Source: Escherichia coli
GTDB lineage: Bacteria; Pseudomonadota; Gammaproteobacteria; Enterobacterales; Enterobacteriaceae
NCBI RefSeq assembly: GCF_003334335.1
Contig: NZ_QOWQ01000041.1
Reading direction: 5' to 3' (one strand)
Length of the DNA: 39,438 nt
In this document: positions 1 to 39,438 of the stretch, piece after piece
Position numbering within the stretch: position 1 is the stretch's first letter
How the letters are laid out: every line of letters starts with the position of its first letter
Notes under the pieces: generated by a model
The model's database searches: none
Told to the model about the DNA's origin: nothing
The model's input: only the letters and a program-made list of their open reading frames with translations
Position numbers and translations under genes: made by a program

Positions 1-468
1 AGTACGGATTTGGGGACGAAAAACACATCGTCGTTTGATTACGGAACCAAATCCACGAATAACACCGGGGCGCATACGCACAGTCTGAGTGGCTCTACGG
101 GGTCTGCCGGTGATCATACTCATGGTAATGGTATTCGTTGGCCAGGAGGCGGCGGTTCTGCGTTAGCATTTTATGATGGCGGTGGGTTCACTTATGTCCA
201 GGATTCACAGTATCAAGTAAGCCCGGGGACTTCTTCCCGTAGATCGTATTATCAACGTATTCAGACACAGTCAGCAGGTGCTCATACCCACTCGCTGTCT
301 GGTACTGCAGCAAGTTCTGGCGCACATGCACATACTGTAGGTATTGGTGCGCATACGCACTCCGTTGCGATTGGTTCACATGGACACACCATCACCGTTA
401 ACGCTGCTGGTAACGCGGAAAACACCGTCAAAAACATCGCATTTAACTATATTGTGAGGCTTGCATAA
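1..468 (+). CDS. stf: Phage side tail fibre protein, C-terminal portion (5' end cut by window edge)
   Basis: Reading frame is open back to nt 1 (no stop before the ATG at 10). Repeated GAHTHSLSG / HxH motifs and the C-terminal ...[24 protein letters not shown] match the lambda Stf-type fibre tip. Directly followed by tfa. Confidence 0.85.
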
Positions 469-1052
469 TGGCATTCAGAATGAGTGAACAACCACGGACC
501 ATAAAAATTTATAATCTGCTGGCCGGAACTAATGAATTTATTGGTGAAGGTGACGCATATATTCCGCCTCATACAGGTCTGCCAGCAAACAGTACCGATA
601 TTGCACCACCAGATATTCCTGCTGGCTTTGTGGCTGTTTTCAACAGTGATGAGGCATCGTGGCATCTCGTTGAAGACCATCGGGGTAAAACGGTTTATGA
701 CGTAGCGTCAGGGGACGAGTTATTTATTTCTGAACTCGGTCCGTTACCGGAAAATGTTACCTGGTTATCGCCGGAAGGGGAGTTTCAGAAGTGGAACGGC
801 ACAGCCTGGGTGAAGGATACGGAAGCAGAAAAAATGTTCCGGATCCGGGAGGCGGAAGAAACAAAAAACAACCTGATGCAGGTAGCCAGTGAGCATATTG
901 CGCCGCTTCAGGATGCTGCAGATCTGGAAATTGCAACGGAGGAAGAAACCTCATTGCTGGAAGCCTGGAAAAAGTATCGGGTGTTGCTGAACCGTGTTGA
1001 TACATCAACTGCACCTGATATTGAGTGGCCTACGAACCCTGTCAGGGAGTAA
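468..1052 (+). CDS. tfa: Tail fibre assembly protein (lambda Tfa-like chaperone)
   Basis: 194-aa ORF; [54 protein letters not shown]... is near-identical to lambda Tfa as I recall it. ATG overlaps the stf stop (TAATG), suggesting translational coupling. Confidence 0.9.
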
Positions 1053-1101
1053 TCATTGGGATTATGCCGCAGCACGTCTTAAGCAAGAACGTGCTGCGGT
1101 T
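888..1101 (+). repeat. Direct repeat copy A (tfa 3' end plus downstream hairpin)
   Basis: About 214 bp, roughly 85-90% identical by eye to 1937-2150, same orientation. Confidence 0.8.
1067..1099. terminator. Hairpin between convergent tfa and methyltransferase genes
   Basis: Perfect 11-bp stem ccgcagcacgt / acgtgctgcgg with an 11-nt loop. A T-run follows on the + strand after about 10 nt (tattttttcc), so intrinsic-terminator function is plausible but not classic. Confidence 0.5.
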
Positions 1102-1106
1102 GGATG

Positions 1107-1775
1107 CTATTTTTTCCCTGAAGCGGAAAACATTACTACAGTACCTTGAACCTTGGTTTTAACATTCTCGAAATGCTCTGAGAGTATATGTGTTAAGCCT
1201 TCTTCGGAATCTTTTGTGTTTGAAAAGATGCCTTTCTGATTGTAAATGCGCATCAGTTTTTGACCGAAGCTATTGTGCACAACTCCATCGCCAAGAATTG
1301 TGGCTCCGTATAGAGTTCCATCGTCAGTTAAGGCCTGCGCCGCATTGCGTATTACACAGCTTTTTGTAGATATATTTCCAGGCAGGCAGTGAAGAAGGTA
1401 AAACATGGAAATGGAATCAAATTGACCATGTAACGCCGCGGGATAAGGTTCAAAAACATCATGGCTAATTTTATGTTTAATTTTTGATTCCCCAGCCCTT
1501 GTAGATGCCGCGTTCAGGCTAGCTTCGTTCAAATCCATTAAAGATATCAGACTACTCTCAGGTACGTGAGTAAGGTAAAACCCAGTTCCAACACCAATAT
1601 CCAGATGGTTGTTACCTACATGTTCCAGATAGTGTGGAAGAAGGTGTTCCTTTGTAGGACATCCCCATGCAAGCCGATTTGATACTCCCAAAACCCACCA
1701 GTCATAAAGCTTTAGGGTAAGTGGTGTGTAAATTTTAGCCCCATCATCTGTGTTTTTTTTCATTGATTTCACCAT
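1107..1775 (-). CDS. Class I SAM-dependent methyltransferase-like protein (prophage cargo, substrate unknown)
   Basis: 222-aa ORF with a glycine-rich motif I (LDIGVGTGFY) followed by acidic/hydrophobic motifs (SISMFYLLHCLPG, LTDDGTLYGATILG) typical of the Rossmann-fold MTase superfamily. No DPPY/NPPY or PCQ DNA-MTase motif. Looks AT-richer than the core genes. Start may be the first ATG or the MKKNT ATG. Confidence 0.65.
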   Translation of the reverse strand: MVKSMKKNTDDGAKIYTPLTLKLYDWWVLGVSNRLAWGCPTKEHLLPHYLEHVGNNHLDIGVGTGFYLTHVPESSLISLMDLNEASLNAASTRAGESKIKHKISHDVFEPYPAALHGQFDSISMFYLLHCLPGNISTKSCVIRNAAQALTDDGTLYGATILGDGVVHNSFGQKLMRIYNQKGIFSNTKDSEEGLTHILSEHFENVKTKVQGTVVMFSASGKK

Positions 1776-1936
1776 GTTATAGTTTTATTTGTGAATTAAA
1801 TCAATTATGGCGATGAATTACAAGGGGTTAAATGCTGCCGCAGCATAGCGATATTGAAATAGCCTGGTATGCTTCGATACAGCAGGAGACGAATGGCTGG
1901 AAGACCGTCACCACACAGTTCTACATCCAGGAATTC

Positions 1937-2100
1937 AGTGAGTATATTGCGCCACTGCAGGATGCTGTAGATCTGGAAATCGCAACGGAGGAAGAAAGAT
2001 CGTTGCTGGAGGCATGGAATAAATATCGGGTATTGTTGAATCGTGTTGATACATCAACTGCACCGATATTGAGTGGCCTGCAAATCCTGTCAGGGAGTAA
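1937..2100 (+). pseudogene. Tail fibre assembly gene 3' remnant with frameshift
   Basis: Encodes ...[43 protein letters not shown], homologous to the Tfa C-terminus. A 1-nt deletion (cacctgat to caccgat) shifts the frame before the conserved DIEWP end. No N-terminal tfa sequence upstream. Confidence 0.8.
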
Positions 2101-2150
2101 TCATTGGGATTATGCCGCAGACACGTCGTATGCAGGAACGTGCTGCGGTT
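1937..2150 (+). repeat. Direct repeat copy B (degraded tfa 3' end plus hairpin)
   Basis: Matches 888-1101; hairpin stem retained with mismatches. Confidence 0.8.
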
Positions 2151-2214
2151 AGTTTGTAAGCTTTCGATAGTGGTTGTTATTTTTGCCCTTATTTGTTCCG
2201 GAGGCCATGGTTCA

Positions 2215-2385
2215 ATGGTCCGTCTGCCCCCTGTGGTGATGTCAGCAAAATCAGCCACTGCGCGAACCACAATAGCCCGGGAAGATGCTGAAGATCACCA
2301 GGTAAAGCTGTCAGCGCAGAAACTGGAAGAACTGCTCGCATCAATGGTTAAGGATGAGGTTGATCGCAATGATGGGATTTATTGA
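2215..2385 (+). CDS. Hypothetical small protein (57 aa) in prophage terminal region
   Basis: ATG at 2215 preceded by GGAGG about 10 nt upstream; a T-run lies about 90 nt downstream (2478-2486). No recognisable motif; coding status uncertain. Confidence 0.3.
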   Translation: MVRLPPVVMSAKSATARTTIAREDAEDHQVKLSAQKLEELLASMVKDEVDRNDGIY

Positions 2386-2698
2386 CGTCAGCGAGAGCAG
2401 AAGGAAGAACTGAATAACCTGAATGATTTACGCTCAATCAGAGCGATGATGATTGGCAGTAATTAGCGGTCAATTTCGGTTTTTTTGGCTGTGCGCTCCC
2501 CGCCCAGCATTGCGCGTCAATTAGCCCCCAAAAAAACGAAAAAGTTACAATCAAGTAAAAAATTCCTTCTGCAAAACTAAAAAAGATTTCAATAAAATCA
2601 GACAGTTAAAAACATAAAAAAAGGTACAAAAAAAACATCTCAAAGTCTTGTTTTTTGCTTCAAATACAATTGGTTATTGTGTTTTTTGAAACCTACCA

Positions 2699-2815
2699 GT
2701 GTGGTACATGGATATCGATACCACCGCCAATTATAAGCTGGGCGGTGCACAGCAACACGATAGCGTACGCCTCGATCCGTGGGTGTTTATGTTCTCAGCA
2801 GGATATCGTTTTTAA
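2699..2815 (+). pseudogene. ompW: ompW 3' remnant (last ~38 codons), 5' part displaced by prophage
   Basis: Frame gives VWYMDIDTTANYKLGGAQQHDSVRLDPWVFMFSAGYRF-stop, matching the OmpW C-terminus as I recall it. Upstream sequence in this frame hits a stop and does not resemble ompW. Sits about 60 bp from the convergent yciE end, as in K-12. Confidence 0.85.
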
Positions 2816-2829
2816 TTCCGCACAAAAAC

Positions 2830-2850
2830 GACCCCGTAATATACGGGGTC
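2830..2850. terminator. Intrinsic terminator of the yciGFE operon (shared with ompW remnant)
   Basis: Stem gaccccgt / acggggtc, 5-nt loop; on the - strand it is followed by GTTTTTGTG. Confidence 0.7.
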
Positions 2851-2874
2851 AATAAGGACATGGTATAAAGGGTA

Positions 2875-3381
2875 TTATTTCTTCGCTTCTACGCCATCAG
2901 TTTCAGAGCGAATTAAAAATTTCTCAGTTGTTTGCGGAATATTCTGAATCAGCCAGTCGGCCATTTGCTTTTCCTCATTTAAAATCGCTTCGATGGTTGG
3001 AATTGAAGCTGTATCACCGGCATTTTTTGCTGCTGCTAATAGTGAGGTGTAACAGGCGATTTCAAATTGCTCGAAGACATATCCGCTAATAGAGCCTTTG
3101 ACTATTTCATCAGAAGGGAATATACCACCGATTGACTGCCCAAGCGCAGCCATTTTACTCATGGAATCTTTAATGACTGAACGTGAAATGTCATTACGAT
3201 CAAGAATAGTTTCCAGTTGAACAATCTGGTTTTTGGTTTCACTAAGATGTTGTTCAATACGAGCGCGTAGTTCAGGATAATTATCTATACGGCTGGCCAT
3301 GGATTCAAGCATAGATTCGGCTTGCTTTTCCATTGCGTGGGCGTCACGTAACCAGTCATGATAATGTTCAATACGATTCAT
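2875..3381 (-). CDS. yciE: Ferritin-like DUF892 stress protein YciE
   Basis: 168 aa, MNRIEHYHDWLRDAHAMEKQAE... recognised as E. coli YciE. Confidence 0.93.
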   Translation of the reverse strand: MNRIEHYHDWLRDAHAMEKQAESMLESMASRIDNYPELRARIEQHLSETKNQIVQLETILDRNDISRSVIKDSMSKMAALGQSIGGIFPSDEIVKGSISGYVFEQFEIACYTSLLAAAKNAGDTASIPTIEAILNEEKQMADWLIQNIPQTTEKFLIRSETDGVEAKK

Positions 3382-3426
3382 GAAAATGTCCTCTTTATAA
3401 AATGACTAAAAGTTAAAATTCATATT

Positions 3427-3927
3427 TCAGGCTTTATTTTCGGCTTTCTTATTTACGTTATTAATGGCCAGATCAGTCAGTTTGATGTCGGTGGCCTTTT
3501 CTTCTTCCAGGGTTTCTTTCAGAAGCTTCGCTGCTTTACGGTAACCTAATTGTTCAGCCAGCGTCGCTAATGTCCCGTAACTGGCAATCTCATAATGCTC
3601 GACTTTCTGTGCTGCGGCAATCAGTGCGGCATCACGCACTTCGTTTTTCTCGGTACTTTCGATGACCTCATTAGCTTCTTCAATAAGACCTTCCATTGCC
3701 ACACATTTCATGCGCTTAATTTTCAGGTTCGATTCGGACTCCACAACTTGATCAATACGTTCAATCTGTCCATGAGTTTCCTCGAGGTGCGCATGAAAAG
3801 CCTGACTTAATTTTTCATTTGATGTTGCTCTTGCGAGTTTTGCCAGTGCCCGGGTTAATTGTTTTTCTGCGCTGTAGGTATCTGAAAGCAGGTGAATAAA
3901 TACATCTTCAATGGTCTTCATATTCAT
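3427..3927 (-). CDS. yciF: Ferritin-like stress protein YciF
   Basis: Recognised YciF sequence starting MNMKTIEDVF...; start moved to the ATG with a GGAG Shine-Dalgarno (track ORF extends 16 codons further upstream). Confidence 0.9.
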   Translation of the reverse strand: MNMKTIEDVFIHLLSDTYSAEKQLTRALAKLARATSNEKLSQAFHAHLEETHGQIERIDQVVESESNLKIKRMKCVAMEGLIEEANEVIESTEKNEVRDAALIAAAQKVEHYEIASYGTLATLAEQLGYRKAAKLLKETLEEEKATDIKLTDLAINNVNKKAENKA

Positions 3928-4012
3928 ATTTTTCTCCAGTGAAATCACTGCGAGCCATACGGCCCGCAGATGCAATTATCTTTATCAGCTGATATTAATA
4001 ATTAACGGTGAA

Positions 4013-4192
4013 TCAGGATTTGCCTGATTTATTACCACCGCTTTGTTGACCGCCTTTTTTACCCGCTTCAGATGCGCGTTGCGGATCATTTTTAAAATTA
4101 CCGCCGCTATGCTGACCGCCTTTACGGCCTGCGTCGGATGCCTTCTCACGGTCTTCGGCGAAATTTCCTGAACCACCACGATGTTCGGCCAT
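4013..4192 (-). CDS. yciG: KGG-repeat general stress protein YciG
   Basis: 59 aa, MAEHRGGSGNFAEDREKASDAGRKGG... with repeated KGGQ(H/Q)SGGN motifs; GGGAGA Shine-Dalgarno upstream of the ATG at 4192. Confidence 0.88.
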   Translation of the reverse strand: MAEHRGGSGNFAEDREKASDAGRKGGQHSGGNFKNDPQRASEAGKKGGQQSGGNKSGKS

Positions 4193-4544
4193 GTTATTTC
4201 TCCCGTTGCGTTGCATTGTTTCATTAATATGAGTGTTGTGTGTCGACACTCATTAAAATTAGTCGCTAATGAGAATTAGTCAAATTAAGCGCAACGAGAA
4301 GATAGAGGGAAAATATATTTTGAGGAACATTCTGGATATATTAACAATTACCTGAGGAATAAGTGACTTAGAGAAAATTATTGATTTTACTGGTGTTATG
4401 TTGCGGGATTAATTTGTTTGATTATATTACTGTTGGGCGGAAAAATGACGTAAGTTGACGTTCGACCGGGGTAAGCGAAACGGTAAAAAGATAAATATTA
4501 AATGAATTTAGGATTTTTCCGGCTTCATTAAAGAAAGTTAAAAT

Positions 4545-4565
4545 GCCGCCAGCGGAACTGGCGGC
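4545..4565. terminator. trp operon terminator (trp t)
   Basis: Stem gccgccag / ctggcggc, 5-nt loop; on the - strand followed by ATTTT immediately after the trpA stop. Confidence 0.8.
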
Positions 4566-4572
4566 TGTGGGA

Positions 4573-5379
4573 TTAACTGCGCGTCGCCGCTTTCATCGGT
4601 TGTACAAAAACTTTCAGTGCCGCCAGCATTTTCTCTGGCTCATTAATATGTTGCTCGATGATTTTAACAATGGCCGAACCAGAAATCGCGCCCGCAGCTC
4701 CTGCATCAATCGCTGCTTTTACCTGATCCGGGGCGGAAATACCAAATCCCTGCAATGGAGGTGCAGCGTTGTACTCTTTCAGCTTCGCAACCAGATGATT
4801 GAGGGGTAACGCGGCGCGGTTTTCTGCGCCGGTCACGCCTGCTCGTGACAGCAAATAGGTGTAACCACGACCGTAAGAGGCTATCTGGCGCAGCAGGTCG
4901 TCATCGGCATTTGGCGGGCAGATGAAGATAGGTGCGACATTATGACGCAACGCGGCCTGGCGGAAGGGCGCGGACTCTTCAACTGGCACATCGGCAACCA
5001 GCACCGAATCGACGCCGACTTTTTCGCACTGGGCATAAAACTCATCAATGCCTTTGTTAAACACCAGATTGGCATACATCAACAGGCCAATGGGAATGGT
5101 CGGGTGTTTCTGGCGAATCAGTGCCAGCATTTCAAAACATTGTGCCGGAGTCACACCTGCCGCAAAGGCGCGCAGAGTGGCGTTTTGAATCGTCGGGCCA
5201 TCCGCCAGTGGGTCGGAGAAGGGGATACCTAACTCCAGCGCGTCAGCACCGGCTTCAATTAGCGTATCGATAATTTTCAATGACTGCTCAATGCCCGGAT
5301 CACCGAGCGTGACGAAAGGAACGAATGCGCCTTCTTTGCGCTCCTTCAACTGGGCAAACAGAGATTCGTAGCGTTCCAT
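4573..5379 (-). CDS. trpA: Tryptophan synthase alpha chain
   Basis: 268 aa, [29 protein letters not shown]...; start overlaps the trpB stop. Confidence 0.97.
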
Positions 5380-6572
5380 CAGATTTCCCCTCGTGCTTTC
5401 AAAATATCGTGAACGGTGAAGATGTCTTTATCGCCGCGACCGGAAAGGTTAACCACCAGTAGCTGCTCTTTATCCGGGTTTTCGCGCATCATTTTCAACG
5501 CATGGGCCAGGGCGTGGGAGGATTCCAGCGCCGGGATGATCCCTTCGTGCAGGCACAGCGTTTTGAAGGCTTCAAGGGCTTCATCATCGGTAATAGACAC
5601 GTAATCAGCGCGTCCAGTGCTGTTAAGATACGCGTGTTGTGGGCCGACAGACGGGAAATCCAGTCCGGCGGAGATGGAGTAAGATTCTTCAATCTGCCCG
5701 TCTTCGGTTTGCATCATCGGCGCTTTCATACCGAAATAGATACCCACGCGACCATGTTTTAGCGGTGCGCCGTGCTCGCCAGTTTCGATACCGTGACCAC
5801 CTGGCTCCACACCAATCAGGCCGACGTTGGTTTCATTGATGAAATCAGCAAACATGCCGATGGCATTCGAACCGCCGCCAACACAGGCGATAACGGCATC
5901 CGGCAGGCGACCTTCTCTTTCCAGAATCTGCGCTTTGGTTTCTTCGCCAATCATCCGCTGAAACTCACGCACAATGGTCGGATAAGGATGCGGGCCAGCT
6001 GCGGTGCCCAGCATATAGTGCGCGGTTTCGTAACTACCGGACCAGTCGCGCAGCGCCTCGTTACAGGCATCTTTCAGCGTCGCGGAACCGCTATGCACCG
6101 GGATCACTTCCGCACCCATTAAGCGCATACGAAAAACGTTAGGCGACTGGCGTTCAACGTCTTTGGCACCCATATAAATACGGCATTTCAGGCCGAGCAG
6201 GGCGCTGGCAAGGGCCGACGCCACGCCATGCTGACCGGCACCGGTTTCGGCGATGATTTCGGTTTTACCCATCCGCTTCGCCAGCAACGCCTGCCCCAGC
6301 ACCTGGTTAGTTTTATGCGCGCCGCCGTGCAGCAAATCTTCACGCTTGAGATACAGCGTGGTGTTCGTCCCGGCTGTAATGTTCTGGCATTTGGTCAGCG
6401 CGGTTGGACGCCCGGCATAGTTTTTCAGCAGGTCGTTGAACTGAGCCTGAAATTCAGGATCTTTTTGCGCACTGACAAAAGCTTCTTCCAGCTGGCGCAG
6501 AGCAGGCATCAGGATTTGTGGCACGTACATGCCGCCAAACTCACCAAAATAGGGGTTAAGTAATGTTGTCAT
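5379..6572 (-). CDS. trpB: Tryptophan synthase beta chain
   Basis: 397 aa, [25 protein letters not shown]...; PLP-enzyme motifs. Confidence 0.97.
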
Positions 6573-6583
6573 TGTTCCTTTCC

Positions 6584-7945
6584 TTAATATGCGCGCAGCG
6601 TCTGGAAAACCGAGGCCAAAAGACGTGCGTCTTTGATGCCCGGTTGCGACTCTACAGCAGAATTAAAATCAAGTCCGGCGCAGCCGGTTTGTGCCGCTTC
6701 CACGCAGTTATCTGCGCCTAAGCCCCCCGCCAGCAGAACGTTGCCAAGCGATTGACCATTTAATAGTGACCAGTCAAAACGTTGCCCGCTTCCACCCTGG
6801 CCGTTGTCTAAAACATATTTATCAACGTGCTGAAACTCGCGGGCGGGCAGGGTTTCACCGACGCTTAATGCTTTCCAGATGGCAACATGTGCTGGCAGAG
6901 CTTCACGCAGCGTATCGATATACAGCTGTTCTTCATTACCATGCAGTTGCACTGCCGCCAGCGATAACACCTTAGCTTTGTCCACCACATCGGCAATATC
7001 GTGATTGCGGAACACGCCAACATACTGCAACGGTGCCGCAGCCATCACTTCCTGCGCCTGTTCAACGTTGACGCAACGCGGTGATGTCGCAACAAAAATC
7101 AACCCACCGTAAATCGCGCCCGCGTCATAAGCTGCTTTAGCATCTTGCCCACGCGTCAGGCCACATACTTTATTCTCACCCAGCAACACCCGGCGCACGG
7201 CGGCGTGCAAATCGTCATGGGCCATCAACGCCGAACCAATCAGAAAACCGTTAGCGAAGTGGCTTAACTCGCGCACCTGAGCGTAAGTATTGATGCCGGA
7301 TTCGCTGATTACCGTCACGTTGTGCCCCAGTTTCGGCGCAAGCTCGCGGGTACGGTTGAGATCAATCGACAAATCACGCAGATCGCGGTTGTTGATGCCA
7401 ACGACCTTTGCTCCCAATGCAATGGCGCGCTCCTGTTCCTCTTCATTACTGACTTCGGTCAGCACCCCCATCTCCAGACTGTGAGCGACGGCGGCAAGCT
7501 GGCGATATTGGTCGTCATCCAGTACTGAAAGCATTAATAAGCAGGCATCGGCCTGGTAATAGCGCGCCAGATAGATCTGGTAAGGGTCGATAATGAAGTC
7601 TTTACATAAAATCGGCTGCGGGGCGATTTGGCTGACGATGGGGAGGAAATTAAAGCTCCCCTGAAAATATTTCTCATCAGTCAGCACCGAAATTGCCGAA
7701 GCGTAATGTTTATAAATGGCGGCAATGCGTGCTGGATCGAAATCATCACGGATCACGCCTTTTGACGGCGACGCTTTCTTGCACTCCAGAATAAACGCCG
7801 TGCGCGCACCCTGTAGCGCATCATAAAAATGTCGCGTGCTCGGCTGAACCTCATTCTGAAAACTGGCCAGCGGTTGCTGCTGTTTGCGGGCTTCTACCCA
7901 AATCGCCTTGTCTGCGACGATTTTCGCTAAAACGGTTTGCATCAT
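6584..7945 (-). CDS. trpC: Bifunctional indole-3-glycerol-phosphate synthase / phosphoribosylanthranilate isomerase
   Basis: 453 aa, [22 protein letters not shown]... Confidence 0.96.
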
Positions 7946-9541
7946 TTACCCTCGTGCCGCCAGTGCGGTGACTCTGTCGTAAGCGGAACCACTGCGCAGT
8001 ACCTCAAGAACGGTTTGCGCATTGGCTTGCAGATCTTCATGGCCATGCAGGCGCATTAACATGGCGACGTTCGCAGCGACGGCTGCTTCATGGGCGGCGT
8101 CGCCTTTACCTTGTAACAAACGTGTTAAAATGTCACGGTTTTCTTCCGGTGTTCCGCCTGCCAGTTGCTCCTGGTGGTAGGGTGTCAGGCCAAAGTCTTC
8201 TGCGGTGAGCTGATAGCTTTTAATTTCGCCGTCATGCAGTTCGGCAACGATTGTCGGCGCGTGTAATGAAACTTCATCCATCCCGCCGCTGTGCACCACC
8301 GCCGCGCGTTGATACCCCAGCACGCGCAAGGTTTCGGCAATCGGCAGCACCAGTTCCGGACTATAAACACCAATTAACGCCAGCGGCGGATGCGCCGGGT
8401 TAATCAATGGCCCCAGCACATTGAACAGGGTGCGGGTTTTCAGTTGCTGGCGAACCGGCATCGCGTGGCGGAATCCGGTGTGATACTTCGGCGCAAAGAG
8501 GAAACATACACCTAACTCATCCAGCGCCTGGCGCGATTTATCGGCGTTCATATCAAGATTAATACCGAACGCCGCCAGCAGATCGGACGAACCAGATTTA
8601 CTGGAGACGCTACGGTTGCCGTGTTTCGCCACTTTCAGCCCACAGGCCGCGGCGACAAACGCACTGGCGGTAGAAATATTGATACTGTTGCTGCCGTCAC
8701 CGCCAGTACCGACGATATCAGCAAACAGATAATCCGGGCGCGGGAACGGCGCTGCGTTTTCCAGTAGCGCGGTTGCTGCCCCGGCGATCTCGTTCGGGTG
8801 CTCACCGCGAATTTTCATGCTCACCAGCGCCGCCGCCAGTTGTTCCGGCTTCAGCTCGCCACGCACCACCGCTGAAAACAGCTGGTGGCTTTCTTGTTGG
8901 CTAAGCGTCTGCGCCTGATACAGTTTTTCCAGAATCGGTTGCAGCGTGTTGGCTGGCTCTAGTTTCTGCTGCGCCCAGGCTAGCGTTTGTTCCAGCAGGC
9001 GAGCGCCCTGGGTGGTGAGAATGGATTCCGGATGGAACTGGAATCCACAAACGCGATCCGCATCGTGACGTACTGCCATCACCATGCCATTAAAATGGGC
9101 GTTGATGGTTAAACCGGCCGGAATGTTACTGCCAACCAGCGAGTGATAACGCGCCACCGGCAGCGGGTTTGTTAATCCGGCAAACATCGCCTGACCGTCA
9201 TGTTCAATGCTGGAGGCTTTACCGTGGAGAATTTCGCCCGCCTGACCGACATAGCCCCCGTAAGCTTCGACAATCGCCTGATGTCCGAGGCAAATGCCAA
9301 TAATGGGCAGCTTGCCACGCAAGCGGGTGAGGAGTTCCGGCATACAACCGGCTTCGCTCGGCACACCGGGGCCAGGAGAAAGCATCAGCACCGGATTGCT
9401 CATGGTCGCCAGGCGTTCAATTAAGGTTTGCGCCGGAATATGGTTGCGGTAAATCACCACGTTATGCCCATTGCTGCGCAACTGATCTGCCAGGTTGTAC
9501 GTAAAAGAGTCGATATTATCGAGCAGCAGAATGTCAGCCAT
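7946..9541 (-). CDS. trpD: Bifunctional anthranilate synthase component II / anthranilate phosphoribosyltransferase
   Basis: 531 aa, [22 protein letters not shown]...; glutamine amidotransferase N-terminal domain plus PRT C-terminal domain. Confidence 0.96.
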
Positions 9542-11103
9542 CAGAAAGTCTCCTGTGCATGATGCGCGGTGGCAATAGCGCGCAGTACAGCGCGGGCTTT
9601 GTTACGGGTTTCGTCGGCTTCCGACTGCGGAACAGAATCAAGGACTACACCAGCACCCGCTTGCACGGTGGCGATACCGTTTTCCACCAGCGCCGAGCGG
9701 ATCACAATGCAGGTGTCGAGATCGCCATGCGCGGTGAAATAACCTACCGCGCCGCCGTAGCTGCCGCGGCGACGACCTTCCGCCTCGGCAATTAACTGCA
9801 TAGCGCGTACTTTCGGCGCACCGCTTAACGTCCCCATATTCATACAGGCGCGATAAGCGTGCAGGGCGTCAAGATCGTGACGCAGTTCGCCGACTACGCG
9901 AGAGACGAGGTGCATCACATAGGAATAACGGTCAACTTTGGTGAGATCGGCGACGTAGCGGCTGCCGGGGGTGCAAATGCGTGCCAGATCATTACGGGCG
10001 AGATCAACCAGCATCAGATGTTCAGACAGCTCTTTATGATCGGTACGCATTTCCAGTTCAATACGGCTGTCGAGATCTCTGTCCAGTGAACCATCGGCGC
10101 GACGACCGCGTGGGCGTGTTCCGGCAATCGGGTAGATCTCAATCTGGCGGCTGGTGGCATCATACTTGAGCGAGCTTTCCGGCGACGCGCCAAATAGGGT
10201 GAAATCATTATCCTGCATAAAAAACATGTACGGGCTGGGATTACTCTTTTTCAGCACGTAATAGGCCGCCAGCGGTGACGGGCAGGGCAGAGAGAAACGG
10301 CGAGATGGCACCACCTGGAAAATTTCTCCAGCGCGAATCGCTTTTTGCAACAAACGCACTACGCCACCGAACTCTTCATCGCTCTGATTACATTCACAAC
10401 GCATATGCGGCACGGAAACCACTGGCAGCGGCGGCGCGGCTTCGGTCAGTTGCTGACGTAGTTCGTTCAGGCGAGCAGTGAGACGTTGTTTTTCTTCTTC
10501 ATTCGGAGCAAACAGGCTGGCCTGAATACGGGTGCTTTTTTTCTGATGGTCAATCACCATCAGCGTTTCAGCGAGATAAAAACAGAAATCAGGGCAGTTA
10601 TTTTCCGCTGACAGTTGCGGTAAATCTTCAAATCCCGCCACAAGGTCATAAGAGAACAGGCCGCCGAAGAACATGGCTTCTCGTTCTTCCTTCGGTACAT
10701 TCAACAGATTCTGCAATAAACGGAAAGCGTCAAAAACCGAAAGGGAGCATAAGCGGGCGTCTTCATCCAGCAGTGGACTGACAGGGGGGAAGCGCAGCAC
10801 ACGGCAGTTTGGTGATTGTTCACTTTCCACACCCGCAGGCAGGGCGTTATCCAGTAGTGCCAGCAGGGCTTCGCCGTTGCCGGAAAGTGCCTGGATTGTG
10901 ACAGTGTCACCTAAAGCTGTAATGCGCAGCGCACTGTCTACCAGCAGCAGGCTTTTTAAATCATCTTTGCTGTCGATATCTGCGGATTCCAGCAGCAGCG
11001 TTGCCGGACGATCCCCACACAACTGGTGAAAAAGCGCGGTGGGATTGTCGCGATAAGCGCCTTCGCAGGTTAGCAGTTCGAGAGTCGGTTTTTGTGTTTG
11101 CAT
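9541..11103 (-). CDS. trpE: Anthranilate synthase component I
   Basis: 520 aa, [28 protein letters not shown]...; stop overlaps the trpD start. Confidence 0.96.
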
Positions 11104-11123
11104 TGTTATTCTCTAATTTTGTT

Positions 11124-11153
11124 CAAAAAAAAGCCCGCTCATTAGGCGGGCTG
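11124..11153 (-). terminator. trp attenuator (leader terminator 3:4 hairpin plus U-tract)
   Basis: - strand reads agcccgcctaatgagcgggct followed by TTTTTTTT, between trpL and trpE. Confidence 0.9.
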
Positions 11154-11194
11154 GGTATCTGATTGCTTTACGCATGGTGAATACACTGCCCGTT

Positions 11195-11239
11195 TCAGGA
11201 AGTGCGCCACCAACCTTTCAGTACGAAAATTGCTTTCAT
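11195..11239 (-). CDS. trpL: trp operon leader peptide
   Basis: - strand ATG AAA GCA ATT TTC GTA CTG AAA GGT TGG TGG CGC ACT TCC TGA = [14 protein letters not shown] with tandem Trp codons. Confidence 0.92.
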
Positions 11240-11259
11240 TGTCGATACCCTTTTTACGT

Positions 11260-11305
11260 GAACTTGCGTACTAGTTAACTAGTTCGATGATTAATTGTCA
11301 ACAGC
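11260..11305 (-). promoter_or_regulatory. trp promoter (-35 TTGACA, -10 TTAACT) with TrpR operator palindrome
   Basis: - strand reads TTGACAattaatcatCGAACTAGTTAACTAGTACGcaagttcacgtaaaaagggtatcgacaATG, the classic trp promoter/operator. Confidence 0.9.
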
Positions 11306-11376
11306 TCATTTCAGAATATTTGCCAGAACCGTTATGATGTCGGCGCAAAAAACATTATCCAGAACGGGAGTGCGCC

Positions 11377-12258
11377 TTGAGCGACACGAATTATGCAGTG
11401 ATTTACGACCTGCACAGCCATACCACAGCTTCCGATGGCTGCCTGACGCCAGAAGCATTGGTGCACCGTGCAGTCGAGATGCGCGTCGGCACCCTGGCGA
11501 TCACCGACCATGACACCACAGCTGCAATCGCGCCAGCAAGAGAGGAAATTTCACGTTCGGGACTGGCGTTGAATCTTATTCCCGGCGTGGAAATTTCCAC
11601 GGTCTGGGAAAATCATGAAATTCATATTGTCGGGCTGAATATTGATATTACTCATCCGCTAATGTGTGAGTTCCTCGCGCAGCAGACAGAACGGCGCAAT
11701 CAGCGGGCGCAGCTGATTGCCGAAAGACTTGAAAAAGCGCAAATACCTGGGGCGCTGGAAGGCGCACAACGACTGGCGCAGGGCGGCGCAGTGACGCGCG
11801 GTCATTTTGCGCGTTTCCTTGTTGAGTGCGGCAAAGCCAGTTCAATGGCGGATGTCTTTAAAAAGTATCTGGCGCGCGGGAAAACCGGATACGTTCCGCC
11901 ACAGTGGTGTACAATAGAACAAGCTATTGATGTCATTCATCATTCTGGCGGTAAGGCGGTGCTAGCTCATCCTGGGCGGTACAATCTTAGTGCTAAATGG
12001 CTGAAAAGATTGGTTGCGCATTTTGCCGAACACCACGGTGACGCGATGGAAGTCGCGCAGTGCCAGCAATCGCCCAATGAACGTACCCAGCTGGCGGCCC
12101 TTGCGCGTCAGCATCATTTATGGGCATCACAAGGATCTGATTTTCATCAGCCATGCCCGTGGATCGAACTGGGTCGTAAACTCTGGCTGCCCGCAGGCGT
12201 TGAAGGCGTCTGGCAGCTATGGGAACAGCCGCAGAACACCACAGAGAGGGAATTATGA
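11377..12258 (+). CDS. yciV: PHP-domain 5'-3' exoribonuclease (RNase AM; YciV/TrpH)
   Basis: 293 aa, TTG start after GGGAG; MSDTNYAVIYDLHSHTTASDG... PHP metal-binding motifs. Confidence 0.9.
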   Translation: MSDTNYAVIYDLHSHTTASDGCLTPEALVHRAVEMRVGTLAITDHDTTAAIAPAREEISRSGLALNLIPGVEISTVWENHEIHIVGLNIDITHPLMCEFLAQQTERRNQRAQLIAERLEKAQIPGALEGAQRLAQGGAVTRGHFARFLVECGKASSMADVFKKYLARGKTGYVPPQWCTIEQAIDVIHHSGGKAVLAHPGRYNLSAKWLKRLVAHFAEHHGDAMEVAQCQQSPNERTQLAALARQHHLWASQGSDFHQPCPWIELGRKLWLPAGVEGVWQLWEQPQNTTEREL

Positions 12259-12875
12259 GCCAGTTTTTTTATATTCATCCTGATAACCCACAGCAACGTC
12301 TGATCAACCAGGCGGTGGAGATCGTGCGTAAAGGCGGGGTGATTGTTTATCCAACTGATTCCGGCTATGCGCTCGGCTGTAAAATTGAAGATAAAAACGC
12401 GATGGAGCGTATTTGTCGTATTCGCCAGCTGCCGGACGGTCACAACTTTACCCTGATGTGTCGCGATCTTTCTGAACTCTCGACCTATTCATTTGTTGAT
12501 AACGTTGCGTTTCGTTTAATGAAAAACAACACGCCGGGCAACTATACCTTCATCCTGAAGGGGACGAAGGAAGTGCCACGCCGTCTGTTGCAGGAAAAAC
12601 GCAAAACCATCGGTATGCGTGTGCCTTCTAACCCTATCGCTCAGGCGTTACTTGAAGCATTGGGCGAACCGATGCTTTCCACTTCGCTAATGCTGCCAGG
12701 CAGCGAATTTACCGAATCGGACCCGGAAGAAATTAAAGATCGTCTGGAAAAACAGGTAGATTTGATTATTCACGGCGGCTATCTCGGGCAGAAACCGACA
12801 ACGGTTATTGATCTTACCGATGATACGCCGGTCGTGGTGCGTGAAGGCGTAGGTGATGTGAAGCCTTTCTTATAA
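12255..12875 (+). CDS. yciO: YrdC/Sua5-family protein YciO
   Basis: MSQFFYIHPDNPQQRLINQAVEIVRKGGVIVYPTDSGYALGC...; ATG overlaps the yciV stop (ATGA). Track ORF starts 12 codons too early. Confidence 0.9.
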   Translation: MSQFFYIHPDNPQQRLINQAVEIVRKGGVIVYPTDSGYALGCKIEDKNAMERICRIRQLPDGHNFTLMCRDLSELSTYSFVDNVAFRLMKNNTPGNYTFILKGTKEVPRRLLQEKRKTIGMRVPSNPIAQALLEALGEPMLSTSLMLPGSEFTESDPEEIKDRLEKQVDLIIHGGYLGQKPTTVIDLTDDTPVVVREGVGDVKPFL

Positions 12876-12902
12876 CAAATTGCGTTCCACGGATGGAAGA
12901 CT

Positions 12903-14798
12903 ATGGCAGGGAAGTTTCGCTGCATTTTGCTGTTGATAGCAGGGCTGTTTGTATCATCTCTAAGTTATGCAGAAAACACGGAGATCCCTTCTTATGAAGA
13001 AGGGATCTCGCTCTTTGATGTTGAAGCCACTCTGCAACCAGATGGGGTGCTCGACATCAAAGAAAATATTCATTTTCAGGCGCGAAATCAGCAGATTAAG
13101 CACGGCTTTTATCGTGATTTACCACGACTATGGATGCAGCCTGATGGGGACGCTGCACTGCTGAACTATCATATTGTTGGCGTCACCCGTGATGGTATTC
13201 CTGAACCCTGGCATCTTGACTGGCATATCGGGTTAATGAGTATTGTCGTGGGCGATAAACAACGTTTCTTGCCTCAAGGCGACTATCATTATCAAATTCA
13301 TTATCAGGTTAAAAATGCTTTCCTGCGTGAGGGGGATTCTGATCTGCTAATCTGGAACGTGACCGGTAACCACTGGCCGTTTGAAATTTATAAGACCCGT
13401 TTTTCTCTCCAGTTCTCTAATATTGCGGGTAATCCATTTAGCGAAATCGATCTCTTTACCGGAGAAGAGGGCGACACATATCGTAATGGCCGCATCCTTG
13501 AGGACGGAAGAATTGAATCCCGCGATCCGTTTTATCGTGAAGATTTCACGGTCCTCTACCGCTGGCCTCACGCTTTACTTAGCAATGCCTCGGCTCCGCA
13601 AACGACGAATATTTTCAGCCATCTTCTTTTACCCTCCACGTCATCGTTGTTAATTTGGTTTCCGTGTCTGTTCCTGGTTTGTGGATGGTTATATCTCTGG
13701 AAGCGCAGGCCGCAATTTACGCCGGTAGATGTGATTGAAACCGATGTCATTCCGCCAGATTACACGCCCGGCATGTTACGTCTCGATGCGAAGCTAGTTT
13801 ACGACGATAAAGGTTTTTGTGCCGATATCGTAAATCTGATTGTGAAAGGAAAAATTCATCTGGAAGATCAGTCTGACAAGAACCAGCAAATCCTGATTCG
13901 TGTTAATGAAGGCGCGACCAGAAATAATGCGGTATTACTGCCCGCAGAGCAGTTATTACTGGAAGCGTTATTTCGTAAAGGCGATAAGGTCGTTCTTACG
14001 GGGAGACGCAACAGAGTCTTACGCAGGGCATTTTTACGGATGCAGAAATTTTATCTGCCGCGTAAAAAGTCTTCGTTTTACCGGTCTGATACTTTTTTGC
14101 AATGGGGTGGACTGGCAATATTGGCGGTCATTCTTTACGGTAACTTGAGTCCTGTAGGCTGGGCAGGAATGAGTCTGGTGGGCGATATGTTTATTATGAT
14201 CTGCTGGATTATTCCTTTTTTATTTTGTTCCCTTGAGCTTTTGTTTGCCCGCGATGATGACAAGCCTTGCGTTAATCGTGTAATCATCACTTTGTTTTTA
14301 CCACTGATTTGTTCAGGCGTGGCCTTTTATTCTCTCTACATCAATGTCGGAGATGTATTCTTTTACTGGTATATGCCAGCGGGTTATTTTACCGCTGTTT
14401 GCCTGACCGGTTATCTCACTGGCATGGGGTATATTTTTCTGCCAAAGTTTACCCAAACTGGACAGCAACGTTATGCCCACGGTGAAGCTATCGTTAACTA
14501 TCTTGCGCGTAAAGAGGCAGCAACACACAGTGGACGTCGGCGGAAAGGGGAAACACGGAAACTGGATTACGCGTTGCTAGGTTGGGCTATATCGGCAAAT
14601 TTGGGGAGGGAATGGGCGTTACGCATTGCCCCTTCGCTTTCTTCGGCGATTCGCGCTCCAGAGATTGCCCGTAACGGCGTTTTATTCTCATTACAGACGC
14701 ACCTAAGTTGCGGGGCCAATACCAGTTTGTTGGGGCGAAGTTATTCCGGTGGTGGTGCTGGCGGCGGCGCGGGTGGCGGAGGCGGTGGTGGCTGGTAA
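12903..14798 (+). CDS. yciQ: DUF2207-family inner membrane protein YciQ
   Basis: 631 aa; signal peptide, multiple hydrophobic segments, Gly-rich C-terminal tail. Confidence 0.88.
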   Translation: MAGKFRCILLLIAGLFVSSLSYAENTEIPSYEEGISLFDVEATLQPDGVLDIKENIHFQARNQQIKHGFYRDLPRLWMQPDGDAALLNYHIVGVTRDGIPEPWHLDWHIGLMSIVVGDKQRFLPQGDYHYQIHYQVKNAFLREGDSDLLIWNVTGNHWPFEIYKTRFSLQFSNIAGNPFSEIDLFTGEEGDTYRNGRILEDGRIESRDPFYREDFTVLYRWPHALLSNASAPQTTNIFSHLLLPSTSSLLIWFPCLFLVCGWLYLWKRRPQFTPVDVIETDVIPPDYTPGMLRLDAKLVYDDKGFCADIVNLIVKGKIHLEDQSDKNQQILIRVNEGATRNNAVLLPAEQLLLEALFRKGDKVVLTGRRNRVLRRAFLRMQKFYLPRKKSSFYRSDTFLQWGGLAILAVILYGNLSPVGWAGMSLVGDMFIMICWIIPFLFCSLELLFARDDDKPCVNRVIITLFLPLICSGVAFYSLYINVGDVFFYWYMPAGYFTAVCLTGYLTGMGYIFLPKFTQTGQQRYAHGEAIVNYLARKEAATHSGRRRKGETRKLDYALLGWAISANLGREWALRIAPSLSSAIRAPEIARNGVLFSLQTHLSCGANTSLLGRSYSGGGAGGGAGGGGGGGW

Positions 14799-15008
14799 TT
14801 AAGCTGATGTTAATCGAAACAAGCTTTAACCATAAAGATAGTGTAGTATGTTGCGCCTCAAAGCCAGGCCGATAAACGTCGAGTCGTTTACTTAAGGCCT
14901 GAAGAGTTCAAACAGACTTTACTATCAGTGAGTCAGATGTAAGTTCTGACTCACTGTTGCACAAAAGCATATCAGACGCCTGGGAAGGCGACACCAAAAG
15001 GAAGCTCT

Positions 15009-15884
15009 ATGAGCGAAAAGCTACAGAAAGTGCTGGCGCGTGCCGGCCACGGTTCTCGCCGTGAAATCGAATCTATTATTGAAGCCGGTCGTGTGAGTGT
15101 TGATGGCAAAATTGCTAAACTCGGCGATCGTGTTGAAGTTACCCCTGGATTGAAAATCCGTATCGATGGTCACCTGATTTCGGTACGTGAGTCCGCTGAA
15201 CAAATTTGTCGCGTTCTGGCCTATTACAAACCGGAAGGTGAGTTGTGTACCCGTAACGATCCGGAAGGACGTCCAACGGTGTTTGACCGTCTGCCAAAAC
15301 TGCGTGGCGCACGCTGGATTGCCGTGGGTCGCTTGGACGTTAATACCTGTGGTCTGCTGCTGTTCACCACCGATGGTGAACTGGCAAACCGTTTAATGCA
15401 CCCAAGCCGTGAAGTTGAACGTGAATATGCCGTGCGTGTATTTGGTCAGGTTGACGACGCGAAACTGCGTGATTTGAGTCGTGGCGTGCAGTTGGAAGAT
15501 GGTCCGGCAGCTTTTAAAACCATCAAGTTCAGCGGCGGCGAAGGGATCAACCAGTGGTACAACGTGACTCTGACCGAAGGCCGTAACCGTGAAGTTCGTC
15601 GTCTGTGGGAAGCGGTTGGTGTGCAGGTGAGCCGCCTGATCCGTGTTCGTTACGGTGATATCCCACTGCCAAAAGGTCTGCCACGCGGTGGCTGGACGGA
15701 GCTGGACCTCGCCCAGACTAACTATCTGCGCGAACTGGTGGAGCTACCGCCAGAAACCAGCTCTAAAGTCGCTGTAGAAAAAGACCGTCGTCGCATGAAG
15801 GCGAATCAGATTCGTCGTGCGGTGAAACGTCACAGTCAGGTGAGCGGCGGTCGTCGTTCTGGCGGACGTAATAATAACGGTTAA
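15009..15884 (+). CDS. rluB: 23S rRNA pseudouridine(2605) synthase
   Basis: 291 aa, [24 protein letters not shown]... S4 domain plus pseudouridine synthase core, basic C-terminal tail. Confidence 0.95.
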
Positions 15885-15892
15885 TCAAAGTA

Positions 15893-15919
15893 TGCCGGAC
15901 GTCATATCCGGCATTTTTA
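15893..15919 (+). terminator. rluB intrinsic terminator
   Basis: Stem atgccgga / tccggcat followed by TTTTT. Confidence 0.75.
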
Positions 15920-15923
15920 CAGA

Positions 15924-16514
15924 TTAATAATCGATCCCTATCTGCGCTTTTACACCGGCATCAAACGCATGTTTGACGGGGCGTAATTCACTTACCGTAT
16001 CTGCCAGTTCAAGAATATCCCGATGACAACCACGACCCGTGATAATCACCGTCTGTTGATGTGGACGTTCATTTAACGCCTGCACCACTTCTTCCAGTGG
16101 CAAATAGTCATACGCCACCATATACGTCAGTTCATCAAGCAAAACCATATCCAGTGAGGAATCAGCAAGCATCCGCTTTGCATGTTGCCAGACTTCGCGG
16201 CAGGCGGCGGTATCAGACTCGCGGTTTTGTGTATCCCAGGTAAAGCCCGTTGCCATCACCTGAAACTCAACGCCATGTGGCTCCAGCAGATTGCGTTCGC
16301 CATTAGGCCAGGTGCCTTTAATAAACTGCACGACGCCTACTTTTTTTCCGTGACCAACTGCGCGTGTTGCCGTACCAAATGCCGCGGTGGTTTTGCCTTT
16401 TCCATTGCCGGTAAAGACGATGATAATACCGCGTTCATCCTGGGCCTGGGCCACACGAGCATCTACTTTTTCTTTCACTCGCTGCTGACGCTGTTGGTAG
16501 CGTTCATCACTCAT
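15924..16514 (-). CDS. btuR: Cob(I)yrinic acid a,c-diamide adenosyltransferase
   Basis: 196 aa; P-loop GNGKGKTT; recognised BtuR/CobA. Confidence 0.93.
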   Translation of the reverse strand: MSDERYQQRQQRVKEKVDARVAQAQDERGIIIVFTGNGKGKTTAAFGTATRAVGHGKKVGVVQFIKGTWPNGERNLLEPHGVEFQVMATGFTWDTQNRESDTAACREVWQHAKRMLADSSLDMVLLDELTYMVAYDYLPLEEVVQALNERPHQQTVIITGRGCHRDILELADTVSELRPVKHAFDAGVKAQIGIDY

Positions 16515-17269
16515 TGGGAAATTCCTGGTTTACGGCCCGGTTGGGCGTCAAAGGTCATGCCGGTTTTACGGCGGCTGTCATCGCCCATCAGCCAGAGGTA
16601 GAGCGGCATGATATCAGCGGGTGTTTTAAGTTTCTGTGGATCTTCGGTCGGGAAGGCGCTGGCACGCATTGCGGTGCGCGTACCGCCTGGGTTAATGCAG
16701 TTGACACGCAGGCGCTGCTGATATTCATCGGCCAGTACCTGCATCATCCCTTCGGTGGCAAATTTCGACGCTGCATATGCACCCCAGTTGGCTCGTCCCT
16801 GACGTCCAACGCTTGATGAAGTAAAGACCAGTGAACCGGCGTCCGATTTGAGTAATAAAGGAAGCAGTGCCTGGGTGAGCATAAAGGTGGCATTAACGTT
16901 GACCTGCATGACGTCCTGCCAGACCTGCGGATTTTGTTCGCTCATTGGGCAAACATCGCCGAGCAATCCGGCATTATGCAAAACACCATCCAGACGCGGA
17001 TAATTAACGGCAATGCGCTGTGCCAGTTGTTGGCAATTTTCGGACGTGCAGGTCAGCAAATCGAGAATAAACCACTGTGGCTGACGCCCAGTTTCTTCGT
17101 TTATGTGGCTGGCTACCTGACGTAATTTTTCTTCATTACGGCCCAACAGAATCACTGTCGCACCATAGCGTGCATACGTCATCGCGGCTTCACGACCAAT
17201 ACCATCGCTGGCTCCCGTCACCAGGATAATGCGATCATTGAGTAAATCTTGTTTTGGCTGGTAATGCAT
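16511..17269 (-). CDS. yciK: SDR-family oxidoreductase YciK
   Basis: 252 aa; TGASDGIG Rossmann motif; stop overlaps the btuR start. Confidence 0.92.
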   Translation of the reverse strand: MHYQPKQDLLNDRIILVTGASDGIGREAAMTYARYGATVILLGRNEEKLRQVASHINEETGRQPQWFILDLLTCTSENCQQLAQRIAVNYPRLDGVLHNAGLLGDVCPMSEQNPQVWQDVMQVNVNATFMLTQALLPLLLKSDAGSLVFTSSSVGRQGRANWGAYAASKFATEGMMQVLADEYQQRLRVNCINPGGTRTAMRASAFPTEDPQKLKTPADIMPLYLWLMGDDSRRKTGMTFDAQPGRKPGISQ

Positions 17270-17488
17270 GGCTACTCCTCAACGACGTTGTCTGTCGCGC
17301 TGCCAGTGTACTTTATGACTTTGGGGCTTTATGCCTGAAACAGAAGGGCATTTCAATCAGCCTGGGGCGATAACACCGCAAAATGGATACTTTGTCATAC
17401 TTTCGCTGCAATAACATCTCTGCGAGACGGCTTAACATGCCTGTTGTAAACTGTGAGCCAAAGCGTTGTTTAACCAAGGTGGGGACTC

Positions 17489-18538
17489 GTGGAATTGTTG
17501 TCTGAATATGGTTTGTTTTTGGCGAAAATCGTTACCGTTGTGCTAGCGATTGCGGCGATTGCCGCCATTATTGTCAATGTTGCTCAACGTAATAAACGCC
17601 AGCGTGGCGAGTTACGGGTCAACAATCTCAGCGAACAGTATAAGGAGATGAAAGAAGAACTGGCCGCGGCGCTGATGGACTCACATCAGCAAAAACAGTG
17701 GCACAAAGCGCAGAAGAAAAAGCATAAGCAAGAAGCGAAAGCAGCAAAAGCGAAAGCCAAACTGGGCGAGGTGGCAACTGACAGTAAACCCCGCGTCTGG
17801 GTGCTGGATTTTAAAGGCAGCATGGACGCCCATGAAGTGAACTCGCTACGTGAAGAGATAACGGCTGTACTCGCAGCATTCAAACCGCAGGATCAGGTTG
17901 TGCTCCGTCTGGAAAGCCCTGGTGGCATGGTGCATGGTTACGGGCTGGCGGCTTCGCAACTGCAGCGTCTGCGCGATAAAAACATTCCTTTAACTGTTAC
18001 GGTAGACAAAGTCGCTGCCAGCGGCGGTTACATGATGGCCTGTGTGGCGGACAAAATTGTTTCCGCACCGTTTGCTATTGTGGGTTCCATTGGCGTGGTG
18101 GCGCAAATGCCCAACTTTAACCGCTTCCTGAAAAGCAAAGATATTGATATCGAACTGCACACTGCCGGGCAGTATAAGCGCACGCTGACGTTGCTGGGTG
18201 AAAATACCGAAGAAGGGCGGGAGAAATTCCGCGAAGAGTTGAACGAAACGCATCAGTTGTTTAAAGATTTTGTGAAGCGTATGCGTCCTTCTCTGGATAT
18301 TGAACAGGTGGCAACGGGTGAACACTGGTACGGACAACAGGCGGTAGAGAAAGGCCTGGTTGATGAAATCAACACCAGTGATGAAGTTATTCTTAGCCTG
18401 ATGGAAGGCCGTGAAGTGGTCAATGTACGCTATATGCAGCGTAAACGACTCATTGACCGATTCACCGGCAGCGCGGCAGAGAGCGCCGATCGATTGTTGC
18501 TACGCTGGTGGCAGCGGGGTCAAAAGCCATTGATGTAA
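17489..18538 (+). CDS. sohB: S49-family inner membrane peptidase SohB
   Basis: 349 aa, GTG start after AAGGTGGGGA; MELLSEYGLFLAKIVTVVLA... Confidence 0.93.
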   Translation: MELLSEYGLFLAKIVTVVLAIAAIAAIIVNVAQRNKRQRGELRVNNLSEQYKEMKEELAAALMDSHQQKQWHKAQKKKHKQEAKAAKAKAKLGEVATDSKPRVWVLDFKGSMDAHEVNSLREEITAVLAAFKPQDQVVLRLESPGGMVHGYGLAASQLQRLRDKNIPLTVTVDKVAASGGYMMACVADKIVSAPFAIVGSIGVVAQMPNFNRFLKSKDIDIELHTAGQYKRTLTLLGENTEEGREKFREELNETHQLFKDFVKRMRPSLDIEQVATGEHWYGQQAVEKGLVDEINTSDEVILSLMEGREVVNVRYMQRKRLIDRFTGSAAESADRLLLRWWQRGQKPLM

Positions 18539-18545
18539 AAGACAA

Positions 18546-18567
18546 ACGCGAGGCTAAGACCTCGCGT
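18546..18567. terminator. Bidirectional terminator between sohB and yciN
   Basis: Stem acgcgagg / cctcgcgt; TTTTGCTTT on the + strand, T-rich on the - side too. Confidence 0.75.
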
Positions 18568-18573
18568 TTTGCT

Positions 18574-18825
18574 TTAATCAACCAGATGATATTTTTCTGA
18601 AAGCACATGGGCCAGGTGTTTGAACATATTAAACACCGCGGTGCTTTTGGCTGTTGGCAATCCTTGTTCATCTAAAAAGTAGTCGCCGGTAAATACCAGC
18701 ACGCCATTACGCTGCGTGACGCCGGTGGCTTCAATCCCTGCGAGCGTATCCTCATGCTCACGAATGATTTTGTTGGCCTCTTTCAACAGCGTTTCGCGGT
18801 CGATGGGTTGTGTCTCTTTGTTCAT
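18574..18825 (-). CDS. yciN: DUF2498 protein YciN
   Basis: 83 aa, [27 protein letters not shown]... Confidence 0.9.
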
Positions 18826-19204
18826 TATTTACTCCTTAAACAAGGACATTAGTCTACGCCAGGCATGGCTTGCAGACAAATATACCACGCTGGTGGCAAG
18901 AGCGCCTTACTGGCAACTTTGGATTTTGCATGCTAATAAAGTTGCGTATCGGATTTTATCAGGTACAGTGTGACGCTTTCGTCAATCTGGCAATAGATTT
19001 GCTTGACATTCGACCAAAATTCCGTCGTGCTATAGCGCCTGTAGGCCAAGACCTGTTAACTCAGTCACCTGAATTTTCGTGAACAGAGTCACGACAAGGG
19101 GTTGATATCCGCAGAGAGCGAGTCCATATCGGTAACTCGTTGCCAGTGGAAGGTTTATCAACGTGCGACGCATTCCTGGAAGAATCAAATTAGGTAAGGT
19201 GAAT

Positions 19205-21802
19205 ATGGGTAAAGCTCTTGTCATCGTTGAGTCCCCGGCAAAAGCCAAAACGATCAACAAGTATCTGGGTAGTGACTACGTGGTGAAATCCAGCGTCGGT
19301 CACATCCGCGATTTGCCGACCAGTGGCTCAGCTGCCAAAAAGAGTGCCGACTCTACCTCCACCAAGACGGCTAAAAAGCCTAAAAAGGATGAACGTGGCG
19401 CTCTCGTCAACCGTATGGGGGTTGACCCGTGGCACAATTGGGAGGCGCACTATGAAGTGTTGCCTGGTAAAGAGAAGGTCGTCTCTGAACTGAAACAACT
19501 GGCTGAAAAAGCCGACCACATCTATCTCGCAACCGACCTTGACCGCGAAGGGGAAGCCATTGCATGGCACCTGCGGGAAGTGATTGGGGGTGATGATGCG
19601 CGCTATAGCCGAGTGGTGTTTAACGAAATTACTAAAAACGCGATCCGCCAGGCATTTAACAAACCGGGTGAGCTGAATATTGATCGTGTTAATGCCCAGC
19701 AGGCGCGTCGCTTTATGGACCGCGTGGTGGGGTATATGGTTTCGCCGCTGCTATGGAAAAAGATCGCTCGTGGTCTGTCTGCCGGTCGTGTGCAGTCGGT
19801 GGCGGTTCGCCTGGTGGTCGAGCGTGAGCGTGAAATTAAAGCGTTCGTGCCGGAAGAGTTCTGGGAAGTCGATGCCAGCACGACCACGCCATCTGGTGAA
19901 GCGTTGGCGTTACAGGTGACTCATCAGAACGACAAACCGTTCCGTCCGGTCAACAAAGAACAAACTCAGGCTGCGGTAAGTCTGCTGGAAAAAGCGCGCT
20001 ACAGCGTGCTGGAACGTGAAGACAAACCGACAACCAGTAAACCTGGCGCTCCTTTTATTACCTCTACGCTGCAACAAGCTGCCAGCACCCGTCTTGGATT
20101 TGGCGTGAAAAAAACCATGATGATGGCGCAGCGTTTGTATGAAGCAGGCTATATCACTTACATGCGTACCGACTCCACTAACCTGAGTCAGGACGCGGTA
20201 AATATGGTTCGCGGTTATATCAGCGATAATTTTGGTAAGAAATATCTGCCGGAAAGTCCGAATCAGTACGCCAGCAAAGAAAACTCACAGGAAGCGCACG
20301 AAGCGATTCGTCCTTCTGACGTCAATGTGATGGCGGAATCGCTGAAGGATATGGAAGCAGATGCGCAGAAACTGTACCAGTTAATCTGGCGTCAGTTCGT
20401 TGCCTGCCAGATGACCCCAGCGAAATATGACTCCACGACGCTGACCGTTGGTGCGGGCGATTTCCGCCTGAAAGCACGCGGTCGTATTTTGCGTTTTGAT
20501 GGCTGGACAAAAGTGATGCCTGCGTTGCGTAAAAGCGATGAAGATCGCATCTTACCAGCAGTTAATAAAGGCGATGCTCTGACGCTCGTTGAACTTACAC
20601 CAGCCCAGCACTTTACCAAGCCGCCAGCCCGTTTCAGTGAAGCATCGCTGGTTAAAGAGCTGGAAAAACGCGGTATCGGTCGTCCGTCTACCTATGCGTC
20701 GATCATTTCGACCATTCAGGATCGTGGCTACGTGCGAGTAGAAAATCGTCGTTTCTATGCGGAAAAAATGGGCGAAATCGTCACCGATCGCCTTGAAGAA
20801 AATTTCCGCGAGTTAATGAACTACGACTTTACCGCGCAGATGGAAAACAGCCTCGACCAGGTGGCAAATCACGAAGCAGAGTGGAAAGCTGTACTGGATC
20901 ACTTCTTCTCGGATTTCACCCAGCAGTTAGATAAAGCTGAAAAAGATCCGGAAGAGGGTGGTATGCGCCCGAACCAGATGGTTCTGACCAGCATTGACTG
21001 CCCGACTTGTGGTCGCAAAATGGGGATTCGCACAGCGAGCACCGGGGTATTCCTTGGCTGTTCTGGCTATGCGCTGCCGCCGAAAGAGCGTTGCAAAACC
21101 ACCATTAACCTGGTGCCGGAAAACGAAGTGCTGAACGTGCTGGAAGGCGAAGATGCTGAAACCAACGCGCTGCGCGCAAAACGTCGTTGCCCGAAATGCG
21201 GCACGGCGATGGACAGCTATCTCATCGATCCGAAACGTAAGTTGCATGTCTGTGGTAATAACCCAACCTGCGACGGTTACGAGATCGAAGAGGGCGAATT
21301 CCGCATTAAAGGTTATGACGGCCCGATCGTTGAGTGTGAAAAATGTGGCTCTGAAATGCACCTGAAAATGGGGCGTTTCGGTAAATACATGGCCTGCACC
21401 AACGAAGAGTGTAAAAACACACGTAAGATTTTACGTAACGGCGAAGTGGCACCACCGAAAGAAGATCCGGTGCCATTACCTGAGCTGCCGTGCGAAAAAT
21501 CAGATGCTTATTTCGTGCTGCGTGACGGTGCTGCCGGTGTGTTCCTGGCTGCCAACACTTTCCCGAAATCGCGTGAAACGCGTGCGCCACTGGTGGAAGA
21601 GCTTTATCGCTTCCGCGACCGTCTGCCGGAAAAACTGCGTTATCTGGCCGATGCGCCACAGCAGGATCCGGAAGGTAATAAGACCATGGTTCGCTTTAGC
21701 CGTAAAACCAAACAGCAATATGTCTCTTCGGAAAAAGACGGAAAGGCGACTGGCTGGTCAGCATTTTATGTTGATGGCAAATGGGTTGAAGGAAAAAAAT
21801 AA
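19205..21802 (+). CDS. topA: DNA topoisomerase I
   Basis: 865 aa from [22 protein letters not shown]... (Toprim), C-terminal Zn-ribbon repeats. Track ORF begins 14 codons upstream; the ATG at 19205 has an AGGTAAGGTG Shine-Dalgarno. Confidence 0.96.
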
Positions 21803-21833
21803 CCTTTAATTCTGTCAGGTTTTTATAAACAAA

Positions 21834-21857
21834 GGGTCGCGAAAGCGGCCCTTTTTT
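21834..21857 (+). terminator. topA intrinsic terminator
   Basis: Stem gggtcgc / gcggccc, loop gaaa, followed by TTTTTTATT. Confidence 0.75.
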
Positions 21858-21987
21858 ATTGCATATTATTTTTTCTTCACACCTATACACTAAGGCTATA
21901 AATGATATAGTGGTTATAGTTAGCACCTTTTTTATTATTAAATCGTATTAGTCACCCGCCAGGTGTGACGAAAAAACGATGTTCTGA

Positions 21988-22986
<999 letters not shown>

Positions 22987-23316
22987 TTTCTTGCGTTATT
23001 TTCGGCACCTTTTATGTAGCGAAGGTGCCGGAATATATTCTCTTTTGTTACTTATTTCTATACCGTGCACAATATTTTTATCCCTCATATTTATAGGGTA
23101 AATTACCTGTAAAGTAGTGTCTAATTACCCGCCTCGCAAACTCCAGTTTTCAAATATCTATTTCAGGTCAAAAGATTGAATTATTCACTGGAGACGATTC
23201 GTAAATTCGCTGGATTTTTGACTAAAGTTTCTTTAGGATTTGTCTCATCGTATGATTAATTACACCAATCGTTCAACGTCTTGCTGATAAGTGATGGCGA
23301 TTATATGAGGTTAGCA

Positions 23317-23445
23317 ATGCCTTCTGGAAATCAGGAACCCCGCCGCGATCCTGAATTAAAACGTAAAGCCTGGCTGGCGGTTTTTCTTGGTTCTGCACTT
23401 TTCTGGGTGGTTGTCGCACTGCTGATTTGGAAAGTGTGGGGATAA
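23317..23445 (+). CDS. ymiA: Small membrane protein YmiA (42 aa; in-frame ATG at 23305 would give 46 aa)
   Basis: MPSGNQEPRRDPELKRKAWLAVFLGSALFWVVVALLIWKVWG, one hydrophobic helix; below the ORF-track length cutoff; immediately upstream of yciX. Confidence 0.75.
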   Translation: MPSGNQEPRRDPELKRKAWLAVFLGSALFWVVVALLIWKVWG

Positions 23446-23447
23446 CT

Positions 23448-23615
23448 ATGGTCGGTCAGGAGCAACTGGAGTCGTCACCATTATGCCAGCATAGTGACAA
23501 TGAAACAGAAACGAAACGGGAATGTTCCGTCGTTATTCCAGACGACTGGCAACTAACATCGCAGCAGCAAGCCTTTATAGAACTGTTTGCTGAAGATGAT
23601 CAGCCGAAACAATAA
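23448..23615 (+). CDS. yciX: Small protein YciX
   Basis: 55 aa, MVGQEQLESSPLCQHSDNETETKRECSVVIPDDWQ...; ATG 2 nt after the ymiA stop. Confidence 0.8.
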   Translation: MVGQEQLESSPLCQHSDNETETKRECSVVIPDDWQLTSQQQAFIELFAEDDQPKQ

Positions 23616-23987
23616 TTATCATCATTCTTATTACCCATTTTTAATGAATTAAAGGGCTTTTAATACACCGCAGCAATAACAGCTTGAGTTATCTCAACAC
23701 AAAATAATAACCGTTAAGGGTGTAGCCTATGATCAACACAAATATGAAATATTGGTCCTGGATGGGCGCGTTTTCTCTGTCGATGCTCTTCTGGGCCGAA
23801 CTCCTCTGGATCATTACTCACTGATCCTTGACCCCGCTGCGGCGGGGTTGTCATTTGCTTTGCCACAAGGTTTCTCCTCTTTTATCAATTTGGGTTGTTA
23901 TCAAATCGTTACGCGATGTTTGTGTTATCTTTAATATTCACCCTGAAGAGAATCAGGGCTTCGCAACCCTGTCATTAAGGAGGAGCT

Positions 23988-26663
23988 ATGTCGTCAACCC
24001 TACGAGAAGCCAGTAAGGACACGTTGCAGGCCAAAGATAAAACTTACCACTACTACAGCCTGCCGCTTGCTGCTAAATCACTGGGCGATATCACCCGTCT
24101 ACCCAAGTCACTCAAAGTTTTGCTCGAAAACCTGCTGCGCTGGCAGGATGGTAACTCGGTTACCGAAGAGGATATCCACGCGCTGGCAGGATGGCTGAAA
24201 AATGCCCATGCTGACCGTGAAATTGCCTACCGCCCGGCAAGGGTGCTGATGCAGGACTTTACCGGCGTACCTGCCGTTGTTGATCTGGCGGCAATGCGCG
24301 AAGCGGTTAAACGCCTCGGCGGCGATACTGCAAAGGTTAACCCGCTCTCACCGGTCGACCTGGTCATTGACCACTCGGTGACCGTCGATCGTTTTGGTGA
24401 TGATGAGGCATTTGAAGAAAACGTACGCCTGGAAATGGAGCGCAACCACGAACGTTATGTGTTCCTGAAATGGGGAAAGCAAGCGTTCAGTCGGTTTAGC
24501 GTCGTGCCGCCAGGCACAGGCATTTGCCATCAGGTTAACCTCGAATATCTCGGCAAAGCAGTGTGGAGTGAATTGCAGGACGGTGAATGGATTGCTTATC
24601 CGGATACACTCGTTGGTACTGACTCGCACACCACCATGATCAACGGCCTTGGCGTGCTGGGGTGGGGCGTTGGTGGGATCGAAGCAGAAGCCGCAATGTT
24701 AGGCCAGCCGGTTTCCATGCTTATCCCGGATGTAGTGGGCTTCAAACTTACCGGAAAATTACGTGAAGGTATTACCGCCACAGACCTGGTTCTCACTGTT
24801 ACCCAAATGCTGCGCAAACATGGCGTGGTGGGGAAATTCGTCGAATTTTATGGTGATGGTCTGGATTCACTACCGTTGGCGGATCGCGCCACCATTGCCA
24901 ATATGTCGCCAGAATATGGTGCCACCTGTGGCTTCTTCCCAATCGATGCTGTAACCCTCGATTACATGCGTTTAAGCGGGCGCAGCGAAGATCAGGTCGA
25001 GTTGGTCGAAAAATATGCCAAAGCGCAGGGCATGTGGCGTAACCCGGGCGATGAACCAATTTTTACCAGTACGTTAGAACTGGATATGAATGACGTTGAA
25101 GCGAGCCTGGCAGGGCCTAAACGCCCACAGGATCGCGTTGCACTGCCCGATGTACCAAAAGCATTTGCCGCCAGTAACGAACTGGAAGTGAATGCCACGC
25201 ATAAAGATCGCCAGCCGGTCGATTATGTTATGAACGGACATCAGTATCAGTTACCTGATGGCGCTGTGGTCATTGCTGCGATAACCTCGTGCACCAACAC
25301 CTCTAACCCAAGTGTGCTGATGGCCGCAGGCTTGCTGGCGAAAAAAGCCGTAACTCTGGGCCTCAAGCGGCAACCATGGGTCAAAGCGTCGCTGGCACCG
25401 GGTTCGAAAGTCGTTTCTGATTATCTGGCAAAAGCGAAACTGACACCGTATCTCGACGAACTGGGGTTTAACCTTGTGGGATACGGTTGTACCACCTGTA
25501 TTGGTAACTCTGGGCCGCTGCCCGATCCTATCGAAACGGCAATCAAAAAAGGCGATTTAACCGTCGGTGCGGTGCTGTCCGGCAACCGTAACTTTGAAGG
25601 CCGTATCCATCCGCTGGTTAAAACTAACTGGCTGGCCTCGCCGCCGCTGGTGGTTGCCTATGCGCTGGCGGGAAATATGAATATCAACCTGGCTTCTGAG
25701 CCTATCGGCCATGATCGCAAAGGCGATCCGGTTTATCTGAAAGATATCTGGCCATCGGCACAAGAAATTGCCCGTGCGGTAGAACAAGTCTCCACAGAAA
25801 TGTTCCGCAAAGAGTACGCAGAAGTTTTTGAAGGCACAGCAGAGTGGAAGGGAATTAACGTCACACGATCCGATACCTACGGTTGGCAGGAGGACTCAAC
25901 CTATATTCGCTTATCGCCTTTCTTTGATGAAATGCAGGCAACACCAGCACCAGTGGAAGATATTCACGGTGCGCGGATCCTCGCAATGCTGGGGGATTCA
26001 GTCACCACTGACCATATCTCTCCGGCGGGCAGTATTAAGCCCGACAGCCCAGCGGGTCGATATCTACAAGGTCGGGGTGTTGAGCGAAAAGACTTTAACT
26101 CCTACGGTTCGCGGCGTGGTAACCATGAAGTGATGATGCGCGGCACCTTCGCCAATATTCGCATCCGTAATGAAATGGTGCCTGGCGTTGAAGGGGGGAT
26201 GACGCGGCATTTACCTGACAGCGACGTAGTCTCTATTTATGATGCTGCGATGCGCTATAAGCAGGAGCAAACGCCGCTGGCGGTGATTGCCGGGAAAGAG
26301 TATGGATCAGGCTCCAGTCGTGACTGGGCGGCAAAAGGTCCGCGTCTGCTTGGTATTCGTGTGGTGATTGCCGAATCGTTTGAACGAATTCACCGTTCGA
26401 ATTTAATTGGCATGGGCATCCTGCCGCTGGAATTTCCGCAAGGCGTAACGCGTAAAACGTTAGGGCTAACCGGGGAAGAGAAGATTGATATTGGCGATCT
26501 GCAAAACCTACAACCCGGCGCGACGGTTCCGGTGACGCTTACGCGCGCGGATGGTAGCCAGGAAGTCGTACCCTGCCGTTGTCGTATCGACACCGCGACG
26601 GAGTTGACCTACTACCAGAACGACGGCATTTTGCATTATGTCATTCGTAATATGTTGAAGTAA
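23988..26663 (+). CDS. acnA: Aconitate hydratase A
   Basis: 891 aa; Fe-S ligand cysteines; recognised AcnA. Confidence 0.97.
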
Positions 26664-26668
26664 CAACT

Positions 26669-26705
26669 ATTTGCTTGCCGTTTATTTTGCTTCCGGCAAG
26701 CAAAT
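26669..26705. terminator. Bidirectional terminator between convergent acnA and ribA
   Basis: 12-bp stem atttgcttgccg / cggcaagcaaat around a T-rich loop. Confidence 0.65.
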
Positions 26706-26726
26706 GAATTACACAATGCAAGAGGG

Positions 26727-27317
26727 TTATTTGTTCAGCAAATGGCCCATTTTCTCGGCTTTGGTATCGAGATAATGTTCGTTATTGGGGTTACGACCTA
26801 CAATCAATGGTACGCGTTCAACAATATTAATCCCTGCTTCGGTCAGAATTTCGACTTTTTTCGGGTTATTGGTTAACAAGCGGACTTCATTGACGCCAAG
26901 GAGTTTGAACATATCAGCGCAAAGAGTGAAGTCGCGCTCATCAGCGGCGAAGCCTAACTGGTGGTTAGCCTCTACGGTATCGTAACCTTGATCCTGCAGT
27001 GCGTAAGCGCGGATTTTATTCAGCAGACCAATGTTACGACCTTCCTGACGGTGATACAGCAAAATACCACGGCCTTCCTCGGCAATTTGCGTCAATGCCG
27101 CTTCGAGCTGGAAGCCACAATCGCAGCGCAAGCTGAACAGGGCGTCACCGGTCAGACATTCGGAATGGACGCGCGCAAGTACCGGGGTATGCCCGGAAAT
27201 ATCGCCATAGACTAGCGCGACATGATCGTGTCCGGTTGCCAGTTCTTCAAATCCCACCATCAGGAAATCGCCCCATGGGGTTGGCAGTTTGGCTTCTGCC
27301 ACACGTTTAAGCTGCAT
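26727..27317 (-). CDS. ribA: GTP cyclohydrolase II
   Basis: 196 aa from [23 protein letters not shown]...; Zn-binding CxxC...C; start moved to the ATG with GGAG (track ORF is 21 codons too long). Confidence 0.94.
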
Positions 27318-27486
27318 GAAATTCTCCAGATAATGCTGGTTCTGTATTGGCTTATTTTGCCATAACGAGAAGGGGTTCACCTAATCACGACGCGTCGATC
27401 GTTCACGGAATGGCACAAATCTGTCAATTTTTCCTGGAACTGGCGTTTTCAGTTATGATTGTGGGACTTATCAAAAAGGAGAGGCC

Positions 27487-28251
27487 ATGCGTTCGATTGC
27501 CAGACGTACCGCAGTGGGAGCTGCACTATTGCTTGTCATGCCAGTAGCCGTATGGATTTCTGGCTGGCGTTGGCAACCTGGAGAACAAAGTTGGCTACTA
27601 AAAGCGGCTTTTTGGGTTACTGAAACTGTCACCCAGCCCTGGGGCGTCATTACACATTTGATTTTATTCGGCTGGTTTCTCTGGTGTCTGCGTTTTCGCA
27701 TTAAGGCTGCCTTTGTATTATTTGCCATTCTGGCGGCCGCAATCCTTGTGGGACAAGGCGTTAAATCCTGGATCAAAGACAAAGTCCAGGAACCACGACC
27801 TTTTGTTATCTGGCTGGAAAAAACACATCATATTCCGGTTGATGAGTTCTACACTTTAAAGCGAGCAGAACGCGGAAATCTAGTGAAAGAACAGTTGGCT
27901 GAAGAGAAAAATATCCCACAATATTTGCGTTCACACTGGCAGAAAGAGACGGGGTTTGCCTTTCCTTCCGGTCACACGATGTTTGCTGCCAGTTGGGCAC
28001 TGCTGGCCGTTGGTTTGCTGTGGCCGCGTCGGCGAACGTTAACCATTGCTATCTTGCTGGTCTGGGCAACGGGAGTCATGGGAAGCCGCCTGCTGCTCGG
28101 GATGCATTGGCCACGCGATCTGGTAGTAGCTACGTTGATTTCGTGGGCGCTGGTGGCGGTGGCAACGTGGCTTGCGCAACGAATTTGTGGGCCATTAACA
28201 CCACCTGCGGAAGAAAATCGCGAAATAGCGCAACGAGAACAAGAAAGTTAA
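27487..28251 (+). CDS. pgpB: Phosphatidylglycerophosphatase B (PAP2 family)
   Basis: 254 aa, multi-pass membrane; PAP2 motifs (PSGH, SRLLLGMHWPRD). Confidence 0.94.
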   Translation: MRSIARRTAVGAALLLVMPVAVWISGWRWQPGEQSWLLKAAFWVTETVTQPWGVITHLILFGWFLWCLRFRIKAAFVLFAILAAAILVGQGVKSWIKDKVQEPRPFVIWLEKTHHIPVDEFYTLKRAERGNLVKEQLAEEKNIPQYLRSHWQKETGFAFPSGHTMFAASWALLAVGLLWPRRRTLTIAILLVWATGVMGSRLLLGMHWPRDLVVATLISWALVAVATWLAQRICGPLTPPAEENREIAQREQES

Positions 28252-28399
28252 CGCTGGTTGATTTTCCGAATTTAGCCCTTAAATCATCAACAATGCGTGT
28301 GGATGCCATTTCGCAGACGGCGCGAAAATGGTACTTTAAAGGGCTATTGCGGTAAGTTGACCATAATTTATTCGCTCTAACCACATAACGGGAAGTAAT

Positions 28400-28708
28400 G
28401 TGAAATATTTACTCATTTTCTTACTGGTGTTAGCGATCTTCGTGATTTCGGTCACGTTGGGTGCGCAGAACGATCAACAGGTGACGTTTAATTATCTGTT
28501 AGCGCAAGGGGAGTACCGTATTTCCACATTGCTGGCGGTATTGTTTGCTGCGGGGTTTGCTATCGGTTGGTTGATTTGTGGCCTGTTCTGGCTGCGAGTT
28601 CGTGTTTCCCTGGCGCGCGCTGAACGTAAAATAAAGCGACTGGAAAACCAGCTTTCACCCGCGACTGACGTGGCTGTAGTGCCGCACTCGTCAGCGGCGA
28701 AGGAATAA
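28400..28708 (+). CDS. lapA: LPS assembly protein LapA (YciS)
   Basis: 102 aa, GTG start; two transmembrane helices. Confidence 0.9.
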   Translation: MKYLLIFLLVLAIFVISVTLGAQNDQQVTFNYLLAQGEYRISTLLAVLFAAGFAIGWLICGLFWLRVRVSLARAERKIKRLENQLSPATDVAVVPHSSAAKE

Positions 28709-28714
28709 CTTTCT

Positions 28715-29884
28715 ATGCTGGAGTTGTTGTTTCTGCTTTTGCCTGTAGCCGCTGCCTATGGCTGGTATATGGGCCGCAGAAGTGCGCAACAAAACAAGCA
28801 AGATGAAGCCAACCGCTTGTCGCGTGATTACGTAGCGGGGGTTAACTTCCTGCTTAGTAATCAACAGGATAAAGCGGTAGACCTGTTTCTCGATATGCTT
28901 AAAGAGGATACAGGCACCGTTGAAGCCCACCTTACGCTCGGAAACCTGTTCCGTTCGCGTGGCGAAGTTGATCGCGCTATTCGCATCCATCAGACCCTAA
29001 TGGAAAGCGCCTCGCTGACCTATGAACAGCGTCTGTTGGCGATTCAACAACTGGGGCGTGATTACATGGCCGCCGGGTTATATGACCGCGCGGAAGACAT
29101 GTTCAATCAGCTGACCGATGAAACTGACTTCCGCATTGGCGCGCTGCAACAGTTGCTACAAATCTACCAGGCTACCAGTGAGTGGCAGAAAGCAATTGAT
29201 GTTGCCGAACGCCTGGTGAAGCTGGGTAAAGATAAACAGCGCGTCGAAATTGCCCATTTCTACTGTGAGTTAGCCCTGCAGCATATGGCCAGCGACGATC
29301 TCGATCGTGCCATGACCTTGCTAAAAAAAGGGGCGGCGGCAGATAAAAACAGCGCCCGCGTATCCATAATGATGGGACGCGTGTTTATGGCGAAAGGAGA
29401 ATACGCCAAAGCCGTCGAAAGTCTGCAACGCGTGATATCCCAGGACAGAGAACTGGTCAGCGAAACGCTGGAAATGTTGCAAACCTGCTATCAGCAGTTG
29501 GGTAAAACTGCCGAATGGGCAGAATTCCTGCAGCGTGCGGTGGAAGAGAACACCGGTGCCGATGCTGAATTGATGCTTGCTGATATCATCGAAGCGCGCG
29601 ACGGTAGTGAGGCCGCACAGGTCTATATTACGCGCCAGCTTCAGCGTCATCCGACCATGCGTGTGTTCCATAAGTTAATGGATTACCACTTAAATGAAGC
29701 GGAAGAAGGGCGTGCCAAAGAGAGCCTGATGGTGCTGCGTGACATGGTTGGCGAGAAGGTACGTAGTAAGCCTCGTTATCGTTGCCAGAAATGTGGTTTT
29801 ACCGCATACACCCTCTACTGGCATTGTCCGTCTTGTCGGGCCTGGTCAACCATTAAACCGATTCGCGGTCTTGATGGCCTGTAA
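28715..29884 (+). CDS. lapB: LPS assembly protein LapB (YciM), TPR plus rubredoxin-like Zn domain
   Basis: 389 aa; N-terminal TM helix, TPR repeats, C-terminal CQKCG...CPSC. Confidence 0.94.
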   Translation: MLELLFLLLPVAAAYGWYMGRRSAQQNKQDEANRLSRDYVAGVNFLLSNQQDKAVDLFLDMLKEDTGTVEAHLTLGNLFRSRGEVDRAIRIHQTLMESASLTYEQRLLAIQQLGRDYMAAGLYDRAEDMFNQLTDETDFRIGALQQLLQIYQATSEWQKAIDVAERLVKLGKDKQRVEIAHFYCELALQHMASDDLDRAMTLLKKGAAADKNSARVSIMMGRVFMAKGEYAKAVESLQRVISQDRELVSETLEMLQTCYQQLGKTAEWAEFLQRAVEENTGADAELMLADIIEARDGSEAAQVYITRQLQRHPTMRVFHKLMDYHLNEAEEGRAKESLMVLRDMVGEKVRSKPRYRCQKCGFTAYTLYWHCPSCRAWSTIKPIRGLDGL

Positions 29885-30077
29885 TTTTTAAAAAAAATCC
29901 GACTTTAGTTACAACATACTAATTATTAATGTTCCATTGTGCTCCGGCAACGACGGCGCAGAAAAAGCCTGCCAGGGGAGAAATCGCAACTGTTAATTTT
30001 TTATTTCCACGGGTAGAATGCTCGCCGTTTACCTGTTTCGCGCCACTTCCGGTGCCCATCATCAAGAAGGTCTGGTC

Positions 30078-30815
30078 ATGACGTTAACTGCTTCATCTTC
30101 TTCCCGCGCTGTTACGAATTCTCCTGTGGTTGTTGCCCTTGATTATCATAATCGTGATGACGCGCTGGCCTTTGTCGACAAGATCGACCCACGCGATTGT
30201 CGTCTGAAGGTCGGCAAAGAGATGTTTACATTGTTTGGGCCACAGTTTGTGCGCGAACTTCAACAGCGTGGTTTTGATATCTTTCTTGACCTGAAATTCC
30301 ACGATATCCCCAACACTGCAGCGCACGCTGTCGCTGCTGCAGCTGACTTAGGCGTGTGGATGGTGAATGTTCATGCCTCTGGTGGGGCGCGTATGATGAC
30401 CGCAGCGCGTGAGGCACTGGTTCCGTTTGGCAAAGATGCACCGCTTTTGATTGCTGTGACAGTGTTGACCAGCATGGAAGCCAGCGACCTGGTCGATCTT
30501 GGCATGACACTGTCACCTGCAGATTATGCAGAACGTCTGGCGGCACTGACGCAAAAATGTGGCCTTGATGGTGTGGTGTGTTCTGCTCAGGAAGCTGTGC
30601 GCTTTAAACAGGTATTCGGTCAGGAGTTCAAACTGGTTACGCCGGGCATTCGTCCGCAGGGGAGTGAAGCTGGTGACCAGCGCCGCATTATGACGCCAGA
30701 ACAGGCGTTGTCGGCTGGTGTTGATTATATGGTGATTGGTCGCCCGGTAACGCAATCGGTAGATCCAGCGCAGACGCTGAAAGCGATCAACGCCTCTTTA
30801 CAGCGGAGTGCATGA
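30078..30815 (+). CDS. pyrF: Orotidine-5'-phosphate decarboxylase
   Basis: 245 aa from [29 protein letters not shown]...; track ORF starts 20 codons upstream. Confidence 0.95.
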
Positions 30816-31141
30816 TGAGTGATTCCAACAGCCGTCTGGTCTACTCAACGGAAACCGGACGTATTGATGAGCCCAAAGCGGCCCCTGTACGCCCTAAAGG
30901 CGACGGTGTGGTGCGTATTCAGCGTCAGACCAGTGGACGTAAAGGTAAGGGCGTTTGCCTGATTACCGGTGTCGATCTCGATGATGCCGAACTGACAAAA
31001 CTTGCAGCGGAACTGAAGAAAAAATGCGGCTGCGGCGGAGCAGTTAAAGATGGAGTTATTGAAATCCAGGGCGATAAGCGTGATTTATTAAAATCACTAC
31101 TTGAAGCGAAAGGGATGAAGGTAAAACTCGCAGGCGGTTAA
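30815..31141 (+). CDS. yciH: SUI1/eIF1-family translation initiation factor homologue YciH
   Basis: 108 aa, [21 protein letters not shown]...; ATG overlaps the pyrF stop (TGATG); GGAG 6 nt upstream. Confidence 0.9.
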   Translation: MSDSNSRLVYSTETGRIDEPKAAPVRPKGDGVVRIQRQTSGRKGKGVCLITGVDLDDAELTKLAAELKKKCGCGGAVKDGVIEIQGDKRDLLKSLLEAKGMKVKLAGG

Positions 31142-31148
31142 CATAAAA

Positions 31149-31170
31149 AGCCACGGATATATCCGTGGCT
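31149..31170. terminator. Bidirectional terminator between yciH and osmB
   Basis: Palindrome agccacggatatatccgtggct with T-runs on both strands. Confidence 0.8.
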
Positions 31171-31266
31171 TTCGAATATTTTACTGTGCGTATTATTCAG
31201 TTATTTCGTACTGAACAGAATCAAGCGTATTATAATTGCGAGTCGATAATCGACATTTATTTACGA

Positions 31267-31485
31267 TTATTTACCGACCTGGTGACCAATAACACCACCG
31301 ACAGCTGCACCACCTAATGTACCCAACGTACTGCCATCGGTCAGTACTGCACCGCCTAATGCCCCTGCACCCGCGCCGATTGCGGTGTTGCGGTCCCGTT
31401 TAGACCAGTTAGAACAGGCACTCAGAGACATTGCCAAAGTAATTGCCAGAACAGCCGCGGTCATTTTTTTGCTCGTTACAAACAT
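31267..31485 (-). CDS. osmB: Osmotically inducible lipoprotein OsmB
   Basis: 72 aa; lipobox LSAC, Gly/Ala-rich mature part. Confidence 0.93.
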   Translation of the reverse strand: MFVTSKKMTAAVLAITLAMSLSACSNWSKRDRNTAIGAGAGALGGAVLTDGSTLGTLGGAAVGGVIGHQVGK

Positions 31486-31753
31486 AATACTCTCTCCTGA
31501 ATTTATGATTCACGGAAGTAAGCTCTCTATAACTATAATAGCTAAGAATAAGCCTGGTGAAATTATTCCGTGAAATCTGCTCGCGCGCAGGGTTATATCA
31601 CGCAGGTGATAATGACTTCCTGTTATATCGCTGATAATAATTTTATATCTTGAGAGTGTTAATAACAGGTAAATAGTCTTAATTATCAACCAGGAATCAT
31701 CTTAGAGCGGATGATTTGCCAAACTGCAAATCATCCGTAGAGAAGGGAAATGG

Positions 31754-32503
31754 TTAAATGTCAACGACGTGAACGGTGAGTTTACTGTGCTCAAGATGCA
31801 TCAGATCGCTGGCGCGTATTTTCGAATCGGTAATCACGCGATTGAATCGCTCAACGGGACCGATGGAGTATGAATGTACAGCACCAAATTTCGAGCTGTC
31901 AGTCAGGACTATCGCTTCGCACTCTTTTTCCAGCACGGCATTGACCACATCGGTACGCATCATATCGCGACCGGTAAATCCAGTTTCAGGTTGCCAGCCA
32001 TCAATACCAATAAATGCTTTGCTGAAATGCACCTGTTGGATGCACTGGCGTGTCAAAGGGCCAACCATACTTTCGCTTTTTTTCTGATACACGCCACCGA
32101 GCAAAATAACTTCACAAGGCGCGTCTTTCAGCAAATGCGCGATGTAGCTGCTGACCGTGATGATAGTGACATTTTTCTTCTGCTCGCCCAGAGTCCGGGC
32201 GAGTAGGGCATTGCTGCTGCCATTTTCGATAAAGATGGTTTCGCCCGGTTGAACCAGCGACGCGGCAAACTCGGCGAGTTCACGCTTCAGCGTATAGTTG
32301 CTCATCATACGGGTTTCGACGTCATCACTATCAAGCGAAACAGCAAAGCCATGTGCACGGCGGAGGTAACTCAGTTTTTCGAGTGTGTTGAGATCCTGGC
32401 GAATGGTAACTTCAGAAACTCCAGTGGCTTTTGCCAGATCGGTTACGCTAACCTGACCCTGGTCAATGACCATCTGTAGAATAGTTTGTTGTCGGGAATT
32501 CAT
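31754..32503 (-). CDS. yciT: DeoR-family transcriptional regulator YciT
   Basis: 249 aa; N-terminal HTH ([21 protein letters not shown]), DeoR C-terminal sugar-binding domain. Confidence 0.92.
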
Positions 32504-32592
32504 CGCTGTAATTCTTATAACGTTATAATACTTAATAAAAAAATACTGACGCGCCGGGCATCCTCAAATAGGAAAACCTGAAGGCACGATTG

Positions 32593-32766
32593 TTAAATCT
32601 CCCACGGTGCCTTCGGGATGTCTGGCGTAGATTCAGCAACCTGGCGCAAGAGTTCTGCTTTAAGTATCTCGAGATTATGGATCGCAGAGTGGTAATCGCC
32701 TGCCACAAGGATATCTAACACAATATCAATACGTTCGGCAACGCGCTGGGCATCAAATTCAGACAT
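32593..32766 (-). CDS. yciZ: UPF0509 small protein YciZ
   Basis: 57 aa from [20 protein letters not shown]...; second in-frame ATG chosen because AAGGA lies 8 nt upstream of it. Confidence 0.8.
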
Positions 32767-32913
32767 CAAGGACATCCTTATAGCAAAAGGGGGAAAATGA
32801 ATAATGCAAAAATTGCCGCTAAAAGAGAAGTGTTTAACAGCAACGGCTAATTATCATCCAGGAATACGATATATAATGACGGGATATAGCGCTAAGTATA
32901 TATATTCATCTAC

Positions 32914-34899
32914 TTATGCGCGCTTCAGATAGCGTTTATACCAGCGTTCGAAGGCGACGGCGGGCATCGGTTTGGCAAACAAAAATCCTTGCCGCTCATT
33001 GATCCCGTTCTTGGTTAAAAAAGCATCTTCCTTTGCACTCTCTACACCTTCGGCGATCACCTGAAGATTCAATGCCTGGGCCACAGCGACGATCGCCCGG
33101 ACCAGTGACTGCGAGACAGGTTGTTTGTGAATATCTCGAACAAAAACCTGGTCAAGTTTGATGGCATCGATCGGAAAGCGCGCCAGTTGCGAAAGTGAAG
33201 AGTAGCCGGTACCAAAATCATCCAGATGCACTTGCGCACCTAGTTGGCTAAATTGTTGAATAACAGACAGTGCCAGTTCATCATTCTCAATCAGACAACT
33301 CTCTGTCAGTTCAACATCTATAGGGCAGTATTCAAAATTGAGTTCCTGGAGAACCTGTTTCAGGGCGGTGAAAATGGTTTGATCGGCGAGCTGACGTGCA
33401 GAAATATTTACCGCCACTCGCAGGTTTATGCCTTTATCCCGCCACTTTGCCACCTGGCGTACGACATCGAGAATCACCCAACGGCCTAAAGGCACAATTA
33501 GCCCTGACTCTTCGGCGTAGGAAATGAAGTCCAACGGTGGAATCAACCCACGTTCAGGTGACTGCCAACGTACTAGTGCTTCCAGACTGCGCACTTCGCC
33601 ACGCCAGGTGATTTTCGGTTGATAGTGAATAACCAACTGATCGTTTTCCAGTGCTTTACGCAAGTTGGTATCCAGCCAGAGATATTCAAATACCCGTTGA
33701 TTCATTTCTGGGGTAAAAACGCAAAATTGTCCTCGTCCGCCTTCCTTCGCTGTGTACATTGCTGTGTCGGCGTGACGAATAATAGCCGTGCTGTCTGAAC
33801 CATGTTCGGGAGAGAGTGCAATACCTACTGAACAGCTGGTATAAACTTCAATTAAACCAATGCGAAAGGGGAGCCGTAAGCGGGTCAAAATTCGTGATGC
33901 CATTGCTTCCAGCGCGCTTTGTGAGGTGTTGGATGCCAGTACCAGAAACTCATCCCCACCTGGACGCGCCAACACCTGGTCATGTTCGAGACAGCTTAAA
34001 ATAGCCAATGACACGTCGCGTAATAACTGGTCACCAAACAAATGCCCATAGGCGTCGTTGACCTTTTTGAAATTATCCAAATCAAGATACACAACCCCAA
34101 CTTTATTGTTATCTGCATGATTAATAGCGTGATCGATTAAATCCTGCATTGCGTTACGATTCGGCAGTCCGGTGATACTGTCGGTATTTGCCAGAATACG
34201 CAGTCGCTCCTGAGCGCGGCGCTCTTCGGTAATGTCGGTGCCGGAACAGATTAAAAAAATCTCGTTTTTGCCACTGCCGCTGTGGACAAATTTATTGCGA
34301 AACAGAAACAGCCGCTGGCCTTTACATGTTGGTATCCACAGTTCGACTTCATATGCATTGCCGCTTCGAAAAAATACACGGTTATTGCGCCTGGATGCCG
34401 CAGCTTCACGACGGCTCATAAACAGTTTAAACACGCTTTGCCCAATGACGTCGTGTTCTTTCAACCCTGTGTAATCTTCACATAACCGATTGAAGCGTTG
34501 GATATTCCCCCGGCTGTCGAGAATCACTATTGCGGAATGTGCTTCAGAAACTACCTGCTCAGCAAAGGAAAGCCCGTGTGATAAATCACGAGCAACCGCC
34601 GGTGTGTCATGCCATGCAGACGCGTTGCCAGCCCATTCCCGTTTATTGATTTTTCGTCCTACCAGATGCACAGAAAGATCGCTTTCATCGACGGTCAGAC
34701 TCATCATCAGGCTGGAGGTGATGACCGTCATTTCCCTGATGCGAGCAGCCTGTTCGGCAGATAACTGCAATGTACGATCAGGTTCTGTGGTTTCGGTGGT
34801 AGAAAAGCGCAAAACATCGCTGCTTTCCGTCAACCGCCAGTATGGATTGTGCGATCCGAGAAAGTTGTACAACGTTGTGGACTCCCTAACGGTTTTCAT
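32914..34899 (-). CDS. pdeR: c-di-GMP phosphodiesterase PdeR (Gmr/YciR), PAS-GGDEF-EAL
   Basis: 661 aa; PAS domain, GGDEF domain (GGDEF motif present), EAL domain (EAL motif present). Confidence 0.94.
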   Translation of the reverse strand: MKTVRESTTLYNFLGSHNPYWRLTESSDVLRFSTTETTEPDRTLQLSAEQAARIREMTVITSSLMMSLTVDESDLSVHLVGRKINKREWAGNASAWHDTPAVARDLSHGLSFAEQVVSEAHSAIVILDSRGNIQRFNRLCEDYTGLKEHDVIGQSVFKLFMSRREAAASRRNNRVFFRSGNAYEVELWIPTCKGQRLFLFRNKFVHSGSGKNEIFLICSGTDITEERRAQERLRILANTDSITGLPNRNAMQDLIDHAINHADNNKVGVVYLDLDNFKKVNDAYGHLFGDQLLRDVSLAILSCLEHDQVLARPGGDEFLVLASNTSQSALEAMASRILTRLRLPFRIGLIEVYTSCSVGIALSPEHGSDSTAIIRHADTAMYTAKEGGRGQFCVFTPEMNQRVFEYLWLDTNLRKALENDQLVIHYQPKITWRGEVRSLEALVRWQSPERGLIPPLDFISYAEESGLIVPLGRWVILDVVRQVAKWRDKGINLRVAVNISARQLADQTIFTALKQVLQELNFEYCPIDVELTESCLIENDELALSVIQQFSQLGAQVHLDDFGTGYSSLSQLARFPIDAIKLDQVFVRDIHKQPVSQSLVRAIVAVAQALNLQVIAEGVESAKEDAFLTKNGINERQGFLFAKPMPAVAFERWYKRYLKRA

Positions 34900-34951
34900 G
34901 ATGCATATCCTCCGGTTAACAGCGGAGTCCGCGGTTAAATAAAAGGAACAA

Positions 34952-35056
34952 CATGACTTACATGAAATTAACGGCGGCTAAACGCATTGTTTTTTTTATA
35001 TATTTATTTGTAATCCAGTTTTGGAAAAACGCCAGTTTTCAAACGAAAGTCAGTTA
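34952..35056 (+). CDS. Candidate small hydrophobic protein (34 aa) in the pdeR-rnb intergenic region; possibly the K-12 small ORF ymiB, not verified
   Basis: ATG preceded by AAAGGA about 6 nt upstream; MTYMKLTAAKRIVFFIYLFVIQFWKNASFQTKVS; below the ORF-track cutoff. Confidence 0.35.
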
Positions 35057-35098
35057 AAAAATCTGCCTGGATATAACGAAGGTAGAGCGGGGAAATAA

Positions 35099-35123
35099 AC
35101 GGCCCATCCATGAGGAATGGGCC
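35099..35123 (-). terminator. rnb intrinsic terminator
   Basis: Stem cggcccat / atgggccg; on the - strand followed by TTTATTTCC just after the rnb stop. Confidence 0.7.
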
Positions 35124-35134
35124 GTGAAAGGAGA

Positions 35135-37069
35135 TTACGCGACCGGGCGCGCAATAATGCTGCGGGTTTCCATGCGGACTTCGGCAATAGTGACGTCAAT
35201 AACGTCAGTCACTTTGTAAACCGTTTCACCTTTAATTTGTACAGTGCCGTTTTCCTGGCTGCAAACCAGTTCATCGCGCACAGCGTGTAAGAAAGGTGCC
35301 GGAATAAAGGCGATAGCGCCGTTATCAACCAAACGAACACGCATGCCGCCACGGCTGATATCGACAATTTCCGCTGCGAAACGGGTGTCGGTCCCGGCTT
35401 TGTCTTTCAGGAAGCGTGCGTATAACCAGTCACCAACATCACGTTCTGCCATCCGGTTGAGACGGCGACGCTCGGCCATTTGGACAGTGATTTCATCCTG
35501 TGGGCGCGTCGCAGTTTCGCCTTTGATAACCGCTTTCAGCAGACGGTGGTTGATCATGTCGCCATATTTACGGATCGGCGAAGTCCAGGTGGCGTATGCT
35601 TCCAGACCGAGGCCAAAGTGAGGACCGGGTTCAGTGCTAATTTCAGCAAATGACTGGAAGCGACGAATGCGGCTGTCGAGGAAACCAGTTGGTTGCGCGT
35701 CCAGTTCACGACGCAGTTTGCAGAAACCGTCCAGCGTGAGCACTTCTTCGGCATCGACATGCAGACCGTGCGTTTTCAGCAACGCTGCCAGCGCGTCGGC
35801 ATTCGCCGGATCAAAGCCCATATGCACGTTATAGATGCCAAAACCGAGCTTATCGCGCAGTACGCGGGCCGCACAAATGTTAGCGGCAATCATCGCTTCT
35901 TCGACGATACGGTTGGCAATGCGACGAGGCTCGGCGACGATATCCAGCACTTCACCTTTTTCACCGAGAATAAAGCGGTAATCCGGGCGATCTTTAAACA
36001 CCAGTGCGTGGTTATGACGCCACTCGCCGCGGCGTTGGCAAATTTGCGCTAGCAAACGGACTTGTTCGGCAATTGCTTCACTTTCAGGCTGCCAGTCACC
36101 GGTATTTTCCAGCCAGTCAGAAACCTGGTCATACACCAGCTTTGCTTTGGATTCGATGGTGGCGGCAAAGAATTCGATATTATCTTCAATGGTGCCATCA
36201 GCGGAGAGCGTCATGCGGCATGCCAGTACCGGGCGGACTTCATTGGCGCGCAGTGAGCAGAGATCGTCAGAAAGCTCGCGAGGCAGCATAGGGATGTTGA
36301 AGCCAGGCAGATAGTTGGTGAATGCGCGAATTTTCGCGGCTTTGTCCAGCTTGCTGCCTTCAGCAATCCACGCGGTTGGATCGGCAATCGCCACAATCAG
36401 CTGAAGTTTGTCATCCGGCAACGCCTTAGCGAAAAGGGCGTCATCCATATCTTCTGTGCTGGCACTGTCGATGGTGACAAAATCCAGCGCGGTCAGATCT
36501 TCACGAACCAGACCTTCATCGAGCATTTCGGTAGCGACGCCGTCTGGTGCTTCTTTTTCCAGATTATGGCGTGCAAGGGTAACCCACCACGGTACAAAGT
36601 GATCGTCACCAAAAGTGATGTATTGTGTCAGTTCTGCATAGAAAGAACGATCGCCTTTCAGCGGATGACGGCGCATTTCGGCAACCGCCCAGTCGCCTTC
36701 TTTAAACTCGTGGTTCAGGCCACGGGCTGCGCGGCAAGGAATGGCGTCTTTTAAGAGTGGATGATCAGGAACGATGGCCAGACGGTCATTTTTGCCCTGA
36801 ACCTTACCCACGAAACGAGTCAGGAACGGTTCAACCAGTTCTTCTGGCTCTGCGGATTCACGTTCTTTTTCACTGTGGATCACCGCGATAATTCGGTCGC
36901 CATGCATGACTTTTTTCATCTGCGGCGGCGGAATGAAATAACTTTTTTGCGCGTCGACTTCCAGGAAGCCAAAGCCTTTTTCTGTGGCTTTTACCACCCC
37001 TTCAGCGCGTGGCGTCTGGGAATGCAGTTGCTGTTTAAGCTGCGCTAGCAGCGGGTTGTCCTGAAACAT
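35135..37069 (-). CDS. rnb: Exoribonuclease II
   Basis: 644 aa, [39 protein letters not shown]...; cold-shock domains, RNB catalytic domain, S1 domain. Confidence 0.96.
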
Positions 37070-37136
37070 AATTGTCTATTTTGGTGGCCATTAGAGCGGC
37101 TGACAGTTTTACGCGAATCTGTCTGACGCGGCAAGG

Positions 37137-38264
37137 TTAATATGTCTCACCCAACGCGATTTTTAAGCGATTTATCCAGCCACACAGCCCGCTCCATACC
37201 AGCAGATTAATAATCTGCGTTGATGATTTTTCGTGTTCGAGTAAAGGGCTGAACTGGGCGGCGCTAAAGCGATCGGGTGCTCGGGTCAGCCATTGTATCG
37301 CCTGAACGGTAGCGCGCTCAACAGAATGACGGTCAGCCCATTGGTTAATTTCATTTTCGCCCTTGCGCATAAGGGTGCTGATTTTTTTATATTCATTTGA
37401 TGAATCCATACAGGTGGCAAAACAAGCAGGACTGCCATTTATACGCGCGCATAACAACGCCGCAAGCTGATTATCCGGCTGTGTATTGCCCCGTGTGCTG
37501 TTTAACAACTTTTCGAGAAGGGAAAGTGAAATAGGGTGGAGAGAGAGTATTTCGGCCAGTTGGCAAAGTTCTGCAGTTGAACTTTTTGTGTGCTCTTCAG
37601 GTAGTTTTTCCACCTCATAGCTGCTTCGCCAGCGTAATGATTCATCAGCAAACAGTGACGCGTCGGCGTAGTTTTGTATCTCCAGCCCGGGTAACCAGCG
37701 TACCGGATGCCCGAGATAAGCCTGAAATGTCGCAATTGTCCGCGCCTGAAAGCCAATAAAACCAATGATTTGGCTAATGATCACACAGTCCCAGGCAGTA
37801 AGACCGACGTCATTCAGATGCTGGCGCGATCGGTTGTCGATAATAGAAGGCGAGCTAGCCAGTTGGCGGGCATATTGCGTGATTTGTGCCAACCGATGAT
37901 TACTTTCCCTGGTGGAATCAGGCCCGGGGAGCGGCGTAAGTCGCGCCGAATAGTAGTTACATAACCGCTGGACGCCGCAAACCTGAGCAACCGTCAGGGC
38001 CGTCGACAAGCGTTCATAAGCGGTGAAGGTCTGTGAACGGGTCACGGTAAGCTGGTCAGGGAACAAATCCACTGCAAGAACACGCGCAGGGTCCAGCCAT
38101 GAAAGGAAGGGGGCCAGCGTTTCTTTTTCAAGGATCACGTCGAGTAGAAAGGGATCGCTGACCTTTGCGGCTTCCGGGACCAGAGGCAGAACGTCATACT
38201 CCGTAGTACTGGATTGCGTTTCATGATACCAGTGGCTTTTGCCGGTGATGTGGCGTTGTTCCAT
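37137..38264 (-). CDS. yciW: CMD/AhpD-like family protein YciW
   Basis: 375 aa from [19 protein letters not shown]...; track ORF is 26 codons longer. Confidence 0.88.
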
Positions 38265-38407
38265 GGGCGCTCCTTGGTCGTAAAGGAAATCGTTATCCTG
38301 ACGCAAGGCGGGAAGGGGAGAAAGACGGATCGGCGATAACAAATATCAGAAAGGTATAACAGAGATAACGGGCGGCAGAACGCCGCCCATCTTTACCAAC
38401 AGAACGA

Positions 38408-39196
38408 TTATTTCAGTTCGAGTTCGTTCATTGCAGCAATGCTGAAACCGCCGTCAACGTGGACCACTTCACCGGAGATACCGGCAGAGAGATCGGAGCA
38501 CAGGAATGCCGCAGAGTTACCCACATCTTCAATAGTAACGGTACGGCGAATCGGGGTAACGGCTTCGCAATGAGCCAGCATTTTGCGGAAGTCTTTGATA
38601 CCGGAGGCCGCCAGAGTACGGATCGGACCAGCAGAGATGGCGTTAACACGCACACCTTCCGGACCCATCGCGTTCGCCATATAGCGCACGTTCGCTTCCA
38701 GAGACGCTTTTGCCAGACCCATAACGTTGTAGTTCGGGATAGCGCGCTCAGCGCCAAGGTAGGAAAGGGTCAGCAGGGCAGAACCCGGATTCAGCATGGA
38801 GCGGCAAGCTTTTGCCATTGCAACGAAGCTGTAGGAGCTGATGTCGTGGGCAATTTTGAAGCCTTCACGGGTAACGGCGTTAACATAGTCACCATCCAGC
38901 TGATCGCCAGGTGCAAAACCAATAGAGTGTACGAAACCGTCAAATTTCGGCCAAACTTTCCCCAGTTCAGCGAACATGGTGTCGATGCTGGCATCTTCTG
39001 CAACATCGCACTGCAGAACGATGTCAGAACCCAATTGAGCGGCAAATTCTTCTACGCGGCCTTTCAGTTTGTCGTTCTGGTAGGTGAATGCCAGTTCAGC
39101 TCCTTCGCGGTGCATCGCCTGAGCGATACCGTAGGCGATGGATAGTTTGCTGGCAACACCGGTTACCAGAATGCGCTTACCGGAAAGAAAACCCAT
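38408..39196 (-). CDS. fabI: Enoyl-[acyl-carrier-protein] reductase (NADH)
   Basis: 262 aa, [46 protein letters not shown]... Confidence 0.97.
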
Positions 39197-39438
39197 AGCT
39201 TTAATCCTTATTGTTGATGCTTGTTGTGCCTGAAAATCAGGCGATTCGTCGTTTTAGTAAACAGTACGAACAGATAAACGGTTATTATAATCAACCTGGC
39301 TGTGAGTAGCTATAGTTGCCAGGTCCGACCGGAGCAGGCTGCGGCAGGGGGGGCGCTTTTCCCATAAGCGCTAACTTAAGGGTTGAACCATCTGAAGAAT
39401 GCGACGCCTCGGTGCCTCGTTAAGACGATGCCTCGCGT

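Follow-up and report, generated by a model that had tools for sequence, protein, structure and literature searches.

A T4 gp37- and lambda Stf-type fibre tip, with conserved legs and an exchangeable apex, at the end of a prophage side tail fibre gene in Escherichia coli

Introduction

The stretch of Escherichia coli DNA analysed here (39,438 nucleotides of contig NZ_QOWQ01000041.1, assembly GCF_003334335.1; hereafter the window) opens inside a gene whose protein carries its histidines in H-x-H motifs. This raises the questions of what kind of protein ends here, which part of it would set adsorption specificity, and whether it is made and used in this genome. A first-pass annotation, made from the letters of the DNA, had taken positions 1-468 for the C-terminus of a side tail fibre protein (Stf) with a metal-coordinating tip that determines specificity and is often exchanged between phages. 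Based on our analysis, we believe with a probability of about 0.9 that the best explanation of positions 1-468 is the distal end of a lambda-type prophage Stf belonging to the T4 gp37 / lambda Stf tip family. This is an ordinary, already described module, since its fold, metal sites, chaperone and mosaicism are all in the literature, and the discovery value of the finding is small. What we add is a map that separates the scaffold from the swappable apex, and a warning that the gene may be a remnant.

The 3' end of a side tail fibre gene

The stf frame is uninterrupted and is open at the 5' edge of the window, so the start codon lies upstream. The features around its end are as follows (amino acids, aa, are counted from the first residue encoded in the window):

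1-468, plus strand: 3' end of stf, the last 155 codons and TAA (466-468), frame 1, by translation
73-81, plus strand: second H-x-H motif, aa 25-27
115-123, plus strand: third H-x-H motif, aa 39-41
283-291, plus strand: fourth H-x-H motif, aa 95-97
325-333, plus strand: fifth H-x-H motif, aa 109-111
352-360, plus strand: sixth H-x-H motif, aa 118-120
379-387, plus strand: seventh H-x-H motif, aa 127-129
468-1052, plus strand: tfa, the tail fibre assembly chaperone gene, whose ATG (468-470) overlaps the stf stop codon

The fragment thus holds six H-x-H motifs, and all 12 of its histidines are inside them. A seventh motif, the first in order, precedes them at Stf residues 829-831, 6-8 codons before the window starts; it was read in AZ155 and B-1109, two close relatives whose sequences are identical to each other over the 746 bases upstream of the window. 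The pattern G-A-H-[TA]-H-[ST] fits four of the six motifs in the window, the remaining two being G-D-H-T-H-G and G-S-H-G-H-T. Both copies of GAHTHSLSG mentioned in the first-pass annotation are present (aa 23-31 and 93-101), as is the 24-residue string that it quoted (aa 107-130). There are also two open reading frames on the minus strand within 1-468 (188-379 and 282-437), which we take to be shadows of the strongly supported plus-strand gene.

The whole gene can be read in AZ155, where a segment identical to nt 1-468 (locus L001, 9001-9468) forms the end of a 991-codon stf, window aa 1 being Stf residue 837 in AZ155 numbering. Pfam places a phage_tail_N domain (PF08400) at residues 1-134 of this protein (E = 1e-71), three Phage_fiber_2 repeats at 462-590, a Collar domain (PF07484) at 761-808 (E = 1.5e-11), upstream of the part that is equivalent to the window, and Phage_fiber (H-x-H) repeats that score weakly; a shaft rich in Ala and Ser is found between 134 and 460. 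The gene order, which is observed directly, is L-K-I-J-lom-stf-tfa, and the prophage is located in ompW beside yciE-yciF-yciG-trp. The proposal that the window begins with the C-terminus of a side tail fibre is borne out by this J-lom-stf-tfa arrangement.

Completeness of the gene in this genome

The alternative that survives best bears on activity in this host and not on the identity of the module. The window may hold a 3' piece of stf in a defective prophage that makes no working fibre, the intact frame reflecting a recent deletion. The complete E. coli genome nearest to the whole window is B-1109, which is collinear with it, without rearrangement, and has 9 mismatches in 39,363 bases. There, a deletion has joined a truncated terminase small-subunit gene to stf at about codon 588 (locus L008, 3838-5468) and has taken out all head and tail genes: 404 codons of stf remain, without the N-terminal attachment domain or the shaft, and the lysis genes are followed by this remnant with no head or tail gene in between. 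Downstream, the window has more remains of decayed phage genes (DinI, a second 3' end of tfa and DUF4376), as described in the last section. However, the window is not identical to B-1109 or to any other of the 5,426 complete E. coli genomes searched, and B-1109 is the only one of these with the terminase-stf junction. The first 3 kb of the window are 99.8-99.9% identical to many E. coli chromosomes, 14 of the 15 best-matching genomes have a full-length stf annotated, and the L-K-I-J-lom-stf-tfa module of AZ155 is complete. The 155 codons and tfa are intact in the window and are identical, or nearly so, to the full-length versions. Weighing these observations, we put a dead remnant at somewhat short of even odds, and the tip may not be made or used in this genome.

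We also noted several database proteins (P0001, P0004, P0005, P0123 and P0125-P0127) in which the fibre tip is fused directly to unrelated N-terminal parts. Read by eye, the fusion partners include a ParB-like N-terminus (P0005) and sequences resembling terminase, portal, tape-measure and J-type proteins, and P0001 consists of the Stf N-terminal domain and the tip with the shaft missing. Such fusions may have arisen in assembly, or they may be genuine products of deletion, as the B-1109 remnant is.

Relationship to T4 gp37 and lambda Stf

Among PDB chains, the only real match to the fragment (phmmer) is 2XGF, the crystal structure of T4 gp37 residues 785-1026 (E = 8e-34), which aligns in two blocks, window aa 1-58 and aa 88-155, with the centre unaligned. 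The fragment matches PHROG 295 'tail fiber protein' at E = 4e-61 and has more than 1,000 relatives in the protein database search. By tblastn, relatives are found in 538 phage records, including Tequatrovirus, Felixounavirus and many T4-like phages, with lambda among the matches at 62% identity. The 14-residue Pfam model Phage_fiber (PF03335) gives four matches at H-x-H sites, all of them weak (i-Evalue 0.004-0.52, none at or below 0.001), and NCBIfam has no model matching Stf or Tfa. RefSeq already lists a protein of exactly this sequence as a prophage tail fibre. We observed nothing that speaks against assigning the fragment to the gp37 / lambda Stf family.

The structure of gp37 provides the frame for reading the fragment. 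Its domain D11 (residues 882-1009) is inserted into the knob domain D10, with a stem made of residues 882-931 and 960-1009 and a tip made of residues 932-959. The needle contains seven iron ions, which are coordinated by histidines from all three chains and are critical for folding. Binding to OmpC and LPS takes place at the tip and requires tip residues, and neither the histidines that bind iron nor many of the residues on the tip surface can be dispensed with (PMC6957217). Lambda Stf has been reported to be structurally homologous to gp37 and to bind OmpC (PMC12617516), and the gp37/Stf tip family, with over 200 members in phages, is described in PMC9659904.

The comparison with the T4 gp37 and lambda Stf tips, which the first-pass annotation had called for, shows that both stem legs and the closing strand align and that the apex does not. 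In the three-way alignment with gp37 and lambda orf-314, there are seven H-x-H motifs (the six in the window and the one just upstream), with gp37 spacing in both legs (32/14 in the outgoing one, 14/9/9 in the return one). The homology and the motif register are direct observations. Together they support the earlier claim of a gp37-type metal-coordinating array, with the metal itself assigned by homology.

The fragment also shares with gp37 the closing strand (16/17 residues), the FDYGTK repeat, the collar upstream and a chaperone gene downstream. It differs in being carried on a siphophage side fibre with another shaft, in having Tfa as its chaperone where T4 has gp38, and in its apex. The likeness to lambda (Ur-lambda) Stf, orf-401/orf-314, is closer. 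The J-lom-stf-tfa order (in AZ155) and the last 17 residues are the same, the collar and stems are 82-91% identical, and Tfa is 94% identical with an equal stop/start overlap. Lambda Stf differs in having eight H-x-H motifs and two FDYGTK repeats, so that its needle is one layer longer, and in having an unrelated type of apex. Because the apex insert is of a different type, the lambda receptor (OmpC, possibly also the O16 antigen) is not transferable to the tip in the window. In the family described in PMC9659904, homology is limited to the last ~215 residues and divergence is centred on the gp37 specificity region, both of which we see here, and an assembly gene of 184-207 codons is directly downstream, as here. 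There is no difference in kind, and the window holds one more allele of the family, common in E. coli prophages.

An alternative is that the tip belongs to another kind of fibre, for example that of a myophage or a tailocin. T4-like long tail fibres and many other phage types carry the collar-and-needle module, as the 538 records indicate, and the same cassette is found on several different upstream segments. Against this, the 746 upstream bases are the same in both closely related genomes and, in AZ155, lead into a PF08400 protein that follows gpJ and lom, and the tfa gene is 94% identical to that of lambda. We therefore consider another fibre kind highly unlikely and retain the lambda-type side fibre.

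Conserved legs and a variable apex

Carrying the domain limits of gp37 (PMC6957217) over to the fragment by alignment divides it into four parts:

1-123, plus strand: outgoing stem leg, aa 1-41, equivalent to gp37 891-931, with the second and third H-x-H motifs and a single SFDYGTK repeat
124-264, plus strand: hypervariable tip cassette, aa 42-88, at the position of gp37 932-959, between H-x-H motifs 3 and 4
265-414, plus strand: return stem leg, aa 89-138, equivalent to gp37 960-1009, with H-x-H motifs 4-7
415-465, plus strand: C-terminal closing strand of 17 residues, aa 139-155, equivalent to gp37 1010-1026, leading back to the collar/knob domain

These parts differ sharply in conservation. 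The outgoing leg is identical at 31/41 positions to T4 gp37 (76%) and at 35/41 to lambda Stf (85%), the return leg at 33/50 (66%) and 41/50 (82%), and the closing strand at 16/17 (94%) and 17/17 (100%). In the tip cassette, identity is 4% to T4 and 13% to lambda, and the length is 47 residues versus 28 in T4. Fourteen of the 17 closing-strand positions (E140-A155 except I146 and F148) are invariant in a 20-sequence alignment (A1). Among 78 non-identical relatives, the flanks from the collar to the third H-x-H motif, and from about T89 (some five residues before the fourth motif) to the C-terminus, match the window protein at 80-90% identity or more, and column conservation in the centre (Stf 878-925) falls below 30%. 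In these 78 relatives, the apex slot is filled by more than a dozen mutually unrelated types of insert, mostly about 32-53 residues long. The type in the window, at 53 residues from H-x-H to H-x-H, is among the longest.

The same boundaries can be seen directly in the DNA, as they can in the protein conservation pattern. Identity to lambda is 80-93% from about position -210 to +90, drops to 13-57% at 121-300, and climbs to 97-100% between nt 391 and about nt 690 of tfa, with the rest of tfa mostly at 93-100%. This mosaic, the diversity of inserts and the occurrence of one tip on several different Stfs (see below) bear out the earlier suggestion that this region is exchanged between phages.

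The two legs vary together in their repeats: the count of FDYG copies in the outgoing leg goes with the count of H-x-H motifs in the return leg. Of the 78 sequences, 64 have one and four, respectively, a class that includes the window and T4, and 11, including lambda, have two and five. Mixed classes (one and five, or two and four) did not occur among the 78 sequences, the three outliers having fewer return-leg motifs. Needle length therefore varies in matched steps, an extra FDYGTK going with an extra return-leg H-x-H. We take this co-variation as an independent sign, at the level of sequence, that the chain goes out and comes back.

The first-pass annotation had located adsorption specificity in the region of the histidine repeats. 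This holds insofar as an exchangeable determinant probably does lie within the region. It does not hold for the repeats themselves, for the H-x-H arrays are the most conserved part and are best read as a structural scaffold rather than as the specificity element. The variable element is aa 42-88, which is the probable receptor-contacting apex by analogy with gp37.

Proposed fold and the role of the histidines

By homology with gp37, we infer a trimer whose three chains would leave the collar side by side (aa 1-41), build a small apical domain (aa 42-88), return (aa 89-138) and end back in the collar/knob (aa 139-155). At each H-x-H motif the three chains would together contribute six histidines, which would hold one iron ion on the axis of the fibre, so that the seven motifs, six in the window and one just upstream, would supply seven ions riveting a thin six-stranded needle. 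The 47-residue insert between motifs 3 and 4 would then be the apex, in contact with the host surface and responsible for adsorption specificity, and folding would need the Tfa chaperone from the next gene. Iron binding, contact with a receptor and dependence on Tfa are predictions here. Recombination that exchanges the middle piece would probably take place in the conserved DNA of the H-x-H legs. This corresponds to the 'His box' idea for T-even phages, in which conserved H-x-H DNA is a plausible recombination joint.

We also attempted structure prediction. AlphaFold2 runs on the monomer (the 232-residue collar plus needle, alignment A1; mean pLDDT 51.6, pTM 0.20) and on a chain of three copies with 30-residue Gly-Ser linkers between them (alignment A2; mean pLDDT 29.2) were both unusable, and for this reason it is from homology to 2XGF that we take the geometry of the trimer and the metal sites. 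Poor models are expected for an obligate, metal-riveted, interdigitated trimer.

A different role for the histidines has been suggested in the 'Trojan horse' hypothesis, which has been put forward for marine phage fibres with H-x-H motifs (PMC11705849). Applied here, the iron held by the motifs would itself be the ligand for a siderophore or iron receptor of the host, and the repeats would mediate adsorption. The idea has a place in the literature, and the H-x-H motifs are strictly conserved in our sequences. However, the irons of gp37 are critical for folding and its receptor contacts map to the tip subdomain (PMC6957217), the known receptors of the family are OmpC, LPS and possibly O-antigen, and the legs are near-invariant while the central inserts differ completely, which is the pattern of a scaffold. 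We find this reading hardly credible, and we keep the histidines as parts of the needle.

The two identical GAHTHSLSG copies share only 17 of 27 bases, and the H-x-H repeats are conserved as protein and not as DNA. A recent DNA duplication is ruled out as their origin by these identical peptides on diverged DNA. That the histidine pattern is a chance or low-complexity artefact, in non-coding DNA or an unrelated frame, is refuted: the fragment is indeed rich in G, S, T and A, but just 4 of 200,000 composition-preserving shuffles reached six H-x-H motifs (mean 0.84), the homology to a solved structure (2XGF) and to more than 1,000 database proteins is strong, and the repeats are kept as protein on diverged DNA, so the several histidine repeats that were first noticed in the Stf C-terminus are real.

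Distribution and alleles of the apex

The apex type in the window is common in E. coli prophages, and the searches described below gave it no relative that has been characterised. Cassette DNA (nt 118-285) is present in 720 of 5,426 complete E. coli genomes (~13%), always at 95% identity or more. In contrast to this abundance, the cassette protein is near-absent from phages, being found in two of 50,697 phage records, near-identical at 94-96% (tblastn, 50-residue query, E up to 1). The names and host entries of these two records suggest that they derive from E. coli strains and are of prophage origin. A phmmer search of 1.84 billion representatives returned no credible distant relatives of the cassette, but only copies at 94% identity or more and four weak matches (P0128-P0131, E = 9e-12 to 9e-4). 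P0130, the one of the four that we read, is an unrelated repeat protein.

One and the same tip and collar is joined to Stfs of 991, 1008 and 1137 residues, which are similar over their N-terminal 500 residues and have unrelated middles. The prophages that carry these three Stfs are at three chromosomal sites, ompW-yciE, potB and yodB-zinT. The tip is also attached to other upstream segments, the junction being at the start of the collar, PIPWPSD.

Among four sequenced alleles, all changes within aa 42-88 are nonsynonymous (Q67K, D68N, G76E and R80S/Y), and synonymous changes are confined to the stems. In the 47 codons of the cassette this amounts to 4-5 nonsynonymous and 0 synonymous changes, which hints at diversifying selection, with counts too small to claim it. 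A further variant, Q67H, is seen in database proteins.

The receptors known from the family are OmpC and LPS for T4 (PMC6957217), and OmpC (PMC12617516), possibly with the O16 antigen, for lambda. Because this apex is common in genomes, near-absent in phages, without divergent relatives and changed by nonsynonymous substitutions throughout, it could represent a receptor-specificity class of its own, with a target other than the OmpC and LPS-glucose of T4 and lambda and with ongoing diversifying selection. We offer this only tentatively and consider it rather doubtful. The map itself has practical value, since it marks the joints for grafting (legs at nt 1-123 and 265-465, apex at nt 124-264). 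Lambda-based delivery particles or T4-like phages would be targets for such grafts, and Tfa is lambda-compatible.

The tfa gene and sequence downstream

Tfa has 194 residues, of which 183 (94%) are identical to lambda Tfa (orf-194), and it matches PHROG 105 'tail fiber assembly' at E = 2e-100. In the T4/lambda tip family, the assembly gene is always directly downstream (PMC9659904). Since Tfa is near-identical to that of lambda and the apex is unrelated, it would act on the conserved parts, and on these sequences Tfa most likely recognises the legs or the collar.

A full-length match to the Rfam family RF02111 'IS009' was found at 811-1009 (223.8 bits, versus a gathering score of 117), wholly inside tfa. 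This model may simply describe conserved tfa coding DNA.

The 3' end of tfa and the sequence that follows it (876-1116) are repeated ~1,049 bases downstream at 1925-2165, with 77-95% identity, the second tfa copy being a decayed 3' fragment. The two repeats flank a class I SAM-dependent methyltransferase gene (1107-1775, minus strand) and a DinI fragment (~1850-1930). The region between them looks like a cargo gene, or like the scar of a second prophage or recombination event. Beyond the second repeat are a DUF4376 fragment with an internal stop (~2197-2466) and a 3' remnant of ompW (2690-2815), which directly precedes yciE (2875-3381). Given this position of the ompW remnant, and the annotation of closely related genomes, the prophage sits in ompW and disrupts it.

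Farther along the window, Rfam detects the STnc180 sRNA at 23656-23858 (198 bits) and the trp operon leader at 11125-11218 (93 bits), both of which are ordinary chromosomal features of the yci-trp region. An IS1 element in AZ155, which the window lacks, breaks the collinearity of the two sequences near window position 23213-23220.

Follow-up and report, generated by a model that had tools for sequence, protein, structure and literature searches.

The closest known counterpart of the locus reported here is ybcY (b0562) of DLP12, a cryptic prophage of Escherichia coli K-12 in which the layout is annotated tfaD-ybcY-tfaX-appY-ompT and the ybcY copy is a pseudogene without known consequence. For the spacer between ybcY and tfaX of K-12, a constitutive sigma-70 promoter of ybcY, TTGATT-17-TATAAC, is listed as well as an H-NS site, the evidence for the promoter being in-vitro binding of RNA polymerase in K-12, with the hexamers assigned by inspection and H-NS as a possible silencer (PMC3946193). 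In addition to this promoter list, the gene appears in the literature as a negative in a Hha-toxicity screen and, for uropathogenic (UPEC) strains, as a map landmark close to ompT; among the mentions covered, our search found no functional study of ybcY and no report of its lysogenic expression or of a host phenotype. The K-12 copy being a pseudogene is probably part of the reason for this gap. A phage-borne copy is gp26 of Escherichia phage ev243 (Nesevirus), a member of PHROG 2132, a family of unknown function, and lambdoid morons such as lom and bor of lambda or ompT and appY of DLP12 are likewise found after the tail-fibre genes near attR. Related enzymes have been studied in fungi, where DovB, nearly identical to its counterpart in the ver cluster (VerB), was shown experimentally to O-methylate the hydroxyl of an alpha-pyrone, the same alpha-pyrone O-methylation being stated for AurB, CtvB, and AstB (PMC12312803).

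The window, meaning the whole 39,438-nucleotide stretch of E. coli DNA analysed here, carries a gene of this kind close to its left end. Gene annotation by PGAP was taken from NZ_CM129038, a record 100% identical to the window, and the features of the locus are as follows.

468-1052, plus strand: tfa, intact tail fibre assembly gene (194 aa), the final late gene of the prophage (ORF list, PGAP of NZ_CM129038)
876-1101, plus strand: repeat copy 1, the 3' end of tfa with the hairpin downstream (repeat search, local alignment)
1066-1100, no strand assigned: hairpin between convergent tfa and ybcY (RNA fold)
1107-1775, minus strand: ybcY, class I SAM-dependent methyltransferase, annotated at 222 aa (Pfam, PHROG 2132, AF2, dN/dS)
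1776-1804, minus strand: predicted ybcY sigma-70 promoter, TTGATT-17-TATAAC (exact match to the published K-12 ybcY promoter, PMC3946193)
1850-1930, minus strand: short fragment labelled 'DinI family, incomplete' by PGAP, of doubtful identity
1925-2150, plus strand: repeat copy 2, a truncated and frameshifted tfa relic equivalent to K-12 tfaX (repeats, PGAP)
2197-2466, plus strand: second tail-fibre-assembly-like relic, a DUF4376 fragment with an internal stop (PGAP)
2690-2815, plus strand: 3' fragment of ompW at which the prophage ends, with attR just upstream (PGAP, ORF list)

Past the ompW fragment the chromosome continues with yciE-yciF-yciG, yciE starting at 2875 in both PGAP and the ORF list, and then with the trp operon. 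With an ompW fragment and attR only a few hundred bases away and chromosomal genes beyond them, the ybcY segment therefore occupies the b-region position, as the initial annotation had stated, and the lambdoid prophage concerned is integrated in ompW. The gene is transcribed towards tfa, its stop codon lying 5 nt from the left edge of the cassette (~1102). The DLP12 ybcY of K-12 agrees with it in orientation, in promoter hexamers, and in its flanks, which are a tfa 3' end on one side and the truncated tfaX copy on the other; the K-12 gene, however, is frameshifted and its prophage sits at argU, whereas the copy described here is intact and its prophage sits in ompW, and appY and ompT follow in DLP12 where only tfa relics and attR follow here. 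The ev243 gene, whose protein is 98.6% identical to YbcY, likewise lies between tail-fibre genes and integrase-side cargo, but with an alpha/beta hydrolase and ompT downstream and other tail-fibre chaperones upstream.

Several other calls in and around the segment deserve comment. A 106-aa TfaX-like reading frame (1832-2152, plus strand) begins with about 31 codons outside the tfa-derived sequence that are fused to the tfa relic; its C-terminus varies between strains, which makes a relic more probable than a gene. TfaX is 61 aa long in the K-12 annotation, and a divergent promoter for tfaX is also given in the promoter catalogue. A 45-aa 'hypothetical protein' of PGAP (1025-1162, plus strand), named 'nucleocapsid protein' in some K-12-derived records, runs across the hairpin and overlaps the 3' end of ybcY, and is very likely a spurious call. 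Rfam also gives a full-length match (811-1009, plus strand, 223.8 bits) to IS009 (RF02111), a family described as a predicted 'small RNA gene' of E. coli; the match falls wholly within the tfa coding sequence and overlaps repeat copy 1, and the family may simply represent the conserved 3' end of tfa and not an RNA gene. The 'DinI family' label of 1850-1930 was not reproduced, BLASTP of its 27 aa against the intact DinI of a Citrobacter locus (see below) giving no alignment. Upstream of the window start, the prophage in NZ_CM129038 (351-3830 of the extracted locus) has a pseudogene with an internal stop for the tail-tip gene J, and since that genome is identical to the window, the prophage with this ybcY copy may be defective. 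The chromosomal part of the window also contains two ordinary Rfam matches, the Trp operon leader (11125-11218, minus strand) and the enterobacterial sRNA STnc180 (23656-23858, plus strand).

The gene itself is not new. At 98.8% nucleotide identity to NC_000913 ybcY over 669 nt, it is to be identified with ybcY (b0562) of the DLP12 prophage, already named and annotated, and its product aligns with PHROG 2132 over profile positions 1-218 of 218 (E 1.2e-156). The initial annotation had not recognised a characterised gene here, which was correct insofar as ybcY is uncharacterised, though the gene does have a name and a family; as a sequence feature, the segment is already annotated (ybcY, tfaX) and typical of the lambdoid b region. 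It is also far from rare: at a threshold of at least 95% nucleotide identity, 71% of complete E. coli genomes (3832 of 5426) contain it, in 4877 places and up to four times per genome, so that ybcY counts among the E. coli prophage cargo genes with the widest distribution. It further occurs in E. albertii and in 15 of 50,697 phage records, all of them temperate Escherichia phages and including ev243 and 2G7b.

The annotated reading frame of 222 aa contains the motif I sequence LDIGVGTGFY, as had been described, but translation probably begins at the ATG at 1763, which would give a product of 218 aa. The start at 1763 is suggested by the PHROG 2132 profile, which aligns from residue 5, by homologues that also begin at Met5, by a GGTGA located 5 nt upstream of this ATG, and by the published -10 hexamer, which abuts the ATG at 1775. 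Hexamers identical to those of K-12 are found on the minus strand of the window, the -35 at 1804-1799 and the -10 at 1781-1776, and a further promoter-like site lies at 1831-1804. The gene would be transcribed leftward in the lysogen from its own promoter and outside the control of the phage late operon. On the other side, the hairpin at the end of the tfa repeat, already noted in the first reading of the sequence, has a folding energy of -28.6 kcal/mol (z -3.7), is likely to act as a two-way transcription stop between the convergent genes, and remains linked to ybcY in other genomic contexts. The G+C content across ybcY is 38-45%, compared with about 50% in tfa and the flanks, which fits a foreign origin and binding by H-NS. 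In its position between phage genes, with a predicted promoter and hairpin of its own and an atypical composition, ybcY has the features of a moron.

The tfa sequences that bracket the gene are longer than the ~214 bp (888-1101 and 1937-2150) at first assigned to them. While the right ends were placed correctly, both copies start 12 nt further left, so that each repeat spans about 226 bp, with two 1-bp indels and roughly 88% identity between the copies by repeat search and local alignment. Identity is 86% between 876-1015 and 1925-2064 and 95% between 1017-1072 and 2065-2120, and the alignment continues from 1073 to ~1101 against 2122 to ~2150. Copy 2 is N-terminally truncated and frameshifted in the PGAP annotation. 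The 3' end of tfa is thus present twice, as the term 'duplicated' in the initial annotation implied, but divergence to ~88% identity identifies the copies, on the evidence of this alignment, as two different tfa alleles rather than the product of a fresh duplication. The tfa-ybcY-'tfa arrangement is old and common to thousands of genomes, and its origin therefore does not lie in this genome.

Surveys of E. coli genomes confirm that ybcY is variable cargo and not a core gene. The left junction, joining the 3' ends of tfa and ybcY, is intact in 3066 genomes, the right junction, comprising the 5' end of ybcY, the spacer, and the tfa relic, in 3440, and the complete layout of 800-2300 in 2199. A query with 800-2300, which combines ybcY with tfa sequence, matches 15681 places in 5227 genomes, against 4877 places for ybcY alone; tfa-like sequence is thus more widespread than ybcY, and ybcY is common but not fixed. 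The ybcY-free junction expected from recombination of one repeat with the other was also constructed and searched for in E. coli genomes, and it occurs as one uninterrupted match in 20 of them. The two that were examined have the same type of ompW prophage beside yciE, with tfa followed immediately by the DUF4376 relic, and ybcY is thereby missing from otherwise related ompW-type prophages, as befits a moron. At sites that distinguish the copies, both genomes are of copy-1 type, with few exceptions, up to 1016 and of copy-2 type from 1032. A breakpoint between 1016 and 1032, inside the repeat, is what homologous recombination would leave behind after a gain or a loss, in line with the gain and possible loss through the flanking repeats that had been proposed; the footprint does not tell the direction of the event. 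Prophages with and without the cassette thus both exist, and the alternative that ybcY is a fixed core gene of this phage family was not borne out.

The surroundings of the gene also vary. In phage ev243 the order is stf-hyp-hyp-ybcY-'tfa-hydrolase-ompT-int, while in a DLP12 remnant at argU of UPEC only int', 'tfa, an intact ybcY, and ompT are left. In O157:H7, a manganese catalase and a yciE/F/G-like block are inserted between tfa and the unit of hairpin and ybcY. The part common to all contexts corresponds to 1061-1861 of the window, that is, the hairpin, ybcY, and the promoter region, with the core starting at 1061 in the O157:H7 variant. These differing contexts confirm the region as a cargo zone.

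Some of these loci hold observations of their own. In NZ_CP122448, a urine isolate (locus 2426-5311), the DLP12 remnant lies at a tRNA-Arg gene and ompT is on the same strand as ybcY, 232 bp upstream of it; a remnant that keeps just ybcY and ompT hints at selection and possibly at co-transcription by read-through. The block inserted in the prophage of the O157:H7 genome NZ_CP038290 (locus 1337-3550) has about 74% nucleotide identity to the chromosomal yciEFG genes, which in this window (2875-4249) lie just outside attR; a prophage that integrates in this way could have picked it up long ago from the host chromosome next to ompW. A Citrobacter freundii locus (6001-6996) carries a homologue, 89% identical, beside purB-hflD-mnmA, with an intact gene of the dinI family after it on the same strand, an arrangement unlike the E. 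coli module.

As to the nature of the protein, YbcY is by sequence and model an intact, single-domain class I SAM-dependent methyltransferase of ~218-222 aa, as its motif I had already suggested. Among Pfam families, Methyltransf_12 is the best match (6e-9), followed by Methyltransf_23, _25, _11, and _31. Motif I occupies residues 58-67, its G61, G63, and G65 being at least 90% conserved in an alignment of 85 sequences, and D81 of the motif DLN is invariant in that alignment and follows strand E76-81 of the AF2 model, where the acidic residue that binds the ribose hydroxyls is expected. The model (pLDDT 93.6) has a Rossmann fold with an N-terminal helical lid and contains the seven-stranded alpha/beta fold of class I SAM methyltransferases. 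The family, large and well delimited, consists of stand-alone single-domain proteins of about 219 aa conserved from end to end, in 813 clusters (50% identity) at E<=1e-10. Y24, D81, H129, G157, and D189 are invariant among the 85 sequences, and the family motifs are YDxxVLxxSNxxxWxCPT, HLDVGVGTGYYL, DLN, FDSIxxxYLLHCLPG, GATILG, and YNxKGIFxNxxD. The names attached to members are all generic. Homologues lie on the chromosome outside prophages in Salmonella (56% identity), Enterobacter (64%), and E. albertii (65%), and the phage gene looks like a capture from this enterobacterial pool.

Profile searches placed YbcY only in generic methyltransferase families of Pfam. Matches to NCBIfam were all below threshold (CpaM, RquA, and PmtA, at most 18 bits against cutoffs of 162-390), so that no curated family applies, and searches of the PDB by sequence, with the single protein or with an 85-sequence profile, returned only generic Rossmann-core matches at E >= 2e-6. 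A Foldseek search of AFDB50, the structural check suggested for this protein, was more informative: it found family members with TM ~0.9, many of them fungal with 40-47% identity, among them 'Methyltransferase verB' (E 3.7e-25, 36% identity over 225 columns, TM 0.88), a protein named 'vrtF' (40%), and a lichen 'putative O-methyltransferase' (46%). By this similarity the fungal alpha-pyrone O-methyltransferases are the only characterised relatives found for YbcY, and VerB/DovB, AurB, CtvB, and AstB would belong to the same family in sequence and predicted structure and share its size and single domain. The fungal enzymes, however, are encoded in polyketide synthase clusters and act on pyrone-polyenes, whereas ybcY has no pathway neighbours, with neither a polyketide synthase nor another pathway gene beside it, and with no polyketide synthase or other conserved partner in 80 bacterial loci of the family. 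E. coli is not known to produce substrates of the pyrone-polyene type. For these reasons the fungal substrate identity is not transferable to YbcY, and the 36% identity to VerB is too low for a safe transfer of substrate or of atom specificity (O, N, C, or S). The 80 loci, from about 35 genera, had no conserved neighbour gene when called ORFs were compared all against all by BLASTP; only short-chain dehydrogenases, ABC ATPases, and LysR regulators recur, in varying positions, and the gene neighbourhoods of two environmental loci of homologues were uninformative. A role as an ornithine-lipid or phospholipid N-methyltransferase (OlsG/PmtA), an idea prompted by planctomycete homologues and by PmtA among the structural matches, is not supported: PmtA scores no better than unrelated methyltransferases.

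The reading that we consider probable is that ybcY is a b-region moron of the ompW prophage that spreads by means of tfa sequence and encodes a small-molecule methyltransferase, probably an O-methyltransferase. The modular structure, the selection, and the footprint of recombination are shown by the data, whereas the class of substrate and the benefit to the host are what we infer. A SAM-dependent enzyme carried by a phage might instead methylate DNA or belong to a system of defence or anti-restriction, since orphan DNA methyltransferases are frequent in phages, but here this is highly improbable. A regular-expression search of YbcY for the motifs [DNS]PP[YFW] and PCQ found none, and there is no target-recognition domain. 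The only match in the PADLOC defence library, mad2, is insignificant (E 0.011, 12.5 bits), and no nuclease or specificity subunit is annotated near ybcY in five contexts. The homologues, moreover, are stand-alone chromosomal genes and fungal pathway enzymes. The initial annotation, which had reported the lack of such motifs and of a partner nuclease and had set restriction-modification aside on these grounds, is borne out in all three respects. Also unlikely, if less remote, is a macromolecular target, for instance a nucleotide in tRNA or rRNA or a protein of the host or phage, whose methylation by YbcY would tune translation or a host pathway in the lysogen. Phage cargo of such a kind would have to act through a single domain of ~219 aa with a neutral pI of 7.2 and no RNA- or DNA-binding module, in a protein with fungal secondary-metabolite O-methyltransferases as its nearest relatives by sequence; the RNA-methyltransferase models of NCBIfam all score below cutoff, and CmoA does not bind RNA but synthesises carboxy-SAM.

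The gene might also be a functionless hitch-hiker that persists because tfa-derived substrates for recombination flank it and useful cargo such as ompT lies next to it, in which case it would be carried along with each exchange of a tail-fibre module. The pseudogene of K-12, the binding of H-NS to the region in K-12, and the frequency of truncated forms, which make up a 161-aa cluster of 445 members, are consistent with this, and the very high nucleotide identity across genomes fits a recent spread and not necessarily selection. The full-length 222-aa cluster, however, has 6589 member sequences, YbcY retains all family-invariant residues, and the gene is intact in a remnant from which nearly all phage genes have gone. 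Ratios of dN/dS are also low, at 0.24 between this ybcY and the UPEC remnant allele, 0.07 between the ev243 gene and the same allele, 0.21-0.25 against the Citrobacter variant (89% amino-acid identity), and about 0.10 against the Salmonella variant (78% identity), values of 0.07-0.25 that indicate purifying selection among the prophage alleles and towards their relatives. A gene without function thus appears improbable.

Under the favoured reading of a moron encoding a small-molecule methyltransferase, ybcY would have been captured from the chromosomal enterobacterial branch of the ~219-aa family, and homologous recombination in the flanking tfa sequences would carry the module from one lambdoid prophage to another or remove it. 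Its expression in the lysogen would be independent of the late operon and probably damped by H-NS. The protein would then transfer the methyl group of SAM to a small molecule, which is the least certain step. By analogy with the fungal relatives, the likeliest acceptor would be an acidic hydroxyl on a hydrophobic metabolite, belonging to an enol, a phenol, or a carboxyl group, with the invariant His129 of the motif YLLHCLPG as a candidate general base, and methylation may alter or detoxify a compound made by the host or present in the environment, to the benefit of the lysogen.

In its position after the tail-fibre genes and near attR, its predicted promoter, its hairpin, its lower G+C content, and its presence or absence among related prophages, ybcY resembles the lambdoid morons lom, bor, ompT, and appY; it differs from them in encoding a putative cytoplasmic enzyme and not a surface protein or regulator. 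To what is already annotated, the present analysis adds the purifying selection, the gain and loss through tfa repeats, and the kinship with fungal pyrone O-methyltransferases as a testable lead. More tentatively, and at a level that we regard as possible but still doubtful, YbcY may be a lysogenic-conversion enzyme for one specific small molecule that E. coli encounters in the gut, such as a toxin or signal of phenolic, pyrone, or quinolone-like type that comes from the host, the diet, or competing microbes. If true, this would explain why some 70% of E. coli genomes keep ybcY intact, even where the prophage is a near-empty remnant, and it would point to a class of prophage fitness factors that are enzymatic and directed at metabolites, unlike the usual surface proteins, toxins, and defence systems.

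Follow-up and report, generated by a model that had tools for sequence, protein, structure and literature searches.

The segment at positions 1925–2100 of the window, by which we mean the whole 39,438-nucleotide stretch of Escherichia coli DNA analysed here, is with high probability a non-functional 3′ fragment of a lambda-type tfa (tail fibre assembly) gene, a relic of the K-12 tfaX type, with the history proposed below. The relic is already known, being present in the K-12 reference genome, annotated by RefSeq and widespread, and the frameshift that it carries here is a minor late addition. At a coverage of at least 80%, the 421-nt stretch used for genome comparison was found in 1684 of 5426 complete E. 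coli genomes.

The window begins within a lambdoid prophage inserted in ompW, at its right end (Table 1), and the genes yciE, yciF, yciG and trpA follow beyond the ompW fragment. Chromosomal RNA elements were identified farther along, the trp operon leader at 11125–11218 (93 bits) and the small RNA STnc180 at 23656–23858 (198 bits). The DNA between 331 and 1101 is 92.6% identical to stf–tfa of lambda. In RefSeq, the stf-equivalent DNA is named either 'prophage tail fiber N-terminal domain-containing protein' or 'phage tail protein'. Residues 1–192 of the intact tfa product match phrog_105 ('tail fiber assembly'; E 2e-100), and the methyltransferase matches phrog_2132 (E 1e-156). RefSeq also places a 45-aa 'hypothetical protein' (WP_001309429.1) at 1025–1162, overlapping the tfa stop codon, the hairpin and the 3′ end of the methyltransferase gene; this is likely not a real gene. 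The best-matching complete genome was that of strain B-1109 (99.9% identity over 2900 nt), which carries an intact ompW at the opposite prophage end. Its ompW prophage is a 28.8-kb defective element without head or tail genes. In this strain (locus L009, 3019–4649), a small terminase gene lacking its C-terminal part lies directly against an stf without its N-terminal part, indicating that all the head and tail genes were deleted.

Table 1. Features at the right prophage end, in window coordinates
Feature	Position	Strand	Basis or remark
stf 3′ end	1–468	+	truncated by window start; ORF 10–468, His/Gly-rich repeats
Intact tfa, 194 aa, lambda-type tail fibre assembly protein	468–1052	+	RefSeq WP_000885580.1
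Repeat copy 1 (last 58 tfa codons and about 60 nt 3′ of the stop)	876–1116	+	repeat search
G+C-rich hairpin between convergent tfa and methyltransferase genes	1066–1100		fold −28.6 kcal/mol, z −3.7
Class I SAM-dependent methyltransferase, 222 aa, K-12 ybcY homologue, cargo gene	1107–1775	−	RefSeq WP_000240999.1
Spacer 'X' upstream of methyltransferase	1776–1924		gives ATG (1832) and first 31 codons of chimeric ORF
Truncated tfa, tfaX-type relic	1925–2100	+	C-terminal helical domain only; T missing between 2064 and 2065
Chimeric 106-aa ORF	1832–2152	+	spacer-derived start, tfa fragment, out-of-frame tail
Hairpin copy 2, then short lambda b-region-like block up to 2172	2114–2148		lambda comparison
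Second relic, DUF4376 gene 3′ end with internal stop	2197–2466	+	protein match; RefSeq pseudogene note
ompW 3′ fragment, right prophage/chromosome junction	about 2690–2815	+	RefSeq 'OmpW family ... missing N-terminus'

By BLASTN of 1776–2200 against the window, 1925–2150 was aligned with 876–1101 over 227 columns, with 88.1% identity, two gaps and an E value of 6e-78. The second copy of the tfa 3′ end claimed in an earlier note on this DNA, as 888–1101 against 1937–2150, was thus correctly placed to within 12 nt. A repeat search divided the similarity into three blocks, 876–1015 with 1925–2064 (86%), 1017–1072 with 2065–2120 (95%) and 1073–1116 with 2122–2165 (77%). The longest uninterrupted identity between the copies is 35 nt (1038–1072 with 2086–2120). 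As the similarity extends about 50 to 65 nt past the tfa stop codon and takes in the 35-nt G+C-rich hairpin, it indicates duplication at the DNA level, more than a common protein motif. The first of the two gaps is the absence of one T between 2064 and 2065 (CACC joined to GATATT, against CACCTGATATT). The frame is shifted at the D of the conserved DIEWP motif and reading continues to 2152, at the cost of the last 11 residues, DIEWP included; an 89-aa ORF is obtained when the T is restored. The second gap represents an extra A at 2121 within the hairpin, which is shared by the distal hairpin of lambda and is therefore a feature of the allele and not a lesion.

Sequencing error as the cause of the missing T was ruled out, because the identical deletion recurs in the 25 complete E. 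coli genomes that match best (match length 421). The T is kept in strain 120899 and ST131-type genomes (match length 422), which are otherwise almost identical, and was present in the sampled ranks of genome matches from about 77 onward, ST131 strains included. From these ranked match lists, the deletion allele is bracketed at about 25 to 76 of the 5426 genomes. The T deletion is a rare and recent change in a few dozen genomes, a late event separate from the truncation.

After correction of the frame, residues 31–86 of the ORF correspond to positions 75–130 of the 131-position Caudo_TAP model (Pfam search, E 5e-25). The C-terminal 56 of the 131 positions are left and positions 1–74 are gone, in agreement with the missing N-terminus described in the earlier note. 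The relic cannot be counted as a full-length member of Caudo_TAP (PF02413), as its N-terminal fibre-binding part is absent; its reading is broken before the conserved C-terminal DIEWP; and it follows the opposite-strand methyltransferase gene, while the place directly behind the tail fibre gene is held by the intact tfa. The relic is not without an ORF, since it lies inside the chimeric 106-aa frame. For the first 31 codons of this frame, which derive from the spacer upstream of the methyltransferase, no Tfa match was obtained. Among PHROG families, the 106-aa ORF covers positions 1–79 of phrog_2341 (88 positions, unknown function) and the corrected 89-aa form covers positions 1–88 (E 4e-60). 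No named family was found in NCBIfam for either tfa or the relic. On identical DNA, RefSeq gives 'tail fiber assembly protein; frameshifted; incomplete; missing N-terminus'.

The possibility that the second copy belongs to an intact ORF in another frame, raised in the earlier note, found no support. The antisense frame 1935–2270 (111 aa) belongs to no PHROG family, and the ORF 2104–2385 matches only the DUF4376 relic, in its second half. In some genomes the RefSeq annotation includes a partial 'DinI family protein' pseudogene at 1850–1930, minus strand, a call that is missing where a single base is different (1889 A/C). The segment gave no Pfam match at E 10, no NCBIfam match and no BLASTP alignment to the DinI-like protein of strain VL40; the call is probably spurious, and the spacer was treated as non-coding. 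The Rfam model IS009 (RF02111, candidate sRNA) matches 811–1009 in the 3′ coding part of the intact tfa with 223.8 bits, and K-12 tfaD and tfaX score 227.8 and 110 bits, respectively. The relic (1855–2058) scores 112.3 bits, under the gathering threshold of 117, and is not a member. What IS009 models appears to be the coding sequence of tfa and not a gene for an RNA.

The closest known system is the cryptic prophage DLP12 of K-12, in which tfaD (b0561), ybcY (b0562) and tfaX (b0563) have the same order and orientation as tfa, minus-strand methyltransferase and truncated tfa of the window; 614–2077 is collinear with this region at 96.8% DNA identity. K-12 TfaX (61 aa) has the same chimeric start and the same truncation point, and the first 61 residues of the corrected ORF are those of TfaX apart from T20P. 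Two features place the relic in the tfaX type, an N-terminus derived from the ybcY spacer and joined to about codon 140 of tfa, and a divergent neighbour that is a ybcY-type class I SAM methyltransferase. The two copies differ in their lesions, as K-12 tfaX is stopped at residue 62, where TGG has become TGA, whereas the window copy carries the 1-nt deletion. From window position 2011 on, K-12 tfaX represents a different tfa allele. Downstream, appY–ompT follows in K-12, whereas the hairpin, the DUF4376 relic and the ompW attachment junction follow in the window. The methyltransferase ORF is intact in the window, whereas K-12 ybcY is a pseudogene. In the current RefSeq annotation of K-12, tfaX is entered as a CDS ('protein TfaX').

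The two tfa 3′ ends of the window are direct repeats 1049 nt apart, an arrangement that a local tandem duplication within this prophage, followed by decay, would also leave. This origin is extremely unlikely. A comparison of intact tfa and relic over 54 codons gave 18 differences, of which 13 fall on third codon positions, with dS of 0.44 and dN/dS of 0.10. Such an excess at third positions together with a low dN/dS indicates two alleles that diverged under selection while both were working genes, and not duplication in place followed by decay. Furthermore, only 4 of the 162 compared 3′-end positions distinguish the adjacent tfa from K-12 tfaD, against 18 that distinguish it from the relic, and unrelated cargo DNA lies in between. 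The view of the earlier note that the relic comes from a different tfa allele is borne out by these counts. The changes specific to the relic (4 nonsynonymous and 5 synonymous) are too few for a test of neutrality. The relic is 85% identical to lambda tfa at the DNA level. In the phage collection, the best intact tfa was 89.3% identical to the relic, and no full-length parental allele was found there. Among the best 120 of 706 protein matches, the signature Y, R and N (SEY..EEER..AWNK) was confined to relic copies that have the chimeric start, and was carried by none of the long Tfa proteins.

The joint between methyltransferase, spacer and tfa from about codon 140 (window 1776 to about 1943) is 98–100% identical in K-12, VL40, 2G7b and PhiR68_2. 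The left neighbours of this shared joint vary among intact tfa, pin–ynaE, ipaH, truncated tfa and P2 gpD, and the tail-fibre genes to its left are different or absent in these settings. In K-12 it is located in DLP12, at another chromosomal site; in phage 2G7b, a non-lambda tail fibre and another truncated tfa stand on its left; in the yehV-site prophage of VL40, a DUF4376 gene and ipaH do so; and in PhiR68_2 and Kati, pin and ynaE lie between tfa and methyltransferase. The joint was also found in a P2-like prophage adjoining smpB. In this prophage (loci L010–L013, e.g. CP058571.1 1169290–1177559), which carries baseplate J, P2 gpI and a P2-type fibre as markers, tfa, methyltransferase, the 89-aa relic and DinI stand at the end, indicating that the cassette crosses phage families. 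For phage ev243 the same methyltransferase/tail-fibre-assembly pair is listed, and its joint was left out of the alignment.

Phage Ayreon has both flanks of the cassette without window 1143–1801, which holds the methyltransferase. At locus L007 (2769–3117), the 3′ end of a truncated tfa and the hairpin are followed by the final 36 nt of the methyltransferase gene, and these by the spacer. In Ayreon, the cargo gene has been cleanly deleted from within the cassette. The palindrome AACCTTGGTT at 1149–1158, inside the 3′ end of the methyltransferase gene, adjoins the left end of the Ayreon deletion. We take it to resemble the core of crossover sites of the Hin/Gin family, to which the flanking half-sites match poorly, and this likeness is probably due to chance. 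The spacer similarity with Ayreon ends at 1918, just before the start of tfa homology at 1925. The shared joint and the Ayreon boundary together point to an illegitimate joint at 1919–1925 with a single origin, a claim based on about ten loci inspected by hand rather than on a full phylogeny. The presence of the same joint in so many settings indicates that the truncation is old and was inherited together with the methyltransferase cassette.

These observations bear on the reading of the earlier note, in which the fragment is the former tfa of this very ompW prophage, cut when the present stf–tfa–methyltransferase module recombined in. The kind of event was correctly seen, but its time and place were not; a recombination that fuses the left arm of one phage to an internal point of the tfa of another would leave a structure of such a shape. 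The relic allele does differ from the adjacent tfa, and the left block can move relative to the right half of the relic, as 1001–1831 (tfa 3′ end, hairpin, methyltransferase and non-coding part of the spacer) is 96–100% identical between this lambdoid prophage and the P2-like one, in which the relic is only 84–86% identical. A second relic of a tail-fibre-accessory gene lies close downstream; it corresponds to the C-terminal 89 codons of a DUF4376 gene and is 61% identical over 84 aa (E 1e-31) to the intact DUF4376 protein of VL40, the gene for which occupies the tfa slot behind the tail fibre gene. Two 3′ ends of tail-fibre-accessory genes are thus stacked ahead of the attachment junction, and the DUF4376 relic fits repeated replacement at this prophage end. 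Against a swap at this locus, however, the same joint in DLP12, in free phages, at the yehV site and in the P2-like prophage makes the cut older than this prophage, and a full-length tfa of the relic allele or a long Tfa with the Y/R/N signature did not appear in the searches described above. The relic is therefore very unlikely to be the own former tfa of this prophage, and we favour an old tfaX-type relic that arrived with the cassette.

Up to position 2010, K-12 tfaX is the same as the window copy except at two sites, and then 17 differences follow within 50 nt. The VL40 relic changes allele at about 1943 and ends with ...DIEWPEEPDTM, and 2G7b and many O157 genomes have another junction after 2056. 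The P2-like copy is 98–100% identical to the window in the tfa 3′ end, the methyltransferase and the non-coding spacer, and 96% in the hairpin spacer. This mosaic right half would represent the traces of homologous crossovers in the conserved tfa 3′ end, as we infer from the allele pattern. The conservation of the Tfa C-terminal domain across alleles is probably the reason why its DNA serves for such crossovers. Lesions differ between lineages: the window copy has lost the T, K-12 and PhiR68_2 have TGA in place of TGG, and 2G7b has lost 7 nt. The protein collection contains other frameshifted forms, with lengths of 105–108 aa. In the 31 spacer-derived codons, 6 nonsynonymous and 2 synonymous differences separate the window from the P2-like copy, close to the neutral expectation, and by this count the codons appear to be free of selection.

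Most of the copies in E. coli genomes retain the open 89-aa frame, which counts against the relic reading. The undeleted 89-aa TfaX might then be a functional paralogue consisting of the trimerisation domain only and expressed from a divergent promoter, with the window copy as a knocked-out allele. The frame is also open in P0023, a copy 82% identical, and has a PHROG family of its own. A promoter-like sequence was found on the minus strand at 1831–1804, the number of such matches being not above that in shuffled sequences, and the spacer probably holds a divergent promoter region. For the K-12 ybcY/tfaX spacer, a site for the RpoD (sigma-70) holoenzyme and H-NS has been reported by SELEX (PMC3946193). 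Transcription of the relic is thus possible, without any sign of a role for a product, and a small product may be expressed from the 89-aa frame. A functional paralogue is nevertheless very improbable. The frame has been disrupted several times independently, K-12 included, and the 6 nonsynonymous to 2 synonymous changes in its spacer-derived N-terminal codons speak against a maintained protein. The low dN/dS of the tfa part needs no function, since it is accounted for by patches imported from functional tfa alleles. In Tfa, the variable N-terminal domain binds the fibre and the conserved C-terminal helical domain trimerises (PMC9608196). The relic lacks the fibre-binding domain, and therefore cannot chaperone a fibre.

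Hairpin copy 2 is identical at 35 of 35 nt to the lambda copy located upstream of ea47, and window 2114–2172 is 88% identical to lambda. In lambda, hairpin copies are located at 3197–3231 and 4787–4821 of the locus analysed (L004), and the tfa-proximal one differs by a compensatory C–G to A–T change. The lambda b region has the order tfa, hairpin, ea47 (minus strand) and hairpin, so that ea47 occupies the same slot as the methyltransferase here. Unlike in the window, no tfa coding fragment precedes the distal hairpin of lambda. The hairpin is found again at the borders of the cargo in lambda, PhiR68_2, 2G7b and K-12, and in PhiR68_2 it stands at the 3′ end of ybcY without a preceding tfa. Its role may be that of a terminator or of a boundary favoured in recombination; in the copy at 1066–1100, the methyltransferase strand shows no clear run of T.

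Morons and mosaic module boundaries are a general concept for lambdoid phages, established from comparisons such as that of HK97 and HK022. The present region resembles them in having opposite-strand cargo between the late genes and the attachment site and conserved boundaries that recombine; a promoter-like region and a hairpin are candidates for the promoter and terminator that an autonomous cargo cassette would have of its own. Unlike the short linker of morons, the boundary here is a duplicated tfa 3′ end, a piece of a structural-accessory gene.

The serine recombinase of the PinQ/PinR type between tfa and methyltransferase in PhiR68_2 and Kati recalls the invertible tail-fibre segments of the Gin/Cin/Pin type, of which the second tfa might be a remnant, as the gene for an alternative chaperone. 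There is almost no likelihood of this, as the repeats are direct and not inverted, the fragment is not accompanied by an alternative stf 3′ end, and window 1–5000 contains no recombinase ORF; no flanking inverted repeats were found, the sole inverted repeat found in 1–5000 (4359–4378 with 4628–4647) being unrelated. The segment is accordingly not a member of this class.

As the best explanation for the relic of the tfaX type, we propose that one old illegitimate recombination fused a tfa gene, at about its codon 140, to the spacer that precedes a ybcY-type methyltransferase gene. The product would have been the unit that is observed at present, namely tfa 3′ end, hairpin, minus-strand methyltransferase, spacer and truncated tfa, often followed by a second hairpin, with its two tfa 3′ ends as direct repeats. 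This unit would then have spread through lambdoid and P2-like prophages, and crossovers in the tfa 3′ end would repeatedly have re-patched the right half of the relic and altered the downstream DNA, in line with the mosaic pattern. Being the conserved C-terminal helical domain alone, the fragment can take no part in fibre chaperoning, and it has decayed by lineage-specific lesions, of which the recent 1-nt deletion is the one present here.

Two further ideas, reaching beyond the present data, have a slim chance of being correct. The tfa 3′ end with its hairpin, present on either side of the cargo slot, could form a dedicated cassette for cargo exchange; if so, cargo such as the ybcY methyltransferase, ea47, ipaH and others would hop between lambdoid and P2-like phages by homologous recombination. 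Or the 89-aa TfaX could interfere with Tfa; if so, it would be a trimerisation-domain-only protein acting against the Tfa of a resident or superinfecting phage.

By itself the relic matters little, and represents a textbook case of phage mosaicism. Its constant joint, however, marks a single origin and the spread of the ybcY-type methyltransferase cassette through lambdoid and P2-like prophages, and its mosaic right half marks the conserved tfa 3′ end as a site where crossovers are frequent. Within E. coli, a small set of genomes could be recognised as a lineage by the 1-nt deletion.

Follow-up and report, generated by a model that had tools for sequence, protein, structure and literature searches.

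The question raised by this locus is whether a short open reading frame (ORF) close to the end of a prophage is a small accessory gene in its own right or a fragment of a degraded one, and the preliminary description of the DNA had allowed both. The window, by which is meant the whole stretch of 39,438 nucleotides analysed here, comes from Escherichia coli (contig NZ_QOWQ01000041.1). It holds the attR end of the prophage only, the rest being chromosome (yciE, yciF, yciG, the trp operon and beyond). The answer developed below is that the ORF is very probably a non-functional fragment of a DUF4376-family phage tail-fibre chaperone gene, as judged from its alignment with intact members of that family.

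The ORF and its setting at the attR end

The ORF lies on the + strand at 2215-2385, with its ATG at 2215-2217 and its TGA at 2383-2385, exactly where it had been placed, and the peptide is identical to the one then quoted. The length of 57 amino acids given for it belongs to a real frame but includes the stop codon, and the product has 56 residues. The Shine-Dalgarno sequence previously credited to it is also present, as GGAGG at 2200-2204, 10 nt 5' of the ATG, a spacer at the long end of the useful range. The neighbours had been correctly recognised: a frameshifted tfa gene is found upstream at about 1925-2100, and the DNA downstream, which had been called AT-rich, has 24.7% GC over 2551-2696 compared with 49.8% for the whole window. 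The placing of the ORF at a prophage end is borne out as well. Identity to the ompW gene of strain K-12 begins at 2697, and lambdoid prophages integrated at ompW with a 121-bp att sequence have been described (PMC8112680), so that this is the true attR end of the prophage; at 2697..2817 PGAP records an OmpW fragment, and beyond it lies the bacterial chromosome. The features of the region, with their coordinates in the window, are as follows.

1925..2100, + strand: frameshifted remnant of a lambda-type tfa gene, a pseudogene according to PGAP, sharing 86-95% identity with the last part of the intact tfa (876-1072)
2101..2196, + strand: 3' flank of a lambda-type tfa cassette, with a hairpin at 2114-2148; it repeats 1053-1116 and is collinear with the flank in rl0044
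2197..2466, + strand: DUF4376 (PF14301/PHROG 1141) pseudogene remnant, the last ~89 codons of ~190, with an internal stop
2200..2204, + strand: Shine-Dalgarno-like GGAGG, which the alignments place at the recombination joint, where the tfa 3' flank meets the truncated DUF4376 gene
2215..2385, + strand: the reported ORF, 56 codons and TGA; a stretch of the remnant that happens to be open, starting at an internal Met codon and matching internal PHROG positions
2383..2385, + strand: in-frame nonsense TGA, at a Gln or Arg codon (CAA, CAG or CGC) of the intact homologues
2386..2466, + strand: 26 stranded sense codons and the ancestral TAG (RQREQKEELNNLNDLRSIRAMMIGSN, stop), aligned with RQREMKGELNNLEDLRSIREMAISSN and its stop
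2467..2550, + strand: 3' non-coding flank inherited with the DUF4376 gene, within the SerU-LTIIb blastn match 2213-2550
2551..2696, no strand: AT-rich phage arm of attR, 24.7% GC, with K-12 homology absent before 2697
2697..2817, + strand: 3' end of ompW, the att of ompW-integrating lambdoid prophages, 100% identical to K-12 ompW

Homology to the DUF4376 family

The preliminary description could match the ORF to no known family, which proved to be wrong. Searched alone, the 56 residues match an interior stretch of two longer phage profiles: positions 185-239 of the 268 in PHROG 7703, with E 4.6e-14, and positions 111-165 of the 194 in PHROG 1141, "tail fiber protein", with E 2.6e-9. The homology does not end at the TGA. 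When the frame is read past it to the TAG at 2464-2466 (DRNDGIY, stop, RQREQKEELNNLNDLRSIRAMMIGSN, stop), the read-through sequence matches PHROG 1141 with E 3.7e-20 over profile positions 111-191 of 194, and PHROG 7703 with E 7.5e-25. BLASTP aligns the read-through without gaps to residues 106-192 of SerU-LTIIb stf2, with 56 of 87 residues identical (64%) and E 1e-31; the alignment crosses the TGA and runs to the end of that 192-residue protein, whose last residues are DRNDGIYQRQREMKGELNNLEDLRSIREMAISSN. The comparison with Rac-SA53 tail4 agrees with this alignment through the stop. At the nucleotide level, blastn against phage genomes places the region inside SerU-LTIIb stf2 (a match that spans window positions 2213-2550), Rac-SA53 tail4 and, in phiP27, the last of the tail fibre genes.

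A full-length homologue contains the Pfam domain DUF4376 (PF14301) at residues 73-177 (E 2.8e-15). The 83-residue read-through gave no significant match in Pfam-A, the fragment being too short to reach significance; a match of the same sequence to DUF5646, at E 0.026, was dismissed. NCBIfam yielded no match for either the fragment or the full-length homologue, a PDB sequence search with the intact homologue returned nothing at E <= 1, and an Rfam scan of 1000-3000 found no family overlapping the ORF. In place of a complete DUF4376 protein of ~190 residues, the locus retains residues ~106-192 with a TGA among them, and the ORF itself, at ~110-165 of ~190, covers roughly half of the Pfam domain. 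On these alignments the ORF is a descendant of the DUF4376/PHROG 1141 family without being a functional member of it.

The same comparisons dispose of a chance origin. Frames of similar length are common in the neighbourhood, non-coding frames nearby containing ORFs of 85 and 111 residues, so that a length of 56 residues is by itself no more than chance would provide. What sets the ORF beyond chance is its homology, in the PHROG matches and in the BLASTP alignment of the read-through. The idea that it arose in a non-coding spacer and has no protein-coding ancestry is already refuted by this highly significant in-frame homology to a phage protein family; moreover, the divergence between remnant and homologues is structured by codon, with dS well above dN. 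We give it practically no credence.

The start of the ORF is explained by the same alignments, in which the ATG falls on a Met/Leu codon inside the ancestral gene: the corresponding codon is ATG in SerU-LTIIb and CTG in Rac-SA53 and ETEC1717. Local RNA folding around the GGAGG and the ATG is no different from that of shuffled sequences. The ORF thus runs from an internal codon to a nonsense codon, and this, with the PGAP pseudogene call, counts against its reading as an accessory gene. The more cautious suggestion made at the same time, that it might be a fragment of a degraded gene, is confirmed, since the N-terminal ~105 codons are gone and homology continues in frame past the TGA. It had also been said that the ORF would lose its claim to be a gene if it belonged to a longer disrupted one, and this is what was found.

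The feature is already known. RefSeq/PGAP annotates window 2197-2466 as pseudogene DLJ62_RS26565, "DUF4376 domain-containing protein", noting that it has an internal stop and lacks its N-terminus; the sequence in NZ_CP029574.1 is 100% identical over window 2100-2700, and this is the same feature, with no difference between the two. PGAP likewise calls a pseudogene in O157:H7 SS52 (SS52_RS34325) and in ST131 (HHM37_RS25675).

Intact homologues and their arrangement

Intact relatives are found in Rac-SA53 (tail4, ALP46893.1, 187 residues), SerU-LTIIb (stf2, ALP46936.1, 192 residues), ETEC1717 (WP_089636883.1, 193 residues) and phiP27 (tail fiber protein), in each case directly after a side-tail-fibre gene. 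The remnant resembles the SerU-LTIIb gene in the same frame and collinearly over the last ~87 residues, with 64% amino acid and ~75% nucleotide identity, and it resembles the intact genes also in lying just inside attR. The closest parallel in position is ETEC1717, where the intact copy belongs to a prophage at ompW, as in the window, and the order is fibre gene, the 193-residue DUF4376 gene, then rha and ash in the opposite orientation, and an ompW fragment. The order fibre gene, DUF4376 gene, att recurs in Rac-SA53 and SerU-LTIIb at att sites other than ompW. The window copy differs from all of these in having lost the first ~105 codons, in standing without a cognate fibre gene and in carrying the in-frame TGA. 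In ETEC1717, Rac-SA53 and SerU-LTIIb the stop of the preceding fibre gene and the start of the DUF4376 gene overlap, whereas in the window the remnant is preceded by the tfa remnant and its hairpin, an arrangement that offers no translational coupling to a cognate fibre gene. No intact gene of near-identical sequence to the remnant came to light; the closest ones found, P0025 and P0028, are 73-78% identical, and P0025 adjoins smpB.

The att-proximal segment has a history of its own. In the ST131 and ETEC1717 prophages rha and ash separate the DUF4376 gene from the ompW att. Both are missing from the window, where the 3' flank at 2467-2550 is SerU-LTIIb-like, so that this segment too is a mosaic.

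Experiments have shown that DUF4376 proteins whose genes follow fibre genes are required fibre chaperones in the Alteromonas phages V22 (gp27) and A5 (gp9) (PMC7289586, PMC10579305) and in Campylobacter CJIE1 (PMC7882524). They have in common the Pfam domain, a gene directly 3' of the fibre gene, and a need for them in making a functional receptor-binding fibre. From the shared domain and synteny we infer that the E. coli DUF4376 proteins are fibre chaperones too. The remnant is related to the V22, A5 and CJIE1 proteins at the level of the Pfam domain only, and as the window copy is a fragment, their activity cannot be assumed for it.

The recombination joint and the tfa modules

The joint between the tfa flank and the DUF4376 remnant falls at about 2197-2213. 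Homology to the tfa 3' flank, seen in rl0044 and more weakly in lambda, stops at ~2204, and homology to the intact DUF4376 genes starts at ~2199-2213. In rl0044 the tfa gene is intact, and after it come exactly the 3' flank seen in the window and the same truncated DUF4376 sequence. The fibre gene of the window is paired with its own intact lambda-type Tfa, at 468-1052, and the DUF4376 remnant is consequently left without a cognate partner. Lambda-type Tfa (lambda orf-194) has the same role and position, as a chaperone gene after stf; it belongs to a different family, with no sequence relation to the ORF detected, and represents a replacement module.

The hairpin at 2114-2148, ~65 nt upstream of the ORF, is terminator-like (dG -20.8 kcal/mol, z -2.76), and a terminator scan gave a match at 2131-2147. 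A GCCGCAG...CTGCGG hairpin follows tfa twice in the window, at 1066-1100 and at 2114-2148. A copy of it also occurs in lambda (NC_001416, 24161-24219), in the b region between ea47 and ea31 and far from lambda tfa, and the hairpin may stand at a boundary where tail-fibre modules have recombined repeatedly. The first copy in the window (1066-1100) has a weak Rfam match to the 3' end of CssrB.

Together with the hairpin, the last ~190 nt of tfa are duplicated, at 876-1116 and 1925-2165, with 77-95% identity. The two tfa ends bracket a gene for a class I SAM-dependent methyltransferase (1107-1775, - strand) and a dinI fragment, an arrangement that, from the repeats, looks like insertion of cargo by recombination at the tfa end. 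Rfam reports IS009 (RF02111) at 1855-2058 on the + strand with 112.3 bits (E 1.5e-26), just under the gathering score of 117; the match overlaps both the dinI fragment on the - strand (~1850-1930) and the remnant of tfa. PGAP also calls a 45-residue "hypothetical protein", WP_001309429.1, at 1025-1162 on the + strand. This frame, which takes in the tfa stop, the hairpin and the 3' end of the methyltransferase gene, convergent with it, is probably spurious.

Distribution and variation

Among 5426 complete E. coli genomes, ~1050 carry the remnant, and these include O157:H7, O104:H4, O111 and ST131 strains. Four copies were aligned (the window, O157:H7 SS52, ST131 and rl0044), and all four have the 5' joint in common. 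The TGA is common to the first three, and the ORF is 100% identical among the window, ST131 and O157:H7, which are distant lineages; such identity would also be compatible with selection since the truncation. In O157:H7 the joint sits in front of unrelated upstream DNA. The 3' ends are of two types, one shared by the window and SerU and the other by ST131 and ETEC1717. The copy in rl0044 (contig L005, 2405-2764), in a prophage at the Rac/uspF site next to uspF and ompN, is a mosaic: it is identical to window 2199-2334 at 136 of 136 positions and is then Rac-SA53-like (110 of 122), and this copy, whose 3' half is of the Rac-SA53 type, has no internal stop. Its crossover lies at ~2325-2334, in a shared CTGGAAGAACTG stretch.

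Such exchanges bring in the idea that the DNA is kept for a role in cis, as a patch of homology for the exchange of tail-fibre and att modules among lambdoid prophages. The rl0044 mosaic with its crossover in the shared stretch, the two types of 3' end and the unrelated DNA before the joint in O157:H7 speak for this idea. Use in recombination nevertheless follows from homology as such and is no evidence of selection for it, and the idea is compatible with a neutral pseudogene while adding nothing to that reading. We regard a selected role in cis as very improbable.

A dN/dS of 0.21-0.35 was obtained for the remnant against intact homologues, compared with 0.05-0.41, mostly 0.12-0.18, among intact genes. 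This value mainly reflects divergence older than the truncation, with at most a hint of relaxation; on the period after truncation dN/dS is silent, since the ORF does not differ among the copies in the window, ST131 and O157.

Variants of the 56-residue product in the databases carry many singleton substitutions, some at positions conserved in the family, and to judge by these they look like drift. Broken forms also circulate: P0038 is frameshifted and P0039 truncated early, while P0034 and P0035 share a 78-nt in-frame deletion between GGAAGAACTG repeats that removes the TGA. The deletion is explained by the direct repeat GGAAGAACTG, which occurs in the window at 2325-2334 and again, 78 nt away, at 2403-2412.

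The 83-residue read-through proteins P0016-P0018, from metagenome contigs L009-L011, were considered as stop-free copies and rejected, as the DNA of these contigs has the TGA. Their Tyr-Trp-Arg is a gene-calling artefact in which TGA was read as Trp. More than 1000 contigs have database entries for the 56-residue product, under the names "hypothetical protein" or "putative tail component".

Expression and possible function

A scan of the + strand for promoters gave three sites in 1.9 kb, where 4.0 were expected, and none lies 5' of the ORF. A PADLOC search for defence families had no hit at E <= 0.1. The attributes by which a moron or defence gene might be recognised, namely its own promoter and terminator, an intact conserved frame and a match to a defence family, are not those of this ORF.

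These results bear on the possibility that a functional small accessory protein of the moron type, for example a domesticated chaperone fragment, is translated from the ATG at 2215 by way of the GGAGG. The Shine-Dalgarno-like motif and ATG form a plausible start context, the identical ORF recurs in many lineages and in about one genome in five of those counted above, and several annotation pipelines call it a gene. Set against this are a start at an internal codon, an end at a nonsense codon and in-frame homology beyond it; the retention of only about half of the Pfam domain, which by itself does not pass in Pfam; the lack of a match in PADLOC or NCBIfam; the want of a promoter, with a terminator-like hairpin upstream; the circulation of frameshifted, deleted and truncated variants; and the verdict of PGAP. 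An accessory protein is accordingly judged very unlikely. A more particular proposal, that the fragment made from the GGAGG and ATG is a dominant-negative decoy, acting against tail-fibre maturation in superinfecting phages that depend on DUF4376 chaperones, appears even less probable; if true, it would help to explain why roughly one in five complete E. coli genomes carries an identical fragment.

Proposed origin

The reading of the ORF as a chaperone-gene fragment suggests the following course of events. The ancestor was an ompW-integrating lambdoid prophage with a gene of ~190 codons immediately after its side-tail-fibre gene, just inside attR. A host-range module comprising lambda-type Stf and Tfa would then have recombined in, presumably displacing the former fibre gene along with the 5' half of its chaperone gene; what is left is the 3' 270 nt (~89 codons), joined to the 3' flank of the stf-tfa cassette. 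In this remnant a TGA has replaced a Gln or Arg codon, 27 codons ahead of the original stop. Later, in the lineage of the window, the methyltransferase gene and the dinI fragment would have been inserted between duplicated tfa ends. On this scheme the GGAGG is likely to be a by-product of the recombination joint, and the ATG an internal codon of the old gene. The remnant would do nothing as a protein, for a cognate fibre and the N-terminal half are missing and only about half of the DUF4376 domain is left. Its wide spread would reflect hitch-hiking between prophages, its persistence and breadth being attributed to physical linkage to attR and to the recombinogenic tfa flank.

Significance

The biological weight of the ORF is small: it is best seen as a gene fossil from the replacement of a tail-fibre module. 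For annotation, the deposited 56-residue products and the metagenomic 83-residue read-through products should be treated with care. Searches for small ORFs should likewise reckon with the fact that a recombination joint before an internal Met codon can mimic a Shine-Dalgarno sequence and ATG. For the history of prophage ends, the window records serial replacement of host-range modules, in the order intact stf-tfa, methyltransferase cargo, tfa remnant, DUF4376 remnant and attR in ompW.

What the first reader, a model, noticed from the sequence alone, without database searches (positions are those of the whole stretch)
2386..2710. Prophage right junction (attR) inside ompW
Homology to ompW begins abruptly at about 2697-2699 (encoding ...VWYMDIDTTANYKLGG... 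to the stop at 2815). Everything upstream is AT-rich, A-tract-rich non-ompW DNA following lambda-like stf-tfa. The simplest reading is a lambdoid prophage integrated within the ompW coding sequence, with attR at about 2690-2710. The AT-rich stretch 2520-2690 with phased A-tracts looks like an att arm with IHF/Int-type sites; short repeated motifs AATTAGC / GTCAATT occur at 2461-2475 and 2516-2525.
Basis: partly seen in the sequence, partly recalled or inferred. Interest (0 to 1): 0.5.

Follow-up and report, generated by a model that had tools for sequence, protein, structure and literature searches.

The report
Known prophage junction (attR) in ompW
This is the right-hand junction of a common, already published lambda-like prophage (PPompW) that sits in the E. 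coli ompW gene; it is ordinary, except that the phage brings its own replacement end for ompW, so the gene is rewritten rather than broken.

Summary
Identity to uninterrupted K-12 ompW starts exactly at window 2697 and is 100% from there on. A strain with an identical junction (DA33133) has the partner attL about 50 kb upstream. That attL carries a full-length lambda Int homologue (E 1e-55) and an excisionase.

attL and attR share a 28-bp core at 2697-2724, which contains the inverted repeat GTGGTA/TACCAC. Bases 2553-2696 are the phage P arm, the most AT-rich stretch of the window at 24% GC. It holds one arm-type motif, CTGCAAAAC (2569-2577), which also occurs three times in tandem in the P' arm next to int. 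It also holds one IHF consensus (2596-2608). Both motifs are conserved in four diverged P arms.

- 2386-2466 is the tail of a DUF4376 pseudogene.
- The AATTAGC/GTCAATT motifs lie outside the att arm and are no better than chance.
- A-tract phasing is not supported.
- ompW is not inactivated. The phage supplies a diverged in-frame 3' end, so attL carries a complete chimeric ompW.

The element is the published PPompW family (PMC8112680), so it is already known. As a side observation, the phage-borne end changes the OmpW segment reported elsewhere as the hypervariable region HVR1.

The parts
2197..2466 (+). DUF4376-domain (tail-fibre-associated) pseudogene with an internal stop at 2383-2385. The finding's first 81 bases (2386-2466) are its 3' end.
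   Evidence: PGAP annotation of the identical sequence in DA33133 (L001 20098-20367, 'internal stop'). Alignment to the intact gene of STEC306, where CGC replaces TGA and the frame continues to the stop inside AGTAATTAG.
2467..2546 (.). Conserved 3' flank of the DUF4376 gene at 58% GC. It is not part of the att arm.
   Evidence: Conserved in STEC306 and UTAK-3, where it follows DUF4376 but is not next to ompW. Absent from the O145 PPompW and U15A attR junctions. The fold is no better than shuffles, z -0.15 and -0.5.
2553..2696 (+). P arm of attR, the phage-derived arm. It is AT-rich and runs about 160 bp to the core dyad.
   Evidence: Lowest-GC stretch of the window. Homology among four diverged P arms (window, U15A, UTAK-3, O145 PPompW_132418) starts about 15 bp left of the arm-type motif and ends at 2696.
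2567..2577 (+). Candidate arm-type Int site TTCTGCAAAAC (P1-like), 135-145 bp left of the core dyad.
   Evidence: CTGCAAAAC occurs twice in the 39-kb window and one copy lies here. It occurs three times in tandem, in the same orientation, in the P' arm between the ompW stop and the int stop (L002 9020-9052; 2 of 100 shuffles give three matches). The motif is invariant in all four P-arm variants while its flanks vary.
2596..2608 (+). IHF consensus AATCAGACAGTTA (WATCARNNNNTTR), preceded by an A/T-rich element (H1-like).
   Evidence: Only match in 2386-2730, and six in the whole window. The consensus positions are kept in all four variants (AATCAGGCAGTTA, AATCAATAGGTTA, AATCAATCAGTTA) while the N positions vary.
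2697..2724 (+). Common core CAGTGTGGTACATGGATATCGATACCAC, identical in attR, attL and attB. Strand exchange must occur inside it. It contains the inverted repeat GTGGTA (2701-2706) / TACCAC (2719-2724), the candidate core-type Int sites.
   Evidence: Three-way ungapped comparison. In U15A the attL/attR identity is 24 bp, equivalent to 2699-2722, which narrows the crossover interval.
2725..2815 (+). Displaced native 3' end of ompW (B' side). With the core it encodes the last 38 codons. It is a promoterless, headless pseudogene fragment.
   Evidence: 100% identical to K-12 ompW. Annotated 'OmpW family outer membrane protein, incomplete, missing N-terminus' in DA33133. Window 2697-2817 corresponds to the published 121-bp PPompW att duplication.
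2829..2851 (.). Native hairpin between the convergent ompW and yciE genes (GACCCCGTATATTACGGGGTC). It is host DNA and stays with the remnant.
   Evidence: Terminator-like scan. Identical in K-12.

Best explanation
Window 2553-2815 is attR (P-O-B') of a PPompW-type lambda-like prophage that entered the E. coli chromosome by Int-mediated site-specific recombination inside the ompW coding sequence, at about codon 174 of 212.

The phage attP carries three things:
- an AT-rich P arm of about 145 bp, with one distal arm-type Int site and an IHF site;
- a core of about 24-28 bp identical to ompW, with inverted core-type sites;
- a P' arm made of a diverged, in-frame copy of the last 30 ompW codons, followed by three tandem arm-type sites and then int.

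Recombination within the core puts the phage-borne ompW end onto the host gene at attL, giving a complete chimeric ompW. It leaves the native 3' end, with no promoter or 5' part, next to the P arm at attR, which is what the window shows. Excision by Int, Xis and IHF across the two cores would restore native ompW.

Shown here: the junction, the core, the attL partner, the Int homology, and the presence and conservation of the motifs.
Inferred: that Int and IHF bind these motifs, and where exactly the strands are cut.
For: - Breakpoint at 2697, with 100% K-12 identity to its right.
- DA33133 has a 100% identical junction. Upstream of it lies a full lambda-like gene set, and at the far end ompW (212 aa), int and xis.
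- The attL/attR/attB core is 28 bp. The phage copy beyond it is 71% identical over 91 bp, has the same length and the same stop position.
- Int aligns with lambda Int over residues 14-375 (E 1e-55), including the N-terminal arm-binding part and the catalytic R, K, H, R, H and Y.
- CTGCAAAAC occurs once in the P arm and three times in the P' arm, all in one orientation.
- The IHF consensus and the arm motif are conserved in four P arms that are otherwise about 77% identical.
- The attL segment is 99.5% identical to GenBank records named PPompW, which annotate the 'duplication due to insertion'.
- Nakamura et al. 2021 (PMC8112680) report a 121-bp attL/R, PCR detection of the excised circle, and PPompW in 44% of 767 complete genomes.
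- In the 5,426 complete genomes searched here, the window-type attR is in 561 and the attL in about 1,560-1,715.
Against: - The window does not contain attL or int. They are taken from genomes with an identical or near-identical junction, not from the window's own genome.
- Only one arm-type site and one IHF site were found in the P arm. No lambda-like P2, Xis, Fis or H2 equivalents and no IHF site in the P' arm were recognised.
- Protein binding was not tested.
- Many PPompW prophages are reported to be defective, so this attR may no longer be used.
Confidence: 0.95

Rival explanations
1. The junction is a fossil: a dead scar of a decayed prophage whose att arm no longer works, so the AT-rich tract is inert leftover DNA.
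For: - The neighbouring phage genes are decayed: DUF4376 has an internal stop, tfa' is a fragment, and stf is split in DA33133.
- The PPompW paper calls many of these prophages defective.
Against: - The core is intact and identical in attL and attR.
- int and xis are full-length in DA33133.
- The arm-type and IHF motifs are conserved across P arms about 77% identical.
- Excised circles were detected for O145:H28 PPompW.
- This rival concerns present activity only. It does not change what the sequence is.
Confidence: 0.3
2. The ompW break arose by illegitimate recombination or deletion next to a phage-derived island, not by site-specific integration.
For: The window alone shows only one junction.
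Against: - The same base-exact junction recurs in 561 genomes of many lineages.
- It is always paired with an attL carrying the same core.
- Homology in an unrelated prophage (UTAK-3) stops at the same boundary.
Confidence: 0.01
3. The AT-rich tract 2531-2696 is mainly a regulatory or promoter region, or encodes a small RNA, rather than an att arm.
For: AT-rich, curved DNA is typical of promoters and H-NS targets.
Against: - No promoter-like site lies inside it. Only one was found in 2000-3000, at 2473-2446 on the minus strand, which is fewer than shuffles give.
- No Rfam match at E<=1.
- No ORF of note.
- Its boundaries coincide with those of the P-arm homology.
Confidence: 0.04

Closest known systems
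PPompW prophages of E. coli (Nakamura et al. 2021, PLoS Pathog, PMC8112680; GenBank LC567822 and relatives)
   Same: - Same integration site in ompW.
- Same 121-bp att duplication (window 2697-2817).
- The attL/int segment is 99.5% identical in DA33133.
- Lambda-like structural genes.
- Wide distribution in E. coli.
   Different: - The right end differs. O145:H28 PPompW carries effector genes (espM, nleG) and an internal 21-bp attB before the P arm. The window has stf-tfa, a methyltransferase cassette and a DUF4376 pseudogene, and lacks the 21-bp site.
- Its P arm is only about 75% identical to the O145 one.
Bacteriophage lambda attP/attR (Landy model; own knowledge)
   Same: - A heterobivalent Int homologue.
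- A P arm of about 150-160 bp, with a distal arm-type site in the same orientation as three tandem P' sites, followed by an IHF site.
- Inverted core-type sites around the crossover.
- int and xis next to P'.
   Different: - A different arm motif (CTGCAAAAC against lambda's CAGTCACTAT type) and a different core.
- The P' arm sites lie at about +107 to +141, against about +50 to +85 in lambda, because 91 bp of surrogate ompW coding sequence sit between the core and the sites.
- No P2, Xis, Fis, H2 or H' equivalents were identified.
- The target is inside a gene, not intergenic.
Phage 21 / e14 integration into icd (own knowledge: attP carries a substitute 3' end of icd)
   Same: A lambdoid Int integrates inside the 3' part of a host gene and supplies an in-frame diverged replacement, so the gene stays functional and lysogens carry a variant allele end.
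   Different: The target here is an outer-membrane protein. The replaced segment includes its reported hypervariable region, which is inferred to be surface-exposed, so the replacement could change a surface property. Replacements in icd are largely neutral.

Membership tests
Lambda-type attR (P-O-B') of a heterobivalent tyrosine integrase | A short core identical in attL, attR and the empty attB | tested here: met
   28 bp at window 2697-2724 = L002 8895-8922 = K-12 ompW. The identity is 24 bp in U15A.
Lambda-type attR (P-O-B') of a heterobivalent tyrosine integrase | A tyrosine integrase with an N-terminal arm-binding domain, plus an excisionase, encoded next to the partner attL | tested here: met
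   In DA33133, not in the window. The 376-aa Int aligns with lambda Int residues 12-354 at E 1e-55 and keeps the catalytic residues. PGAP annotates an 'Arm DNA-binding domain' integrase and an excisionase.
Lambda-type attR (P-O-B') of a heterobivalent tyrosine integrase | Arm-type repeats, different from the core, in both arms | tested here: met
   CTGCAAAAC occurs once in the P arm (2569-2577) and three times in the P' arm (L002 9020-9052), all in the same orientation, and is conserved in four P-arm and four P'-arm variants. Binding was not tested.
Lambda-type attR (P-O-B') of a heterobivalent tyrosine integrase | IHF sites that bend the arms | tested here: inconclusive
   One conserved consensus lies in the P arm (2596-2608). 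None was found near the core or in the P' arm with WATCARNNNNTTR or the relaxed pattern.
Lambda-type attR (P-O-B') of a heterobivalent tyrosine integrase | Inverted core-type sites flanking the overlap region | tested here: met
   GTGGTA (2701-2706) and TACCAC (2719-2724), 12 bp apart, read directly from the sequence. The cleavage positions are unknown.
Lambda-type attR (P-O-B') of a heterobivalent tyrosine integrase | Int/Xis-dependent excision that regenerates attP and attB | not testable with these tools
   Reported by PCR for O145:H28 PPompW (PMC8112680), but not for this strain.
PPompW prophage family | A lambda-like prophage in ompW bounded by the 121-bp duplication | tested here: met
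   Window 2697-2817 against L002 8895-9015 is 78.5% identical. The GenBank PPompW records mark the same repeat. Lambda-like head and tail genes are present.
PPompW prophage family | An integrase more than 90% identical to that of strain 112648 (the paper's criterion) | tested here: inconclusive
   Only the 3' 400 bp of int plus the P' arm were compared. They are 99.5% identical to eleven PPompW records. The window's own int was not available.
Integration with replacement of a gene's 3' end (phage 21/e14-icd type) | attP carries an in-frame substitute for the displaced gene end, so a full-length ORF remains at attL | tested here: met
   A 212-aa ompW at attL in DA33133, SA53-3 and U15A, and a 217-aa one in HSP425.

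The most novel reading that the evidence does not exclude
PPompW phages do not merely preserve ompW. Each variant installs its own version of the OmpW segment at residues 182-200, which is inferred to be the last surface loop (L4).

- The phage-borne ends differ precisely there. Examples are AKYKSGVTTVKDSVRL, ASYKFNGTPVKDSVRL and a version 5 aa longer, AKYKSDGRKLAKGSYSDNVRL. The flanking strands and the arm sites are conserved.
- The commonest phage version equals the 'HVR1_1' allele that a 2025 survey attributed to mosaic recombination. That paper never mentions prophages.
- In a spread sample of 45 of 5,232 matching records, the phage-type loop was never seen without the integrase next to it.

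The novel reading is that OmpW 'hypervariability' in E. coli is largely a read-out of PPompW lysogeny. It would be a reversible lysogenic conversion of a surface receptor (for colicin S4, TraN-alpha-mediated conjugation or OmpW-dependent phages) that may be selected for exclusion.
Probability: 0.35. Interest if true: 0.5.

Novelty: already known. Interest (0 to 1): 0.15.

Why it matters
For genome annotation, the 126-bp 'OmpW family' pseudogene next to yciE should be read as the footprint of a PPompW attR, not as loss of ompW. It also marks the exact right end of the prophage.

The att anatomy worked out here is not in the PPompW paper: the 24-28-bp crossover core, the limits of the P arm, the candidate arm-type motif CTGCAAAAC and the IHF site. 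It could guide excision assays or the use of this integrase as a tool.

The side observation links a published 'mosaic' OmpW hypervariable region to prophage integration. It would matter for OmpW-based typing, vaccine or antibody ideas, and receptor studies.

Tried and rejected
- **Hairpin at 2474-2542.** The T7...A7-flanked GC block could have been a terminator or a sib-like RNase III site. It folds no better than shuffles on either strand (z -0.15 and -0.52), and the T-run precedes the stem on both strands, so it was rejected.
- **A-tract phasing.** There is no signal at 10.5 bp.
- **A second, inverted arm-type (P2-like) site.** No match with up to 3 mismatches in 2380-2730. The candidate GCAAAAAAC on the minus strand at 2650-2658 is not conserved in the other P arms.
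- **IHF sites near the core or in the P' arm.** None found.
- **Rfam.** Nothing in 2386-2815.
- **The 21-bp internal attB of O145 PPompW.** Absent from the window.
- **A sequenced free phage with the contiguous attP.** None in the phage collection. Only prophage-derived records matched.
- **AATTAGC/GTCAATT as att sites.** Rejected.
- **Protein comparison on the DUF4376 pseudogene.** It failed because of the internal stop. The DNA alignment was used instead.

Full report
**What is in the window.** The window opens in the tail-fibre region of a lambda-like prophage:
- stf C-terminus at 10-468 and tfa at 468-1052;
- a class I SAM methyltransferase on the minus strand at 1107-1775;
- a tfa fragment at 1832-2100;
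- a DUF4376-domain pseudogene at about 2197-2466.

It then runs into ordinary E. coli chromosome: the ompW 3' end, then yciE, yciF, yciG, trpABCDE and onwards.

**Checking the observation.**
- An ungapped comparison with uninterrupted K-12 ompW (L003) shows no similarity left of window 2697. Identity is 100% from 2697 through the ompW stop (2813-2815) and beyond.
- The AT-rich tract is real but narrower than stated. Bases 2531-2696 are 24% GC, the lowest 166-bp stretch in the whole window. Bases 2386-2466 are 43% GC and 2467-2530 are 58% GC.
- Bases 2386-2466 are not arm DNA. They are the end of the DUF4376 pseudogene. The TGA at 2383-2385 is an internal stop, which PGAP flags in the identical DA33133 sequence. 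The intact STEC306 homologue reads through it to a stop inside AGTAATTAG.
- The AATTAGC/GTCAATT motifs are at the stated coordinates, but 11% of shuffles give as many repeated 7-mers. They travel with the DUF4376 gene in loci that are not next to ompW (STEC306, UTAK-3). They are missing from two other attR junctions served by the same integrase (O145 PPompW_132418, U15A).
- A-tract phasing at the helical repeat is not supported.

**The partner junction.**
- Window 2100-2900 is 100% identical to twelve complete genomes. At least 80% of it is present in 561 of 5,426 complete E. coli genomes.
- In one of the identical genomes, DA33133, a complete lambda-like gene set lies upstream.
- About 50 kb to the left sit a full-length ompW (212 aa), a 376-aa integrase on the opposite strand, an excisionase and early genes.
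- attL, attR and attB share CAGTGTGGTACATGGATATCGATACCAC (window 2697-2724).
- To the right of this core, attL carries a phage-borne copy of the ompW end. It is 71% identical over 91 bp and has the same length, frame and stop position.
- So the prophage did integrate inside the ompW reading frame, but ompW is rebuilt as a host-phage chimera. The window holds the displaced native end.
- In U15A the host allele differs, and the attL/attR identity shrinks to 24 bp (equivalent to 2699-2722). This narrows the crossover interval.

**Anatomy of the arm.**
- The integrase is a full-length homologue of lambda Int (E 1e-55, residues 14-375 against 12-354). It includes the arm-binding N-terminus and the catalytic R, K, H, R, H and Y. 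Arm-type sites are therefore expected.
- Between the ompW stop and the int stop at attL there are three tandem copies of CTCTGCAAAAC (L002 9018-9052). The same motif, TTCTGCAAAAC, occurs once in the window's arm at 2567-2577, in the same orientation.
- Exact CTGCAAAAC is found only twice in the 39-kb window.
- The only IHF consensus in the region is AATCAGACAGTTA at 2596-2608.
- Four P arms were aligned: the window, U15A, O145:H28 PPompW_132418, and an orphan copy inside a different prophage in UTAK-3. They are about 77% identical. Homology begins about 15 bp left of the arm motif and ends at 2696.
- The arm motif is invariant across the four. The IHF consensus positions are kept while the N positions vary.
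- The core contains the inverted repeat GTGGTA (2701-2706) / TACCAC (2719-2724).
- Relative to its dyad, the arm site lies at -145 to -135, the IHF site at -116 to -104, and the three P' sites at +107 to +141.
- From my own knowledge of lambda, this matches its layout: a distal P1, then H1, and three tandem P' sites in the P1 orientation. The difference is that 91 bp of surrogate coding sequence lengthen the P' arm.
- I did not find equivalents of P2, Xis, Fis, H2 or H'.

**Mechanism.** The best-supported reading is standard Int/IHF integrative recombination between the phage attP and the ompW attB, with the crossover inside 2699-2722.
- attP reads, in order: P arm, core, surrogate ompW end, three arm sites, int.
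- The window shows the P-O-B' product.
- The junction, core, partner site, Int homology and motif conservation are shown here. Protein binding and the cut sites are inferred.

**What is already known.**
- This is the PPompW prophage family. Nakamura et al. 2021 (PMC8112680) reported lambda-like prophages in ompW with a 121-bp attL/R, confirmed attP by PCR on excised circles, and found PPompW in 44% of 767 complete genomes.
- GenBank records LC567822 and relatives annotate the 'duplication due to insertion of PPompW'. The DA33133 attL/int segment is 99.5% identical to them.
- The window's 2697-2817 is that 121-bp unit.
- Here the attL is present in about 1,560-1,715 of 5,426 genomes.
- The paper does not mention arm-type sites, IHF, a core, or the C-terminal replacement. 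Those details are additions, but unsurprising ones.
- The window's version differs from the O145 type at its right end. It has no effector genes and no 21-bp internal attB, and its P arm is diverged.

**Side observation.**
- The phage-borne ompW ends differ among PPompW variants exactly in residues 182-200. The flanking strands, the core and the arm sites stay conserved.
- A 2025 survey (PMC12175518) lists this segment as OmpW 'HVR1' with three types. Type HVR1_0 is the native K-12 end seen in the window. HVR1_1 is the DA33133/U15A phage-borne end. HVR1_2 is the native end displaced at U15A's attR.
- That paper does not mention prophages.
- In an evenly spaced sample of the 5,232 matching records, the phage-type end always had the integrase beside it. 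Records without an integrase matched only the conserved last strand. The sample would miss a class smaller than about 100 records.
- That this segment is the last extracellular loop is inferred from the eight-strand topology and from N142 lying in loop 3. It was not tested here.

**Verdict.** The finding is real, and its interpretation is correct in the main. The element is already described, so interest is low. The refinements are the exact core, the limits of the arm, the candidate Int and IHF sites, the reassignment of 2386-2546, and the fact that ompW is rewritten rather than broken.

Noticed in passing
window 876-1116 and 1925-2165, flanking 1107-1775 (-): A class I SAM-dependent methyltransferase gene on the opposite strand is bracketed by direct repeats of about 240 nt of the tfa 3' end (77-95% identical). 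This looks like a cargo cassette inserted by duplication or recombination at tfa. The same cassette occurs in phages 2G7b and ev243.
   Followed up: partly
window 811-1009 and 1855-2058 (+): The Rfam family IS009 matches both copies of the tfa 3' end, at 223.8 bits (above gathering) and 112.3 bits (just below). This 'RNA family' therefore coincides with a tail-fibre-assembly coding sequence.
   Followed up: no
L002 8923-9013 (DA33133 attL); L008, L009, L010: The phage-supplied ompW 3' ends differ between PPompW variants only in OmpW residues 182-200, and one has a 5-codon insertion. They correspond to the published OmpW 'HVR1' types, which were attributed to mosaic evolution without any mention of prophages.
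   Followed up: partly
L002 9052-9076: At attL the phage supplies a terminator-like hairpin, CTGGTCAT-CAA-ATGACCAG followed by T6, just after the chimeric ompW and the three arm sites. It overlaps the last codons and the stop of the convergent int gene.
   Followed up: no
L004 3001-3317 (E. coli UTAK-3): A 77%-identical copy of the DUF4376 tail plus the whole P arm, with the arm motif and IHF site kept, lies inside a different prophage that has a contractile tail and sits between yjjG and prfC. It is about 2 kb from that prophage's end. Homology stops at the same base as the window's phage/host boundary, so it is an orphan att arm of unknown origin.
   Followed up: partly
L011 29689-31160 (E. 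coli U15A): The same integrase and P arm are present, but Rha- and ash-family genes lie between DUF4376 and the arm. The displaced host ompW end is the long-loop allele, and yciE, yciF and yciG are absent, so trpA follows directly.
   Followed up: partly
window 1067-1098 (+): A partial, sub-threshold match to the Shigella sRNA family CssrB (36 bits, model positions 149-180) lies just after the tfa stop, inside the repeated segment.
   Followed up: no
window 11125-11218 (-) and 23656-23858 (+): Expected host RNA elements: the trp operon leader and the enterobacterial sRNA STnc180. Both are ordinary.
   Followed up: no

Follow-up and report, generated by a model that had tools for sequence, protein, structure and literature searches.

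The ompW fragment that lies beside yciE in this Escherichia coli contig is very probably the chromosomal (B′) half of the attR site of a PPompW prophage, with ompW itself rebuilt at attL, at the opposite end of the prophage. That the lysogen is OmpW-proficient is part of the same reading and is held with the same confidence. On this reading, an E. coli genome in which yciE adjoins a pseudogene of ompW has the right end of PPompW there and should not be scored as having lost OmpW, a point that chiefly concerns annotation; in the genomes that we examined, the predicted functional ompW sits about 29–50 kb away, at the integrase end. PPompW is a lambda-like prophage located in E. coli ompW and flanked by 121-bp attL/R sites. 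It is present in 44% of 767 complete E. coli genomes, and its excision and circularization have been detected by PCR (Nakamura et al., PLoS Pathog 2021, PMC8112680). An attR remnant of this kind is therefore ordinary and already described; a literature search for explicit statements on the reconstitution of ompW by prophages returned nothing relevant.

The window (the whole 39,438-nt stretch of DNA that was analysed) begins 2.7 kb inside the prophage, and attL lies outside it. Statements about attL consequently refer to proxy genomes. We read the attL open reading frame directly in DA33133, and for the other genomes the evidence consists of BLAST matches together with the annotation of ompW and integrase. 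The sequence records of PPompW are LC567818–LC567841.

The ompW remnant and its surroundings

The translation of the open reading frame at 2699–2815 is VWYMDIDTTANYKLGGAQQHDSVRLDPWVFMFSAGYRF followed by a stop, which corresponds to OmpW residues 175–212 in PDB entries 2MHL/2F1T and in K-12 b1256. Homology to ompW starts 2 nt before the frame, at position 2697 (the second base of codon 174), and from there to 2815 the window matches the final 119 nt of the K-12 gene at every base. The ompW–yciE spacer, the hairpin and yciE then follow as they do in K-12. The exact match and the native downstream arrangement together exclude chance and confirm the original prediction that a 3′ remnant of ompW remains in place beside yciE. 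The hairpin (CGACCCCGTAATATACGGGGTCA), which also scores as a terminator-like site on the minus strand, is probably a bidirectional terminator that stays with the remnant.

To the right of yciE, the window continues with yciF, yciG, trpABCDE and trpL onward, ordinary chromosome in the K-12 order. Two structured RNAs found in this part, the trp operon leader (11125–11218, minus strand) and STnc180 RNA (23656–23858, plus strand, which overlaps the site where B-1109 has ymiC annotated), are expected chromosomal elements.

Judged from its sequence, the attR remnant of ompW is a dead pseudogene. A PF03922 OmpW barrel comprises a signal peptide and eight strands in one polypeptide; the remnant has residues 175–212 only and lacks the start, the signal peptide and strands 1–6. 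The 25-mers sampled from the first 520 nt of ompW have no match in the window, and the prophage would separate the remnant from this segment and from the ompW promoter. In identical genomes, the RefSeq annotation of this stretch is likewise a pseudogene of the OmpW family that lacks its N-terminus. The frame does have a mechanical GTG start at 2699, from which, or by phage read-through, a functional 38-residue peptide might be expressed. We find this scarcely credible, because the GTG is codon Val175 of ompW and no true start, no Shine–Dalgarno sequence precedes it (GAAACCTACCA, read directly), and no promoter-like site was found on the plus strand in a scan of 2300–3000. In addition, with one and a half β-strands and no signal peptide, the product could not fold into a barrel, and the recombination geometry described below fully accounts for the sequence.

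Table 1. Features at the prophage–chromosome boundary and at the opposite prophage end
Feature	Position in window	Strand	Basis
Right end of PPompW-type lambdoid prophage (P-arm side)	1–2696	+	99.4% identity to CP025907.1 over 1–2698
Side tail fibre C-terminus	10–468	+	Annotation of identical genomes
Tail fibre assembly gene	468–1052	+	PHROG tail fibre assembly, E = 2e-100
SAM methyltransferase cargo gene, class I	1107–1775	-	phrog_2132, E = 1e-156, a PHROG of unknown function
Tail fibre assembly remnant	1832–2152		Annotation of identical genomes
DUF4376 pseudogene	about 2197–2466		Annotation of identical genomes
A/T-rich P arm	about 2470–2696		
Candidate arm-type integrase site CTTCTGCAAAACT, P arm	2566–2578	+	Repeat family D1
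Core CAGTGTGGTACATGGATATCGATACCAC, 28 bp	2697–2724	+	Identical in attB, attP, attL and attR
attR copy of the 121-bp att	2697–2817	+	attP/ompW homology, 78.5% identical (95/121)
Native ompW 3′ remnant, codons 175–212 and stop	2699–2815	+	100% K-12 identity; RefSeq pseudogene
Native hairpin between ompW and convergent yciE	2829–2851	.	K-12-identical; terminator-like site on minus strand
yciE, first intact chromosomal gene right of the prophage	2875–3381	-	ORF list; K-12 and B-1109 annotation
Expected attL ompW, 639 nt in frame; expected 3′ end ...GCAGGATATCGTTTTTAA, then CTCTGCAAAAC repeats			

Prophage DNA in the window

All of the window DNA to the left of the ompW remnant is phage (Table 1). 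Together with the comparison of att sites given in the next section, its similarity to CP025907.1 bears out the prediction that the remnant was left at the end of a prophage. Relative to the described PPompW prophages, the integration locus, the 121-bp att, and int/xis with the attL arm (99.5–99.6% over 1304 nt) are the same, as is the Qin/lambda-like gene content, as seen in a proxy genome, whereas the attR-side cargo carried by the window differs from that of the STEC/EPEC PPompWs. No effector locus was seen in the 2.7 kb of prophage that the window covers, and the 21-bp attB-in-PP_1 of the STEC/EPEC PPompWs is absent from the window even when three mismatches are allowed.

The methyltransferase gene is bracketed by two copies of a tail fibre assembly 3′ end, at 880–1060 and 1940–2110, and in the related phages PhiR68_2 and Kati the equivalent gap is occupied by a DNA invertase. 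The arrangement suggests the remains of an invertible tail-fibre segment in which a cargo gene now resides. Identical genomes have a DinI-family fragment annotated near the methyltransferase. We also note a full-length match to the Rfam family IS009 (811–1009, plus strand; 223.8 bits against a gathering score of 117), which falls wholly within the tail fibre assembly open reading frame.

Attachment sites and strand exchange

For a four-way comparison of the att sites, we aligned K-12 ompW as attB, CP025907.1 as attP, DA33133 as attL and the window as attR. To the left of a 28-bp block, attR follows attP and attL follows attB; to the right, the relationship is exchanged and attR follows attB and attL follows attP at all 26 of the 26 variant positions. 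As the block is identical in all four sites, strand exchange must have taken place inside 2697–2724. In CP025907.1 the attR left arm, the core and the attL right arm are joined mid-record, which is the arrangement that defines an attP. On the evidence of this alignment, the comparison is that of a textbook reciprocal exchange between attB and attP.

The prophage lies in ompW between yciC and yciE, and the 121-bp att is duplicated. The length of this att is also that of the repeat_region in LC567822.1, annotated as 'duplication due to insertion of PPompW'. The window contains the attR copy only; attL is seen in DA33133 and in other genomes whose attR is identical.

Temperate phages that target the 3′ ends of genes (tRNA genes and some protein genes) carry a replacement end in attP. 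The system described here resembles these phages in that attL regenerates the gene, attR retains a dead remnant and the identical core is short. It differs in that the duplicated part is only 78.5% identical, and the regenerated protein therefore differs from the native one at seven residues.

The attL copy of ompW in proxy genomes

The attR region of DA33133 matches that of the window at 100% over 901 nt. Its prophage is about 50 kb long and has the order int/xis, Qin/lambda-like early genes, lysis, head and tail genes and tail fibres, followed by the remnant. The int-proximal end, opposite the remnant, has a complete ompW in the RefSeq annotation (WP_000737224.1). This attL gene is 639 nt long and encodes 212 amino acids in frame, ending in ...DPWVFMFSAGYRF before the stop, with the C-terminal strand ...VFMFSAGYRF intact. 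The protein can be aligned over its full length with 2MHL/2F1T (E = 1e-124) and differs only in the segment 185–194. The original prediction had allowed that the other end of the prophage might rebuild the open reading frame, and had named an attL ompW of full length, in frame and with its C-terminal β-strand signature preserved, as the observation that would contradict a loss of OmpW; this is what the proxy genomes contain.

The arrangement recurs beyond DA33133. Ten genomes combine an attR that is 99.9–100% like that of the window with an attL junction 100% like that of DA33133, and have annotated ompW and integrase genes. Among the matches listed, at least 9 of the 12 genomes with a 100%-identical attR also have a 100% match to this attL. 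B-1109, the closest complete genome over 25 kb (roughly eight positions different from the window), matches the DA33133 attL at 100% and has both ompW and integrase annotated. The genome from which the window derives presumably has the same attL as the proxies, and we would be surprised to find it without an intact attL ompW, although deletions inside the prophage are known from this lineage.

Two observations could be taken to favour insertional inactivation, in which ompW is split and the lysogen, lacking OmpW, is resistant to colicin S4 or to OmpW-dependent phages. The native ompW in the window is limited to the 3′ 119 nt, without a single sampled 25-mer from the 5′ part, and rlmC of E. albertii is genuinely split by this phage arm, at a secondary site, so that the phage is able to disrupt genes elsewhere. 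Inactivation, however, as in 'active lysogeny' switches, implies an interrupted open reading frame whose lost part is not replaced and whose function returns only on excision, and here attL regenerates the full-length frame with its C-terminal signature. A complete, in-frame ompW is found at attL in every proxy genome examined, attP itself encodes a replacement 3′ end and a terminator, and the final strand of the replacement is changed only synonymously. We therefore consider inactivation very unlikely, and the OmpW deficiency or receptor loss suggested in the original prediction is unsupported. Reconstitution of ompW at attL is the reading that we retain below.

A YkgJ-family pseudogene fragment lies between yciC and ompW in DA33133 (L002 5046–5135, minus strand). 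Another prophage-borne attB, attB-in-PP_2, has been traced to the ykgJ/ecpE region (Nakamura et al., PMC8112680).

Phage-supplied residues in OmpW

The attL ompW is identical to K-12 over its 5′ 520 nt (0 differences) and differs from it at 26 positions in the last 119 nt, with 7 nonsynonymous and 10 synonymous codons. The seven substitutions, N185K, L188S, G190V, A191T, Q192T, Q193V and H194K, all fall at residues 185–194. Across residues 195–212, which comprise the final strand and the C-terminal signature, five codons are changed without a single amino-acid change, indicating that the phage copy has evolved as coding ompW sequence. Such a pattern is expected of a genuine ompW coding end under purifying selection, and it speaks for translation of the phage-borne piece within OmpW, either now or over a long past period. 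Of the earlier suggestion that lysogens make a chimeric OmpW, the chimerism itself stands, in that 38 codons are supplied by the phage and seven residues differ; it is mild, and the phage-supplied codons bring neither a frame change nor a truncation. The rebuilt OmpW would be a mildly chimeric protein that is presumably expressed and functional.

Barrels of the OmpW family are built from eight strands, connected by long loops outside the cell and by short turns in the periplasm; divergence is greatest in the loops (PMC2993939). From this published topology, we infer that residues 185–194 lie in the strand 7–8 hairpin, extracellular loop 4. The placement rests on the topology rather than on an AlphaFold single-sequence model of the chimeric protein, which reached a pLDDT of only 28.

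Could the phage-encoded loop serve the lysogen or the phage? In a lysogenic conversion of this kind, the loop residues would alter recognition by colicin S4, phages or antibodies. All seven of the seven amino-acid changes map to the β7–β8 hairpin, extracellular by the family topology (PMC2993939), the charge of the loop shifts by about +2, and at least three phage-type loop variants are present in databases. OmpW is the receptor for colicin S4 (PMC2649078) and a phage receptor in Serratia (PMC10132071); no OmpW loops that contact the colicin are named in the colicin S4 structure paper. The same loop, however, also varies among the native ompW genes of Salmonella, Klebsiella and Leclercia, so that relaxed constraint suffices to explain the seven substitutions, and loops are in general the most divergent part of the family (PMC2993939), without any need for an adaptive role. 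On balance we regard such a conversion as unlikely. The narrower proposition that the phage-encoded loop affects how colicin S4 or phages recognize OmpW seems to us slightly more doubtful again.

If colicin S4 or OmpW-dependent phages made contact with the loop, receptor specificity would be switched with the OmpW protein retained. It is conceivable, if rather improbable, that a phage-encoded last loop is present in about a third of E. coli, that its variants differ by phage and that integration acts as a reversible switch of receptor specificity. An OmpW with a phage-encoded surface loop in lysogens could bear on work with OmpW as a vaccine or biosensor target and on studies of OmpW as a colicin or phage receptor.

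No native donor of the loop was recognized. A degenerate DNA scan for the phage-type loop (AKYKSGVTTVKD) across 100,044 species-representative genomes matched no native ompW, bearing in mind that an exact pattern misses near-variants; its sole match is a prophage junction in E. albertii. A protein search with the C-terminal 53 residues returned only fragments of <100 aa and no native full-length donor. The phage-type C-terminal variants in databases include ...AKYKSGVTTVKDS..., ...ASYK(S/F)NGTPVKDA... and ...AKYKSDGRKLAKGSYSDN... (proteins P0003, P0004, P0040, P0053 and P0024, P0026, P0028, P0035). The phage-type end also occurs behind N-termini unrelated to OmpW, suggesting that there are further junctions or secondary sites.

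Integrase, arm motifs and a model for integration

In the proxy genomes, the integrase has a lambda-type Arm DNA-binding domain (PF09003, E = 2.6e-21) and a tyrosine recombinase catalytic domain (PF00589), and an excisionase gene lies beside it, adjoining attL; both genes have PHROG integrase and excisionase matches. The PPompW intE/xisE records match these genes at 99.5–99.6% DNA identity.

One copy of the motif (C)TCTGCAAAAC lies in the P arm (window 2568–2577) and three tandem copies lie in the P′ arm at attL, where they sit directly after the stop codon of the phage-borne ompW, outside the window. Four copies of TCTGCAAAAC in the 4.4-kb attP region compare with 0.48 expected, and 0 of 200 shuffles reached four. 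The repeats may serve as arm-type sites for Int. The P′ arm at attL also has a hairpin followed by a T-run after the phage ompW end (inverted repeat I4), and this phage-supplied element provides the rebuilt ompW with a terminator.

The likeness to lambda extends to the PF09003 and PF00589 integrase, the adjacent xis and the order attL–int–xis ... tail fibres–attR, and the one P-arm motif and three tandem P′-arm motifs resemble its arm-type sites. Unlike lambda, whose site lies between gal and bio, the core here is inside a coding gene; the 28-bp identity block and the wider 121-bp homology are further differences.

These features can be combined in a simple model. Immediately next to int, the attP site has its own version of the final 119 nt of ompW, diverged from the host's, together with a terminator. 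A lambda-type integrase, aided by the arm repeats, would exchange strands within the 28-bp stretch, in ompW codons 174–183. Integration would then join the chromosomal ompW promoter and the first 520 nt of the gene to the phage 3′ end at attL, giving a complete 212-aa OmpW, and would leave the native 3′ end promoterless at attR. The lysogen is predicted to be OmpW-proficient, and precise excision would bring back the native allele.

Distribution and related prophages

Among 5426 complete E. coli genomes, 598 contain the attR junction between this phage arm and the ompW remnant, and 1715 contain the attL junction of ompW with int.

In B-1109 an internal deletion removes all head and tail genes, reducing the distance from att to att to about 28.6 kb vs about 50 kb in DA33133, and this prophage copy is probably defective. 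Just upstream of the position at which the window starts, a truncated small terminase is fused to the C-terminal part of a tail fibre in B-1109 (L006 11238–12868). The phage record CP025907.1 is likewise short, at 31.5 kb.

In E. albertii NBRC 107761, the same integrase and the same phage-type 3′ end of ompW adjoin rlmC in place of ompW (L007 5670–6493, minus strand). The junction lies at about codon 234 of 376, creating a chimeric rlmC′–′ompW open reading frame, and rlmC is truly split. The secondary site in rlmC is weakly similar to the 28-bp core. This rlmC also contains a stop that stems from an 8-bp tandem insertion.

Follow-up and report, generated by a model that had tools for sequence, protein, structure and literature searches.

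An inverted repeat over the transcription start site of the Escherichia coli yciG promoter

Introduction

Several well-known repressor operators, including lac O1, the LexA boxes and the TrpR operator, overlap the transcription start site of the promoters that they control, and the hairpin in the 5′ untranslated region of ompA is a 5′-terminal stem-loop that stabilizes its mRNA. The promoter of interest here is that of the stress-induced yciGFE operon. Expression of yciG is RpoS-dependent and silenced by H-NS and StpA, and the operon is described in the literature as poorly expressed and multiply regulated. The promoter of yciGFE(katN), pyciG, is known as sigma-S-dependent, silenced by H-NS, and modulated by YncC/McbR (Beraud et al. 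2010, Mol Cell Proteomics 9:2601). A Reg-Seq preprint has also named yciGFE as a candidate target of an osmotic activator with a TCCTAAAAT-type motif.

The repeat described below lies upstream of yciG in a window of 39,438 nucleotides of E. coli DNA (contig NZ_QOWQ01000041.1), to which all positions refer unless another sequence is named. An initial annotation had proposed that it could be either a leader hairpin or an operator of the yciGFE operon. It is a real but ordinary sequence feature on the start site of a known promoter, and the hairpin is contradicted; the result matters little beyond the annotation of this one promoter. The features of the locus are collected in Table 1.

Table 1. 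Features of the yciG locus in the window, with positions relative to the mapped transcription start site (TSS) where applicable.
Feature	Position	Strand	Remarks
Left outer arm, ATGAGTGT	4246-4253	-	-6 to +2 relative to the mapped TSS; mostly untranscribed
Right outer arm, ACACTCAT	4229-4236	-	+12 to +19 of the yciG leader; E. coli-specific
Inner perfect palindrome, GTGTCGACAC	4240-4249	.	-2 to +8; conserved start-site block, candidate operator core
-35 hexamer, TTGACT	4278-4283	-	16-nt spacer to the -10 hexamer; conserved across genera
-10 hexamer, TAATTT	4256-4261	-	preceded by C (4262), followed by TAA (4255-4253)
pyciG +1	G4247	-	Kim et al. 2012 (PLoS Genet) Table S1; 2 reads
yciG leader, 55 nt	4193-4247	-	CA-rich, essentially unstructured; Shine-Dalgarno sequence GGGAGA at 4199-4204
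yciG coding sequence	4013-4192	-	59 aa, KGG-repeat general stress protein; ATG at 4192
yciF	3430-3927	-
yciE	2875-3381	-
trpA	4573-5379	-

The Repeat and the trpA-yciG Spacer

The repeat occupies part of the E. coli trpA-yciG spacer, which is 380 bp long with a GC content of 36%. Its outer arms, ATGAGTGT and ACACTCAT, are complementary at 8/8 positions and stand 9 nt apart. The perfect 10-bp palindrome GTGTCGACAC lies within the repeat and can be extended to a 16-mer (4252-4237) in which 14/16 positions match in E. coli. The inverted repeat is therefore seen in the sequence just as it was first described, and in MG1655 (NC_000913.3) it forms a 25-mer at 1,316,072-1,316,096. The accompanying claim that it lies immediately upstream of the Shine-Dalgarno sequence is right as to direction but not as to distance, as a gap of 24 nt separates the end of the right arm at 4229 from the Shine-Dalgarno sequence at 4204-4199.

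By itself, the repeat is statistically unremarkable, because the shuffled spacer often yields such palindromes. Among 2000 dinucleotide shuffles of the 380-bp spacer, a perfect 10-bp palindrome arose in 42%, a perfect 8-bp inverted repeat with a loop of 3-20 nt in 13%, and the two together in 4.8%, and 32 perfect 10-bp palindromes occur across the whole window, where 45 ± 6.6 would be expected. GTGTCGACAC is present as a single copy in the 39-kb window, where its sole one-mismatch relative, at 26584, lies inside an 891-aa open reading frame. The motif was not found at the promoter of the sigma-S paralog ymdF either, leaving no second meaningful copy in the window or at that promoter.

Immediately past the trpA stop codon, an intrinsic terminator on the minus strand (4545-4565) combines a 9-bp stem containing seven GC pairs with a U-tract; judged by its position, this is the classical trp t. 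The Rho-dependent terminator trp t′ lies about 250 nt past trp t, and little read-through would be expected at the repeat. A scan for intrinsic terminators and attenuators listed only the element at 4545-4565, and the repeat is followed by AUAUUAAUG rather than by a U-tract.

Several other elements were observed in and around the spacer. An AT-rich imperfect palindrome containing ATATAT lies at 4329-4348, approximately 82-101 nt 5′ of the yciG +1. The Salmonella locus (L081) carries a perfect TTGTTATTAATAACAA at 1281-1296 and GTCAATTTGAC over the -35 hexamer at 1404-1414. On the minus strand of the E. coli spacer, CCGGAAAAATCCTA at 4509-4522, some 330 nt 5′ of the yciG ATG, resembles the Salmonella RcsB box TAAGAAAACTCCTA (1161-1174 of L081, 340 nt 5′ of the ATG) and also one half, TCCTAAAAT, of the osmotic-activator motif from the Reg-Seq preprint. 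That motif was rejected as the source of the repeat, being non-palindromic and located elsewhere. Within the leader, positions 4206-4215 (GCAACGCAAC) comprise two tandem GCAAC units, and some E. coli strains (loci L090 and L098) have a 10-nt expansion to four such units just 5′ of the Shine-Dalgarno sequence.

Promoter and Transcription Start

A -35 element TTGAC(T), a 16-nt spacer, and C-TAnnnT followed by TAA are conserved in 19 of 22 enterobacterial loci, in a comparison that drew on orthologous yciG-yciF loci from 21 other Enterobacteriaceae and on S. enterica. The C-TAnnnT sequence followed by TAA is the extended -10 pattern of the sigma-S type. A scan with the sigma-70 consensus found no promoter at the locus, and the sigma-S-type promoter was recognized only by cross-genus conservation; it has the conserved -35 hexamer, the C(-13)TAnnnT-TAA arrangement, and a mapped TSS downstream.

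That TSS was published by Kim et al. (2012), whose Table S1 lists position 1,314,114 of U00096.2 on the minus strand with a 5′ untranslated region of 55 nt. Their 51-nt TSS string, ending in ...AATGAGTG, places +1 at G4247 of the window, or 1,316,090 in NC_000913.3 numbering, which is the ninth base past the -10 hexamer and is preceded by a pyrimidine. In Salmonella SL1344, the TSS from SalCom is 1782355 as quoted in a study of RcsB, and the SL1344 coordinates could be anchored by the RcsB box that a table in that study places 340 nt 5′ of the ATG. On this basis, the Salmonella TSS lies 55 nt 5′ of the ATG at position 1446 of L081, which is the second base of GTGTCGACAC; this is likewise the ninth base past the -10 hexamer and within 1 nt of the E. 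coli-equivalent position. One column of the same row in the RcsB table is not self-consistent, which may point to a second Salmonella TSS far upstream.

With the TSS mapped to G4247, the outer repeat runs from -6 to +19 and the inner palindrome from -2 to +8. The repeat thus belongs to the control region of the stress-induced yciGFE operon, as the initial annotation had it, and sits on the pyciG start site itself. The annotation had also named a start downstream of the palindrome as an outcome that would count against a role for it; the published start goes halfway to that outcome, falling within the palindrome. A 78-aa open reading frame on the minus strand (4013-4249) opens with a GTG inside the palindrome, upstream of the ATG of the annotated 59-aa YciG, and this GTG is excluded as a start codon because the mapped TSS is at 4247.

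Conservation and Natural Variants

Comparison of E. coli with S. enterica gave identities of 12/12 in the -35 block, 4/12 in the promoter spacer, 12/12 in the -10 block, 10/10 in the inner palindrome, 2/8 in the right outer arm, 12/27 in the rest of the leader, and 16/20 in the segment proximal to the Shine-Dalgarno sequence. GTGTCGACAC is more conserved than its flanks, which are approximately 33-44% identical, and this holds only for the Escherichia/Salmonella clade. This makes the inner 10-mer an island of constraint, with outer arms specific to E. coli. The conservation check proposed in the initial annotation thus comes out differently for the two parts of the repeat, with the inner palindrome kept in Salmonella and the right outer arm not.

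Of 4723 E. coli genomes, 4311 have an identical 39-nt core (4224-4262), and 411 (∼9%) depart from it by one base. The substitution G4247A, found in the O157:H7 lineage, alters +1 itself and disrupts the inner palindrome as well as the outer stem. The variant T4246C likewise disrupts palindrome and stem, and neither change is compensated. A third variant, C4231T, leaves a G.U pair in RNA and is one-sided. Larger rearrangements are also found at the locus. Strain 600055 (L092) carries an IS1 within the right arm (∼4230/4231) that splits the yciG leader from its promoter, and strain TST3 has an IS1 elsewhere in the trpA-yciG spacer. In ATCC 25922 (L091), yciG is deleted; the promoter, the palindrome, and the early leader are intact, the sequence then jumps into yciF, and a shorter yciF open reading frame is annotated in yciG's place (483 nt compared with 501 in MG1655).

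RNA Folding of the E. coli Leader

If the whole repeat were transcribed, it would fold at -8.9 kcal/mol (z = -3.6), and this stability speaks for the proposal that it acts as an RNA stem-loop, whether as a 5′-end hairpin protecting mRNAs that start 5′ of G4247 or in read-through transcripts from trp. The fold requires bases 5′ of the mapped +1, and the leader that begins at G4247 reaches only -1.0 kcal/mol (z = +1.4), which is weaker than most shuffles. Only 2 reads support the E. coli TSS, and a start at G4251 would give a 6-bp 5′-terminal stem of -6.9 kcal/mol (z = -3.3); however, G4251 is only 5 nt past the -10 hexamer, the more canonical start at G4249 would give a 4-bp stem of -2.7 kcal/mol that is no better than shuffles, and the Salmonella TSS agrees with the downstream position. 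Related genera do carry a covarying leader hairpin, as described below, but pairing between the E. coli arms is not maintained in relatives, given the unconserved right arm (2/8) and natural variants that are one-sided and uncompensated. As for read-through, trp t at 4545-4565 lies upstream of the repeat. An RNA stem-loop is accordingly regarded as an improbable explanation.

Because transcription begins inside the left arm, of which 2/8 bases are transcribed, the 8-bp stem is absent from pyciG mRNA. The leader hairpin of the initial annotation is contradicted by this position of the TSS, by the weak fold of the leader from +1, by the divergence of the right arm in Salmonella, and by the uncompensated variants; it does not hold for transcripts from the mapped start and could be retained only if start-site choice were unusual. 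It should not be annotated in E. coli.

A further candidate pairing, between 4290-4300 and 4200-4210 in the region of the Shine-Dalgarno sequence (11 bp including two G.U pairs, z = -3.65), was rejected, as the first segment lies upstream of the -35 hexamer and, of the 6 other E. coli strains aligned at G4292, 5 have an A. This complementarity is probably fortuitous, and one side of it is outside the pyciG transcript.

Leader Hairpins in Other Enterobacteria

Fifteen other enterobacterial loci have a hairpin of 7-12 bp that is fully inside the yciG leader and starts 12-20 nt past the -10 hexamer (∼12-47 nt past the -10 hexamer as a whole, for example 2671-2693 in L003). These loci represent Klebsiella, Enterobacter, Lelliottia, Citrobacter, Pseudocitrobacter, Leclercia, Trabulsiella, Phytobacter, and Kosakonia, and their stems are genus-specific, with examples including GAUACG/CGUAUC, GAUGC/GCAUC, CGACACU/AGUGUCG, and GAACAUGA/UCAUGUUC. 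Two groups, A and B, were aligned separately, since the right arms were misaligned in a mixed alignment of 16 genera. Counted over the stated stems, pairing amounts to 95.7% in group A, where 2 pairs have both partners changed, and to 93.3% in group B, where this is true of 5 of 9 pairs; 5 of 500 shuffles attained the latter value. In both groups, the pairing collapses once the partners are slid. RNAalifold found no structure in the mixed 16-genus alignment with its misaligned right arms, and a search of Rfam returned no family at the yciG leader, only sub-threshold noise. The yciG leader hairpin of other genera is thus a finding of this analysis and not an Rfam entry.

E. coli and S. enterica are without this hairpin, and their -10-to-ATG distance, at 63 nt versus 68-78 nt, is about 10 nt shorter. 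The covarying leader hairpin is genuine in most other enterobacteria, and E. coli and S. enterica have lost it, a loss that may be one contributor to the differences in yciGFE expression known between species. In the Kosakonia/Phytobacter group, a U-rich run follows the leader hairpin, and the hairpin of this group could be a leader attenuator.

The other genera are equally informative about the start site. In group A, the position equivalent to the palindrome is occupied by a block, GAAC(G/A)AC, that is invariant except at one G/A site and has no dyad symmetry, and a CGACA core at the same distance from the -10 hexamer is common to the E. coli palindrome and many other genera. The group A block is invariant yet asymmetric; therefore, start-site conservation in this promoter family needs no palindrome.

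Start-Site Block or Operator

These comparisons tentatively favor a reading, held with a little less than even confidence, in which the repeat is a composite over the pyciG start that consists of a conserved start-site block whose palindromy is incidental. GTGTCGACAC, at -2 to +8, would be the conserved start-site and initial-transcribed block of pyciG, common to Salmonella, and through its CGACA core it would be the positional equal of the invariant GAACGAC block found in Klebsiella, Enterobacter, and Citrobacter. In this promoter family, selection would act on the start-site block in every clade, whether or not it is dyad-symmetric, and in the Escherichia/Salmonella clade the block would be palindromic by happenstance. 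The right arm would sit where other enterobacteria carry the leader hairpin, and the E. coli sequence remaining after the loss of that hairpin would chance to complement the segment from -6 to +2. What selection maintains may be the sequence around +1, with a role in choosing the start site, in promoter escape, or at the mRNA 5′ end. The positions, the conservation pattern, and the absence of RNA structure are shown, whereas the role of the block and the incidental nature of the symmetry are what we infer, the latter by parsimony.

Two points count against this reading. Perfect conservation combined with perfect dyad symmetry is what a site for a dimeric protein looks like, and by our own estimate the probability that one of about five conserved blocks would be a perfect 10-bp palindrome by chance is a few percent. 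The E. coli TSS also rests on 2 reads.

The first of these points leads to the strongest alternative, in which GTGTCGACAC is the core of an operator for a dimeric repressor that would occlude RNA polymerase in E. coli and Salmonella, which we consider possible although on the unlikely side. The 10-mer has the perfect dyad symmetry expected of a dimeric operator and extends to the 16-mer with 14/16 matches in E. coli, but 10 bp is short and in Salmonella the symmetry does not continue into the flanks. It overlaps +1 in E. coli and Salmonella and is conserved at 10/10 positions amid poorly conserved flanks; nevertheless, the block conserved at this place in other genera is not palindromic, one-base differences in the 39-nt core occur in ∼9% of E. 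coli genomes, and G4247A in O157:H7 breaks the palindrome. GTGTCGACAC stands out as GC-rich against a spacer with 36% GC, and a repressor would suit an operon that is poorly expressed and multiply regulated. On the other side, we found no cognate factor, binding data, or mention of the palindrome in the texts consulted, the reported ChIP-seq motif of McbR in K-12 is ATATAT-like, and the motif does not meaningfully recur, with its only near-match (26584) in an open reading frame and ymdF without it. The operator suggested in the initial annotation therefore keeps its dyad, its overlap with +1, and its conservation in its favor, and no second copy of the motif was found in the window or at the ymdF promoter. 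As a candidate repressor operator on +1 of pyciG in E. coli and Salmonella, GTGTCGACAC is unlikely to be borne out. If it were, it would add an extra, specific layer of repression to the sigma-S, H-NS, and McbR control of yciGFE, and the O157:H7 lineage, with its G4247A change, would represent a naturally occurring operator-down variant. For testing whether yciGFE has an extra regulator, the conserved 10-bp block at +1 offers a concrete and cheap target.

Known regulators were also considered as ligands of the palindrome. The cis elements relevant to pyciG regulation reportedly lie upstream of the promoter. McbR/YncC, a GntR-family protein, is a natural suspect, as it is stated, with reference to Beraud et al. 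(2010), to bind the yciG promoter and activate yciGFE, and as GntR-type sites have a GT-Nx-AC core that is matched by the GT..AC dyad in GTGTCGACAC. An activator or anti-silencer would nevertheless be expected to bind upstream of the promoter and not on +1, the K-12 ChIP-seq motif is ATATAT-like and AT-rich in contrast with the GC-rich palindrome, and the element at 4329-4348 fits an ATATAT-type motif better than the palindrome does. It is very improbable that the palindrome is an McbR site.

The E. coli 16-mer, TGTGT-N6-ACTCA, can also be read as a weak CRP site centered near +2.5 that would repress pyciG, since by inspection it matches TGTGA-N6-TCACA at 7/10 positions. The Salmonella half-sites, AGGGT and ACGAT, match at only 3/10 by inspection, so that the site is not conserved in the ortholog, and CRP cannot explain the conservation because the conserved part falls mostly in the CRP spacer. 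This possibility is barely credible. An informal comparison by eye with consensus sequences gave no fit to sites of the FadR or HutC type of GntR regulator, to the LysR T-N11-A motif, or to the PhoB box.

Comparison with Known Systems

The closest described system is pyciG itself. The locus is the same, the repeat sits on its start site, and TTGACT, cTAATTT-TAA, and the 55-nt leader match the mapped TSSs. The regulators described for this promoter act via upstream AT-rich DNA.

Compared with the lac O1, LexA, and TrpR operators, GTGTCGACAC is similar in its dyad symmetry, its position across +1, and its conservation between species. It differs in having no known cognate protein, a core of only 10 bp, and no second copy found, and, unlike those operators, it has a non-palindromic equivalent in other genera. 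The resemblance to the ompA hairpin is that transcription of the entire repeat would place a stable predicted stem close to the 5′ end, but the yciG +1 is inside the left arm and the stem is absent from the mRNA.

The hairpin of Klebsiella, Enterobacter, Citrobacter, Kosakonia, Phytobacter, and Trabulsiella belongs to the same gene and promoter and is likewise formed by a repeat past the -10 hexamer. The two are distinguished by their placement, as the E. coli repeat starts 3 nt past the -10 hexamer, whereas the stem of the other genera starts 12-20 nt past it, is fully transcribed, and covaries.

Follow-up and report, generated by a model that had tools for sequence, protein, structure and literature searches.

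A palindrome upstream of Escherichia coli rluB is very probably a transcribed leader stem-loop derived from an integrase island

The spacer between yciQ and rluB of Escherichia coli contains a perfect palindrome, CAGTGAGTCAGA-tgtaagt-TCTGACTCACTG, which raises the question of what it does in front of rluB and whether it belongs to this gene at all. In the window, i.e. the whole 39,438-nucleotide stretch of DNA that was analyzed, yciQ occupies positions 12903-14798 and rluB positions 15009-15884, and both gene names given in a sequence-only reading of the locus are correct. That reading had described a perfect 12-bp stem with a 7-nt loop about 50 nt upstream of rluB, lacking a U-tract on either strand and therefore not an obvious intrinsic terminator, and had offered an RNA processing site, a leader structure controlling rluB translation or a protein-binding palindrome as explanations. 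The geometry is borne out: the palindrome spans 14926-14956 on the plus strand, with the 5' arm at 14926-14937 (+70 to +81 of the rluB mRNA, as placed by sequence, fold and mapped start site), the 7-nt loop TGTAAGT at 14938-14944 and the 3' arm at 14945-14956. Its arms are 100% complementary, 52 nt separate the end of the right arm from the rluB ATG at 15009, and the 3' flanks, TTGCACAAAAGC on the plus and ATAGTAAAG on the minus strand, contain no U-tract.

As RNA the palindrome is predicted to fold with -20.1 kcal/mol (z = -5.1 versus shuffles), its 12 bp including six G-C pairs. First-order Markov copies of the window contained on average 0.05 perfect 12-bp stems with a 3-20-nt loop per 39 kb, and any perfect 12-bp stem at all appeared in 14 of 300 such simulations; the palindrome is thus far beyond chance. 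It is found in 3976 of 5426 complete E. coli genomes as a single-copy element (median one, maximum two places per genome), and no second copy exists in the window even if up to two mismatches per arm are allowed. A REP/BIME or other dispersed repeat is ruled out by the single copy per genome. No feature is annotated at the palindrome in RefSeq E. coli genomes, and an Rfam 15 covariance-model search of 14000-16000 returned only chance-level matches, at E values up to 10. Other strong inverted repeats of the window lie at 12974-13016, 26669-26705, 31708-31737 and 31147-31172; they comprise a 20-nt repeat with 85% complementarity within the 5' region of yciQ, two perfect stems of 12 bp each, and one 13-bp repeat that is perfect and has no spacer.

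This part of the window shows no difference from E. coli K-12 MG1655 (coordinate offset 1311843, checked). Supplementary Data 1 of the SMRT-Cappable-seq study lists a transcript comprising only b1269 (rluB), running from 1326700 to 1327761 and supported by 37 reads at its start and 18 at its end (PMC6131387). The start (NC_000913.3 1326700) corresponds to position 14857 on the plus strand of the window, which places the palindrome within the rluB leader, at +70 to +100 of a 152-nt 5' UTR. Eight nucleotides upstream of the start site lies the -10 hexamer TAGTAT (14844-14849, plus strand), followed by a GC-rich discriminator; the -35 region is poor, with no recognizable hexamer, and consensus promoter scans of the spacer gave no match in K-12 or in strain EC93, described below. 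Cap-selected long reads pass from the start site through to the rluB terminator at 1327761, keeping in mind that SMRT-Cappable-seq favors long molecules and short attenuated RNAs would escape detection. Term-seq in three growth conditions places the rluB 3' end at the same position, and neither the yciQ-rluB spacer nor the rluB 5' UTR has a 3' end in its tables (PMC7815308), although its thresholds could overlook a weak 3' end of a poorly expressed gene. A second SMRT-Cappable-seq start assigned to rluB maps to about 14454 (K-12 1326297), inside the yciQ coding region, and two Rho-dependent termination regions (Adams et al.) fall nearby, one at 1326939 on the minus strand, antisense to rluB (window about 15096), and one at 1325258 on the plus strand, internal to yciQ (window about 13415).

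Folding of the leader is predicted to give a series of hairpins that form independently of one another (z = -4.5 for the whole leader). Upstream of the palindrome lies a hairpin CAGGCC...GGCCTG with TAAACG..CGTTTA nested inside (14865-14901, plus strand); in a divergent Escherichia locus, L005, its inner 21 nt are missing and the outer stem is retained with a G·U pair. The ribosome-binding site GGAAG and the ATG (15000-15011, plus strand) are predicted to be unpaired with the palindrome and free.

The distribution of the palindrome across genomes argues against an old association with rluB. The 61 nt around it are identical in 2635 E. coli genomes and differ by 1-3 nt in 1342, and about 27% of the complete genomes lack it. 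The loop varies within the species (tgtCagt in strain DETEC-P666), and in phylogroup-B2-type strains such as IHE3034 the 3' arm reads ...CATTG, giving a G·U pair where ...CACTG of K-12 gives G-C; the B2-type state is also that of the islands described below. In about 940 E. coli genomes, which have no yciQ, the match to the window begins only at 14975. Downstream of yciO they carry, in this order, a 66-nt leader whose hairpin is a different one (strain S19-141 is an example), the hairpin GACGCCTG[T/G]GAAGGCGAC, the ribosome-binding site and rluB. Overall, yciQ is present in about 73% of complete E. coli genomes and the 66-nt native leader takes its place in about 17%. A survey of 80 species-representative loci, ranging from Escherichia albertii through to Yersinia, Serratia, Erwinia and Pantoea, did not turn up a single yciQ in front of rluB. 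A homolog of the palindrome hairpin is present in some of these loci, and in many other Enterobacterales the leader at this place is a different one. Homologs of YciQ are patchily distributed, the nearest one outside E. coli being 56% identical and found in a Klebsiella species, likewise between yciO and rluB; its 3' flank consists of the relic block, then a hairpin whose sequence is a new one (ACATGGCGTTAGA...TAGCGTCATGT), and finally a T-run and the core sequence discussed below. The C-terminal tail of YciQ is glycine-only (GGGAGGGAGGGGGGGW, window 14720-14798), and the Klebsiella homolog has a glycine-rich run followed by W.

Judged from this distribution, the palindrome is not ancestral rluB leader sequence. 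It is dispensable for rluB, as about 27% of E. coli genomes and many other Enterobacterales lack it, and it can hardly be a native rluB control element. The suggested leader structure controlling rluB translation keeps its place, in that the palindrome does lie in the rluB leader, but hardly its function: it is probably no translational switch, since the ribosome-binding site is predicted to be unpaired and the element is dispensable in many genomes.

What is conserved in front of rluB is the neighboring 18-mer GACGCCTG[T/G]GAAGGCGAC (window 14975-14992), which forms the hairpin CGCCU-GNRA-AGGCG 16 nt upstream of the rluB ATG. All 83 loci compared, which extend from Escherichia to Yersinia, Serratia and Pantoea, share it with no changes other than T/G at the second tetraloop base, both variants conforming to GNRA, and one C-to-G exchange in Tatumella (L065). 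Upstream of the 18-mer the sequence is highly variable, with at least five alternative arrangements across species. Its first 16 bp (14975-14990, plus strand) serve as attachment core for at least two types of integrase. The same core can be read as a GNRA-class tetraloop hairpin, CGCCU[GGGA]AGGCG, just 5' of the rluB ribosome-binding site and as an inverted repeat, CGCC-TGTGAA-GGCG, that is duplicated at both ends of the islands. No Rfam match was obtained for this hairpin. It loosely resembles helix 93 of 23S rRNA (AGAACGUC-GUGA-GACAGUU), the substrate of RluB; autoregulation via RluB is conceivable, and such a mimic may serve islands as a safe landing site. A similar likeness of the palindrome itself to helix 93 (GUGAGUCAG versus GUGAGACAG, plus AGUUC) was dropped as it is not conserved in homologs.

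Several loci contain a hairpin homologous to the palindrome, CAG[T/C/A]GAGTTA...TAACTC[A/G]TTG, followed by TTTTTGAAAGTATACCA and then by the 18-mer. In Kosakonia, Erwinia and some E. coli an ORF of about 550 amino acids adjoins this hairpin, divergent from rluB, and has a C-terminal tyrosine-recombinase domain (Pfam Phage_integrase, E = 4.5e-6; weak XerA/XerC matches). Proteins of this kind are named DUF3258 or tyrosine-type integrase in the sources and are widespread in Enterobacterales. In E. coli EC93, yciO and rluB are separated by an intact 8.4-kb island that contains genes for an integrase, a resolvase, DUF4238 and YagK/YfjJ and lacks yciQ. It is bounded by a 16-bp direct repeat, GACGCCTGTGAAGGCG. 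Read in the direction of rluB, its far end shows the native 66-nt leader intact, then GACGCCTGTGAAGGCG|CATAGG..., and its near end shows the integrase start, TGTGTGACA repeats and atatCAGTTAGTTAAgttgttattgatgcTAACTCGTTGtttttgaaagtatacca|GACGCCTGTGAAGGCGACACT..ATG. Flanked in this way by the repeat, the island identifies the repeat as the attachment core and the palindrome homolog as island DNA. On the rluB side the order is integrase 5' end, TGTGTGACA repeats, palindrome homolog, T-run, 17 bp and core, i.e. the homolog lies 17 bp from the core in the integrase-proximal arm and occurs at the integrase end only.

Islands of this family insert at the 16-bp core GACGCCTGKGAAGGCG, which directly precedes the ribosome-binding site of rluB. 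In a decayed island of Kosakonia sacchari the left junction fits the core, though only GACGC is left at that end. A second integrase type, sharing 56% identity, occupies this core in the reverse arrangement, co-oriented with rluB, and in one E. coli strain it directly follows a K-12-type relic (...palindrome...GACGCCTGGGAAGGC|CATAAATC...int), which, as read from this junction, is a tandem accretion at a hotspot. In two islands of the second type (L087 3700-4010; L086 3700-4010) the former rluB promoter and the palindrome now face the integrase gene. Repeats of the GTGTGACAGC type are present on both island arms (L088 20120-20170 and 28290-28310; L027 about 2140-2170). The TGTGTGACA repeats overlap integrase codons 5-13, encoding the residues SHKLSHT, so that these putative arm-type binding sites overlap the integrase's own coding start. 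A 12-7-12 layout is also that of the lox and FRT recombinase cores, but a core role of the palindrome is ruled out by the island-flanking repeat being the neighboring 16-bp hairpin; the palindrome homolog is absent from one of the two ends, and in intact islands 11-15 bp separate its arms. A literature search found no published description of islands at rluB.

The K-12 spacer can be aligned with these islands. Homology of the window with yciQ-less E. coli restarts at the core, which marks the right boundary of the island-derived DNA. The island-derived segment spans 12876-14974 on the plus strand, comprising yciQ as cargo, an integrase remnant, leader hairpins and the palindrome, and its counterpart in yciQ-less E. 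coli is the 66-nt native leader. The remnant, at 14824-14857 on the minus strand, corresponds to 5' coding sequence of a DUF3258-type tyrosine integrase, its minus strand reading GATYYTIF where the integrase has GRTYYTNF. It aligns with the antisense of the codons for RGRTYYTNF at a local score of 32 versus 15.5 ± 2.25 for shuffled sequences (0 of 2000 reaching it), and this alignment runs collinear with hairpin and core in the island loci. The remnant is too short for tblastn, which gave no significant match of the integrase to the window, and was detected by DNA-level alignment only. A Yersinia relic reads VRDRTYYTIFTVRDSKR where the integrase has IRGRTYYTNFRLNDSTR, as translated in this analysis. 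Direct repeats flanking the K-12 yciQ segment were looked for and none were found; the left end of the island and the native 66-nt leader have evidently been deleted, with yciQ now directly following yciO. By this comparison, what K-12 and about 73% of E. coli carry is an island decayed to yciQ, an integrase remnant of about 35 nt and a leader. The palindrome is thus very probably a stem-loop of the transcribed rluB 5' UTR that originates from the integrase-proximal arm of an island with a DUF3258 integrase.

The rluB promoter very probably has the same source. The conserved block cgtgTAGTATgtgcgccc and the 12-nt TGTGTGACA repeats were initially read as native rluB promoter and leader, the repeats being taken for protein-binding sites; an ORF scan identified them as antisense of the first integrase codons. 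The promoter assignment of the cgtgTAGTATgtgcgccc block survived owing to the mapped start site, but its native origin did not. The TAGTAT hexamer, with the K-12 start just downstream, is the antisense of the integrase codons Thr-Tyr-Tyr. The Thr codon, which gives the last T of the -10 hexamer, is always ACA in 13 type-1 integrase genes while neighboring synonymous sites vary; in two type-2 genes that do not lie upstream of rluB it is ACC or ACT, yielding TAGTAG or TAATAA. In two loci (L039 and L040) the promoter block is retained and the hairpin lost. From the K-12 start site and homology we infer that an inserting island severs the link between rluB and its native promoter and provides a substitute from its own end. 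This would explain why the promoter block outlives the rest of the decaying integrase gene. In intact islands the same promoter would yield an RNA antisense to the integrase start codon.

We then asked whether the palindrome is maintained as an RNA helix or as a DNA site. The covariation set consisted of 22 homologous hairpins with arms hand-chosen from conserved sequence anchors and loops replaced; the hairpins of unrelated sequence at the same place in L052, L068 and the native Enterobacter leaders were left out, as at least that of L068 may simply end the upstream gene. Standard pairing was found in 84% of the cells as compared to 28-42% with the partners slid by 1-3 columns, and 7 of the 12 pairs show changes on both sides. 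The covariation score of 0.277 (versus 0.193 ± 0.022) was not reached in any of 500 shuffles, these counts being inflated by the relatedness of the 22 hairpins through descent and horizontal transfer. Pair 3 is G·U in 16, A-U in three and G-C in two hairpins, and pair 4 occurs as U-A, U·G and C-G. Wobble pairs exist on the rluB strand only, and the plus strand folds better than the minus strand in most homologs. The L005 arms CAGTGGGGCAGg/TCTGCCCCACTG differ from K-12 by two double compensatory changes; in total 9 of 31 hairpin positions differ between the two, both being fully paired and flanked by almost identical sequence. The covariation test that the sequence-only reading had proposed therefore comes out for an RNA helix on the rluB strand, and the aligned sequences favor a helix maintained in the transcribed RNA.

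Taken together, we propose with a probability of roughly 0.6 that the palindrome is a transcribed stem-loop in the rluB leader, inherited from the arm of an island and most likely structural in role. An island inserting at the core would cut rluB off from its native promoter, and the island end would act as surrogate promoter and leader. After loss of the integrase the hairpin would stay as part of the leader, with compensatory changes preserving its pairing; the loop would shorten from 11-15 nt, as in the island homologs, to 7 nt, the stem would become perfect and the downstream T-run would erode, so that the K-12 hairpin would no longer end transcripts. As one of several independent leader hairpins it could contribute insulation, stability or protection from Rho, without switching rluB translation. 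Any present role is probably modest; that the structure helps to keep the long untranslated leader folded is a tentative suggestion. Against this explanation stands that many genomes manage without the hairpin, any function of it being dispensable.

As the main rival explanation, the palindrome might instead be an inert relic of an accessory protein-binding site in the island DNA, located between the core and arm-type repeats for the integrase and bound by integration host factor (IHF), as a bending site, or by a dimeric excision or regulatory protein, that was perfected by template switching, which we consider unlikely. Template switching within quasi-palindromes can produce concerted changes of both arms and perfect stems without selection. 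The IHF consensus is WATCARNNNNTTR. Intact islands match it perfectly in the left arm and its flank (TATCAGTGAGTTA or AATCAGTGAGTTA), and with a single mismatch in the right arm read on the opposite strand (AAACAAYGAGTTA). A perfect IHF-consensus site (AATCAATGAATTG) exists on the far arm of EC93 too, at a similar distance from the core, with GTGTGACAGC repeats beyond the sites on both arms. In addition, intact islands keep a constant arm-to-arm spacing of about 35 bp and vary in their loop sequence, and their RNA hairpin is weak (-6.7 kcal/mol in EC93; -5.9 kcal/mol, z = -0.3, for a fragment lacking the last bases of the 3' arm). The palindrome is thus likely to have had a past at the DNA level as a putative IHF site in the islands, and the protein-binding palindrome of the sequence-only reading would to this extent be partly right for its history. 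The K-12 copy TATCAGTGAGTCA, however, departs from the consensus at one position (TC instead of TT), the region is transcribed, and G·U and U·G pairs are tolerated across homologs on the rluB strand only. Moreover, old relics without integrase (Yersinia, Klebsiella L095, Pseudocitrobacter L030 and Escherichia L005) keep or rebuild the pairing with different sequences, which is not expected of an unconstrained relic. Relic hairpins are often the stronger ones (-20.1 kcal/mol in K-12, -25.2 in L005 and about -17 in Yersinia).

A conditional attenuator in the leader, where pausing or partial termination tunes rluB and releases a leader RNA of about 100 nt, is improbable. Most island and relic homologs do have a T-run right after the stem (TTGTTTTTGAAAG), the native leaders of Enterobacter and Lelliottia carry a canonical hairpin with T5 at the same place, and by homology the island leader RNA overlaps the integrase start codon in antisense. 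Nonetheless, the K-12 stem is followed by only UU and has no 3' end in the three growth conditions, terminator scans at the palindrome were negative in K-12 and in EC93, and the island versions, with loops of 11-15 nt and AT-rich stems, would be poor terminators. The unrelated hairpins of L052, L068 and the native Enterobacter leaders had at first suggested a conserved attenuator, a reading that was dropped in view of the possible terminator role of at least the L068 hairpin. The palindrome is not a terminator, as the T-run of its relatives has eroded and no 3' ends are mapped, in line with the missing U-tract and with long reads continuing to the rluB terminator; here the initial assessment was right. 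A stabilizing or processing site at the 3' end of the yciV-yciO-yciQ transcript, apart from rluB control, is very improbable: the palindrome follows the stop codon of yciQ at a distance of 128 nt and on the same strand, yciVOQ is catalogued as a single operon and stable hairpins can block 3' exonucleases, but the Term-seq tables hold no yciQ-associated 3' end, a promoter and start site separate yciQ from the hairpin, and the hairpin is older than the position of yciQ, adjoining the integrase and not the cargo in islands.

A more far-reaching version of the leader stem-loop reading is speculative and rather doubtful. The palindrome would be the end-hairpin of an island leader RNA antisense to the integrase, the islands bringing along an antisense-encoded rluB promoter that was domesticated in K-12, and the core hairpin would possibly be a mimic of the RluB substrate. 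If true, the island leader RNA could couple the stability of the island to rluB transcription.

For the palindrome itself the outcome is mostly clarifying, in that it is a leader hairpin of foreign origin and neither a native rluB switch nor a terminator. More notable than the palindrome are the integration hotspot, the surrogate rluB promoter and the invariant hairpin at the core. The standard K-12 promoter and 5' UTR of rluB are very probably island-derived, a clear case of the end of a mobile element having been co-opted for a housekeeping rRNA-modification gene, and the yciO-rluB junction emerges as a recurrent integration hotspot in Enterobacterales, centered on an 18-nt leader hairpin whose conservation exceeds that of many coding sequences. 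Strain and metabolic engineering makes wide use of yciQ as a 'neutral' integration locus, and users should be aware that only about 50 nt lie between its stop codon and the beginning of the rluB promoter.

The island arrangement resembles a lambda-type attachment site, with the palindrome homolog located between the 16-bp core and TGTGTGACA repeats adjoining a tyrosine integrase gene, and with candidate IHF sites at similar core distances on both arms. It differs in that the island repeats overlap integrase codons 5-13, and the K-12 copy in that it has no integrase, a degraded IHF match, is transcribed and shows covariation of the RNA type. SXT/R391 elements insert at the 5' end of prfC and replace the promoter and 5' end of this gene, likewise a mobile element 5' of a translation-related gene whose own end substitutes for the displaced promoter; at rluB, however, the crossover takes place in a 5' UTR hairpin and leaves the coding sequence untouched, the integrase belongs to a different family and the surrogate promoter lies antisense inside the integrase gene. 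With intrinsic terminators and attenuators the palindrome shares a stable sense-strand stem in a 5' UTR and, in homologs of other genera, a T-run after the stem, but the K-12 element has neither U-tract nor mapped 3' end and read-through transcripts are documented. Like template-switched quasi-palindromes it is a perfect 12-bp repeat from an imperfect ancestor with concerted two-arm changes between lineages, a process that leaves the G·U asymmetry in favor of the transcribed strand and the rebuilding of the helix in distant relics unexplained. The palindrome works most like an ordinary 5' UTR hairpin, and historically it is part of the arm of a lambda-type attachment site.

Follow-up and report, generated by a model that had tools for sequence, protein, structure and literature searches.

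The DNA analysed here, referred to below as the window, is a stretch of 39,438 nucleotides from Escherichia coli (contig NZ_QOWQ01000041.1). The part of interest is annotated in RefSeq with the gene order cysB, ymiA, yciX, ymiC, acnA. It is 100% identical to K-12 over the region, and its sequence, gene order and annotation are those of the E. coli K-12 operon (b4522, b4523, ymiC); the locus is that operon, which has been described in Hemm 2008, VanOrsdel 2018, Weaver 2019 and the PMC11429745 preprint. A preliminary description, made from the letters alone, had assigned two adjacent frames to the known K-12 genes ymiA and yciX, 2 nt apart, and the RefSeq annotation and the coordinates in the sequence agree. 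Its picture of two small genes ahead of acnA was right about these two, but ymiC, the third, had been overlooked. The features of the locus are collected in Table 1.

Table 1. Features of the cysB-acnA region, in coordinates of the window.
Feature	Coordinates	Strand	Description
cysB intrinsic terminator-like hairpin	23000..23033	+	terminator scan: 13 pairs, then T-rich tail
Conserved non-coding block 5' of ymiA	23112..23304	+	56 invariant columns in 33 species of ~15 genera
ymiA	23305..23445	+	RefSeq; 46-aa form from 23305, conserved 42-aa core from 23317
ymiA stop / yciX start junction	23443..23450	+	TAA-CT-ATG; comparison of 68 loci
yciX	23448..23615	+	55 aa, predicted cytoplasmic; RefSeq annotation
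Rfam RF02079 (STnc180) match	23656..23858	+	spans ymiC leader, ymiC ORF and terminator
ymiC	23729..23824	+	31-aa single-pass membrane protein, third gene of the operon; RefSeq
Operon intrinsic terminator	23829..23862	+	stem 23830-23837 with 23842-23849, loop UGCG, interrupted T-tract TCATTTGCTTTG
TGTTTGTGTTATCTTTA, acnA-proximal PhoP element	23917..23933	+	2 mismatches to the PhoP-box consensus

The region is a three-gene operon, ymiA-yciX-ymiC, with the cysB terminator on its 5' side and the acnA promoter region on its 3' side. Both PMC11429745 and the sPepFinder preprint support a single transcription unit, and in the former study the three genes act as one PhoQ-dependent operon for which low Mg2+ is the inducing condition. 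The terminator-like hairpin after cysB is found at the corresponding position in most of 33 aligned species and parts cysB transcription from the small-gene operon. Conservation within the species is almost complete, a 1.1-kb stretch being present at ≥95% identity in 5422 of 5426 complete E. coli genomes. Beyond the species, 80 Enterobacterales loci were compared, 68 of them with yciX; the ymiA and yciX frames are open and syntenic in ~68 species of Enterobacteriaceae and Erwiniaceae, and the order cysB, ymiA, yciX, (ymiC), acnA is kept across both families. The small-gene cluster is dispensable, since natural loss has occurred in E. albertii, Pluralibacter gergoviae, Intestinirhabdus and Shimwellia.

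YmiA is a single-pass inner-membrane protein with a cytoplasmic N-terminus. Its earlier designation as a 42-46-aa single-helix membrane peptide is borne out by matches to Pfam PF22868 (E = 5.6e-37, model positions 1-46) and NCBIfam NF000536 (96.8 bits, cutoff 30, model aligned to residues 5-46) and by a published GFP fusion that localizes to the membrane (PMC11429745). The features of the family are all present: the gene lies just 3' of cysB in the synteny table, and a basic N-terminal tail is followed by one transmembrane helix with W19, F29 and W30, which are invariant in an alignment of 67 sequences (A2). Two in-frame ATG codons give the 46-aa and 42-aa forms, which share the TAA stop at 23443-23445. 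A GAGG Shine-Dalgarno sequence for the shorter form is found at 23307-23310. Other genera have ACG, AAG, GCG or GTG in place of the upstream ATG, and GAGG and the second ATG are invariant; judged by this alignment, the conserved form of YmiA is the 42-aa core. Initiation profiling in E. coli favours the MRLAMP start. Differences at the three codon positions of ymiA (0.32/0.24/0.54) indicate coding selection, translation is supported by epitope tagging and ribosome profiling, and the protein has been detected by PRM mass spectrometry at ~1000-3000 copies per cell. Deletion of ymiA alone leaves growth unimpaired and gives no phenotype, and excess YmiA results in a longer lag phase and longer cells (PMC11429745).

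The third gene, ymiC, is situated between yciX and the hairpin and was found in ~50 of the 80 loci. Its product matches NCBIfam NF041484 with 66.3 bits (cutoff 42), and its codon-position differences (0.40/0.26/0.53) reflect purifying selection. Chromosomally tagged YmiC is detectable as a protein. A GFP fusion localizes to the inner membrane, and the single deletion, like that of ymiA, leaves growth unimpaired and has no phenotype (PMC11429745). The preliminary description had held that a lack of translation evidence would speak against the small genes; such evidence exists for YmiA and YmiC.

YmiA and YmiC are apparently paralogues, as profile comparison suggests. They are aligned by hhalign over 27 columns with a probability of 91.9% (E = 6.9e-7), and none of 300 column shuffles reaches the observed value of 29.7 (mean 9.9, maximum 20.7). 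Among 18,109 ORF fragments, the best non-self match of each profile is the other. The transmembrane motif common to the two is K-x-x-x-W-x3-F-x2-S-x2-FW, and its invariant residues align on one face of the helix.

YciX consists of two unlike parts. The first 30 residues evolve fast and are disordered, and the C-terminal part contains a conserved module, IPxxWxLTxQQxAFIxxF, encoded at 23538-23588. Within it W34, Q40, F43 and I44 are invariant across the alignment, and the window protein has P31, W34, L36, Q40, F43 and I44. AlphaFold2 predicts a helix at residues 38-49 (pLDDT 82-91). Codon-position differences are 0.48/0.43/0.62 for the whole gene, but 0.27/0.25/0.57 for the C-terminal part against 0.60/0.56/0.65 for the N-terminal part, a pattern which points to purifying selection on the C-terminal helix and module only. 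The characterization of YciX as a 55-aa acidic protein applies to E. coli, where the window protein has a net charge of -9, and not to the family, in which values between -10 and +5 occur (median +1.5); by this comparison the acidity is specific to E. coli. Family membership is evident from the length of 50-59 aa, the position directly after ymiA (2 nt) and the C-terminal motif. The few longer matches that were inspected are miscalled starts or YmiA-YciX fusions and not domains of larger proteins. A search of PDB sequences with the YciX profile returned staphylococcal protein A constructs, at E = 2.8e-6 by summed repeats only; single domains score E ~0.6, and the likeness (LNxEQRNAFI) is read as a chance or convergent helix motif, not homology.

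The spacing of ymiA and yciX is conserved. In 64 of 68 loci the distance from the ymiA stop to the yciX start is between -4 and +4 nt, and 42 of the loci have a gap of exactly 2 nt. In the window this gap is the CT at 23446-23447 before the ATG at 23448, and the most remote YciX relative that was found has a gap of 2 nt as well. The Trp-Gly codons that end ymiA (TGGGGA, 23437-23442) form a G-rich, Shine-Dalgarno-like element 6 nt 5' of the yciX ATG, and 63 of the 68 loci with yciX have TGGGGN or TGGAGY as the final codon pair of ymiA. Stop and start codons that overlap or lie a few nucleotides apart across species characterize coupled pairs, and the coupled expression proposed earlier is strongly suggested by the spacing kept in 64 of 68 loci. 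Ribosomes ending ymiA would reinitiate at yciX, with the G-rich Trp-Gly codons as Shine-Dalgarno sequence, and it is proposed that the membrane peptide and its soluble neighbour would therefore be made in matched amounts.

The conserved block 5' of ymiA presumably comprises the operon promoter, regulator sites and the 5' UTR. Its invariant elements include TTAGGATT (~23232-23240) and GATAAG (~23287-23292). A structured leader or riboswitch is ruled out, RNAalifold predicting zero pairs in the 330-nt cysB-ymiA intergenic alignment, and a hidden ORF is ruled out by single-nucleotide indels and by invariant columns without 3-nt periodicity. Scanning of the + strand from 22900 to 24100 gave no sigma-70 promoter match, an otherwise uninformative result that fits an activator-dependent promoter. 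A reporter carrying the region 5' of ymiA is PhoQ-dependent and is upregulated in low Mg2+, and RNA-seq reveals the PhoQ dependence of the small-gene operon under the same condition (PMC11429745). When the PhoP-box consensus (T/G)GTTTA-N5-(T/G)GTTTA was scanned, no canonical box was found 5' of ymiA. The best matches, 23219-23235 and 23230-23246, have 3 mismatches, which is at chance level (132 such matches in the window, 92 expected); they overlap the invariant block, and their half-sites are poorly conserved. No PhoP binding at the ymiA promoter was found in the literature. Because a canonical box is absent, PhoP control of the operon may be indirect; alternatively, the conserved 190-bp block may serve other regulators. 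The Cpx regulon as given in a Salmonella paper includes yciX, and inspection of the conserved block by eye for a CpxR site (GTAAA-N5-GTAAA) gave only one conserved GTAAA half-site (~23202), which is unconvincing. The statement that these genes are functionally uncharacterised is only partly true, since regulation, localisation and deletion and overexpression phenotypes have been published and YmiA has been quantified.

The hairpin ccccgc-tgcg-gcgggg, earlier placed near 23825-23840 as a free-standing element before acnA, exists and is conserved, but it lies at 23832-23847, ~7 nt away, and is the terminator that follows ymiC. RNAfold gives a hairpin of 8 pairs (-18 kcal/mol, z = -2.7), and the terminator scan finds 9 pairs (23829-23850) with a T-rich tail after them. 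The hairpin starts 4-7 nt past the ymiC stop; the distance is 1-9 nt in 35 of 50 loci and 16-37 nt in Erwiniaceae. Across 34 species compensatory changes are present in 6 of 8 pairs and 92.6% of cells are paired; the observed score is not reached by any of 500 shuffles, and slid controls score far lower. A GC-rich, structurally conserved stem-loop followed by a U-tract is what defines an intrinsic terminator, and the A-run/stem/T-run architecture is found in most genera. The U-tract of K-12, TTGTCATTTGCTTT, is interrupted, in contrast to the clean T-runs of other genera, and because of this the K-12 terminator may leak into acnA. An RNA 3' end is located <200 nt downstream of ymiC (Adams et al. 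2021). The operon would be transcribed as one mRNA of ~600 nt that ends at the hairpin.

Downstream of the terminator, the element TGTTTGTGTTATCTTTA is found ~71 nt 5' of the acnA ATG and is kept in most Enterobacteriaceae, including E. albertii, which is without the small genes. An identical sequence has been named as a PhoP site in Salmonella with EMSA support; there PhoP-P bound the acnA promoter fragment, and the rise of a lacZ reporter was not significant (PMC10294627). The element belongs to the acnA promoter and not to the small-gene operon. Transcription of acnA would be driven mainly by its own downstream promoter. Two acnA promoters, at ~-407 and ~-50, were reportedly described by Cunningham, Gruer and Guest in 1997; the -407 5' end, if correct, would fall within yciX and could result from processing.

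Parts of the transcript could be taken for non-coding RNA. That yciX is not protein-coding, with a frame open by chance or a spacer RNA within the ymiA-ymiC transcript, is scarcely credible. The reading would suit the near-neutral evolution of the N-terminal 30 codons, the deletion of yciX in a few lineages that retain ymiA and ymiC (L031, L033), the result against Pfam and NCBIfam, where no model matches significantly (DUF4280, E = 0.12), and the literature, in which no direct evidence for YciX translation was found. The comparative evidence to the contrary is strong: the frame of 50-59 codons is open in all 68 divergent loci with its ATG ≤4 nt from the ymiA stop, the C-terminal module has, besides its four invariant residues and its confidently predicted helix, an excess of synonymous change, and a profile search among 1.84 billion proteins yields a coherent small-protein family of 90 clusters at 50% identity. 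It is likewise highly improbable that 23656-23858 is a genuine trans-acting small RNA (STnc180) in which the ymiC ORF is incidental, even though the match to RF02079 is full-length (model positions 1-208), scores 198 bits (gathering score 50, E = 7e-43) and ends in the same 3' terminator hairpin, and although cDNA reads had placed the region on a Salmonella list of sRNA candidates. The paper with that list reports signals of 500-2000 nt only, obtained for six candidates as a group, STnc180 among them, and judged these signals likely to be processed mRNA. Promoter activity is absent directly 5' of ymiC (PMC11429745; sPepFinder preprint), and the terminator stem is the only predicted helix within the 65-nt terminator alignment. 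Unlike a discrete non-coding sRNA, the segment contains the conserved ymiC ORF, which is translated into a membrane-localised product and in which substitutions follow codon positions. The best reading of STnc180 is that it represents the coding 3' part of the ymiA-yciX-ymiC mRNA.

Other alternatives concern the relation of the operon to acnA. Together, ymiC and the hairpin could act as an attenuator that responds to translation, ymiC being an upstream ORF for acnA: while at the ymiC stop, a ribosome would cover the 5' arm of the nearby stem and suppress termination, and transcription from the ymiA promoter would enter acnA only while ymiC is translated. The pair ymiC-acnA is among the candidates of Adams et al. 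for an upstream ORF with an RNA 3' end, the hairpin closely follows the stop in 35 of 50 loci, the K-12 stop codon is predicted to be paired in an outer terminator helix, and the K-12 U-tract is weak. The 500-2000 nt species seen with the Salmonella Northern probe group that includes STnc180, and the PhoP response of Salmonella acnA (PMC10294627), also agree with attenuation. In mdtU-mdtJI (Adams et al. 2021) a small ORF is likewise followed by a close RNA 3' end before a larger gene, but the present terminator is intrinsic and not Rho-dependent, ymiC comes last in an operon upstream of acnA and its product is a conserved membrane protein, and regulation of acnA by ymiC is putative. Attenuation is considered unlikely, since acnA has its own conserved proximal promoter element, retained in E. 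albertii, the Erwiniaceae hairpin is 16-37 nt past the stop, strong canonical terminators with long T-runs are present in most genera, YmiC is under purifying selection as a membrane protein and is more than a sensing peptide, and ordinary terminators are often near stop codons. A functional tie between the small proteins and aconitase A, acting under iron or oxidative stress, is very unlikely. It draws on the gene order kept across the two families and on the EMSA with the Salmonella acnA promoter fragment, because of which the small genes and acnA may share one input, even though the reporter rise was not significant. The operon, however, is served by a promoter region of its own and closed by a conserved terminator ahead of acnA, the published inducer is low Mg2+ via PhoQ and not iron or oxidants, and acnA stays when the small genes are lost (E. 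albertii, Pluralibacter). AcnA, unlike the membrane peptides YmiA and YmiC, is a soluble enzyme, an aconitase phenotype is unreported, and nothing was found in the literature that ties the small genes to aconitase or to iron or oxidative stress.

The preferred account is the ymiA-yciX-ymiC operon with its published regulation and the proposed transcript, coupling and docking model; taken jointly, it is given a probability of about 0.85. The mode of action in it is proposed by analogy with MgrB (an inhibitor of PhoQ, 47 aa) and MgtS (a stabiliser of MgtA, 31 aa), both small PhoP-regulated inner-membrane regulators. Like these, YmiA and YmiC would dock, through the aromatic/Ser face of the helix, on a larger inner-membrane protein or on each other and alter the activity of the target during Mg2+ or envelope stress, and YciX would be a cytoplasmic partner that acts through its single amphipathic helix. 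In this helix-face model the residues concerned would be W19, F23, S26 and W30 of YmiA and W11, S18 and W22 of YmiC. The likeness is that YmiA and YmiC are induced PhoQ-dependently by low Mg2+, are single-pass and have ≤50 aa; overproduction of YmiA, MgrB or MgtS prolongs the lag in each case (PMC11429745). In contrast to MgrB and MgtS, to which they have no sequence similarity, YmiA and YmiC can be deleted silently, and the operon combines genes for two paralogous membrane peptides with one for a soluble protein. Each paralogue may mask the loss of the other when only one is deleted. No partner protein of YmiA, YciX or YmiC is known in the literature.

A more far-reaching proposal, which is quite doubtful, is that the three proteins form one stress-induced membrane module and that, in addition, the terminator gates read-through into acnA. 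YmiA and YmiC, with their shared W-x3-F-x2-S-x3-W face, would have a common inner-membrane target or each other as target, YciX would be made in step with YmiA and bind through the single conserved helix, and the terminator, 4-7 nt past the ymiC stop, would let PhoP-driven transcription into acnA. If true, envelope or Mg2+ stress would thereby be connected with the stress aconitase.

The locus is already known: its genes, the translation of YmiA and YmiC, the PhoQ/PhoP regulation and the downstream RNA 3' end are in the literature or in RefSeq. What is added here is comparative detail, namely the conservation of the ymiA-yciX junction, the covariation of the terminator, the YciX module, with only 17 YciX residues constrained, and the homology of YmiA and YmiC. 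The locus has three genes rather than two, and the hairpin is that of ymiC. These clarifications have little weight as discovery, but they are potentially useful for working out the roles of PhoP-induced small proteins, and the conserved helix face of YmiA and YmiC provides a concrete mutagenesis target for finding their partners.

The small genes between cysB and acnA are real and were correctly named in the preliminary description, but they are already known. They are annotated and largely described in the literature, and the label "uncharacterised" holds only in part. The sequence reading (22900-24200) and the ORF listing agree with that description on ymiA and yciX and show a gap of two bases, CT, between the ymiA TAA and the yciX ATG. 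A third small ORF, ymiC, had been overlooked; the RefSeq order is cysB, ymiA (46 aa), yciX, ymiC, acnA. The window is 100% identical to K-12 over a 1.1-kb stretch that is present at ≥95% identity in 5422 of 5426 complete E. coli genomes. Pfam PF22868 (E = 5.6e-37) and NCBIfam NF000536 (96.8 bits; the model spans residues 5-46 only) recognise YmiA, NCBIfam NF041484 (66.3 bits) recognises YmiC, and no Pfam or NCBIfam model was found for YciX.

Features of the cysB-acnA interval, in window coordinates
Feature	Position	Description	Source
cysB terminator	23000-23033		terminator scan
Conserved upstream block	23112-23304	~190 bp	
ymiA	ATG 23305 or ATG 23317; TAA 23443-23445	46 aa or 42 aa	sequence reading, ORF listing
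GAGG	23307-23310		
yciX	23448-23615	55 aa, net charge -9	ORF listing
STnc180 (RF02079)	23656-23858	198 bits; takes in ymiC and the hairpin	Rfam
ymiC	23729-23824	31 aa, MINTNMKYWSWMGAFSLSMLFWAELLWIITH	ORF listing, RefSeq name
Terminator stem	23830-23837 with 23842-23849	8 pairs, -18 kcal/mol, z = -2.7 against shuffles	RNAfold
K-12 U-tract	23850-23862	TTGTCATTTGCTTT, interrupted	
PhoP-site sequence	23917-23933	TGTTTGTGTTATCTTTA	

The three genes have been handled as a single operon in work in which low Mg2+ induces a reporter carrying the region upstream of ymiA, with PhoQ needed, and the segment directly upstream of ymiC is inactive (PMC11429745). In the same study YmiA and YmiC GFP fusions go to the membrane, deletion of ymiA or ymiC leaves growth unaffected, and cells that overproduce YmiA lag for 8-10 h and are longer, effects for which the start codon is required (PMC11429745). 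YmiC was first demonstrated by chromosomal tagging (PMC6001520), targeted mass spectrometry gives ~1000-3000 copies of YmiA per cell (PMC12529367), and a Salmonella paper names yciX as a Cpx regulon member. An independent preprint places ymiC on the yciX 3' UTR without a promoter of its own, and published dRNA-seq shows no independent ymiC promoter. The inactive segment upstream of ymiC and the dRNA-seq result together argue for co-transcription.

Conservation of the block upstream of ymiA is unusually high (56 columns are invariant across 33 species) and exceeds that of the coding regions. It includes TTAGGATT, GATAAG and the inverted repeats CTAAAG-TTT-CTTTAG and TTCAAT...ATTGAA; no consensus RNA structure, sigma-70 consensus or good PhoP box was found within it. 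Control of the operon is PhoQ-dependent, and direct action of PhoP at this block is only putative.

With CysB as anchor, eighty loci were fetched from different Enterobacteriaceae and Erwiniaceae species, and the small genes were placed in them with the help of tblastn and by tracing ORFs. The yciX ATG follows the ymiA stop at a distance of 2 nt in 42 of 68 loci; in 64 the spacing is between -4 and +4 nt. The final two codons of ymiA are nearly always TGG-GGN or TGG-AGY, which supplies a GGRG element ~6 nt 5' of the yciX ATG. Such a conserved junction is what translational coupling would be expected to leave. Initiation-site profiling in E. coli favours the 46-aa MRLAMP start of YmiA, and an earlier tetracycline profiling paper also takes up the start site. 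This annotated start is not kept beyond Escherichia, Citrobacter and Enterobacter, and ATG 23305 is replaced by ACG, AAG, GCG, GTG or ATC in many genera. Because the GAGG and ATG 23317 are invariant across the compared loci, ATG 23305 varies and the NCBIfam model starts at residue 5, the 42-aa core is the conserved protein, to which E. coli may add four N-terminal residues.

Gene order from cysB through acnA is maintained throughout Enterobacteriaceae and Erwiniaceae, and the remotest YciX relative found among 1.84 billion proteins lies in the order topA, cysB, ymiA, 2-nt gap, yciX, acnA. All three small genes are missing from the loci of E. albertii (L004), where cysB and acnA are only ~260 nt apart, Pluralibacter gergoviae (L026), Intestinirhabdus (L037) and Shimwellia (L058). 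In three Klebsiella or Klebsiella-like loci (L047, L072, L076) the sole remnant is a divergent 44-aa YmiA without the usual WG end. Natural loss of the cluster has occurred in several lineages. In E. coli EC931 (L086), an IS1A insertion at the ymiC 3' end (locus positions 1172-1869) alters the YmiC C-terminus (annotated 32 aa) and parts ymiC from the terminator and acnA.

YciX belongs to a family of only 90 clusters at 50% identity, every one 31-115 aa. The few longer matches inspected come from miscalled starts or from frameshifts that fuse YmiA to YciX, and none of these is a domain of a larger protein. Among 97-100-aa database entries, P0046, P0055 and P0087 are fusions by frameshift or miscalled start, and several 77-83-aa YciX entries begin in the ymiA frame. 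The acidity of YciX is an E. coli peculiarity and does not characterise the family, since net charge ranges from -10 to +5 among its members. W34, Q40, F43 and I44 are invariant, and the C-terminal motif is LTxQQxAFIxxF (LNxLQRNFIES in Erwinia). AlphaFold2, run with the family alignment, leaves the N-terminus disordered and predicts a helix with confidence at residues 38-49 (pLDDT 82-91). Residues 31-47 (23538-23588) resemble helix 2 of staphylococcal protein A domains (LNEEQRNAFIQS); at a single-domain E of ~0.6 the likeness probably reflects chance or convergence on a helix-capping motif.

The hairpin noted between the first two small genes and acnA is present, at 23832-23847, about 7 nt downstream of where it had been placed, and it is the terminator of ymiC and the operon. 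The stem begins 4-7 nt after the ymiC stop codon, and a consensus scan, which counts 9 pairs followed by a T-rich tail, classes it as terminator-like. An RNA 3' end lies <200 nt downstream of ymiC (Adams et al., PMC7815308, who list ymiC-acnA as a possible uORF unit). Nearly all ymiC-bearing loci have a stem-loop 3' of ymiC (1-9 nt past the stop in 35 of 50), with the textbook A-run, GC-stem and T-run in most genera. RNAalifold on 34 species gives 8 pairs, of which 6 show compensatory changes; 92.6% of cells are paired, and the 39 double-change cells observed exceed the shuffle value of 9.7 ± 2.8 (none of 500 shuffles reaches the observed number; slid controls are far lower). The hairpin is a conserved intrinsic terminator of the operon. 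Most other genera have 5-7 unbroken T where the K-12 tract is interrupted and weaker, and more transcripts may read through into acnA in E. coli than elsewhere. In the RNAfold structure the ymiC stop codon (UGAU) is also paired, with GUCA right after the stem.

Two non-coding readings of the region carry little weight. STnc180, catalogued as an sRNA, coincides with the ymiC coding region and the operon terminator. In the original Salmonella study the STnc180 group of candidates gave only 500-2000 nt species, judged likely processed mRNA (PMC2515195). The family probably represents part of a coding mRNA, and a true non-coding sRNA is unlikely. A non-coding yciX is very unlikely. Its codons 1-30 are near neutral (pairwise differences at codon positions 1/2/3 of 0.60/0.56/0.65) and codons 31-47 are constrained (0.27/0.25/0.57); whole-gene values are 0.48/0.43/0.62, with 0.32/0.24/0.54 for ymiA and 0.40/0.26/0.53 for ymiC.

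A functional link of the small proteins with aconitase, and with iron or oxidative stress, is improbable: synteny and a common PhoP input favour it, nothing beyond these supports it, and the known inducing signal is Mg2+/PhoQP. Phosphorylated PhoP is reported to bind the Salmonella acnA promoter at the PhoP-site sequence (PMC10294627). In most Enterobacteriaceae this element, T(G/C)TTTGTGTTATCTTTA, stands ~71 nt ahead of the acnA start codon; it overlaps likely -35/-10 promoter sequence, so conservation alone is no proof of PhoP binding. Since it is present even in E. albertii, which is without the small genes, acnA retains its own promoter whatever the fate of the operon. A ymiC-dependent attenuator for acnA is doubtful but possible, and would fit alongside the operon and terminator description, to which we assign a probability of about 0.85. 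Under that description one ~600-nt mRNA would carry the three genes, yciX would be translated by reinitiation after ymiA, and the promoter of acnA itself would drive most of its expression, though K-12 may show some leak-through. Our confidence in the molecular action of the proteins is much lower. By analogy to MgrB and MgtS, YmiA and YmiC may modulate a larger membrane protein through a conserved aromatic/Ser face, and YciX could be a cytoplasmic partner binding through its lone helix.

YmiA and YmiC share the transmembrane motif K-x-x-x-W-x3-F-x2-S-x2-FW. Invariant residues W19, S26, F29 and W30 of YmiA correspond at a constant offset to W11, S18, F21 and W22 of YmiC, and W19, F23, S26 and W30 of YmiA, spaced i, i+4, i+7, i+11, fall on a single helix face. 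A YmiC query repeatedly matches the ymiA frame in tblastn. Profile-profile comparison gives a probability of 91.9% (E = 6.9e-7, 27 columns), with a score of 29.7 against a mean of 9.9 and a maximum of 20.7 for 300 column-shuffled YmiC profiles and 11.7 for the reversed profile. When all loci were cut into six-frame ORF fragments (18,109 in total), the only non-self matches of the YmiC profile at E<0.1 were 60 YmiA ORFs; the YmiA profile finds 36 YmiC ORFs at E<0.1, alongside two fragments of no relation that score E = 0.05 or weaker. Each is the other's best non-self profile match. YmiA and YmiC are thus apparently paralogues within one operon, a relationship that appears to be new; the principal study of the two proteins makes no mention of the transmembrane likeness. 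The relationship points to a tandem duplication and a common binding surface, and could account for the silence of the single deletions.

Follow-up and report, generated by a model that had tools for sequence, protein, structure and literature searches.

The short open reading frame (ORF) ymiB of Escherichia coli, which lies between pdeR and rnb, is in all likelihood not a conserved protein gene but a by-product of regulatory DNA. It is probably a lineage-restricted ORF whose frame is not under selection, overprinted on the promoter, FliZ operator and leader of pdeR, with a hydrophobicity that derives from the AT-rich DNA it occupies. The ORF was studied in a stretch of 39,438 nucleotides of E. 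coli DNA (contig NZ_QOWQ01000041.1 of assembly GCF_003334335.1; hereafter the window), and positions are those of the window, position 1 being its first letter. As a discovery the ORF has little weight, since it is an annotated gene of E. coli K-12, and the use of the analysis is for annotation. In gene lists ymiB stands as if it were a protein gene ('essential by TraDIS', Tn-seq hits). The locus also offers a clear example of how hydrophobic small-ORF candidates can come from AT-rich promoter DNA.

Identity and setting of ymiB

An earlier note on this DNA had pointed to a small hydrophobic ORF of 34 codons between pdeR and rnb, divergent from pdeR and preceded by the Shine-Dalgarno (SD)-like motif AAAGGA. 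The genes, their strands and the motif are arranged as it described (Table 1). The number of codons and the quoted peptide, MTYMKLTAAKRIVFFIYLFVIQFWKNASFQTKVS (34 amino acids, the translation of the ORF), are also correct, and only the span given there, 34952-35056, is one base off. The name ymiB, which the note had offered with reservation, is the right one. Comparison with the K-12 annotation, which the note had recommended, identifies the ORF as ymiB of MG1655 (b4672, YP_002791239.1, 'putative protein YmiB'). Positions 34880-35150 of the window are 100% identical to E. coli K-12 MG1655 over all 271 nt, the K-12 coordinate being the window coordinate plus 1,311,843, and the 34-aa translations are identical as well. 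UniRef gives the exact peptide sequence the name 'Putative protein YmiB'. The ORF is the already known gene ymiB of E. coli K-12, from which it differs neither in its nucleotides, nor in its protein, nor in its position between pdeR and rnb.

Table 1. Positions in the window of ymiB, its neighbours and the elements that overlap it
Feature	Position	Strand	Remark
ymiB ORF	34953..35057	+	34 codons + TAA; identical to K-12 b4672
Shine-Dalgarno-like AAAGGA	34942..34947	+	GGA end 5 nt before ymiB ATG
pdeR (yciR/gmr), c-di-GMP phosphodiesterase	32914..34899	-	
rnb (RNase II)	35135..37069	-	
rnb intrinsic terminator hairpin, then TTTATTT	35099..35125	-	
T8 run (A8 in pdeR sense)	34990..34997	.	length-polymorphic T6-T9 in E. 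coli
Best-conserved intergenic DNA block, ~40 nt	34979..35018	.	column identity 0.89-0.97; encodes ymiB codons 9-22
pdeR-sense motif AAAAAACAATGCGTTTAG, consensus AAAAACA(A/G)T..GTT(C/T)A	34978..34997	-	
CAAAACTG, yciR/pdeR sigma-S promoter spacer motif	35016..35023	-	inside ymiB ORF; motif as reported in PMC3367168
Putative pdeR 5' leader, ~100 nt	34900..35000	-	5' boundary approximate; placed from promoter motif and conserved element

The start codons of pdeR and ymiB are separated by 53 nt, and rnb is convergent with ymiB, which lies upstream of the rnb terminator. The GC content of the region is 31%, versus about 50% in the flanking genes. At the far end of pdeR there is another annotated small ORF, ymiD (b4772; approximately 32804-32932 on the plus strand, K-12 1344647-1344775), which overlaps the 3' end of pdeR convergently.

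The YmiB peptide matched no Pfam or NCBIfam entry in scans at E<=10, and its exact-sequence cluster holds E. coli and Shigella only. Its unbroken hydrophobic run consists of 13 residues, IVFFIYLFVIQFW, with basic residues on either side. Segments that span a membrane are about 18-20 hydrophobic residues long. The best 19-residue Kyte-Doolittle mean of the peptide is 1.55, in a segment that takes in K10 and R11, and is borderline for a membrane span. A literature search found no functional study of ymiB.

A chance test was made with dinucleotide-preserving shuffles of the 235-nt pdeR-rnb intergenic region. An ATG-initiated ORF of at least 34 codons appeared on either strand in 31% of the shuffles, and the ymiB ORF by itself is therefore not beyond chance. 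When an SD-like 4-mer was demanded upstream of such an ORF, the frequency fell to 3.4%. The combination is mildly unusual in one region and is expected many times genome-wide. On the other strand there is a second ATG-ORF of 35 codons (35004..35111, MDGPFISPLYLRYIQADFLTDFRLKTGVFPKLDYK), which starts within the rnb terminator hairpin; it is taken as a chance ORF and shows the ease with which such ORFs appear here.

Variation of the DNA and of the reading frame

Alleles of ymiB were counted as exact matches among the 5,424 complete E. coli records with a match. The K-12 allele, intact and with a run of eight T (T8), was present in 3,711 records (68.4%). An allele that combines T7 with G34984A, found for example in strain 'clone D i14', followed with 1,020 records (18.8%), T7 alone (ATCC 8739, O145, O139 and others) with 185 (3.4%) and the O157:H7 allele (R11H plus Q22amber) with 315 (5.8%). 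Among the remaining 3.6% are T6 (O121), T9, a variant with N26K whose ORF is intact, and an insertion of ISApl1. A frameshift in the T-run or the amber codon interrupts ymiB in at least 28% of the complete E. coli genomes. PGAP called five of eight sampled alleles pseudogenes ('frameshifted' or 'incomplete').

The length of the T-run decides the fate of the frame. With T8 the ORF is intact, with T7 it ends after 19 amino acids (MTYMKLTAAK(R/H)IVFLYIYL*), and T6 and T9 are frameshifts. About 22% of complete E. coli genomes and E. albertii have T7, and Citrobacter and Salmonella have the 8-nt length; homopolymer lengths in assemblies can err, although the main T7 allele goes together with a SNP and follows the lineages. 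The occurrence of T7 alone in strains of several serotypes and sources suggests recurrent slippage. The amber codon of the O157:H7 allele arises at codon 22 (CAG to TAG, C35016T), and the same substitution alters the last base of the pdeR promoter spacer motif CAAAACTG, giving CAAAACTA.

Among nine aligned alleles, 2 sites are variable in the 105-nt ORF versus 9 in the 77 nt downstream of it. The three ORF substitutions in the sampled alleles (R11H, Q22* and N26K) all change the protein and none is synonymous. In these alleles the DNA of ymiB is under constraint, and its reading frame is not.

Single strains show further rearrangements at this locus. In O157:H7 F7386 (NZ_CP038360.1) pdeR itself is annotated as 'frameshifted', and the same lineage carries C35016T. 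Strain 17MR471 has ISApl1 just past the T-run, by which ymiB is split and pdeR is parted from its promoter. In strain QDFD216 an IS1-family element (IS1X2) interrupts the stretch that matches window positions 34700-35300.

Between species, the locus was followed in a PdeR-anchored scan with one genome per species, which comprised 80 loci. Synteny of rnb and pdeR extends over Escherichia, Citrobacter, Salmonella, Enterobacter, Kosakonia, Cedecea, Kluyvera, Buttiauxella and others. Similar sequence in the reading frame of ymiB was found only in Escherichia, Citrobacter and Salmonella diarizonae, and was absent from more than 20 other genera with rnb-pdeR synteny. Full-length relatives of PdeR with 49-58% identity also occur, without rnb synteny, in Paraburkholderia, Burkholderia, Herbaspirillum and other Betaproteobacteria (loci L053-L081), and PdeR is more widely distributed than its setting in enterobacteria would suggest.

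Even where there is similarity, the frame varies. The ORF has 34 amino acids both in K-12 and at another Escherichia locus (L002, 95% PdeR identity), 40 in E. whittamii and 27 in Salmonella diarizonae. The T-run of E. albertii is 1 nt shorter (T7), a deletion that leads to a frameshift and 19 amino acids. The Citrobacter ORFs are 12-27 amino acids long with another start (GTG ATT ATG GCT...), contain in-frame TGA or TAA stops, or are fused to an upstream ORF. Two elements, on the other hand, are retained: the SD core AAGG (Escherichia, Salmonella and some Citrobacter) and the start codon at 34953 (across Escherichia and in Salmonella). The earlier note had implied a real small hydrophobic protein, and had named a frame not conserved in other enterobacteria as evidence against it; E. 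albertii and several Citrobacter do have a broken frame, and the comparative evidence gives the protein no support.

The DNA under the ORF behaves otherwise. The best-conserved block of the intergenic region (34979-35018) is kept across Escherichia, Citrobacter and Salmonella even where the ymiB ORF is broken, and its identity exceeds that of the adjacent 5' end of the pdeR coding region. All matches to an nhmmer profile of the block lay at one constant distance from the start codon of pdeR, in the same three genera. Of the 80 loci, 28 have the core AAAACA[AG][TG], read in the sense of pdeR, at 90-110 nt upstream of pdeR, versus 1.6 expected from shuffles. Thirteen of these 28 loci come from genera without a ymiB-like ORF (Enterobacter, Buttiauxella, Cedecea, Phytobacter, Kosakonia, Mangrovibacter and Pseudescherichia), and several of the 13 have a near-consensus -10 element, CTATAAT, a few bases upstream. 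Since the element keeps its distance to pdeR and is also present where ymiB is not, it behaves like a component of the promoter and transcript start of pdeR.

Substitutions per codon position point in the same direction. In an alignment of 15 sequences, the minimum numbers of substitutions at the three codon positions of ymiB were 33/31/28, and 3/8/4 in the conserved core. For pdeR of the same species the counts were 111/72/339 over the first 200 codons and 30/22/46 over the first 35 codons. The third-position excess that is clear in pdeR was thus absent from ymiB in this alignment. On these counts no purifying selection on the YmiB peptide is detectable, and a conserved function is probably absent.

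Regulatory elements of pdeR on the opposite strand

The sigma-S-dependent promoter of yciR (pdeR) was mapped by Cairrao et al. (2001), as cited in the study by Pesavento & Hengge (2012; PMC3367168), in which this promoter was studied further. [quoted passage not shown] The motif CAAAACTG occurs just once in the intergenic region, on the pdeR strand and 117-124 nt ahead of the pdeR start codon. As this only copy is inside the ORF, the core promoter of pdeR and the FliZ operator fall within codons 17-35, approximately, of ymiB. The upstream region of yciR is not discussed in PMC5635171.

From the promoter motif and the conserved element we infer the positions of the -10 element and of the transcription start of pdeR, the latter at around 34995-35010. 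The first half of the pdeR leader would then be antisense to ymiB codons 1-16, an overlap of about 50 nt. The element AAAAAACAATGCGTTTAG would itself form the beginning of the pdeR transcript or the region of its start site. The conserved element AAAAACA(A/G)T..GTT(C/T)A is common to many genera of Enterobacteriaceae and often holds a small inverted repeat, AAC-N5-GTT. It could be a transcript-start signal or an operator, and no known regulator site matched it.

A sigma-70 consensus scan of positions 34700-35300 found no promoter on either strand, which supports neither a ymiB promoter nor the weak, sigma-S-type pdeR promoter. An Rfam scan of 34500-35500 at E<=1 returned only sub-threshold chance matches and no RNA family. 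The K-12 pdeR leader has a fold z-score of -1.65, with the complement of the ymiB SD paired to the pdeR SD. This anti-SD pairing was dropped as a candidate when RNAalifold gave no consensus pair, and hence no conserved structure, in 15 pdeR leaders from three genera. The ymiB mRNA region showed no unusual structure (z = -0.50).

These elements suggest how the ORF may have come about. On the opposite strand, the same 105 bp carry the sigma-S core promoter of pdeR and the FliZ footprint, and would also carry the start region and the early leader. Read in the ymiB frame, this T/A-rich regulatory DNA spells codons for Phe, Ile, Leu, Tyr and Val; in particular, the stretch TTG TTT TTT TTA TAT ATT TAT TTG TAA T yields the hydrophobic core of the peptide. 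Conservation of the sequence would stem from pdeR regulation and not from the peptide, and with conservation due to pdeR regulation, ymiB would be free to open, close and change length between and within species. In K-12, the SD motif and ATG may permit some translation if a plus-strand transcript exists.

Alternative readings and known systems

Transposon data have placed ymiB among candidate essential genes. One TraDIS dataset contains a single insertion in its 105 bp (index 0.0095 versus 0.13 for pdeR) and lists it as 'essential by TraDIS only', and a second dataset of the same paper gives an index of 0.029 and the class 'unclear'. In a Tn-seq study, ymiB received 990-4,210 reads in two K-12 backgrounds versus 5 in an ECA-PG-only strain (PMC8609368 Table S2). 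Essentiality is ruled out by the natural lesions in the ORF, namely frameshifts, the amber codon and IS insertions, and the 'unclear' class and the 990-4,210 reads in the two K-12 backgrounds also speak against it. The low density of Tn5 in a stretch of 31% GC may be an insertion bias, and the depletion in the ECA-PG-only strain may reflect either sampling noise, with a target of 105 bp, or an effect on the regulation of pdeR. Neither the TraDIS nor the Tn-seq data separate the peptide from the pdeR promoter. Any insertion or deletion in ymiB also destroys the pdeR promoter and FliZ operator, and ymiB phenotypes are therefore possible pdeR regulatory effects.

With regard to expression, ymiB has been described as lowly expressed (PMC12704781). 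In the published supplements searched, neither ymiB nor pdeR is listed. The number b4672 falls among the b-numbers given to 18 new small proteins by Hemm and colleagues in 2008, which were reportedly detectable as chromosomal SPA-tag fusions. Some translation of YmiB in K-12 is therefore plausible. A translated ORF is not necessarily a selected one, and translation in K-12 would thus not contradict an ORF overprinted on pdeR regulatory DNA.

The by-product reading, a functional small protein and a cis-acting transcript are mutually exclusive, and several of the findings above weigh on more than one of them. Thus the retention of AAGG and ATG, together with the 3.4% of shuffles that give an ORF with an SD motif, counts against a by-product, as do the low number of TraDIS insertions and a Tn-seq depletion confined to the ECA-PG-only strain. 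Likewise, 68% of E. coli keep the exact K-12 sequence, as purifying selection would also give. All of this would suit a real, young, lineage-restricted small inner-membrane protein that is functional in roughly 70% of E. coli, an Escherichia gene with relics in Salmonella and Citrobacter that was cheaply lost in B2, O157:H7 and others. A well-spaced SD motif, a hydrophobic core with basic flanks, the K-12 annotation, the UniProt/UniRef protein entry and a possible detection as an SPA-tag fusion by Hemm and colleagues also favour such a protein. We nevertheless consider it unlikely. The frame has no third-position excess, is broken in E. albertii and several Citrobacter, is absent from other syntenic genera and is interrupted by several types of lesion in at least 28% of E. 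coli, and the 13-residue run is short for a membrane span. Moreover, the pdeR promoter and leader fully explain the conservation, and transposon data that are blind to peptide versus promoter, with K-12 reads that show insertions to be tolerated, do not help the protein.

Frameshifts would also be tolerated if plus-strand transcription or translation acted in cis on pdeR, by an excludon-like interference in which the peptide sequence is irrelevant; ymiB does cover the pdeR promoter and about 50 nt of the leader in antisense. This is very improbable, however, given that the consensus scan found no plus-strand promoter and that ymiB RNA is reported to be lowly expressed. In addition, ExcludonFinder lists ymiD-pdeR, yciZ-ymiD and a 'noncontiguous operon' pdeR-ymiD-yciZ, but ymiB-pdeR is not among its overlapping pairs. 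The by-product reading has a strong form, in which the ORF is pure chance, untranslated and without meaning beyond the regulatory DNA of pdeR; it lies inside that reading and takes no separate share. The shuffles that yield ORFs as long in 31% of cases, the 35-codon ORF on the other strand and all the comparative evidence against a conserved protein agree with this form. It is still somewhat doubtful, as the SD/ATG pair is kept in Escherichia and Salmonella, the K-12 curators have kept ymiB as a gene, and a tagged product may have been detected.

A more speculative and rather improbable idea concerns the T8/A8 run, at or next to the pdeR start. The run may be a slippage-prone, lineage-structured switch (T6-T9) and, with the O157:H7 spacer change, could tune the sigma-S/FliZ-controlled expression of PdeR, a c-di-GMP trigger enzyme, and through it curli and biofilm output; or else ymiB would be a young de novo gene on promoter DNA. 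If the T-run does tune pdeR, the opening and closing of ymiB would be a passenger of that variation.

Besides ymiB of K-12 itself, a known system at this place is the published sigma-S promoter of yciR/pdeR with its FliZ operator, which occupies the same DNA on the opposite strand and which the published work presents with no mention of ymiB. The present analysis adds that the AAAAACAAT..GTTCA element is conserved more widely and that the T-run is polymorphic.

Validated small membrane proteins of E. coli of up to 50 amino acids, such as AcrZ, MgtS and YohP, resemble ymiB in size, in an SD motif and ATG, in an intergenic position and in a hydrophobic centre. In contrast to them, ymiB has a hydrophobic run of just 13 residues, a frame that is not conserved between species and shows no codon-position signature, lesions of its ORF in at least 28% of E. 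coli genomes, and the label 'putative protein'. There is also a likeness to the non-conserved or 'proto-gene' ORFs on regulatory or intergenic DNA, which form a concept and not a defined family. Like these, ymiB is lineage-restricted, has variable boundaries, appears to be free of purifying selection and seems to take its composition from the underlying DNA.
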